Shown: one piece after another, positions 1-64,000 of the stretch | Numbering within the stretch: the first letter of the stretch is position 1 | How the letters are laid out: each line of letters begins with the position of its first letter | Assembly (NCBI GenBank): GCA_001949185.1 | Contig: BDGG01000002.1 | Location: 2,973,826 to 3,037,825, forward strand | Length of the DNA: 64,000 nucleotides | Direction of reading: 5' to 3' | From: Ramazzottius varieornatus | Lineage: Eukaryota; Animalia; Tardigrada | The notes under the pieces: generated by a model | What the model was told of the DNA's origin: nothing | What the model saw: the letters and a program-made list of their open reading frames with translations, nothing else | The model's database searches: none | Position numbers and translations under genes: made by a program

Positions 1-311
1 GTGGAAAGCTGTGCGTGTTGACGGCCAGCTGTTACAGCGATCTAATGGAGACAGCGCAGGACATCGTGGAGGAAAGGAAAAAGGCGGGTATGGCATGGCC
101 TGGACTGTGGACGAAAGACCTTTATCAAGGACCATTCGCACACCATTTGCCCGATTTCATGCACTGTCTGGACCCGGATGTACTGGAAAGAGAAGCCAGG
201 GCCGCTGGATTCACGGTCGACAAATCTGGGTATTTTGATTTCGGATCAGTGTTTGAAGCACTGAAGGTAGATGGTCGAGAATGGGCGGGTTTGCTGGCAA
301 CCAAACCTTGA
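1..311 (+). CDS. C-terminal part of a class I SAM-dependent methyltransferase (5' end outside the window)
   Basis: The frame reads GKLCVLTASCY...EERKKAGMAWPG...LDPDVLEREARAAGFTV...DGREWAGLLATKP*. This fits the (PG)GKL beta-5 strand and the 'l....aGF.v' plus terminal beta-strand pattern of class I MTases. Confidence 0.6.
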   Translation, partial: GKLCVLTASCYSDLMETAQDIVEERKKAGMAWPGLWTKDLYQGPFAHHLPDFMHCLDPDVLEREARAAGFTVDKSGYFDFGSVFEALKVDGREWAGLLATKP

Positions 312-2366
312 ATTAAGCCGCTGCAATGCTCGAGATTTCTCCGAAAAAAATTTGCGCATTTCCGGAAAATACCAATCATAATATCCCATATGGCTCTATA
401 GAACTTAGCCTGTGTTCACCGTACACTGTGTGGTACACTTTAATCGTTAACAAATCCCAGACTTCTGATAGGTGTTTTCTTTCCCGTCATCGAACGACCC
501 GTAGTCACTCACAGTACGGTGGTAATCCTAAGAAAGAATTTCCTTTGCGACAAGTGCGAAGGTCAGCATGAGCGTGAATGTCTGAAAAGAAGATACCGCA
601 CCTATTAACGGTTCTGCGAGATTTCCTCTCAGTTGTGGTGTATTTCATCTGGTTTCCACTTAAGAAGCTGCTCCAAAGATTGCCATAAGGGTCCGGTTAA
701 TTCTCAACCAGTCACTTCGTACTTCCTCGTAAACTGCCGAAAGCCGGTCCATGGCATGCGAGCAATCTCGTATCGAAGTATTGGCATAAGTGACAGTCGT
801 GAGTCTCTCGCAAGTTTTTCAGCGAGTGGCACACAAAAAAGCTGGACACAGCGAGCAAGAGGCGTCAGCGGTTCCATTAGGGTCGCTTTAAAGTTCTTAT
901 TCGTAACAAAGTGGGCCATTTGGTGAACTTAGTGTCTACAGGAAAAGTAATATCTACAGGAAAAGTCCACAGCACGCCAGCAGGTAAAATAAACCACTGT
1001 ACGACAGGATGAACTTTCCGACATTCACGCGGACTGACGCCTTGAGAGGGCAGGTCGCTGACGTTTTGGGCGTAAAGAATCGAAAGAACATCAGAAAGCG
1101 GTACTGTGGCAAACATCTCGTTCGGTTGACCGTTTCCGCTTTGTCGGCCACAAACGAAGTAAGAGGCCATCACAGACATCTAATCGACAATTAGACTATG
1201 TAAGGTTCGCCAAATGAAGGCTTACAGATAAAACTGTTGCTATCGTAGCTTGCAAAATGCAGAAAGCCGTCGATCCTTTTAGTTTATGATGAGTCCCAAA
1301 GGGGAGGATTTCACAAAGATTCTAAAGCTGACTTCGCAGATTACACCCTGTAGGCGGATGTTTCCGCTGTCTCGTAATTGGATAATTGCGATAGGGGCAG
1401 ACTAAAGTGCAAAAGAGATAGGACGGTGAGAAGTGCGAACTGGGCCTCGTGTAGTGTACTATTTGACAGGGTCCGCAACATCAAATAGATGGTAAAATAA
1501 CGCTTTAAGTACTTTCGAGGATAACCTATTCCCAGGCAAATAGCAAGTACACAAACAACATAATACAGAAAACCTCCTCGACGACAGGCCGAGATGGTAC
1601 CTGCTCAAAATATCGTTTGACTACAATGCCGACCATAAATATCGCGTGACCAAAATGTTAACTGACTTCGACATTGATCAGAATGTGGTTAACTGGTGTA
1701 TATATCGTTTGCTCGCATTCCCGATGGTGCAGAATACCGATTAGTCATTGGGTCATATCCATAACTTGCGATGCGTTTTGGTGGCCGTGACGCTTTTGAA
1801 CAATGTTATTTGACACCGAAGTTCATTTTCAAAGATTCCCAAAGGTGTTAGTAAGAGCCGTTGGGTGTTTTGATGTATTTCACGAAGCGATATACTGTAT
1901 CGGCTAATATCATGGAGAGTGCTCCGCACACCGCCGAAAACCACGATTGTCTCTGCACACCACCATTCACCACTGTAGTCTCTTAATACCACCATTTCCC
2001 CACCGTTTGTGTGTACGTACCACCTTTCGTTCACCACCGTTCGTTATTTAGAAGTGGAAGAAGTTGTGGTAGAACAATGACGTATTCCATTAAGAAGCCG
2101 AATCTCGAACCTACGCCTTTGAAGTAGCTCTTGCCGACTGCCAGAAGAGGACGATCACAACGTTCAAAGTGAAGAAAAGTGGGACATTGAAGGACACCGG
2201 TTCGTTCCGCGACACCTTGCGCCATAGGTTCGTCGTGTTTCGTTGTAGCAATAATACGGAGGACGCGACTCGAGGTGAGTTCTGAAACTAAAGACCACTG
2301 CATGGTTCTGATCCGTACGTTTAGCAGGCGAAGGAAAGCATTTCGTTGTGAAAGAAGTACAGGAGG

Positions 2367-2373
2367 NNNNNNN
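2367..2373. other. assembly gap (7 N)
   Basis: Run of n in the sequence. Confidence 0.99.
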
Positions 2374-3182
2374 AGCCTATGACGTAGAGAATTACAGTGT
2401 TGTCTATCTTACATAAAAAGCGTTTCTGTTAACGTAATGCATACTTGATACATGTCACGCCGTCTGAGACTACTGGATCACACATTTCCTCACTGGGTCA
2501 CAGATGCTTACTCCTCCTGTACGCTCTCTTCAGTTGCTCTGTCAGTCAATAGTTTTCCCAAACGAGTCCGTGTAGCACCGGTCGAGATATGAAGTACAAA
2601 GCAAAACAACAAGGGGCCATCTAAAATAAAGGAGTGCGTGGCTGGGTGGGAAACTCAAATTACACAGCAGCAGAACAACGCCAATGTGGAAAGAAGTTGA
2701 TGAGCTAACGAGCTAACAACTTCCGGTTCCCGTAACGTGGTAAAATTCAACCATAGATAATTGTCAAGGACAGTAGCATCATAGTGCGTGCTATGGCCCC
2801 GGAGGGACTAGTGTCACAGCGGGCGCCGTTCCAGGTACACATTTTCTGGTGGAGAATATGACGTCATGACCTAGTGAGCTTCATTTTGGATAGCTAAACG
2901 TTCCGAATGTTCGCCTCGTTCTGTTGATTGATGCCCAGCTGACTGCACAGCCCGTTTTGTATTTGACAACTTGGTCTACCAATTCGACGGTCCAACGTCG
3001 TCGCTCCACAATCGACTGCGAACATCGATGACGTAAGTACGGAATTTATTTTGTTGCGAAAATATGGCCAATTTTCACTTGCTAGTGGTCCAACCACTGA
3101 TTTTCTTCGGAATCTTGTGAATCGTTTCGATACCCTTCGCGACCCTATGTGCTTCAATGCTCCAGGTATAGTAGACTGTGTG

Positions 3183-3383
3183 ATGGTGCCGACTAATAAC
3201 TTGAAGCGTCAGATCGAGATGCTGTGGAACTACGAGCCTATCAGCGAGTTGGAGGTATAAGCACTGTGCGCCACGGTTCGGAGGAAGGGAATGTACAGAC
3301 GATCGACTCACATGTTACCATTTACGGAGACATACACGGAAAATCATACGGACCTCAAAGAGCCACCCGAAATGGGTGGATAG
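3183..3383 (+). pseudogene. PPP4C-ps: decayed 5' fragment of a PPP-family Ser/Thr phosphatase, closest to the PP4 catalytic subunit
   Basis: MVPTNNLKRQIEMLWNYEPISELEV*ALCATVR / EEGNVQTIDSHVTIYGDIHGKSY / DLKEPPEMGG* parallels PP4c [66 protein letters not shown]. The GDIHG motif is present; there is one internal stop and two frameshifts. Confidence 0.8.
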
Positions 3384-4427
3384 TCTGGACCGTAACCGAG
3401 TAACTGCGCGGAGTACCACGTGACTAGCAGTAAACAGGCGCAAGATCACGTGACTTTATGCGCCGCTCATACTTAACCGTTAACTTCTGGGCGTTTGCAA
3501 CTGAAGAAACCTACCACGATCAACAGGCCAGCAATCTGATCAACACCGTCTGTTGGTTTATGTGTGAAGAACGTCCCAGAAAGTCCCTGACAGCTTGTCG
3601 AGCAGCAAAGGGAACGCAGAAAGCCTGCAAAAGTCACAGAGGATCTTGCGTCGGTGTAGTTGCCGGCGGTTTGCTTGCCTGGCTTGTCAGCCTCTTGACG
3701 CGGCAATTCTCGAACAAGATTAGACAGTCGTGAATCACCTCAAATAATAGACTGAAGAGATAAGAGAACAGGCACCAGCAGTACATCAGTTCAAGAGAGG
3801 GAGAGAGAGAAAGCAATTCAGTACGAAGGATCACCATCCGATAATGAAGATTAAATATTATGAGTCACGAAGTTACGATATCGCTCTTGTACCGGCGCAG
3901 TGCATTGCACCATGGCAAGTGCATCTGGTGCACAACCTCACGCACATGAATACAAATCTGAATGGCGTGCTGTGTTATGTACAAAAGCCGAGCGCATTCC
4001 ATCACGCACCTACAAAAACTGCACAGTGTGCAGTGCCGAACAGAGGTTCTTGGATGATTTTGGCCTGTCCTTGGACACTACAACCCGTGTATCTTGTCTC
4101 CACCAAATATTCAACACGCTGTGACACTTGTCTCAGCGCGGCAGCGAACGAGTAGCGAAGCAGCCAGCTGTTCTGACGCACTCTGGTAGCATCAGCTGAT
4201 CAGCTGTTTTACTTGAACGCTGCTGACACTGCTGTCGACTTTCTCCCGGAGAAGCCTTGGACTAGCTTGAACTGTTGAAGGTGGCGTGTTCCGGTAAAAT
4301 GGAGATCTCACTGCTATAATAAATATGACAAGATTTAGCTCTTCGGGCCAATATCCAACAGTGACTGCTGTACGCCAGTTCCAGCGGGTCAACAAAGCTT
4401 TCTAACAGGTCCACGATAACACTCTCA

Positions 4428-4568
4428 CTGTAACACTTTATGAACTTTGGGAAGCTCGTGATCATACGCGTACAGTTGAACCCCGGCCCGAAAATTTTGC
4501 CCTACCAACGCCCAAGGGATGTTTCGCGCGTATCATGACGGGCTTCACGAGTTCATGAAGCATTACAG
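4428..4568. mobile_element. MITE family A, copy 1 (CTG...CAG termini, about 140 bp)
   Basis: Imperfect TIRs ctgtaacactttatgaact / agttcatgaagcattacag. The core ccgaaaattttgccct...aagggatgtttcgcg is shared with 15158-15298. Confidence 0.75.
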
Positions 4569-4602
4569 CATAGTAACACACTTTCACGAATGATTGAGAT
4601 AT

Positions 4603-6131
4603 TCATTTGCCCAGGATGTCTCTCCCAACCAGCGCAAAGGTGATTGCGAGGGTGAATGTCTGCAAGAAGCCGGTCTTTAAACCCAACCGCTCACCCAGAA
4701 GCATTGTCGAATGTACACGATGAAGAAAAGGACATACCGCTAGCACCGACGATCTGGTAACATAGAAGATCTCCGCAACCTGGAAGCAAAACGAAGAATC
4801 GGCAATTCGTTCCTGCCAGCTACAGACGCTCATCTTCAGACTCTTTCCCTGTAAAAGAAAGAGTTCAACCAGTAAGAAACTGTGTCGACGGCATTTCGTC
4901 CGTAATTTTGTTTCGACACATACTTCTGGAGTTTTTAGCAGTGGAAGCAGGCGCAGCTTGTAGTTTGACAATGCACCACGCAGCTTCAAATTCTGAAACA
5001 GAGGACCCTCTCAAACCGTAATTTCTACATTAACATCTTTGACTGGCCACCTAAAACACTTTTGTTGAATGAGCCTACTTCCTCGTAGACCATCACCAGC
5101 GGAAATGTCGACATCAGTACATGCAGCGCTGCGGAGATGACTGCCCAAAAGTGCAACGCGCTGGTTACCATCACCCACAAATGATCACGCATTTTTGGAT
5201 CAATAATTGACTCCCCCTGAATTCTACCAACCAAGAACACTACTTCTCCCAGCATCGTCATCACATCCAAACTAAAAGCTGCTCCGAAAGTAAACATGAA
5301 GTACTTATTGATTTTCAACCAGTCAGTTCGCGCTTGTTCGTACGATGATGACAGTCGATCTATGCTATTTGCATATTCCTCAACAAATTTTCTGTCGTGC
5401 TGCTCTCTCGTAAGCTTGAAGCATTGGTCTCTAAAACCTTTGAGGTCCTTGCGGGTTACCAACGCACACACAATAGCTAGGACAATAACTTGATCGCTCA
5501 GAAAGAAAGGACACACTCCAAATAATGCTTCCAAAGTAAGGTTCACCCGTGGGAACAGATTCACCGAAGAGCCGAAAGTTTCATTGTAGCGACCGCCAGG
5601 AGGTCGCAGCGTGTCAAGAACTGTCCAGGCCACATACTCTGTGGCGGAAAGAAGAGCGGAAATAACGAAAGCGGAAACTGATAGTCGCTCGATGTGATTG
5701 AGGAGATCCTGCTTCGCTGCACACACACTCAACATACGTTGCAGTAAGCAGGAAATCTTGGGACCCTTGCTATAAAATAATAGTAGAACTAACGGCCCGC
5801 GCATCTCACGCGTTATGCTAGGTAACACAGCAATCACTTCGAATAGGGACGTTGAAGGTTTCAGACATTGTTCTGAGATGAAAACTATTATATGAAATAC
5901 GTAATTCGTCCAGCAAGCAAGCAAGTAGGCCAGGCCAACCGACCATATGGCAAGTTGACCTATCCTTTTCGACCAGCTTGATCTACTGTTTGTGCACTCG
6001 CAGAAAGTGTTAGATATAAAGAATCGGAAGCAGGCCAAAAGGTAACATTGCGGGAGAATTAAACGTCGTCGGGTACCGGCCTTGTCGTCGAATTCCAGAC
6101 GACGAACAACGCCACGCAAAACAGACGACAT
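4603..6131 (-). CDS. gustatory-receptor-like (GRL/7TMIC) multi-pass protein, paralogue 1; 4 exons
   Basis: Long hydrophobic first exon (6131 to about 5079) then three short phase-0 exons ending IFYVTRSSVLA|TFTLAITFALVGRDILGK*. Clustered 3' introns and a TM7 'T-F-hydrophobic' tail are typical of GRs. Clear paralogue of 8810-10310. Confidence 0.75.
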
Positions 6132-6568
6132 CGGCCTGGCTTGTTCGCCCCAAGTGCGATGAGACGTTACCAGTTTCAGTCTGATCAAAAAAGCACCTTT
6201 TCGACCTAAGGTAGAAAAAATAAAGTACTGCATGGAATACCGTGATACTTGTGTGCAAGCAGAAAAATCTTCTCTGCAACATGGTTAGCAGAGAACTATT
6301 TTATTCCAACTATACACTTTTATTATGGCCCGATGGTCTGTCCGCTAAGCGTATTTGTTCTATAATATCGACAGAAGTCTCAAAGCACCACCAAACCATT
6401 AAACAGTTCCTTAGAGGGTTACGGTGATAGAGCATGAGATCTAACGTTCGATGTTGCATTTTCATGACTCATTGGAAAGTTCACTTATGGTGTCATAGGA
6501 CTGCTGCGGTCACGGTGATGCGTGATTGTTTCATAGATTGGTTATCTTTGTGAAGTGGTTATGGAAGT

Positions 6569-6680
6569 GCTTCGATAAACAAACGTTTAAACAAACAGAC
6601 AGCATTTCAAAATGTTTCAAACATACTTGAAACATTTTTAAATGCAGTCCTTTGGCTTAAACGTTCGTCTATCGAATTGC
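6569..6680. repeat. about 110-bp imperfect palindrome (MITE-like)
   Basis: cgataaacaaacgtttaa...gcatttcaaaatgtttcaa-acatac-ttgaaacatttttaaatgc...ttaaacgttcgtctatcg. Confidence 0.7.
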
Positions 6681-6844
6681 TCTGCTGGAAGTGCACTTCC
6701 CTATTGCAGGGGGATGGCACCCCATATGACTGGTTCTAGTCACTCCGTAATATCTCGGTTTTTCGGCAGTGCTGCAGCTTAAACACACAGCGAATGAGGT
6801 CAGAACCAATGAGACAAAAGTTCGAACCAAATAGACCAGTTTGT

Positions 6845-6884
6845 TCAACCGAAGCTTGGTCTAATCCACTCTATGGACACCTCT
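6845..6884. repeat. 40-bp sequence identical (inverted) to 11454-11493; probable DNA-transposon terminus
   Basis: tcaaccgaagcttggtctaatccactctatggacacctct is the exact reverse complement of 11454-11493. Confidence 0.75.
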
Positions 6885-8809
6885 GAAGTCACTCGAGGGT
6901 TGAAAGGAGGAAAATGAGTTTGAGCTCTCGATCCAACAGTTGTAAAACTTTTGTCGCTTGGGATCTTTAATCGTTTTCGCGTCTTGTGCGCAATACATCA
7001 CATCAAACTTCTCACACTGCCCGTAACTGTGACTGACGTTAGCTGCAGCAAGCGAAGATGGTCAAGAGATCACCTGGTACTTCGTGGCTACTTGTCCAAC
7101 TTTTTAAAATTATATTTTAATACCATTATAATACCGTTTCCAACCGGGTTTTAGATTTGCGATTAAGCTGGAAAAATTCCGTACGAGTGAAATTGCCAGG
7201 ATGCTCTGGCGCGGTATACGCTACTCAGAAGCTTCGGTACTGTGCTATTCCAACGTTGTGCAAGCATGCCTTGCTTGGTCGGTGGCCACAAGGCACGCAA
7301 TGCTGAGAGGAGAAGGAAGCAGGGAGATCTGCCAGAATCTATCTTCCCGCTGAGAGGAGGCACACCAAGAGAGCAGGCCTCCTGTGTGAGTAGGAAGACT
7401 GGGCAGAAGAGGCCTCTCTTTCACATACGGTCAATAGGAGCGGAGCAGCCGCTGGTCAAATTTTGACGGTTCTCCGATTCCACCACTCGCTGTGGGTCCT
7501 GAGAGAATTACCTTTAAATTCGGCTGACACAGTTTCGTACGAAATTGAATGCTCTATCTGCTGCCTGCAGGTTGCTTTCTGTTTCGCGAGCTCGTAAAGG
7601 TCGAAACGGGGCGCGAAAGTCTAAACCCGACAAACTTCCCCGTAGACTCTGTGATAAATCCTGCTCACTAAGATCCTTTGCGACAAAAATTTAAGAGATT
7701 TTTATGAAGTGTGAGATCGATACCTCAACAATACCGGCTTCTACGTTGTTTCCCGAAGGGACACTACAATTTGGCCGAGGTGATGAGCCTGGGAAGGCGA
7801 CTCTTTGCATGGGCGCTGACAATGGCAACCATGTGATGGATCACGCGCTCTAACAAGGCTCGGCCGATATTCTTGTTCCAGATCCAACTATACATTTACA
7901 AAAACAAAGCTTTTTTAATTTTTGTAGTGCAGCATCTTGCGCGAACGGGTTTCTATAGTTGGGAGCATCAATCAAACTGAGAGCATGAAGTGCTTAACTA
8001 GAAAGATATACATGTATGTATACTTGGGCACTTCATCTTTGGGATTGCCGCTTGGCGTTCATGACAGGCCCATGACAAACAGACTCTATTCTCCAAATCT
8101 TTAAGACTTGTGCGGGTACCCAACCGCGTTCACTTTTACCCAGCTGCGTCCCATCTTTCACTTCGTGTCGACCATCGTTCTTACACCCGACAGTTTGTAC
8201 ATGTAACCTAACAAAAAGCCGGAAAAACGGCGGTGCAACATCAGGCAAAGTTTCACCAAGAGACTACCGCATACTTACTGATTACTTCCATCATCTACCA
8301 GCTGCAATATGTTTACCTGAGTGACATATTGAACGAACCAGGATGCTCTCAATTATACTGTACCAACACGTTCCCGCATATAATGCAGTACGTACAGCGA
8401 AACAAACAAACCGGTGAGATAGAGAATAGCAACTTACTGTCTCTGACAACGAGAACAGTTTCCCAACTACTGATACAGACACACGGTTAGAAAAGATACC
8501 TGTTGGAGATTATACATTATGTACTGACCGAGAATTAAAACAAATAGCGCTGGCAGCTGATGACTGCATCATCCAGTCCCATCACGGTACTCCAGTATCC
8601 GCTTTTGCTGTCACAAGACACGTTTTTAGCAAACCTGCAGCTAAAACGTTTCCGGAATAGTATTAGCATGGATTACTGTAAATGCCAGAGAGATGCAGCG
8701 AGGCTTTCAAATCGCAGTCACAGCAGCTCTTCCTTCCCTGTTGCAGATATCATAGACTGCTCCATCCGGCAGTTGAAACATAACATCTCGCATAGTGATC
8801 ACTTCGAAT

Positions 8810-10310
8810 ATGGCAGCCACGAGTCGAACTGCGGGTGACGAAGTTCCGTACAAAGCAAGGATGGTTTTGCCTCAGTACTATTTTCTGGTATGGTTTCGGT
8901 TCTTTTCACCCAGTTCATTTGGCGCAAAACCCTCAAAGTGCGTACGATTTGTTGTTTCGACACTTGGCCTGTTTTACGTATTCGCCAGCTGGGGGTACTA
9001 CGTATACCAACTGTCGGCTTTCATTGTGGCGCAAAGTGCGAAGCCATCAATCGAGTTATTCGACATCCTTGGTGCCCTACCGGACCTCACGCGTGCGACG
9101 CGTGGACCTCTGGTTGTTACCATATTTTACTTCAAAGCGCCAAAGATTTCCCAGCTTCTGAAGTTTCTGATGGAGTCCGGAGATCAGGCTAGCAAACGTC
9201 TACTGAGACGAATTGGTTGGCTCGCTGTCCCAATATCACCGACTCTCTTAATTCTAGCTTCAGTGCCTTGGCAAGCCATGCGAGCCCATCGAATTTATAC
9301 TGACCATTTGCGCAGTAACGCTTCTAATACCTCCGATACACATGAGCTAATTGATAGATTCTGGGTGGTCACATGTCTGGAACATGCTTTCGACGGCTAC
9401 TCGTTCTTTCTCAGCGATCAAATCCTTATCCTTCTAGCCTTCTGTAGCGTTATTACACGAGCAAACCTCGTCAGCATCGACCGCGAACTGCATCTTCGAG
9501 AAGTATTGACTGATGTCTCACGTACAGTTCTTTCGGAAAAGTACACCTTTCTTGCGGATCGGTTGATGACAGCTTACGAAAAAGTTCGGATTTGCTGGTC
9601 ACGAGTGCACAGTCACTTCATGCTTCTATTCGGAGCGGCATTTGGTCTGGATGTTATTACCATGTTAGGATATGTAGTCTATCTGGTTGGTTTGTTAGAG
9701 AATGGCCACGTTTTCAATCGGTATCCCCAAAACTCGTGGCGTGCAGCTGTGGAAATTGGAACTAGCGTTTGGACCGTGATCTTTGCTGCATTACATCTGC
9801 TGGCGTCAGCGGTCCCATTAGTGATGGTTTATGAACAGGTAAAAGAACGTAATGCATAAACAGAAGAGAACTCCGGAGCAAATGGTGACCCTGATGGCTT
9901 ATACTGTAGAACTCTGATTTACGGAATCAGCTACTGAACTTCCAGATGGAACTACTGCCAACACTAAGGACGTCTAAAGTATCGAAAAATAAACAGGGAA
10001 CGGTAGTTGTATCCAGACTAATAATATTGACCGACGTTTCTCATTTTTTTACGTAGGCGAGGAGTTTAAAAACAAGCCTGAGGAGTCTGGAGAAACGGAT
10101 GGATGGGTCAGACTTCTGCTTTCATGTCGTCGAGATATATTACGTTACTCGATCGTCACTATTCACAGTATGGGCTCGAAGATCTAGATGATGTCCGTTA
10201 ATGATGATTGTTGTGACCATGTGGTAGCCATTGTAATGGTTTCTCCTTTGCAGACATTCACTCTCATAGTGACCTTTGCACTGGTTGGAAGGGATATTTT
10301 GAAAAAATAA
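8810..10310 (+). CDS. gustatory-receptor-like (GRL/7TMIC) multi-pass protein, paralogue 2; 4 exons
   Basis: Exons about 8810-9838, 9910-9978, 10057-10167, 10254-10310, ending IYYVTRSSLFT|TFTLIVTFALVGRDILKK*. Shares LPQxY, RGPLV, FFLSDQ, FGAAFxLDV and PLVMVYE motifs and intron positions with paralogue 1. Confidence 0.75.
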
Positions 10311-10789
10311 GCTAATGGAAACTGCATGGCCTCATCACGGGTGTCAGAAATGAGCTTGTGAGTGGATGGGGGAAATGGATCTGTACTCGATGGTGTTCCC
10401 TAACAGATTGACAGCCATGTCCTTTTTAAAGCTTTTCTGTAGAATTAAGGAGAATTCTCACAAATATAAATAAAAAGCATGAAATATGAAAGTCTTGAGA
10501 AGTTCTTTAGAGACGCTTCAAGAACACGTGCTTTCCAAGTGCTAGAACGGCCATGCGCACGGTACATATCCAAATTTTCTGGTAAAAAAGATCTGATAAC
10601 TCATAATGGATTTCCGCAACAGAGTCAACGTCGTATCACCCCGTGTTCATCAGTCAACGCCCATAAACATCGAAGGCTTAGCGGTCAGCGATCGGGATAA
10701 TCGAAGCAAAGACCTTCATAGGGTACTCTTACTGTAAGTCTGGAGCGATTTTGGTGGACGTCACAAATGACGAAGCTTTCGGCAATCCA

Positions 10790-11053
10790 AGTTCCATACA
10801 CGCACGAAGGGATAGTTTGGCAAAGGCGGAAAAGACGGCAAATTGGAAATTCGACCGTAGAAAATTTTCAAAAATTGCATTGGTGTGAATTGCACATGGA
10901 AGGACGAATTTCCGTTCCGCTGTTTCGGAATCGCCTGTTCCAAACGTTTTACTGTTCCAAACTTTCCCTTCTTGTGGGTATTGTAAAACGATGTACCGGT
11001 TGGCTCCCGCGGCAGAAACTTTCATTCGCAATCCCCGTACGCGCACCTGACTC
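10790..11053 (+). mobile_element. MITE family C, old copy
   Basis: Core ggcggaaaagacggcaaattggaaattcgaccgtagaaaa is shared with 25840-26190, 42785-42992 and 55333-55505. Confidence 0.65.
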
Positions 11054-11212
11054 GAATATGGACATGGACAAATACTATCGACAGCGGAGCGAAAGCGTTA
11101 TCCCACCGACTGATTTACTTGACTGGACACCTTTAGTTGCCCGTGCCGCATTCGCTCCCCTGCCCACAGTTTTGTCTATGCCCACGTTTAGACCAGGCGC
11201 GTGCACTTCTTT

Positions 11213-11968
11213 GAATTCGCTCGGCCTCCCCAGTGGTCACAGCCACTCGCTAGTGACTTATTATTGTACCACCTCTAATGCTGGGCAAGCTGAATAGCGA
11301 GGAAGAAAGACTCAAGGAGCATACCACAGTAGTATACTCATCGCGAAACCAGTGGCAGAAAACCACCGGATGAGGCTGGCAACAACACCAGTAAACTTAG
11401 GTACATTCCCAATTCCCTAAGAACCTTAAAAGAAAAATAGAGGAAACGAGAAGAGAGGTGTCCATAGAGTGGATTAGACCAAGCTTCGGTTGACGGTTGA
11501 CACTACACTTTGCGTCGGCTTTTGTCCACCGCCAGCTCAATGGCTTTAAGTGGATCGCCGACTTCCTGTCGCCTCCTCGTCGATCGTGGTGTGATGTGCC
11601 ACATGAAACTGGAAGGCACGCTGGCTTTGGTGGACCTCCACTGGCGTTATAGATTGGCTGGTGTTTACGTTCGTCTTCTTTATGGCTTTCCGCGACGGTA
11701 AGTTGGCTAGGACTACGTACAGTATATAACTCGAAACCTTTAGAGCGTAAGGTACAGCTCTGAGGATCGGAATGTTCGCCGTCGTTCTTTTTTGCTGCGA
11801 CAAGATTCTTGACCAGCAAATGCGCGCTTCCTGGTGCGTCATCGTCAAAGAAAGAAACCATGAGGCGGCGTCGCCCTCAGGTCACGTGCTGTATTATCCA
11901 CACGATGCAGCTCACAATCAATATTGACTAGCTAGTGGTCCTGACCACTGGGCAGGCCGAGCGAATGC
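11213..11968. mobile_element. about 750-bp non-autonomous element bounded by about 45-bp imperfect inverted repeats
   Basis: attcgctcggcctccccagtggtcacagccactcgctagt (11215) versus reverse-complement attcgctcggcctgcccagtggtcaggaccactagctagt (11966 to 11927). No TSD identified. Confidence 0.55.
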
Positions 11969-14900
11969 CTTAAAAACAAAAGATAAAACAAATGAGGAGA
12001 ATGACGATTCAGGGTCTTCTGACCACTGAGCCCCTTCCCCTTCTCCCTATTGTTGTCAAAGTTCTTTGCGGAACACATAGTGATGTTGGCATAAGGGTAT
12101 CTCGACCTAATATAATTTTGATTTAATGAAGCCGAGCTGGCAGAGTTCGAATATAATCTTAATATCATATGCCGCGACCTCGGAGCATCTAATGATGTTA
12201 ATATATCAACTTTTTTCGTCGGGTGCTCATTTTAATATATCGTATTATTTCTGATCCGTGTGTGAACAGCAAGGGAACTTTCCTTCTCAGTCTCAACATC
12301 GCTTTGGCCCTACCGAAGCCAGGGAACTTTCCTCCTTACATACTTTTATCGTTTAAGTCCTCTTCAGACCCAGCAACAGATAGATCAAAATTCGACGAAC
12401 TCGACACACAGCGTTCGAAAGCGCAAAACAGAGCCTGGAAAAGCAGACAGGATCGCCTTCAGCAATGAGCATTGCGAGTATGCAAGTGGATCGCCGGACT
12501 CATGAACCTGCACTATCCAATCAAACGAAGTTAAAAATCAGTGTATCGCCCTGAACGCTGATCAATACACGGTGATATGCAGGTGCGTGACGCGTTTCGA
12601 TCCAACCCAACAGCGCACTGTGCAGAGTCGCACGCTGTCGCTTGGCGTAAATCAAGTCTCATTTCAATCAACCGAAACTGAAATCGCGTATTAATAATTT
12701 TAATATGGAGCGCCCTGCGAGTTGATTTTAATACAATATATTCGGCTCTGGTTTCCATCTAATTTAATACTAATAGATATCCTGCCTCGTTCGAGGCATC
12801 TGATAAATGTCGAAATAATATGTTATATGCCAAAGGCATCTAATAAGTTTTAATTTGATATAATATTCATACATGCCAACATCACTAGGAACACATTTGA
12901 AAACGGGCAAAGTTTTTCTGATTGGTAAGAATGAATGTGATATGCTAGGAAACAACCAACTCCCCGCGAGGTCTCGCCACTGACGCCGAACTTCGCGTAA
13001 TTCGAAATCGAAGGTAGACTAAACCATCAAAATAGCCATTTGGTCGCCGCAGGTTACTCCTCGACGAAACGTCCGATTGTCTTACTTCTTGGTTTGTTCG
13101 AGAGTTCGGTGTCTGGTGCATTTTGGAGATGCGATGATGCAGAGGTTCGACATATCCAGATCACACTGTGGTGAACAACAGACACTCAATGTTGAAAATT
13201 GTTCGCCATGCTGACTGGTTTTCTGATTCTGTTCGTGCCGTGTCACATGATCATGTAGAACAACTCTTATTCTTTCATCAACATTTTGAACGATCGGAAT
13301 CAGGTTGCAGGGACAGGACAAACGATTTTTCGAATAGGGGGATCACTCTTTATTGGGAGACAGTCAGTTTGACAGTGTATTGTGGTCGCAATACTACAAA
13401 AAGCATAGCGCGCACAAACCATACCAGACCAAACAACGAATGTACGCTCAAACACAATACACCGAAGTTTCCGCGTGGTAAATGAAACTCCGCAATTTAC
13501 ATCGTAACATTTGTTACGGTGTAAATCGTAACGTTTGTTTTTCTTAACCGAAATTAATACTTGAAAGTACCGATCTGGTGGGGTAGAATCCGGTTCCGAA
13601 GCGTGGAGAAAGACTGCCCGGGACACGCAGATTTCGCTGTTGTGTGTGATATTATACCGGTTAGCACGCTCGGAACACACCAGGACTGGTTGTCTCCGTG
13701 CTTGTTTACACCACCTTGCGTATCTGTTTTCTTTCACATATATCACCCTCGAACGCTACGTCGCTAACCGTATTGCTGAAACCGACCACGGCAGAAACAG
13801 TGCATCGTAGTAGTGAGAGTCCGCTCGCAGGAGATCAAAAGTCAGGTCAGCCTGCTGCCCAGAAGTTCCGCAGTTCAGCATCTGAACATACAATTCGGTA
13901 ACTCTTGCGACAGTGACACCATCGTAACCTAAAACTTGGTATGGAAGAGGAAGCAGGCGAAAAAGAAGTTGTCACATCGAAACCGCAGGATGAATGACAC
14001 AGTATCAGCTGTAGCGCTCGTTTTGTATAGCCTCCCCGGAATCGCTTGGTCTGTATTGATTAGGGTGCATCTATTAATGACATCAGGCACCCAGGGAGGG
14101 ATGATGGGTACGTGAAACCTGTCAGCAGTCTCACGAAAGCCAATTGATTGCTTGAATTCCCTGACATGGAGGGGGCTGGTCAAGCCTCCTAATATCGAAG
14201 CCTGACGTCATTAATGAATGCTCCCTACCATCCAGTTGTGCTTCGGAAACCGAGATTTCCACCACTGATGTGCTGCTAAACATCGCCTTGCTGGTGAGCA
14301 AGACGCATGATCAAGCCCTTGACTGACATCGCCAAGGCGCAGTGTGGGGCCGATTTTAGTCATGACGTAGTTAATTCGCTCCTGATAAAAAAAGCGCTGT
14401 TTGATTAAACTGGAAGACCAGTCAATTCACCACTCCCGCGGCCATGACTTGACACAAAAGACATTTGTTTCTGGATTGATTGAGTGCTTCGACTGCCACG
14501 GGGTTTGAAAAAGCAACAGAACCACATTCGACGCGATGGCTTCCAGTTCACGAGTCAGTGTTGCGCCATTTTGATGGTTGGATGTTTTATTTATTGCGCA
14601 TTTTGGCTCAGATGGAGGCGAGGTTTAGCAGCAATCCAGTGATTTCCACCCTATTTCTTGTTCCCAGCGTTTCCATCCTGCCGTTCCCGCCCTGTGTTTT
14701 CTCAGGATGGGAGTTTCCCGGTCTTGTATATCAGAGCCGGTTAGGGTGGTGGTTTTCCCACCATTCCCGGGTCTAGCTTAGGCATGATCGTGACAGGCGC
14801 ATGGGATTTGATACGGATTGAGAATAAAAAGTTTGTGGAACCCCGGTCAACTCGCGCATCGTTTTACATAACGGAGTTTGCGATATTAGCTTCACCATTT

Positions 14901-15157
14901 GCGACACACATTGACTTTTCGACAGACCTATAAAGGACTCGCTTTACTCGTCCTGTTAAGGCTCTTCTGCATAGCATGGCCATAAAGGACTATCATAACG
15001 TTCTATTCATCAGCTACGAGGTATTTCCTCAAAAATCTACATTTCGGTTTTTGTGTTAGTTAATGGACTTAAGAGATTTGACCTCCTGTGGGAAACATGC
15101 TGCTTGTTCTCATTCAGCGAAAGGTGGTCCTTTGAACAATCTCAACAGATACAACTA

Positions 15158-15298
15158 CTGCAATACTACATGAACTTCGCGAACTACATCATCATACGCA
15201 TGTAGTTGTGCCCCAGTCCGAAAATTTTGCCCTGCCAGCCCCTTAAGGGATGTTTCGCGTATAATGACTTCCTTCGTGAAGTTCATGAAGCATGACAG
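15158..15298. mobile_element. MITE family A, copy 2, flanked by TA
   Basis: TA|ctgcaatactacatgaacttcgcgaa ... ttcgtgaagttcatgaagcatgacag|TA. The TA target duplication indicates the Tc1/mariner-pogo superfamily. Confidence 0.8.
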
Positions 15299-15885
15299 TA
15301 CCCCGTACAGGACTTGACAGCGTTAGATGAGGGCATCGAAAAACGATTTTGCACAGACCAATGCAAACTGCACTATTCCAGACCGATTGTTACTCATAAG
15401 ATCGGAAAATGTCGTACCTGTTGGAGACTGTCCAAATTTGGAACTTTTTGCTTGTGAGTTTCGTCTTGCCGTGTTCCCAGCCTGTGGTTCTTTTGGACTC
15501 CAGCAACGTGGTCAGAACACCGTTTTCTGATAGAAGCACTCTTTCTTGCAATCTCATAGCAATTAGGCCCCCAAAAGTCCCCTCGAGCTTTGTCTGCCTG
15601 CTCAGATAAACAAACAACAAACAAAAAATAAAGAAAAGCGCATAGATCCAGAATAGGCAATGTCTTGGAGGGACCATAATATTCAACCATGAGTCGGAAC
15701 AAAAGCTTTCCCTTTCTTTCACTTGGACAGAGAAGAACTCTGCAGAAGCTGGATCGTGACAGCCTGCTTTTGGAGCGTATAATAGATCGTTCCAGTGAAA
15801 CTGAGTGTTTTGCTCTCTGTCTACCTGCACCCTCGAGGCTGCCTTCTCTTTCTCCCATGTCTGGGAGAAAGCAGCTTGACGGTCG

Positions 15886-15892
15886 TATAAAA
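15886..15892 (+). promoter_or_regulatory. TATA box of the Gly-rich peptide gene
   Basis: TATAAAA about 150 nt upstream of the ATG at 16041, embedded in a direct repeat aaagcagcttgac. Confidence 0.55.
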
Positions 15893-16040
15893 GCAGCTTG
15901 ACCACCGGGCAAACTTGGCGCATTATCATTGCCAGGTACTTTGGCTTGTGCTCAGCGGTACCAGGGCTCCTTAATTCAGATCTCACTTTTTCTTCAGCAG
16001 TTTTGTGTACTGTGAATTCCGACAACTCCAACAAGTTATC

Positions 16041-16373
16041 ATGCCACCGAAAATCGCAGTGGTAAGCTAAAAAGCAATCGAATCGTAGACCATCATACTT
16101 TAAGGGTCTACTTCTTATTTCTGCAACAACTTGCGTGCTGTTTGATAGGTTTTTCTGGCTCTGTGGACTCTCTTCACCGCGACACACGCCCAGTTCCTCG
16201 GAGGCCTCGGCGGACTCGGACTAGGAGGCATTGGCGGTTATGGTGGCTACTCATCAACTTCCTACTACGGCGGATTTGGTCTGGGAGGAGGCATTGGAGG
16301 GCTCGGCCTCGGTGGACTGGGCTATGGTGGGCTGGGATATGGAGGACTAGGATACGGCGAACTGCTGGGATGA
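16041..16373 (+). CDS. secreted Gly/Tyr/Leu-rich peptide precursor, 81 aa, 2 exons (16041-16061, 16149-16373)
   Basis: Spliced translation MPPKIAV|VFLALWTLFTATHA-QFLGGLGGLGLGGIGGYGGYSSTSYYGGFGLGGGIGGLGLGGLGYGGLGYGGLGYGELLG*. Canonical gtaagc...tag intron, signal peptide, upstream TATA, and varied Gly codons indicating selection on the protein. Confidence 0.85.
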
Positions 16374-16570
16374 TCTGTTTCTTTCGTTCCGATCTTATAG
16401 TCTTTCCATAAACCTCTGCTGGATAGAGCTCTTAAAATTAGATGCATTGACTGCTCTCGTAGAAATTCCTCTGTTTATCGTAGCAAACTCGTGTGCTTGT
16501 GCAAAAATGGAGCTTTTTGAATTTATCGCTATTACAGGAGTCACACTGACCAACACCGACAAAGAAAATT

Positions 16571-17410
16571 TCAGAGGTCTTTATCTCGAATAAAACGGTT
16601 GCCTTCACTTTGCTTTCCTCTGTAGCAGTAACGTAATCGCCCAAAACTCGCTGACGTTGCGAAATTAGAAGCGCCAGGGGTTTTTCTCCGAGTGAAGGTG
16701 GCTGTGGGGAAGAGCTCTTCAATCAGTTCCATGTCCAAGGGACCCACATGCTTTGCCACCAGTTGATCGGAGCTTCGGCGCGCCCCCACTGGGCTACTGT
16801 CCAAGAAGCGTAATTCCGACAGTTTCTCGGTAACCTTCCACCTTTAAGAAAACTTTTCTCTGTACGTGATACTCAAAGTACTATAAGAATTTATTCATGA
16901 CGGTTCACCTGTATTCCTGATAGTCTCTTTCGGTGTAGCTGGAATTTTCCATCTCAGTCGGACACGCGGGATTTCCGAGAAGACTTAGATAGACAATAAC
17001 CGGTGTGCAACTTGTAATCTTGTTCAGAAGACTGTCAAGGTTGGAAATGTTATTATTGTTGAGAGACAGCTCATGTAGGTTAGAGAGTCGAGGAAGCTCA
17101 ATGTCATCTCCGAGATCATTATTATCCAGGATGAGTATCTGCAGACTGGCGAACCTTTCCAGTCCGTGGAGCGACGTCAGGCTGTTAAAGCTTAGATCCA
17201 CATAAGTCACGATGGCGCAGAGATCGTCGGACAAATCAATTTTCGTAAAGTCTCCACAGTCTTTACCTACATCCGTCACCTGCAAGAACAAATTCGGGCT
17301 TACTGAACGGGTGTATCCCCATTTTATACCTGGCGACACATTCACGAACGAAATATACAAAGATTGCAATTACTTACTTTGAGGAAACTGTCTTCCTGGA
17401 AGACTACCAT
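16571..17410 (-). CDS. LRMDA: leucine-rich melanocyte differentiation-associated protein orthologue (C10orf11); 3 exons
   Basis: VDLSFNSLTSLHGLERFASLQILILDNNDLGDD...YLSLLGNPACP...DYQEYR|...LRFLD and the family C-terminus YRGKQSEGNRFIRDKDL*. Confidence 0.88.
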
Positions 17411-18110
17411 ATTTCTGAGGGAAGTAACAGCACTGTGTTTATTTCAATTTATTAAAACAAAAAACCATCTGAACGTTTGGAAATTAATTTCGCCGTAATC
17501 GGAGCATCAAATAAAAACCCCCGAAACGCATCTCTGATCTAACCCACCAATGTTTATAAGAATGCGAAGATACCACTCGGTTCAGATAAGATAAGCATGA
17601 GCTCGATGCTATAGCACCATGGCGAAATTCAGTACTAGCTGTACTCGAGTACGGTAGCAAAATGTATGATTAGCTCTCGGCTTTTTCGCAAAATGGCCTC
17701 TTAACCGGCACGCCCATATTTGGAGGAGAATACAACCAGTTTAATAAAGCACCAAGCCTTTTCCTATCCGGTGCCTCAGCACCCCCTAGGATTTGACGTT
17801 TCCGAATCGCAGTATTCGATCTCCGACAATTAGGAGGAGTAACTCCTTGCGGAAACCCAAGTCTAATTAAGGCGCACCACACGGAATGAATCCCGCTTTC
17901 CGGAAATTACGCTTACTCGCGGGAGGTCCACTCTGTAGAGATTCAAACTACTGAAGGTTCGGGCAGCCGCTTTGTCGAATTCATAACTTTATTTCAGGTG
18001 TCACAGATCAGTTTAAGCCCGAAGGATAGTCGGATAGCGACTTGAACGTTTTAGCTCGCTCTTTAATATCTCGTTCCAGATATCGAACGCTGGTCGAAAA
18101 TCAGGTCGAC

Positions 18111-19280
18111 ATGACGGCAAACTACAATCCCTCAGTCAATCATACCCAGAACTTTTCAATTCCTCTCACCAACACCCATGAGCTTCATGCGGCCTTTGCG
18201 GTCTCGACTATCGTAGGACTCTTCGGAGTCTTGGCCAACCTTCTTCTCCTCATTGTCATTATACGCTTGGTCCGCCACAACCCTGACAGCGGCAGTCATG
18301 TCCTCATCGCCAACCTGGTCCTCATCTATCTCCTTTCCTGCTGCCCAGTCCTCCCCATGGTCAGCATTCCTTTCGCTCTGTCCATCTCCATGCCCGACGC
18401 CTACTGTCGATACCATTCGCTCTTTACCTACATAGTCTACTGGTCCGCCAACTGGACCGAAGCTTGCTTAGGCTTCAACCGGGTCGTGGCCATCTACTTT
18501 CCCCATAAATACTCAAAGTACTGCAATATCACAGTCAACTGTGTCCTCGTTGCTCTCACATGGCTGCTCAGCCTGGTCATGACGACCTTGGTGGCGTTCT
18601 TCGGTGGCGCCACTCGAACCGTCGTCTTTGGTCAATGTGAATTCAACGTCAAGAGCCGAGCTGGTGGAGTGATTATAGCGTTGAATACGTTCGTCCCTTG
18701 GGCTCTTATCGCTCTTGCGTCCATTGCCGTAATATGGCGGGCCTTACAGGTCTACCTAGCTAGGAAAGTGGAAGCGACGGGGAACCCGCGGTCGAATGCA
18801 CAGTATAACTCATACCGAAGGAGGCTACAAGTGGCTAAAATGTTGCTGCTGTCTTTCATCTGGGGAACGCTGTGCAAGATGCCGTTCTTCGTAACTGGGG
18901 CTGTGAATAAAATGTTGTTCATAACCGTGCCACTATTGAATAGTTGGTTCAAAGTTATCGTCATCGCGGAGTACGCCGTCAATCCGGTAAGTGGCGACGT
19001 TGTTCGGATCTCAGCCTCATTGAAGTGCCACTTTTCTACGCTATCTTGCTCGTAGATCATCTTTTTCGGGATGAGTGAGGATTACCGAAGCGGGTTGGCT
19101 GCACTGTGGGCGTATGTCCATTCGAGCAGAACGAGTCGACCTTCCCGGACACTCAGGAGAAAAAAGCGTGTCAATGCTGTTCTGCTCCAACTAACGACTA
19201 TTACAGAGGGTAGAGGGGAAACCACGCACAGCTCCACTGCTGCCACCACTCGAACCAACACACGCGCGCATGCTGAGTAA
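18111..19280 (+). CDS. orphan class A (rhodopsin-like) GPCR; 2 exons (intron about 18988-19055)
   Basis: Seven hydrophobic segments; TM1 LAN, TM2 IANL, Cys at the start of TM3, NRV in place of DRY followed by AIxFP, and spliced TM7 NPIIF...SEDYR helix 8. Confidence 0.85.
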
Positions 19281-19759
19281 CACCTAGCTGGAAACTTTGA
19301 GTATCCGCAGAAGCGCTGAATGTCTCTCCATATTTCTGTGTGACCGGATATAGCTACACTGCTATCATACAGGAAGAACATTTTCTATGTTTCCGCTGAG
19401 TGACATTTACATCAACATTATGGATTAGTTCTACCTCGCGCTTTTATCATACGAACATTTTCTATCGCACAAATATTGAACGAAGAGGCAGAAAGAATTG
19501 ATCATTGTGGCACAGAAAAGCGAGGCTCGACTGACGTGCGAGAAGTCTCAAGGGATCGGCAGGAGCCAAGATGTATGGTTACGAAGGCGAAAAATCGGCA
19601 GGAAGGTCAAGCCGGCCACATCCGGATGGATAATTACAGTGAAAGTGCGAGGTATACATCGAAAGGGAAAAGTACTTCTGTGCGACGTCACCGGAACAGG
19701 CCTAGGAGATGTACATGTAGCCGCTCCAGGTATGCAGCGTCAAGGTCAGAACCCAGTGC

Positions 19760-19933
19760 TCAATATTTGCAGATAATGTAACAAGCGTGAATGATACCGG
19801 GTATGTAACCGAGGATCGTCAGGAGGATGTTGATGGCCAGGTCAGCTTTGCAACCTCGTTCCAAGAATACTCCCAGCGGAGGGAAGAAAAAGGCTAACAG
19901 GAACTTGCAAATATCCGTGCATGTCAGCGGCAT
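19760..19933 (-). CDS. Pmp3/RCI2 (UPF0057) proteolipid membrane potential modulator, 57 aa
   Basis: MPLTCTDICKFLLAFFFPPLGVFLERGCKADLAINILLTILGYIPGIIHACYIICKY contains the PPLGV / INILLT.LG..PGIIHA signature. Confidence 0.93.
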   Translation of the reverse strand: MPLTCTDICKFLLAFFFPPLGVFLERGCKADLAINILLTILGYIPGIIHACYIICKY

Positions 19934-22002
19934 GTTTCCGGCAGAGCAAGGACGTCCTCGCAGAGAATGAAACAGATCGGCGTGGCGCGGAGTACGACAA
20001 GCGAATGTTCGGCCACAAAAGGATGGTTTGATTGTGATAAACCAAATTATTAATACATGGAGTTTCACTCAAAGCGAGAACCACCCTCACACGGGTTATG
20101 CAGTCAACTGCAGTACACAGGTGAGAAATTTGTGCAATGGGATTTGGCTTGTTGACCTGGTTATCGGAATCGATAAAGCTTACTTCAGTGATATTGACAT
20201 CGCAAACATCAGGCACAACGCTCCACCATAGACGTCGAACTACAGTGCATCGGGTGAAGGGTTCCGTTTACGTCTGCATTTGCACGGTTGGGAATTTACC
20301 GGCAGCCTTGATATAACATGACACTGGCGTCCGCAGCATTTTACCGTTTCATGGTTCCTGAAACCGTGGATTACGAACGGAAAGCCTGAGAGCCATGTGC
20401 ACCGTTTCGCAGTTACAGTACACTGCTGCCATCTGTGTGGCGCACCTGTCCGCGATGCAGTCCAGTTACTCAAGAACAATCTACCAGCGTCTATCTTTTT
20501 CGTTGCTTGATTCATCAGAATGGGAGACTAATTTTCAATGGCTAGATAAGCAGGACGGGAAAGAGTATGCAATTCTTCCCGCAAAGCAAAAGGAAGGAAG
20601 CTACCCAACGTCGTCCGCGGAAGAAAACTTCGCATGGACGGCGATGTCGCCATCAAAATGAATTATTTGTAAAGCAGCGCGGGTCGTTGGCTTTAATCGA
20701 GTCGAATTGTTCATTTGAGAAGGAGGAATCAAATTCATCAATGATGCTCTTTGATAGCAATCCCGGCAGATCATGATGGGCCAGTTGACTTTGAGGAGCT
20801 GCCCATTCCGGCGAGGGTACAAAGGATGCTGCGCCAGTCAGCCAAATATCAAGCCAGATTGAGCCTATGAAAGCCATATCGGCGTATCTTTAATTAAATT
20901 GACAAGTTACAAATGCATACCAATTTGTACTTATCCCTTTTCATGACTGTCCAAAATCAACGATGCAGCACGTGTTATTACTATCAAGATTGCCTTCACG
21001 CTCTTTGCACTTTCTTCTTCCGGGTCTGCTTGGTTCGCTGTGCAAATCCGACAGCATGTACTTACACAACGAGTGTCCGCTTCATATTCTCGGAATTCTT
21101 TTGCGATGACGAGTTTCTACAAGGACTTTTTAAATTCCATGTCAACATATGCTTGCGACCTGAATGAAAACTAAAAGTTGTGGAAAACTTGCTGGATGCA
21201 GGAGTCTGACAAAATTCGGGACGACTATTATCTCAAGTGGCCCACCGTTCCTGCCAATCACTGCGATACTTGAGATAAATTATCCCGAGACTGTTTTCCG
21301 GCCTGCCAAAAAATCAAAGTAAATTTTGTTTCACGCATCAGAAACGGCCTTGGTCAAGAGCGTAGTACCGCTGAAGTATGCGATCGACATGATGGAGGAA
21401 GTGAGAAAGCTGGAATCGGCAGGTGACAATGAATTCCGCGTCAGAAAGCAGCCGACATTAAACGCGCTCGTTGAGCAAAGCCGAGAATACATTGAGACTT
21501 GCTGGTGGCATTAATTATGGATTAAGCCATTGTATTCGAAAGGTAGATTTGCGTGAATCGTTCTGAATAGAAAAGAGGATTGGCTTGATTGTGTCTAAAC
21601 GTGATACTCTCTCAAGTTGATGGGTCCATATAGAGATGATATTCGGCTTTTGGGATAGCATTTGACTTGAGGATATTCTTTAGATCAGGAGTCATTCTTC
21701 CCGCCATAGAAACCCAAATGCTGTCCGTCCTTCATGAGTGGTAATCACTCATGCTGACTTTTGTCATCCAGGTCTTTATGTCCTTATGATAATTTGCATT
21801 TGAAGGTTCTGAATGAGATCACATTGACGCCCTGATCAAAAGCCGCACTCGCTCCTACCGTTTTCCGTCATTACGCACCGGCAATGAGAATCAATTGACC
21901 GCTTCCTCCTTCGAATTACCTTGACCACCTCATGTTACCCATAAAAATACATCATTGCCACACAATTACGATATCCCAAGCTCTGGCTTTTTGGTCTGGC
22001 CG

Positions 22003-22146
22003 GATCATTTTTCCAAGTGGCGCACGCCTCCAGCCAAGAGCAATATGAAGATGCGCAGTTGGGAAAACGACCGTGTCGAGCTTGTTTTCCCAAACGGCGC
22101 ACTTTCATGCTTGGCAGTCTGCGCCACTTGGGATGAAGATCTGGCT
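22003..22146. repeat. palindromic repeat family B (CCAAGTGGCGCAC-N~25-GTGCGCCACTTGGG), double-unit copy
   Basis: gatcatttttccaagtggcgcac ... tgcgccacttgggatgaagatc; homologous copies listed in findings. Confidence 0.75.
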
Positions 22147-23229
22147 CAGTTCATTTGCCTAGGTCCCACATAACGCAGGACCTGTCCTCTAATTTCCGTG
22201 CCCTTTTTTAATACTGCCGCTGGTGAACGATCTTGCGCGGTCTTGTCGTAGAATCGACGTTGACTACAGGTGAAATTTTTGCGTGCTAGTGTTATGGAGT
22301 ATGGTTGGTTGATAGCAGTAATTCTTCCATAAAGCTCTTCAGTAAAAGATTAAGCTTTACAACCAGCCGAAATTGGATTGTGAAAAGTGTATAAATTTGA
22401 TAAGCAAGACGTGATATGAAGCGCCTCGGAAAAACAGCGATATCGTGTCAGATGGACAAAGCAACGTGCTCATAAATGTGATTGCAGATATTTTAATGAC
22501 TTTGATATATCATTTGTGGTGCCATACTGTACCATGAGAACTTTCTTTGCCAACGCTGAGCCGTGCTTTTTTGCAAGTTTCTTTTGGCAGATTGTGTCGC
22601 AAAGAGCCACTTGACAGCTCGGCTCGTAACCGAGAAAGATGTCTGCTCATTCGAACTGAGAGTTCTGGCCATGTTATCACGCTGGGCTCTTAATCTCCAT
22701 CAAAGGCCGGCAACACAATATGGAGAGCTTATCAATTGATGACTGTTGATCATGAAATCAAATGATCAGCGAGAGTGCTAGTTTGTCACAGCTTAATAGC
22801 CTGACACCGAAAAGGCGCGCTAGAGACCCTTTATATTCCATCCCCTTTTCCCCAGAGCGCAGCTGTGCATTAGAACAGATACGTTTAATTTCATTACGCC
22901 ATCAAATTAAATCCTTTTTCAAACTTTCTCCTCTTTTCCGCATTCCCAATCGATAATCCTGCCTAAAACGGCCCCAGTCGAAACTGTCCTTGCACAGCGT
23001 TGCTGTGGACTCGTTGCAGTGTAACTGTTTTCCGCAATATAAAATCTCACAGAAAACTGCCAACATATGTAATTTGCAGTGAGAAAGTTCTACTGTACGT
23101 ACAAGTCCTGGTCCCACGATTAGGTGTTGTCCGACACAGTGGTTCCGACATGAAGTTTTCTCATGGTGATATTATGTTCCTTTTCCATTTTTAAACGATG
23201 AGTTCTTCACTGTACAGGGTCCACGGGTT

Positions 23230-23436
23230 GAGATCTGGACAAAAAAATCGACCAGATCATTTCCCCAAGTGGTGCACGCCTCCAGCCAATAACACCGTTG
23301 AACGCGCGCCATCTAAGAAAACCAACTCGCATCGCTTGTTTTGCTGAGTGGCGCACACTTTGAGCCAATATTACTGTACATTTGCGCCACATTGGGGAAA
23401 ACGGTTTGGTCAAATCTGTTTGCCGAGATCCCAGTT
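23230..23436. repeat. palindromic repeat family B, double-unit copy
   Basis: gagatctggacaaa..accagatcatttccccaagtggtgcac...tgcgccacattggggaaaacggtttggtc..tttgccgagatccc. Confidence 0.75.
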
Positions 23437-24031
23437 CAATAGTGAAAACCAAGTGGAACCAAGGACTCAGTCGGCATCGATCATTTCATCTCCGAAACTA
23501 ATAACGTTAATACGGAACCCCATATCCAATCGTCCGCCTACTTCACACTTTATCCAATTCAAATATTTCGATCCAACAGTGCCATATGATCTTGTCTATG
23601 GACCTGGGCCGGGCATACTTGTCAGCGCACGAACCCAGGACGGATATGGTTGAAGTGGGCTGGTTAATATGCACTTTATCAATCGGATCGAGACAGCAAT
23701 AACCAGCGACGTGCCGCCAATGAGGCCAACGTCATTGGTTGTCCATCAACCACTCAGACGTACGCATCGTGATCAACTATCCATAACCATATCATATCCA
23801 CTGCATAAAACCAGTTTTCTTTCTTCATCATCACACATACATGCACCGGCATACAAACAATATCAAAACGCCACTTGACAAAACATCACCGTATCTTTTA
23901 GCCATTCTTTACTACGCAACTTTTGGACCTTCTTCGTGACAAGCGACGTTTGATATTTGCGTAACTGCTGATTATCACATCATATTATTCGTGAGTTTGC
24001 TGGTTCCAAATCCTGACTTCCAAGTTTTAGA

Positions 24032-48262: not shown

Positions 48263-49890
48263 ATGAGGCTGTTCGGTGTGCTTTTCGTGGTTTCCGCCTT
48301 GAGCATAGATCGTGTCGCGCCCTCTTTGCTGTCATGGCTGACCGGTGGATCCGCCAGCAACAACGGTCCTTTGGACACTGGACGTCTGGCTATGTACCTC
48401 AATACTCGACGGAATCCTTCGAAAGCTGAAGCCCTGGACGTTGAGAATCCAGCTTCCGTGAGAAGCTCGAAGTTCCTGGCCAGTAAACCGGTTGTAGTGC
48501 TGATCCATGGATATTCGGACCTGTACTCCCGCTCTTGGTGGAGCGTAAGTTGCTTTTCCACTCCTGTTCTCCTTGGGCAGTTGTGTATTTCCCTGCTTTG
48601 CAGGATATAGTCACGGAATTTTTGCAAGCTGAAGATTTAAACGTGTTCCGGCTGGACTGGTGTGAGTGATGGAATGGTTCTCACTACTGCGTGAAACGCA
48701 TGTTTTCTGGTGTGCCCGTTTTCGAAATTTCATTGTATCATAGCTGCTGGAAACCGTCCGCCATACTCGACAGCCACGACCAACGCCGTCGCAGTAGGAG
48801 AGTACCTTTCCGACTTCTTGCTGGCTCTCGTTCAAGCTGGAGTACGGCCAGACCACATCTACCTGGTCGGCCATAGGTAAGCAGCAGAAGTCGCAAGAAA
48901 CTCATTGAATTTTTGTCTTTTGTGTCGGTGACTATAATGTTTGCCCACGCTTTAGCTTAGGGTGCCACCTTGCGGGATATGCCGGTAAAGCATTTAAGAA
49001 GAACAGTGGCTCGCAGATTGGACGTATAACTGGCCTGGACCCAGCTGGTCCTTCTTTCACCAATAGCCCTGTTAGTAAACGCCTGGATTCGAGCGACGCA
49101 ACATACGTAGACACGGTAATGAACGACGAAGCTTATCAGAATGCCATACCCGATTTTTGATAGACTTCACGTTGTTTCACTTCCGCCTCCTTCGCAGATC
49201 GTGACAGACAGTGGTAATTACGGGTCTACAACCAAAATGGGCCACCTGAGTACGTTGCTGTTGTTCTCACATTCGTTCATGCTGAGAGAATGAACTGACG
49301 TTGAATTTTTCCAGACTTTTATCCGAATGGTGGAAGAAAACAGCCAGGATGCCGTCAAGGGTAAATGAAGTCTAAGCGAGCTACACCAAACTTTTTCTGT
49401 GTTTTCATCTGCCGAAGATTCCCTGGATAGGTAATGCCTGGTTTGTTCCAAAACATAGGCTCACTCTGTACAACTGCAACCATGCTCGGGCCTTGGGCTA
49501 TTTCACCGGTGAGAACAGAGAATTCTGTTGGCATACCTCTAGCGTCGAAAGGGGAAACGTACACTTCGACTATGAGGATCTCTTTGCAGAGAGTATCAAC
49601 AATAAAGCGTGCACGATGACGGGTCATATCTGTGATAGCTACGAAAAGGTACGTGGAATAACCATGGATCTGAATGAACTACACAAGGGGACCGGTTTTC
49701 GGGTGACCATATAGCACTGATTGCACGTGCTCTCTTGTTGCAGTTTCTTCAAGGGGGATGCAACCAGTGTAGCGCGGATACCTGTACACCAATGGGATAC
49801 CATGCCAATATCAGGATAGCTGACAGGTCGCGCGGTCCGGTGTCTTTCTACCTCACAACCAGTGGAAGTTCGCCGTACTGCCGCATCTGA
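48263..49890 (+). CDS. secreted pancreatic-lipase/phospholipase A1 family enzyme without a PLAT domain; about 9 exons
   Basis: IHGY oxyanion motif, GHS|LG nucleophile, ITGLDPAGP, RLDSSDA, NFYPNGG..QPGC, CNHARA; Ser-Asp-His triad intact. Confidence 0.92.
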
Positions 49891-51560
49891 ACATAAAATT
49901 ATTCTGCCGATCGGCAGAAGTACAGTAGTATCCGCGCGAAAGATGTACAGTACATGATTTCATAAGCACCATACTGTATTGGTCACCGAGAGAACGTTAT
50001 CGTAAAGAGAAAAGAAAAATAAGGAGCGTGTTTCTGAGTTGCAATAGGGGTACTAAATAAAGCTGCTTGCGAACCGTATCCAGCGGAGAGAGCGAACTTT
50101 CTGGTTGTGTTCACGATTCAACAACATGACCTCAGCTGGTTTCGTTCGCGGCTGTCGGTACCGCACAGTCTGAATATTGCGCCTCATCCTACCCAGACGG
50201 TCGAGTGAATAGCTGAACACCCAAGGTCCAAATGCAAACCTTCCGTGGCGACGATCGCTGCAATCCGGGTCCTTCCACCAGCTAAAGTTGAGACCATCGC
50301 GATGACACGCGTACGTCTTGGGACGAGTAGAATCTGGAATGTGAGAGCATCTCACAAACGGTCCAATCTAGACGGTTCTTATTTACATCGATGTCAAATA
50401 TCGATGTTAGCCTGTGACGCCTATTTCATATAATTTTTGTTGACATGATGTGTGCTTTTTATCGTTATCTCTTGTTGAAACCTTTATAGCTTTTGGTTTT
50501 GTTTTCGGAAACTATGGCTGGAATTATGTTTCGTGTTTGCATTTTCCCTGTATTTATCCAAAGTCATGGTCATGACCGTCCGTGCTCCCGTTGCGGGTCC
50601 GGCCTGACGGACCACAGCTCTCCTGAGTTGTACTGTACTTTGAGGAGTCTGGACGGAATTTTCCAAGCTCTGTCGCCGACACGGAAGAAAACGTCGAAAC
50701 TTTGTTCCGTACGTACGTGAAGGTCGCTGTGGTGTGGCTCGCATGGTGATGGACGATCAACTGGCACAGGCCGCGCAGCAATCAACCAGAACGCGCAAAA
50801 GAAATATCGGATCCTCATAGTGCATTGGGGCCAGTAAGACAGCTAGCTTCAGAATCCGTTGGGGAGGGCCGGTTTGTTTTTGAGGGCACTTGCAATTGGA
50901 GACCAAACGATCGGATCGAGCAGGGTTTCTGCAGACATCGAAGCGATTTGGAGGTGGAAATTCCTTCTTGCCCTCTTTTCGTTGTCCATCCGCTAACCGT
51001 GGAATGGATATTGCTGGCAGGAGCAGGTGTTATGCTTCTTTCTTCTGTATTTCAGTCTCGAGACGAAGAGGCCGGCAATGCACACCACACGGCCGCTGTC
51101 CACCACATAAGCTCAAACGATTAAAACCAGTCGAAACTTAGAGGTTGGAGTCGCAAGTTTGGCCGGACACTGCGGACAGTGCTGATCCAGATGGAGATGC
51201 GTCTGATGGTCGTTGGTCGGCGGTTCGAACACACTGACGAGAACTTTATCCGTCTCACTGGACTGATCGCCAAGAACGCCAAACTGACGGCGACACCATT
51301 CCGTTCCAAGCCTTCCCCGTTCTTCGATATGGCCCGCTTCTGCAGGCCAAGAAAAGTCTGGACAAATTCGAAATGAACATCCGGGCTGTCCTGGGCTTTT
51401 ATCGGAAGCTGGTACAAGAACACGGAACTGGTGCCGAGGTTGAAAGCTCCGGGATGATTGATTATGTACATGCCTTTTATGGCGAACGACGCAAACAAAT
51501 TCGGAACAACCATCCTGACACTTCTTTCAGTGACGGTACTTCAGGCTGAATATTGTATGT

Positions 51561-51680
51561 GAGACCCAGGCAAGCAAAATCGAACAGATCGTTTTTCCAA
51601 GTGGCGCACGCTTCCAGTCGGAAAAACTGAGTACATGAGCCACTTATCATATTGTCGAGTTTGTTCTCCGAGCTCCCGCA
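51561..51680. repeat. palindromic repeat family B (CYP intron)
   Basis: cagatcgtttttccaagtggcgcac...tgagccactta. Confidence 0.7.
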
Positions 51681-52044
51681 TGCGAAATCCATATGACGTA
51701 GTTGCTTCTGAACTCGATCTATTTCTGCCGCAGTCTATCAGGCGGTTTTGTTTTTACAGACGAACAGCAGATGTCGGCATCGAACCTGTTCGCTGCTGGG
51801 ACGGAGACCACCACATCCACATTGTTGTGGGCGCTCGTCTACCTCGTTCGGTATCCCAATGTCCAAGCTAAAATCCTTCGAGAGATTGAAAACAACATTG
51901 GCCTGGAAAAAAATTTTCCTGAAAGACAAAGGTGTGAAAGCCGATATCGGCGTTTCAGAAGATAGATTGAAAAGCCGGCAAACGAAACGGAGAAGATTGC
52001 CGTCGTAAGTGGCACTGCCGCAAGCTTCTAGATAAATTAATATA

Positions 52045-53791
52045 CTGTACTCTCGCGATACACATGGACATACTCAAGGCTGTACTGGTGAAAAGTAACC
52101 GCAAGTAAAAAAGTACCGTTTGAATGACGCACTTGATTGCTTGAAACGGTATCTTGACTTAGGCATGTTCAACCACCTGTTAGGGACTATTTTCGACTTC
52201 GAAAAGCTGGGTTCTTGAGAAGTTTTGCCTCTGTGCTACTGTACGTAATATTACACCATGGGAAGATTTAGGACTCGAGCTGTGTACAGAGTATCGGAGG
52301 CTCAGAGAAATCTGCGAGCTCAGGCGGAAAGTGGAATATCGCTGCGAGCTTATGCAAAAGCGGTGAAGATACCGTGTTCAACGATATCTCTGTGGAGGTA
52401 GGACAAAGCTTGAAGCTGTTTGCGTCTTTAACCGTTCATGTTCTAAATATATATCGTTTCAGAAAAAAGTTACCTGAAGGCACTTTTAAAGGACGACTTA
52501 AGCCGATGTACGAGCCAATAGAGAAAAGGGTCTATAACGAAGTGATCAAAAGTAGAAATATTGGACTTCCAGTGCGCGATAGCGACGTTCGATCTTGGGC
52601 ATTACAGTTCGCCAAGGCATTGAATATCCACGGAATTAAAGCGTCTTGTGGTTGGATATCCAAGCTAAAGAAGAAGTATCATTTGATTTATCGAGCAATA
52701 ACTAAGGTCAGACGAAAAACCACGAAGACTCCCGCAGACGAAGTAAGCCAAACACAAACTCCCTCGCTGGTTTTACCGTTTCCTGTAAATCTGTTGAGGC
52801 TTATTCTGTCTTTTGTTTGCTCGAATAGCTTGCCGAACATGTTTTCATGGAGCGAGTGAAAGAAATCGTCACTCTGGAGAAAACCCATCCAAGCCGTATA
52901 ATCACCTTTGACCAGACTAGTCTCCTCTTGCAAAACACGTACGGAAAGACTTTATCACCTGTTGGAGTCAAACAAGTCCACGTCGTTCAGCCACCCGGTG
53001 AGAAGGAACGATTTACGGTAGGCCTCGCTGTGACGGGAGACGGACAGAAATTTCCAGCTGCGATAGTTTTCAAAGGTGGAGTGAAGACTGGTGAGCTCTC
53101 GCGTAACATTCTAGCGAAGTTAGTGATTCCCGACAACGTCAACGTCTTTTCTACCCGAACTGCTTGGTGAAACTCTAAAATCGACCAAGACTGGATCGAG
53201 CAGTCTTTCGAACAGGACCAACCTGAACCGTTATTTCTACTTCGGGATAATTTCCCGGGTCACTTGAAGTTCGAAAGCGCAGAATTGTTGGACGAGAGAA
53301 ATGTCGATCAGGTTTTCGTACCGAAAGCGATGACGGGTACCTACCAACCGCTCGATGTTGGCATAAACGCACCCTTCAAAGCCAACCTTAAACGAGCGTA
53401 TCATGAGTGGCGGAAAGAGCGTACGGAAGTCACGGCCAAAGGTTACCTGCGGAAGCCGACTCGGCAAGACTTTTTCAACTTTGTTAGCAAAGCTTGGGAA
53501 GCAATCAGACCGGAAAAGATTGAGAATGCGTTCGTAGGAGCTCAAATTCCTCCTGAACCGACGTATATGCTTTCGAACAAGGAAGTTTTGGTTGAAAACG
53601 ACAAACAGCTTCTGCAGTTTAGCTTTAGTTCGGTTGAAGAAGACAGTGATGCTGAAGTAGCGGAAGATTCCTCTTTGAAGTACAGCTTTTCGAATGATTA
53701 TTGATTGAGTAAAACCGAAAAAGTTTGCCCCCGCCAGGTGTAGTTTCCCAGCGTACAAGGGTATATGTCCATATGTATGGCGAGAGTACAG
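52045..53791 (+). mobile_element. full-length pogo-superfamily DNA transposon (DD35D), 28-bp TIRs, TA TSD
   Basis: TA|ctgtactctcgcgatacacatggacata ... tatgtccatatgtatggcgagagtacag|TA (26/28 match); encloses a transposase. Confidence 0.93.
52258..53704 (+). pseudogene. pogo transposase (HTH + CENP-B HTH + DDE_1), two introns, one premature stop
   Basis: KASCGWISKLKKKY; FDQTS; ERFTV; LLRDNFPGH; QPLDVGINAPFK; 35 residues between the second and third Asp; TGA at 53168-53170 in an otherwise open frame. Confidence 0.9.
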
Positions 53792-54898
53792 TAATGTGGC
53801 AATGAAAACGTGCGCCGCTCATGGTTCAGCGACTGAACCTTTCGTTCGCCATTGGCCATCCTCGCGAATGATTATGATGGGTTGTCTTTTCGTTCGGTCT
53901 TGACAATATCTTGACAATATCATTTCTCTTACAGGTAAGCTGAATTACACAGAAGCCGCCTTGTACGACGTACAGCGTCTGGCAACGGTGACACCTCTCG
54001 GTATACCCCACACCAACTTTGCGCCGATGAAGGTCGATGGGCACGACATCCCCGCTCGAACACTGCTACAAGCTAACATACACCCCAACCCGAAAAACTG
54101 GGCTCATCCGGATGAGTGGCATCCCGAGCATTTCCTGAACGACCAGAATGAACTGTTTGTGCCTAAAGCCTTCATGCCATTCAGCGTCGGTAAGCGCGCC
54201 TGTCTCGGAGAATCCTTGGGGAAGATGGAACTTTTCCTTTACTTCACAAACATCATCCAGCAGTTCGAAGTTCAAGCTGATCTCAGAGAACTCAAACGAG
54301 CCGAGAATCAGGCCATCGGGATCTTCAACACTCCGCTGCCTTTCAACATCCGCCTGGTTCCATGACGACCCTGAAGAATTTGTCATTGCATGAATACTGT
54401 ACCATAAATGCATTTTACCGGTATATCCTACCGTTTCTAACTTAGTTATGATTTGTTCTGCTGCACTGAATGGAGTCTTGGTAGCCATTTAGTTTTTGTC
54501 GACGACAGTGGCGCCTCACAAAGTACCCATCACGAGCAGCGAATAGTCCCGTGCGTCTGTTCTTACGTTTCTAATAACCTTATTTTGGAACAGTCGTTCC
54601 TAACTTGAGCCTATAATTGCTTTTTCTTTTGATGAAGTTCGCCATTTGCTGGAAGACGTACAAGGACGAGAATCGTTCTGTAAAGCGAAACACCGTTACT
54701 CGAAAGAAGAAAATTACAACATATTATCATACACAGAGATTTGTTTGATCGCAATTACAGATTATCATGTTCAGCTTGGGATACTAAAACTTCTCAATCA
54801 CAACGCGAAACAAAGACGTTACTCAACTGCGAAAGATCCATTGAAAGCAGCCAGAAATATGGCCCATATGCACTTCTGAACTAAAGCGATCGCACTCT

Positions 54899-57854
54899 CT
54901 ACTGAAAGTTGAATAATGGCCCAGCGCCAACTTGCACCGGGCTCTCCGCTGAGGAGATAGACATTATCGGTCCGTACTGCGCAGCACCGTAAGGACCACC
55001 GTTGTTTTGCACTTGAAAGAACGTTTGAATGTTTCCTGCGAACGTAGGGGACGTCGGATAGGAGAGCGTGGCTGGTGCAGGTGAGAAAACTCGCTTCGAA
55101 CAAAGAACGTCTTTCAGCATCTCGTGGGCTGGCTGCTCTCCACTTTGGATCTTTTCTTTACCTGGAAGATAAGTAAGATGCTGTATCCGAACAGTAAAAC
55201 TGGGAAGATAATGTTGCGATCGGCTCGGGTGTGAAGAAAGCCGCAAGAAAATTTCGTCCTTTTGCTACCACTAGTCTCGTCAAGTTATTACGGTAACGAA
55301 CGGTATGGCAATGGCGATTGTGCTACAACAATGAGTACGCGTACGATGGGAAATTATGGAACAGGCGGAAAAGACGGCAACACAGAAATTCGACCGTAGA
55401 AAAGTATAGAAAAGTGTATTACTGTGAATCGGTCGCGTACGTACGTTCTTCCGTACCCCGTAGCGAAAAGGCCTGGTCCCATAATTTCCAGTCGTGCGTA
55501 AACTCGTACAAATGACTGAAAAAATACATACAGCGAGTGGCAACCATTCTGAGGTCGATGAGGTTCAACAGCAGGTCGGAGAAGTTCGCCGTCTGGGTGG
55601 GCTGCAGTCGCGCCACCAGTAGCTTGAGAGCATCCAGCAGAGGCTCCTGAATCATCTCGATCGTATTCTCGTCCTCAATTTCCGGACAGTCTACAGATCA
55701 AAACCCAAGAATTAGTGGATCGGAATTAGGGATGGGCGCAGTATGATTTCGAAGGCAAACATACCTGCTCGAAAGAAGCACAAGGCACTCAGAACGGCTT
55801 GGCACGCCGCGTCCAGGCGCATTTGCGCGAGAATCTTGGCGAAGCGGAAGATGTCCTCTTGGATATCTTCCAGACCGAGCTCGATGCAGCGCAGTCTTGT
55901 CAGGTACACCCCACCAGAAAGGACGAATCGATCCGAGTGAGAGTCGTACAGGTTGCAGATTCGAAGAAGCTGAAACATCAAACAGTTGCTCGCAACACTC
56001 CCCCTTACTCCACCGCGGGGGAAATCGATATAAAAATCTTAGACAGTTAGACTCACCATTATCTCAAGGCAGCTGTTCTTCAAGAGAACTTGCTGGTCCG
56101 AAGTCGTCAAAGAAGAATAGCCGGGTAGTTTCCTGACATACTCTACGGCTTGCGTCAAAGCCGGATGTGAAAGCTCGTTAAGATCCATGAACGGAGCCGC
56201 CTTCTTCATATTCTCCTCCTCGTCCAGACGAACATTCGGTGAAATCTACCAAAAACAACCGCAACTACAGTACTATTTTCCTCTTACAAACTTAATACTG
56301 GCGCTCAGTCTGGGGTGATAGTATTTGCATTTTACCGTGGCGGTGCAGTTGTGGGCAGAGGCAATCCGATCCACAAGGTGCGAAAGACTCTGGGGAAGGC
56401 CGGTGAGAATGCTGGAGATGGGATAATCGTTCTTGCCTTTGTTCTTCCTCTCTCTCGTTTTACGAACCGCTGAAAATATTTGCAGTAAGTATTAGCACTT
56501 TTTGCAGTTACCATTTCGCTTACGATTTCCGATTATTTGGGACGACGGCAATTCGAAGTCACCCAGAACGTCGTCTAAAGCGACGCGCGTTTTCACGGTT
56601 ATTGACCGAATGCGTGCGCGACTTGGGAAAATGATCTGTGGAATTCATTGTCGACGTCCCCTTTTTCTGAGTTTCGTTTCTTACCTTCTCGGGACATGCC
56701 GGCTGCCAAACACCGTTGGAATCGGCAGTACTGACAACGGGTTCTCTTCTGCATGGTGATGTCGCAGTTACCATTCTTGTGGCACTTGTATGTCGGGTTC
56801 TTTTGGATGGTTCGGCGAAAGAAACCCTGCATTAATGAATCAACAAAGACGAGATTATTGTCACTTGCTTGCTTTGATGAGAGACAAACAAGGTGATTTC
56901 CAGGTAGAGATCTCATCGAAGAAAGCTCTCTTCCTTGTTCTGGCAAGGAACAAGCGGCTTCTTGGAAGCCAACTTCACAAAAATCAAAGATGGGAATCAA
57001 TCAACTCAGCAATCTAGTAACTGTGAGTCTGTGACGGCACAGCCCTGTGAGGCAACAGTGCTATGCGGACACGGCCTTGAGTAATAAGTCAAGGCTATGC
57101 CAATGACGTCAACAAGGGATCAGTCATACAAATGGCCAGTTTGAACTGTTGATTGATCACATTCGAAGCATTTCTGTTGAGCCTCTAGGTCTGTTTTGGT
57201 TCTGATTTCTAACCTTGCATCCCTCGCAGCTGATTGTCTTGTAGTGAAGTCCTGAAGACTTGTCGTTGCAGATGACACATCTTCCTTCAGGATAGGTCCG
57301 TTTCCGCTTCGCAGAGGTGGTCGGACTGCTGAGCGTGGAATCTCCCGACTGGGTGGTACTGCTGGGGAGGCTTTCCAGCGTCGACGGCGATCGGGATGAG
57401 GATTCTCGCGACGACGTGTGGTAGCCTATGGATCCGGAAAGTGTTGGTTCTGAGCCGAAAGAGTCCTGGTCAGGACTGGATGGCATACGCGAGAAATTCG
57501 GCGAGAAGGTAGACGTACAGTTGACAGCTGATTGCGACGGAAATGAATCTGTACACGTACTCGTGATGAAAACAGATATATTTCAATGAGACCATAGTAG
57601 GCTCACAGCCTACGCCATTATTCTCCGTCGACAGGTTCTACTCCTACCGTGAGAAAATATGGTTCGTCTGGTGGGAACTTACAGTTGCTCGTGGCGCCCA
57701 AGGGTTTCTGAACCGGAAACGCCTGATGGTAATATTTTAGGGTGGATTGGTGAGCAGTGGAAAAGGCGGCCATGTTCCCGTTTTGAATTCCGGAATAAGT
57801 AGAGAGATATTGTACAGTTTGTAGAGGATAGAAGGAGCCTAATGAGCTGTCCAT
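54899..57854 (-). CDS. nuclear receptor of subfamily 1, most similar by eye to retinoic acid receptor (NR1B); 8 exons
   Basis: DBD CVICNDKSSGLHYKTISCEGCK|GFFRRTIQKNPTYKCHKNGNCDITMQKRTRCQYCRFQRCLAAGMSRE|AVR; LBD YVRKLPGYSSLTTSDQQVLLKNSCLEIM|LLRICNLY...IQEPLLDALK...IDLRMV; all exons join in frame. Confidence 0.9.
55333..55505 (+). mobile_element. MITE family C copy (GAG...CTC termini) in the last nuclear-receptor intron
   Basis: gagtacgcgtacgatgggaaattatgg ... ccataatttccagtcgtgcgtaaactc. Confidence 0.78.
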
Positions 57855-58999
57855 TTTTCAACAAATATAAATCTAACCTCATACGCACGAAAAACTGTCT
57901 CGAATTCAACTTTCACTCACAGTTCAAAATCTGGAACCTCGGCTATCACCCCGCAAAATCAAAGACCTGAGAATGATAGTTCACCTTAGTTAAAACTGGA
58001 GTTCTTGGAGGAGATCCAAGTTGCATTGTGTGTGTATAACTTTAAACTCCACCCCTCTGCTTCTGTTTCCAGCCAAAGAGCTCCGCCCCGGTCTTTTTGG
58101 CGATGGTGATGACTGGAGAAACGACACGTCCTTGTGAAATCAAGAGTGAACCCAATCAACCGCTGCAGCCTCGTGATACATCTGAGGGTGAGAGGGTGAG
58201 GTCCCGACTCCTCGGACCTTCAGCCGGGGCACAGGCTGGCTTCTTCGCCTGTGGTGGTCTGGCATGTCGGATGAGACAGGTTGTTGTTCAGCGAACATTC
58301 TGGGTATGGGTGGACATTGTCTGCCCAGCGTCCTTCTGGCCAGCTGACCTTAATTAGCGGCTTATCTGCTCATGACAAGTCAGGCTGTATTGTTCTCAAG
58401 CTGGAAATTCAGGTGTTCCTCTCCCTGGCTGAGCCTTTTCCTTGGGAGACAGCCTTGAAAAGGTGTTTGTGTGTCCTACTTTGCCCTTTGGCTTGGCAAG
58501 CCAGCTACAATGCCTTTTCAAATTTCACCAGCTCCATCGGCCATCGAGCATCTTTTCTAACTTTGACCAAAGGCTTTGCTTTAACACGTGCAACACCTTC
58601 GGGTCGTGTGGCACAAATTTCTGAAATATCCATACTTGAATCCAAAGTATCGAAAAATCCCATACAGGAAGGAGTCATGCATGAAACGCGGCGATGTCGA
58701 CAATAAGACTTGATTTCCACACAGTGGTCTCCAGCAGAAATGTTTTTCGACACACGCTCTTTTACTGTAATCGTAAAGATATGCAGCAAGTTTAGCGCAT
58801 AATACTAAACCATTAGGTCTGATAACAACCAGATACTACATTTTATTGTTCCCGTGGTTTGACTGATAACCGCGTAAAGGGAGTAGGATAGGGCGTTGAT
58901 AACCAAGTTCCTTCAAGCGTCGTGCTTCCGGTTGAGGACACTTCCGTATGCAGGTAGGTTTATGATTCAAATGTCGTAGTTTATCGCATTTCTGCCAAC

Positions 59000-61295
59000 A
59001 TGGAACTCAGGAATATATACTGTGTTATTTTGTGGGTTATCGCTACGTTCGAAGCAACAAGATCAGAAAGTATACTTACCGTGGCGGTTTATTTCCTAAC
59101 ATTTTTGTGCATTACATCTTGTCTTAATACATGTTTCCGTGATTGTAGGTCCTGACTATTGGGACCAGGTGGCTCGTAACGAGCTTCGACGAGCCCTGAA
59201 TGTTCGAAAGATCGAGAAACGACCGAAGAATGTCGTCTTCTTCCTGGGGGACGGCATGGGCATCACCACGTTGACCGCTTCCCGAATCTACAAAGGACAG
59301 CTAAACGGGAGACGGGGAGAGGAAGGAACTTTGTCCTTCGAGAATTTTCCTCACGTCGGACTGTCAAAGGTATGCTCCAAGCCAACCGCAGAGCGCTGGA
59401 AATTTATCAGTTAGTTATGTAACTTTCTATACAGACGTACAATGATGATGCCCAAGTGCCAGACTCGGCCGGAACTGCCACCGCATTCTTTTGTGGGAAG
59501 AAGGCCGCACTCGGAGTGATCGGACTGAACAGTAACGCCAAGTTGGACGTGTGTTCCACTGCCGCGGGTAACGAAATGTCCTCCATTCTGGAATGGGCTC
59601 AGGAAGCCGGCAAAGCTACTGGTTTGGTGACCACCACCAGGATCACCCATGCCACACCTGCCGGCACTTACGCTCACACACCCAACCGCGACTGGGAGTA
59701 TGATGGCGAGATCCCTGCAGCTGACCGAGGAAGGTGCAAAGATATCGCGACCCAACTGATCGACAGCGACCCGGGCAGACACATCAGAGTAAAAAGAACG
59801 CTTATACCGATAACAGCATCGCATATCAATACAAAAAAATACGAAGCTGACGAACTTGCACAATCGTTGCTTCAAGTGGCGCACGATTTCATTGTTGTTG
59901 GCTAGAATGGTGCGCCACTTGATATGACGAGCTTGTTCGTTTTATTCGATCAGCTTCCACAATGAAACTATACCTATGATTGTTTCAGGTTATCTTCGGT
60001 GGTGGTCGACGAATGTTTCTGCCCACCAGCGCTGGAGGAAGTCGTGGCGATGGCTTAAACTTGATCGACCGCTGGTTGAGGGAGAAGAGCCAGCTGCGAC
60101 CGGGCAAAACATTCTACGTGCGCAACTTCACCGAAATGGACCAACTGGATGCCGCCAACACGGACTACGTCCTCGGCCTTTTCAACAGCGATCACATGAA
60201 GTACGAGTTGGAACGCGAGAAAACCGTTAATCAAAGCGATCGAGAACCCTCGCTGAAGGAGATGGTCGAAAAGGCCATTGATATACTTGTTGCTCGAAAC
60301 ACTGGGTTCTTCTTGGCGGTCGAAGGTGGCAAGATCGACCACGGACACCACGCTGGACAGGCCAAGAAGGCCATGCACGACGTAGTGGCGTTTGATCAAG
60401 CCATTGAGATGGCGGTGAATAAGTTGGGAACGGAGGATACCCTGTTTGTGGTGACGGCGGACCATTCGCACACACTATCCATGGGCGGATACGCTAAACG
60501 AGGTACGGTATGAAAAACTGCAAGAGCGCAAACCCAGTTGCGCGAATTGATGGAAAAAACATAAGTTGTATCGCAAGGTGATTTTAGGAGGTAGTATCTT
60601 GGGCTTCGGAGGGACAGCCAACACCCTCAACACGGAACCATCTCACATCCATCCCGACGAGCGAGTCCCCTACTTGACGCTGGCCTACGCCAACGGTCCC
60701 GGAGGCGGCATGTGGTTCAAGAGGAACTACAGCGACCCTGGCAGCATTCAACCAGGACCAGGTACCATAAGTTTCCTTCACGTATCTCTTGGCGCGCGTG
60801 ACCCATTCAAACAAAAATAGTTTGTCTCCGTGCTTGGCAGAGGACGACAACTTCATACAAGATGCGGGAATCAAACTGGGTATCGAGTCGCACGGTGGTG
60901 AAGATGTAGCCATCTACGCTAACGGACCCTTCGCTCACCTGTTCCACACCCTCCACGAGCAGAACTACATCCCGGTGGCCATCGACTATGCGGCGTGCTA
61001 CCGCAATCAAGATGCGCCACATTGCAGAGAGGCCGAGACGACCGGTCCTACCAGCAAACCCGAGGTAGGCTCAACCTCTGTTATGTCCTCCAGCCCAACT
61101 GAACCGCGTACAACCACACCGACGTTGTTTGATCCAGCGTCGTCGTCAACGTTGAGTTCGAACACCGCTAGTCCTGCGGCTTACTCATCCTCACCCCAGG
61201 TGACTACACCGAGTACCGGTAGCTCGAATACATTTTCCTTTCTTCTAATTTCCACTATTGCTTTCGCCGTACTTATTCGCGGTAGACCTTTCTAA
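59000..61295 (+). CDS. alkaline phosphatase, predicted GPI-anchored; about 6 exons
   Basis: Signal peptide; NVVFFLGDGMG; PDSAGTATA (catalytic Ser); THATPA; EGGKIDHGHH; TADHSH; HGGEDV; Ser/Thr stalk and hydrophobic tail. Confidence 0.95.
59840..59945. repeat. palindromic repeat family B (ALP1 intron)
   Basis: tcaagtggcgcac...gtgcgccacttga. Confidence 0.75.
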
Positions 61296-61847
61296 GTCAG
61301 CTCAACTTTGACTTTTCTCGAACGTACTTGCCGGTGAGAGTCTGCTTTGTTGCACCTGAACAAAATTTCGCATGATGTCATTAATCAAGCTCCGGTGTCT
61401 GATAACTGTCGATTGGCGGCCAGGTCTATGTTTATTTCTTATTCTTCGAGTTTTAATTCCGCATGCAAAATCAGTACCAGGACTGCAAACAGTATACATG
61501 TATGTGCAGACATATTACGGGTCTTGCAATCAAGATTATGTTTGCCTGGTAAGTGTCCGCTCGTTGCTTGGTCTAGAGTGACGAAACAACTGAGGAAGTA
61601 TTTGCCGTTCAAGCAAGATCAAGCACGATGTGCTCATGTTTCACGGAGCTCAGATATCGACAAGATGTTTATTACTGATATTAAACTGATAACCCGGAAG
61701 AAGCCATCGTACACAGAAGTTATAAAGTTTCTCGTGACGGTTCCATCCGCGAGTAGCCTTTCATCCGTCGGTTCAGAGCTCTTACGTAGACAGTCTCACA
61801 CTACGCTTTGTACAATTCCAATAAATCAACGATCTTCCGCGCCAGCC

Positions 61848-63960
61848 ATGAAACACAACAATCTTGGTGGCGATTTCTTGTTACTGTTTCTGTGCTGCGG
61901 ACAAACGATTGCGGAAAGCAAGTCAATGTTCCAGCGATGGTCCCCAATTCTGAACGCTTTTGCTACGGCTACGGCTACTCCAAGACCAGCTACGACTGGT
62001 TATCTTTAGGTCCCGAACACTGGGAGAGGATTGCTGAAGCAGAGCTTAAACGAGCGCTCGGGACACAGAAGATCGAGAAGCGGCCCAAAAACGTCGTCTT
62101 CTTTCTGGGTGACGGCATGGGTATCACGACGCGCATCTATAAATGGCAGCTGTATGGCCAAAACGGAGAAGAAGGCAGCCTATTCTTCGAGAAGTTTCCC
62201 CACGTCGGGCTTTCCAATATATAATTTATTTGAAGTGGCAAATCTTTTAGGATTTATTGCACTCTAGCGGGACGACAGTACCGGTTGATGGTTCAAAGCT
62301 GACTGTTTGGAACGCTAATCGTACTTTGCCTTTTGCCAACGTATCAATTACCCACTGTGGCTTCGTCCCCAGACGTACAATGACGATGCTCAAGTTCCGG
62401 ATTCTGCTGGTACTGCCACGGCGTTCTTATGCGGACAAAAGGCAGCTTTGGGCGTGATCGGACTGAACAGTAACGCCAAGTTGGACGTGTGTTCCACTGC
62501 CGCGGGTAACGAAATGTCCTCCATTCTGGAATGGGCTCAGGAAGCCGGCAAAACTACTGGTTTGGTGACCACCACCAGGATCACCCATGCCACACCTGCC
62601 GGCACTTACGCTTACACACCCAACCGCGACTGGGAGTATGATGGCGAGATCCCTGCAGCTGACCGAGGAAGATGCAAAGATATCGCGACACAGCTTATCG
62701 ACAGCGAACCTGGCAAAAATATCCGAGTGAAAAGCCCTTCTGGCTGGAACGACTGTTGTGTTCAATGTCAGGCATAAATTCCGTCCATTCAAATTTCAAT
62801 CAATCAAGCACATCTGGTTTACTGAGACTGAGTAGTAAAAACTAGCTTTTGCAAGTCGGGTTTTATATCAGTTTTCGATATTAGGCTTCGGTTGACTTTT
62901 GTCGCTTGATTAATCGTTAAGTACGTAAAGTATACCCAGACTGAATACAGCACTGGCTGGAGCATTTGGGCTCATATGCTTCTTCTGTACACGGGCAAAT
63001 GTTTCGTTGCTCTCCTCAGGTTATATTTGGAGGACGGCGAAGGATGTTTCTCCCCAAGGCCGGCTCCAGTCCGCACGGAAATGGTAGTCGTCAGGATGGT
63101 GTGGACCTGATTGACCGATGGATTACCCAGAAAGCTCAGACCAAGTTTTTCTATGTCACCAACTTTACCGACATGAACCAGCTGGAGCCTGCCAATACGG
63201 ACTACGTTTTTGGACTCTTTAACAACGACCACATGAACTACGAGTTAGAACGAAACAAGACGACCAACAACGCCAACCGAGAACCCTCTCTAAAAGAGAT
63301 GACGGAAAAGGCTATCGACATTCTTCTCCGGCATGGCGACGGGTTCTTCTTGGCGTTCGAAGGGGGGAAGATTGACCACGGCCACCATGCGGGAAAGGCC
63401 AAACTGGCCATGTATGACGTGTTGGCGTTCGATGAAGCAATTGAGGTGGCAGTGAACAAGCTGGGAACAGAGGAGACCCTGTTTGTGGTGACGGCAGACC
63501 ATTCGCACAGTCCTTCCATGGGCGGCTACGCTAAACGAGGTAAAGCGACCCAGGGCTAAATATCGGAATCTGAGCAACGCAGATCCAGCATGTCAAATGA
63601 CTGTCTTAGAAAATAACGCAAAAGGATTCTGCTACATTCATCGTTTCTTTTTCTAACTTAGGAAACTCTATTTTGGGTTTCGGTGGCGCAGCTAACACCA
63701 CAGGGACCGTTTTTCCCAACGAAAATGTTCCGTACCTGACATTGGCCTACGCCAACGGCCCAGGAGGTGGTCTGTGGTTCACAGGCAACTACACGGATCC
63801 GGCTAGCATACTCCCTATTGGACCAGGTGCAAGCACATACCGTGGTGAAGGCTTTCTCAGTTCACAGTTTTTCCGCTGTTACTATCCTAAATGTTCTTGC
63901 TTGTTTTATAGAGGATGACGGTTTCATTCAAGATGCCGGTATCCCGCTGAGTTCCGAGAC
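61848..63960 (+). pseudogene. second alkaline phosphatase, probably disabled
   Basis: Same exon layout as ALP1, but with a 12-nt deletion (GITT----RIY), no GT donor at about 62219, substitutions of conserved residues (YKWQ, GGRRR), and homology that stops at SET before HGGEDV. Confidence 0.75.
62751..62955. mobile_element. hAT-type MITE family D, copy 2 (ALP2 intron)
   Basis: 8-bp flanks gctggaac / gctggagc (7/8); right TIR ..cccagactgaatacagcactg; interior homologous to 25556-25752. Confidence 0.8.
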
Positions 63961-64000
63961 TCTCTGCTCTTTGCTCTGATTTTCTGTTTCGCAGTGCTTG

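What the first reader, a model, noticed from the sequence alone, without database searches (positions are those of the whole stretch)
54899..57854. Intact, divergent RAR-like (NR1B) nuclear receptor in an apparent ecdysozoan genome
Seen: 8 exons join in frame. RAR-type features occur in every region: DKSSG.HY, FFRR.IQKN..Y.CH...NC and RCQYCR.Q.C...GMS.E.VR in the DBD; helix 1 LVDRIASAHNCT (RAR LIEKVRKAHQET); LLRICNLY (RAR ILRICTRY); IQEPLLDALKLLV (RAR LQEPLLEALKVYV); IDLRMV. Established: RAR is absent from insects and nematodes and, as far as I recall, reported among ecdysozoans only in priapulids. Inference: if this is a tardigrade, RAR survived into Panarthropoda. The pocket and AF-2 (MLKDVL, Asp for the usual Glu) are divergent, so it may no longer bind retinoic acid. 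A few positions (RTIQKN, CLEIM, DLRM) are TR-like.
Basis: partly seen in the sequence, partly recalled or inferred. Interest (0 to 1): 0.85.

Follow-up and report, generated by a model that had tools for sequence, protein, structure and literature searches.

The report
Expressed RAR-like receptor in a tardigrade
The tardigrade Ramazzottius varieornatus has an intact, expressed nuclear receptor gene whose closest relatives are retinoic acid receptors, a family reviews describe as lost from moulting animals other than priapulid worms, although it lacks the two charged residues that normally hold retinoic acid.

Summary
Eight minus-strand exons (54899-57854, all GT..AG) encode a 532-aa nuclear receptor identical to NCBI's unnamed RvY_04452 of Ramazzottius varieornatus. 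Spliced contigs from four studies reproduce all seven introns.

The RAR reading is mostly supported:
- Database hits are RARs at 247-189 bits; the next family, E78, scores 162 and TR 143.
- The Hypsibius orthologue is already auto-named "Retinoic acid receptor beta".
- Five genuine RARs each pick this gene as their best match among the modelled tardigrade receptor loci.
- TR, E75, E78, HR3, EcR, HR96, HR38 and USP each have their own locus.

Phylogenetic support is only moderate. The tardigrade clade joins RARs at bootstrap 88 / SH-aLRT 76 with 57 taxa, and in 39% of replicates with 41 taxa. AU tests do not reject a TR-side placement (p 0.06-0.08).

Both basic retinoate anchors are gone (RARγ Lys236→Pro, Arg278→Leu), so canonical retinoic acid binding is unlikely. 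It probably works like the mollusc RARs, as a retinoid-independent partner of USP/RXR.

I also found a second, DBD-degenerate paralogue on contig 7 and a separate TR-like gene. No searchable paper reports a tardigrade RAR. I put RAR orthology at about 0.68 and class this as a new member of a known kind.

The parts
57855..57939 (-). 5' UTR (about 85 nt)
   Evidence: Spliced contigs reach 57926-57939 upstream of the ATG at 57854.
57683..57854 (-). Exon 1: start codon and N-terminal A/B domain (residues 1-57 plus one base)
   Evidence: In-frame model. The donor at 57683|57682 is confirmed by the joint 57548/57683 in four runs. No Pfam match; modelled as disordered.
57214..57548 (-). Exon 2: Ser/Thr/Pro-rich A/B domain and zinc finger I (Cys148-Lys169 at 57279-57214, ending CEGCK)
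   Evidence: Pfam zf-C4 profile positions 2-24, E 3.1e-07. Joints confirmed.
56685..56826 (-). Exon 3 (142 nt): the rest of the P-box helix (GFFRR), zinc finger II with D-box HKNGN, to GMSRE
   Evidence: Pfam zf-C4 profile positions 25-70, E 4.7e-17. All eight zinc-binding Cys are invariant in the alignment with RARs. Joints confirmed.
56336..56469 (-). Exon 4: T/A-box extension (AVRKTRERKNKGK), hinge and LBD helix 1 (LVDRIASAHNCT)
   Evidence: Model. Helix 243-259 at pLDDT above 90. Joints confirmed in three of four runs; the fourth has a contig break there.
56057..56245 (-). Exon 5: LBD helix 3 to the start of helix 5, with the NR signature YVRKLPGY...DQQVLLK. Includes Pro289 (RARγ Lys236) and Arg299 (RARγ Lys246)
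   Evidence: Pfam Hormone_recep, E 3.1e-06. PDB: TRα 31.7 bits against RARα 30.9, a tie. Residue mapping.
55765..55969 (-). Exon 6 (205 nt): LBD helix 5, the β-turn and helices 7-8. LLRICNLY holds Leu331 (RARγ Arg278); Ser342 corresponds to RARγ Ser289
   Evidence: PDB: RARs lead (27.9-22.6 bits), then EcR 22.0 and TR 17.2. Residue mapping.
55532..55690 (-). Exon 7 (159 nt): LBD helices 9-11, with IQEPLLDALKLLV and IDLRMV
   Evidence: PDB: RARs 32.6-28.4 bits, Rev-erb 27.7, FXR about 24, and no TR among the 60 rows shown.
54899..55161 (-). Exon 8: end of helix 11, a short H11-H12 loop, the AF-2 core MLKDVL (residues 460-465 at 55120-55103), a 67-residue F domain and the stop codon
   Evidence: The intron 7 junction is confirmed in four runs, so the short H11-H12 segment is real. 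AF-2 alignment with TLKELF and ILMEIL in the other tardigrade copies. H12 is predicted helical but at low pLDDT.
54616..54898 (-). 3' UTR (about 283 nt)
   Evidence: Spliced contigs end at 54616-54693.

Best explanation

Shown: it is transcribed and correctly spliced. It encodes a complete nuclear receptor with a zinc-finger DBD (EGCKG P-box, all eight Cys) and a confidently folding 12-helix LBD.

Inferred from family: it binds AGGTCA-type direct repeats as a heterodimer with USP/RXR, which the genome encodes.

Inferred from residues: it has lost both basic residues that clamp the retinoate carboxylate (RARγ Lys236→Pro289, Arg278→Leu331), and several aromatic pocket residues are replaced by Leu. 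It therefore most likely does not bind retinoic acid in the canonical way. It probably acts like the mollusc RARs, as a retinoid-independent (constitutive or repressive) partner of USP/RXR, or as a low-affinity sensor of some other lipid. The AF-2 core is kept as MLKDVL, with Asp for the charge-clamp Glu and Arg for the helix-3 Lys.
For: Gene reality: model and splicing; identical to GAU92361.1.

Similarity: in the full-length search RARs of molluscs, tunicate, echinoderm, lamprey and fish score 247-189 bits, then E78 162, NR4A 152 and TR 143. For the Hypsibius orthologue, all 118 non-tardigrade hits listed are named RAR or carry no informative name. On the PDB panel RARγ scores 228, RARβ 218 and RXR 164; RAR LBD-only chains score 104-121 bits; no TR LBD is among the 60 rows shown. 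The Hypsibius copy gives the same ranking. Exons 6 and 7 alone hit RARs first.

Reciprocal best hit: five genuine RARs each score this gene highest among 22 R. varieornatus NR loci (203-234 bits against 157-189 for the runner-up). E78, Rev-erb and NR4A pick other loci, and TR picks none clearly.

Tree: the tardigrade trio (100/100) joins the RAR clade (100/97) at 88/76. RAR is the most frequent sister in both bootstrap sets, at 87.7% and 39.3%.

Discrete characters: 3-4 of 13 RAR-diagnostic columns are shared, against 0-2 of 14-21 for E78, PPAR, NR4A and EcR. The TR-specific two-residue DBD insertion is absent, while a separate TR-like gene (C17_530k) has it.

Structure: LBD pLDDT 80-97. RAR entries lead the Foldseek hits and no TR is in the top 50 rows.

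Pocket table. USP/RXR present. Mollusc RAR precedent: PMC7827873.
Against: The joining node is not robust. It falls to 39% of bootstraps when non-NR1 receptors and the longest branches are removed. AU tests fail to reject trio+TR (p 0.059), trio+TR+C17_530k (p 0.081) or trio+mollusc RARs (p 0.064).

The trio sits outside all sampled RARs instead of with the protostome RARs. LBD identity to RARs is only 26-34%, against 26% to TR and 23-33% to the EcR group. Only about a third of RAR-diagnostic columns are kept.

Sampling was limited. I had one TR sequence, no Priapulus or annelid RAR, and no non-tardigrade NR1F, NR1H, NR1I or NR1J. Ligand binding, DNA binding and dimerisation were not tested.
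Confidence: 0.68

Rival explanations
1. It belongs to a tardigrade-specific (or otherwise unsampled) NR1 lineage that is not orthologous to RAR. It could be an old NR1 branch or a strongly derived duplicate whose RAR-like motifs are retained ancestral NR1A/B characters. It would work as an orphan class II receptor.
For: With 41 taxa, NR1 collapses into four unresolved lineages, one of which is the tardigrade trio. Trio+RAR appears in only 39% of bootstraps. AU tests cannot separate the alternatives. The trio never nests inside the RARs (0.5-0.7% of bootstraps). LBD identity to RARs is 26-34%, barely above other NR1 groups. The gene has duplicated and one copy has a degenerating DBD, which indicates fast evolution.
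Against: RARs outscore every other family by 85 bits or more in database searches with both species' proteins. The reciprocal best hits are clean. Every other NR1 group found has its own tardigrade locus, which leaves RAR as the only vacant ancestral slot. No arthropod or nematode protein scored closer than the RARs in a 5.8-billion-protein database.
Confidence: 0.22
2. It is a thyroid hormone receptor (NR1A) orthologue or a TR-derived duplicate.
For: Exon 5 scores TRα marginally above RARα (31.7 against 30.9 bits). RTIQKN, CLEIM and DLRM are TR-like. AU tests do not reject trio+TR (p 0.059, 0.081).
Against: The genome has a separate TR-like gene (C17_530k) with ATGYHYR, CC.E.M.LRAA.RYD and the TR-type two-residue DBD insertion. 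Its LBD exon hits TRs first and it pairs with Xenopus TR in the trees (88/82 and 93/80). This gene lacks the insertion. The only TR-containing hit (an engineered Xenopus construct) scores 143 bits against 189-247 for RARs. No TR LBD is among the 60 rows shown, or the top 50. Trio+TR occurs in 0.1-0.2% of bootstraps.
Confidence: 0.06
3. It is a contaminant or a horizontally acquired gene from a lineage where RAR is already known.
For: None found.
Against: It lies inside a 9.03-Mb contig of the assembly. It has short GT..AG introns and a host-wide dispersed repeat in intron 7. It has a paralogue in the same genome with the same LBD intron phases and an orthologue in Hypsibius exemplaris. It is expressed in runs of four studies, all carrying the same coded organism label. 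Its closest non-tardigrade relatives are only about 40% identical.
Confidence: 0.01

Closest known systems
Mollusc RARs (e.g. Reishia/Thais clavigera, Acanthochitona crinita, Nucella lapillus)
   Same: They are the best database hits (41-42% identity over DBD plus LBD, 227-247 bits). The domain layout and P-box are the same. Pocket residues are substituted, including the Arg278 position in Reishia (Cys) and Lys236 (Ala). They are reported not to bind retinoic acid and to act as constitutive repressors with RXR (PMC7827873), which is the mode I propose here.
   Different: All three tardigrade proteins have lost both basic anchors and also replace Phe230, Phe288 and Phe304 with Leu or Ile and Gly393 with Cys. 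The H11-H12 segment is about seven residues shorter. The AF-2 Glu is Asp in this copy. The branch is much longer.
Priapulus caudatus RAR (Fonseca et al. 2019, PMC6947571)
   Same: It is the only RAR so far published from an ecdysozoan. It also has a divergent pocket, with 14 of 25 contacts changed, including Lys236→Arg and Ser289→Ala.
   Different: The priapulid receptor keeps Arg278 and is activated by retinoids at high dose. The tardigrade proteins have Leu, Asn or His there. I had no priapulid sequence in hand, so no direct comparison was made.
Vertebrate RARα/β/γ (e.g. PDB 6fx0, 5uan, 2lbd)
   Same: They are the top solved-structure matches by sequence (228 and 218 bits) and by fold. The DBD is 59-68% identical to RARs overall. 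Shared motifs are DKSSG.HY, the CH D-box, LRIC..Y and QEPLL.ALK.
   Different: LBD identity to RARs is 26-34%. The carboxylate clamp is absent. Charge clamp Lys246 is Arg and Glu414 is Asp. The A/B and F domains are long, disordered and unrelated.
Thyroid hormone receptor (NR1A)
   Same: It is a closely related NR1 group. It shares FFRRTIQKN, C.EIM and DLRM, and ties on exon 5.
   Different: TR has a two-residue DBD insertion and the CC.E.M.LRAA.RYD motif, which this gene lacks and the separate tardigrade TR-like gene C17_530k has.

Membership tests
Nuclear receptor superfamily | C4 double zinc-finger DBD followed by a helical-sandwich LBD | tested here: met
   Pfam zf-C4 (E 4.7e-17) and Hormone_recep (E 3.1e-06). 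All eight Cys are invariant. The AF2 LBD model has pLDDT 80-97 with the canonical helices.
RAR (NR1B) | Reciprocal best similarity to bona fide RARs | tested here: met
   Forward: RARs 247-189 bits against 162 for the next family; the same holds for the Hypsibius orthologue; PDB ranking. Reverse: five RARs each pick this gene first among 22 R. varieornatus NR loci.
RAR (NR1B) | Well-supported monophyly with RARs in a phylogeny of NR1 groups | tested here: inconclusive
   UFBoot 88 / SH-aLRT 76 with 57 taxa. 39% of bootstraps with 41 taxa. AU tests do not reject trio+TR (p 0.059, 0.081) or trio+mollusc RARs (p 0.064). The sampling lacked Priapulus and annelid RARs and had only one TR.
RAR (NR1B) | RAR-type DBD: EGCKG P-box, DKSSG.HY, four residues between QKN and the next Cys, CH at the D-box, GMS.E.VR T-box | tested here: met
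   Read directly from the alignment. His185 is one of the RAR-diagnostic columns. Several of these states are probably ancestral for NR1, so they exclude TR more than they prove RAR.
RAR (NR1B) | The four residues that hydrogen-bond the retinoate carboxylate in human RARγ (Leu233, Lys236, Arg278, Ser289; listed in PMC6947571) | tested here: not met
   Leu286 and Ser342 are kept. Lys236→Pro289 and Arg278→Leu331; Hypsibius has Tyr/Asn and the C7 paralogue Pro/His. Some accepted RARs (Reishia, Styela) also lack Arg278. This bears on ligand binding, not on orthology.
RAR (NR1B) | Binding of, and transactivation by, retinoic acid | not testable with these tools
   Needs ligand-binding and reporter assays. 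The pocket residues predict loss.
RAR (NR1B) | Heterodimerisation with RXR/USP on direct repeats | not tested
   USP/RXR genes exist (C6_1188k: 100 bits to USP and RXR; its paralogue C6_1269k). The USP LBD is spliced and has no reference.
RAR (NR1B) | AF-2 core ΦΦxEΦΦ in helix 12 with a helix-3 Lys charge clamp | tested here: inconclusive
   MLKDVL has Asp for Glu, and Lys246→Arg299. Hypsibius has ILMEIL but Gln at the Lys position. H12 is modelled as a helix at low confidence.
TR (NR1A) | Two-residue insertion after QKN in the DBD, the CC.E.M.LRAA.RYD motif in H4-5, and best similarity to TRs | tested here: not met
   The insertion and motif are absent here but present in C17_530k. TR scores 143 bits against RAR 247. 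Trio+TR occurs in 0.1-0.2% of bootstraps. The AU test alone does not reject it.
E75 / E78 / HR3 / EcR / HR96 | Clade membership or best reciprocal hit with that group | tested here: not met
   Each has another locus: E78 C6_123k (363-379 bits), E75 C2_6814k, HR38 C2_5366k; EcR C8_561k and EcR-like C3_434k, HR96 C3_4376k, HR3 C2_4020k. The last four were named from hallmark motifs recalled from memory. Starred branches (98/95 and 99/98) exclude the trio from the TR+EcR and E75/E78/PPAR/HR3 clades.

The most novel reading that the evidence does not exclude
Tardigrades kept both ancestral NR1A and NR1B receptors: a TR-like gene, and an RAR that is duplicated in Ramazzottius. The panarthropod ancestor would then still have had RAR and TR. 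Their absence from arthropods and from nematodes would reflect separate later losses, not one early ecdysozoan loss after the priapulid split. In tardigrades the RAR would have been freed from retinoic acid (carboxylate clamp lost in all three copies; no carotenoid oxygenase detected) and would now serve as a retinoid-independent USP/RXR partner.
Probability: 0.55. Interest if true: 0.65.

Novelty: new member of a known kind. Interest (0 to 1): 0.55.

Why it matters
Current reviews say RAR was lost very early in ecdysozoan evolution, after the priapulid split, and that TR was lost in ecdysozoans (PMC7827873; PMC6947571). An expressed RAR-type gene in two eutardigrade genera, together with a TR-like gene, would move those losses to later, independent events in the arthropod and nematode lines.

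It would also give a third natural case, after molluscs and priapulids, for asking how RAR ligand dependence evolved. Here both carboxylate anchors are missing. Hypsibius exemplaris is a tractable laboratory species, so the question can be tested directly by ligand binding, reporter assays, RNAi and expression mapping.

Two things temper this. The gene models are already public, and one is already auto-named RAR beta. The orthology also rests on similarity more than on a robust tree.

Tried and rejected
1. A word-index search restricted to the LBD (residues 236-470) returned only the query, because the LBD shares too few 5-mers with anything. That search was wasted.

2. The ESM Atlas did not discriminate. 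Feature hits were TRα, NR0B and generic LBD clusters at 0.96. Structure hits RARα, TRβ and HR3 all had TM 0.84-0.86.

3. False lead: a genuine RAR's best single genomic hit was C3:437477-438040, not this gene. That locus is an EcR-like gene whose LBD is one long exon. When the exons are chained, this gene wins.

4. The convergent neighbour P450 (53961-54362, plus strand) was checked as a possible CYP26. It belongs to the CYP2 clan.

5. The extra RNA contig in intron 7 was checked as a nested RNA gene. Rfam found nothing, and it is a dispersed repeat of about 115 bp.

6. A longer alternative exon 7 that would have lengthened H11 was considered from the reading frame. The spliced contigs rejected it.

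7. I recall that vertebrate RAR genes have exons of 142, 205 and 159 nt, the same lengths as exons 3, 6 and 7 here. A literature search did not confirm this, so it remains an untested lead.

No synteny comparison with Hypsibius was possible, and the source organisms of fragments P0003 and P0004 were not looked up.

9. Complex prediction was not run. The USP/RXR LBD is spliced and has no reference, and no RXR protein id was in hand.

10. Full-length searches used the identical database protein P0001, which the exon-6 search had returned.
Full report
**1. The observation**

The gene lies on the minus strand. Anchoring the exon ends gives eight exons:

- 57854-57683
- 57548-57214
- 56826-56685
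- 56469-56336
- 56245-56057
- 55969-55765
- 55690-55532
- 55161-54899

They are joined by seven GT..AG introns into a 1599-nt frame of 532 codons with one terminal stop. Pfam finds the two halves of zf-C4 on exons 2 and 3 and the start of Hormone_recep on exon 5.

Logan contigs of four runs from four different studies were laid on 54500-58300. They skip exactly these seven introns with no mismatches and define a transcript of about 1.96 kb from about 57939 to about 54616. This also shows that the short H11-H12 segment is real and not a splice-model error.

**2. Whose genome, and is the gene already on record?**

The assembly has 55.84 Mb in 200 contigs, and the window is contig 2, 2973826-3037825. 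Earlier notes of this scan call the genome a tardigrade's.

The exon-6 search of 1.84 billion representatives returned a 532-aa protein, P0001. A script showed it to be identical to my model. It is GAU92361.1, "hypothetical protein RvY_04452 [Ramazzottius varieornatus]". All full-length searches used that id.

**3. What it resembles**

- Exon by exon against the PDB, exon 6 hits RARs first (27.9-22.6 bits; EcR 22.0; TR 17.2). Exon 7 hits RARs first (32.6 bits; Rev-erb 27.7; no TR listed). Exon 5 ties TRα (31.7) with RARα (30.9). The DBD exon does not discriminate.
- Full length against 5.8 billion proteins, the best hit after self is OQV26011.1 of Hypsibius exemplaris (47% identity), auto-named "Retinoic acid receptor beta". 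Then come RARs of four molluscs, a fish, a tunicate, a sea cucumber and lamprey (247-189 bits). After those come E78 (162), NR4A (152) and an engineered Xenopus TR construct (143).
- With the Hypsibius protein as query, all 118 non-tardigrade hits listed are either named RAR or carry no informative name.
- Against solved structures, RARγ scores 228 bits, RARβ 218 and RXRα 164. RAR LBD-only chains score 104-121, and no TR LBD is among the 60 rows shown. The Hypsibius protein gives the same ranking.
- An AlphaFold2 model built on an RAR alignment folds the LBD at pLDDT 80-97. In the Foldseek results RARβ-RXR ranks first and RAR LBDs dominate the LBD-only hits; LXR, EcR, PPAR and Nurr1 are interspersed, and no TR is in the top 50 rows.

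**4. The reciprocal test and the tardigrade's own receptor set**

The genome has 74 zf-C4 and 28 LBD exon matches. A genuine RAR (Saccoglossus) at first seemed to prefer another locus, C3:437477-438040. That locus is an EcR-like gene whose LBD is a single long exon, ending FSLKLENRKLPPLLEEIW. The exon-by-exon scoring had simply penalised my multi-exon gene.

I therefore fetched 20 further NR loci plus the paralogue locus and chained HMM hits into DBD+LBD pseudo-proteins. I then scored named references against the whole set:

- Five RARs (hemichordate, echinoderm, two molluscs, fish) all rank RvY_04452 first, at 203-234 bits against 157-189 for the runner-up.
- E78 picks C6_123k (363-379 bits).
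- Rev-erb picks C2_6814k.
- NR4A picks C2_5366k.
- TR has no clear favourite (138-147 bits).

By hallmark DBD motifs, recalled from my own knowledge of the families, the other loci include:

- canonical EcR (C8_561k)
- HR96 (C3_4376k)
- HR3 (C2_4020k)
- USP/RXR (C6_1188k and C6_1269k)
- ERR, COUP-TF, FTZ-F1, HNF4 and NR2E members

USP was confirmed by search, at 100 bits to USP and RXR.

C17_530k is TR-like. It has ATGYHYR, the TR-type two-residue insertion (QKGLESQYSC), and LMKTCCLEMMVLRAALRYD. Its LBD exon hits TRα and TRβ first, at 34-37 bits.

**5. Phylogeny, and its limits**

I had used all three word-index searches. The reference set was therefore 15 RARs, one TR, E78, Rev-erb, PPAR and NR4A sequences, and the tardigrade loci. 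It had no Priapulus or annelid RAR and no foreign NR1F, NR1H, NR1I or NR1J.

| Analysis | Result |
|---|---|
| Quick tree, 51 rows | Trio is sister to all RARs, SH-aLRT 86 |
| Careful tree, 57 rows x 323 columns (LG+C20+F+G4, PMSF) | Trio 100/100; RARs 100/97; trio+RAR 88/76; TR pairs with C17_530k at 88/82 |
| Bootstraps, 57 rows | Trio+RAR 87.7%; every other specific sister 1% or less |
| Careful tree, 41 rows (NR1 plus NR4A outgroup, longest branches removed) | Deep NR1 nodes collapse. Trio+RAR stays the most frequent arrangement at 39%. Deeper placements take the rest (23%, 17%, 16%). Trio+TR group is 0.2% |
| AU, trio+TR | ΔlnL 13.6, p 0.059, not rejected |
| AU, trio+TR+C17_530k | ΔlnL 9.2, p 0.081, not rejected |
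| AU, trio+mollusc RARs | ΔlnL 10.3, p 0.064, not rejected |

Starred branches do exclude the trio from the TR+EcR clade (98/95) and from the E75/E78/PPAR/HR3 clade (99/98).

The trio shares 3-4 of 13 RAR-diagnostic columns (His185, Cys388, Pro409 and one more). It shares 0-2 of 14-21 for E78, PPAR, NR4A and the EcR group.

Identity is modest. The DBD is 59-68% identical to RARs, against 59% to TR. The LBD is 26-34% identical to RARs, against 26% to TR and 23-33% to the EcR group.

My reading is that RAR orthology is the best explanation, at about 0.68. It rests on similarity ranking, reciprocal best hits, occupancy of the other slots and discrete characters more than on a robust tree.

**6. 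How it probably works**

Shown:
- The gene is expressed.
- It has an intact DBD with an EGCKG P-box and eight Cys.
- It has an intact, well-folding LBD.

Inferred from family:
- It recognises AGGTCA direct repeats with USP/RXR.

Inferred from residues:
- Numbering follows the human RARγ chain 6fx0 and the RAR alignment.
- PMC6947571 lists four residues as hydrogen-bonding the retinoate carboxylate. Leu233 and Ser289 are kept.
- Lys236 is Pro289 and Arg278 is Leu331. Hypsibius has Tyr and Asn at these positions, and the paralogue has Pro and His.
- In all three copies Phe230, Phe288 and Phe304 are Leu or Ile, Gly393 is Cys, and Ala397 is Ile or absent.
- The charge clamp is Arg299/Asp463 here, in place of Lys/Glu.
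- The AF-2 core MLKDVL aligns with TLKELF in the paralogue and ILMEIL in Hypsibius.

With no basic anchor in any copy, canonical retinoic acid binding is unlikely. The closest functional analogue is the mollusc RAR, reported as non-binding and repressive with RXR.

A six-frame scan found no RPE65/carotenoid-oxygenase gene in the assembly. That fits, but it is weak negative evidence.

**7. Surroundings**

- Downstream and convergent is a P450 exon (53961-54362, plus strand) of the CYP2 clan, not CYP26.
- Further downstream is a Tc5-type transposase HTH (52374-52856).
- Upstream is an alkaline phosphatase gene (59980-61292, plus strand).
- Intron 7 holds a dispersed repeat of about 115 bp. That explains an extra RNA contig there.

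**8. A second copy**

P0002, "RvY_12582", is annotated as a 171-aa LBD fragment. It belongs to a full NR gene at G000:C7, about 2063220-2068549 on the plus strand.

- It has its own zinc-finger exons and the same LBD intron phases as this gene.
- It is 57% identical in the DBD and 51% in the LBD.
- Its P-box reads EGCKS, and five residues are missing from the loop of zinc finger II.
- The two Ramazzottius copies are sisters, with Hypsibius outside (100/99).

**9. Novelty**

Reviews state that RAR was lost in ecdysozoans after the priapulid split and that TR was lost in ecdysozoans. Seven of my nine literature searches looked for any report of a tardigrade or other non-priapulid ecdysozoan RAR or TR, and found none. 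That includes a 2026 survey of tardigrade C4 zinc-finger genes.

The gene models are public, however, and the Hypsibius one already bears an automatic RAR name. I class the find as a new member of a known kind.

**10. Not done**

- Complex prediction was not run, because the spliced USP LBD has no reference.
- The joined model was never typed into a search tool.

Noticed in passing
G000:C7:2063220-2068549 (+) = L005:3223-8549: A second RAR-like gene in the same genome. RvY_12582 is annotated as only a 171-aa LBD fragment but has upstream zinc-finger exons. Its P-box reads EGCKS and five residues are missing from the loop of zinc finger II. It has the same LBD intron phases as the window gene, and it is 57% identical in the DBD and 51% in the LBD. 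It is sister to the window gene, with Hypsibius outside.
   Followed up: partly
G000:C17:530454-532100 (+) = L022:1454-3082: A TR-like (NR1A) gene. Its DBD has ATGYHYR and the TR-type two-residue insertion (QKGLESQYSC). Its LBD has LMKTCCLEMMVLRAALRYD and hits TRα and TRβ first in the PDB. It pairs with Xenopus TR in the trees on a long branch. A review states that TR was lost in ecdysozoans.
   Followed up: partly
G000:C6:1186596-1189261 (-) and G000:C6:1267785-1269748 (-): Two USP/RXR loci about 80 kb apart on one contig. They are sisters in the tree (100/99). The first scores 100 bits to USP and RXR DBDs.
   Followed up: partly
G000:C8:559522-561582 (-) and G000:C3:434114-438040 (+): There is a canonical EcR (DBD ...CDIDMYMRRKCQECRLRKC) and a second, divergent EcR-like gene with an altered P-box (CTGCKS). 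Its whole LBD is a single exon ending FSLKLENRKLPPLLEEIW.
   Followed up: partly
window 55385-55500 (intron 7 of the gene): One copy of a dispersed repeat of about 115 bp. Forty copies were scored at 85-92% identity out of 413 first-look candidates across the genome. It accounts for an extra, partly matching RNA contig of depth 20-33 in the read lay-out. It has no Rfam match.
   Followed up: yes
window 53961-54362 (+): The C-terminal exon of a cytochrome P450, convergent with the receptor gene. It belongs to the CYP2 clan (best PDB hits CYP2D6, 2B and 2R1), not CYP26.
   Followed up: yes
window 52374-52856 (+) and 59980-61292 (+): An ORF with a Tc5-transposase HTH domain lies downstream of the gene. 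Exons of an alkaline phosphatase gene lie upstream.
   Followed up: no
whole assembly G000: The six-frame scan found no match to the RPE65/carotenoid-oxygenase family (PF03055), so no obvious enzyme to make retinal from carotenoids. This is an exon-by-exon scan, and the negative is weak.
   Followed up: no
P0003 (88 aa, JGI metagenome) and P0004 (78 aa, Logan assembly): Two short database fragments are 57% and 48% identical to exon 6. P0003 closely resembles the Hypsibius protein.
   Followed up: no
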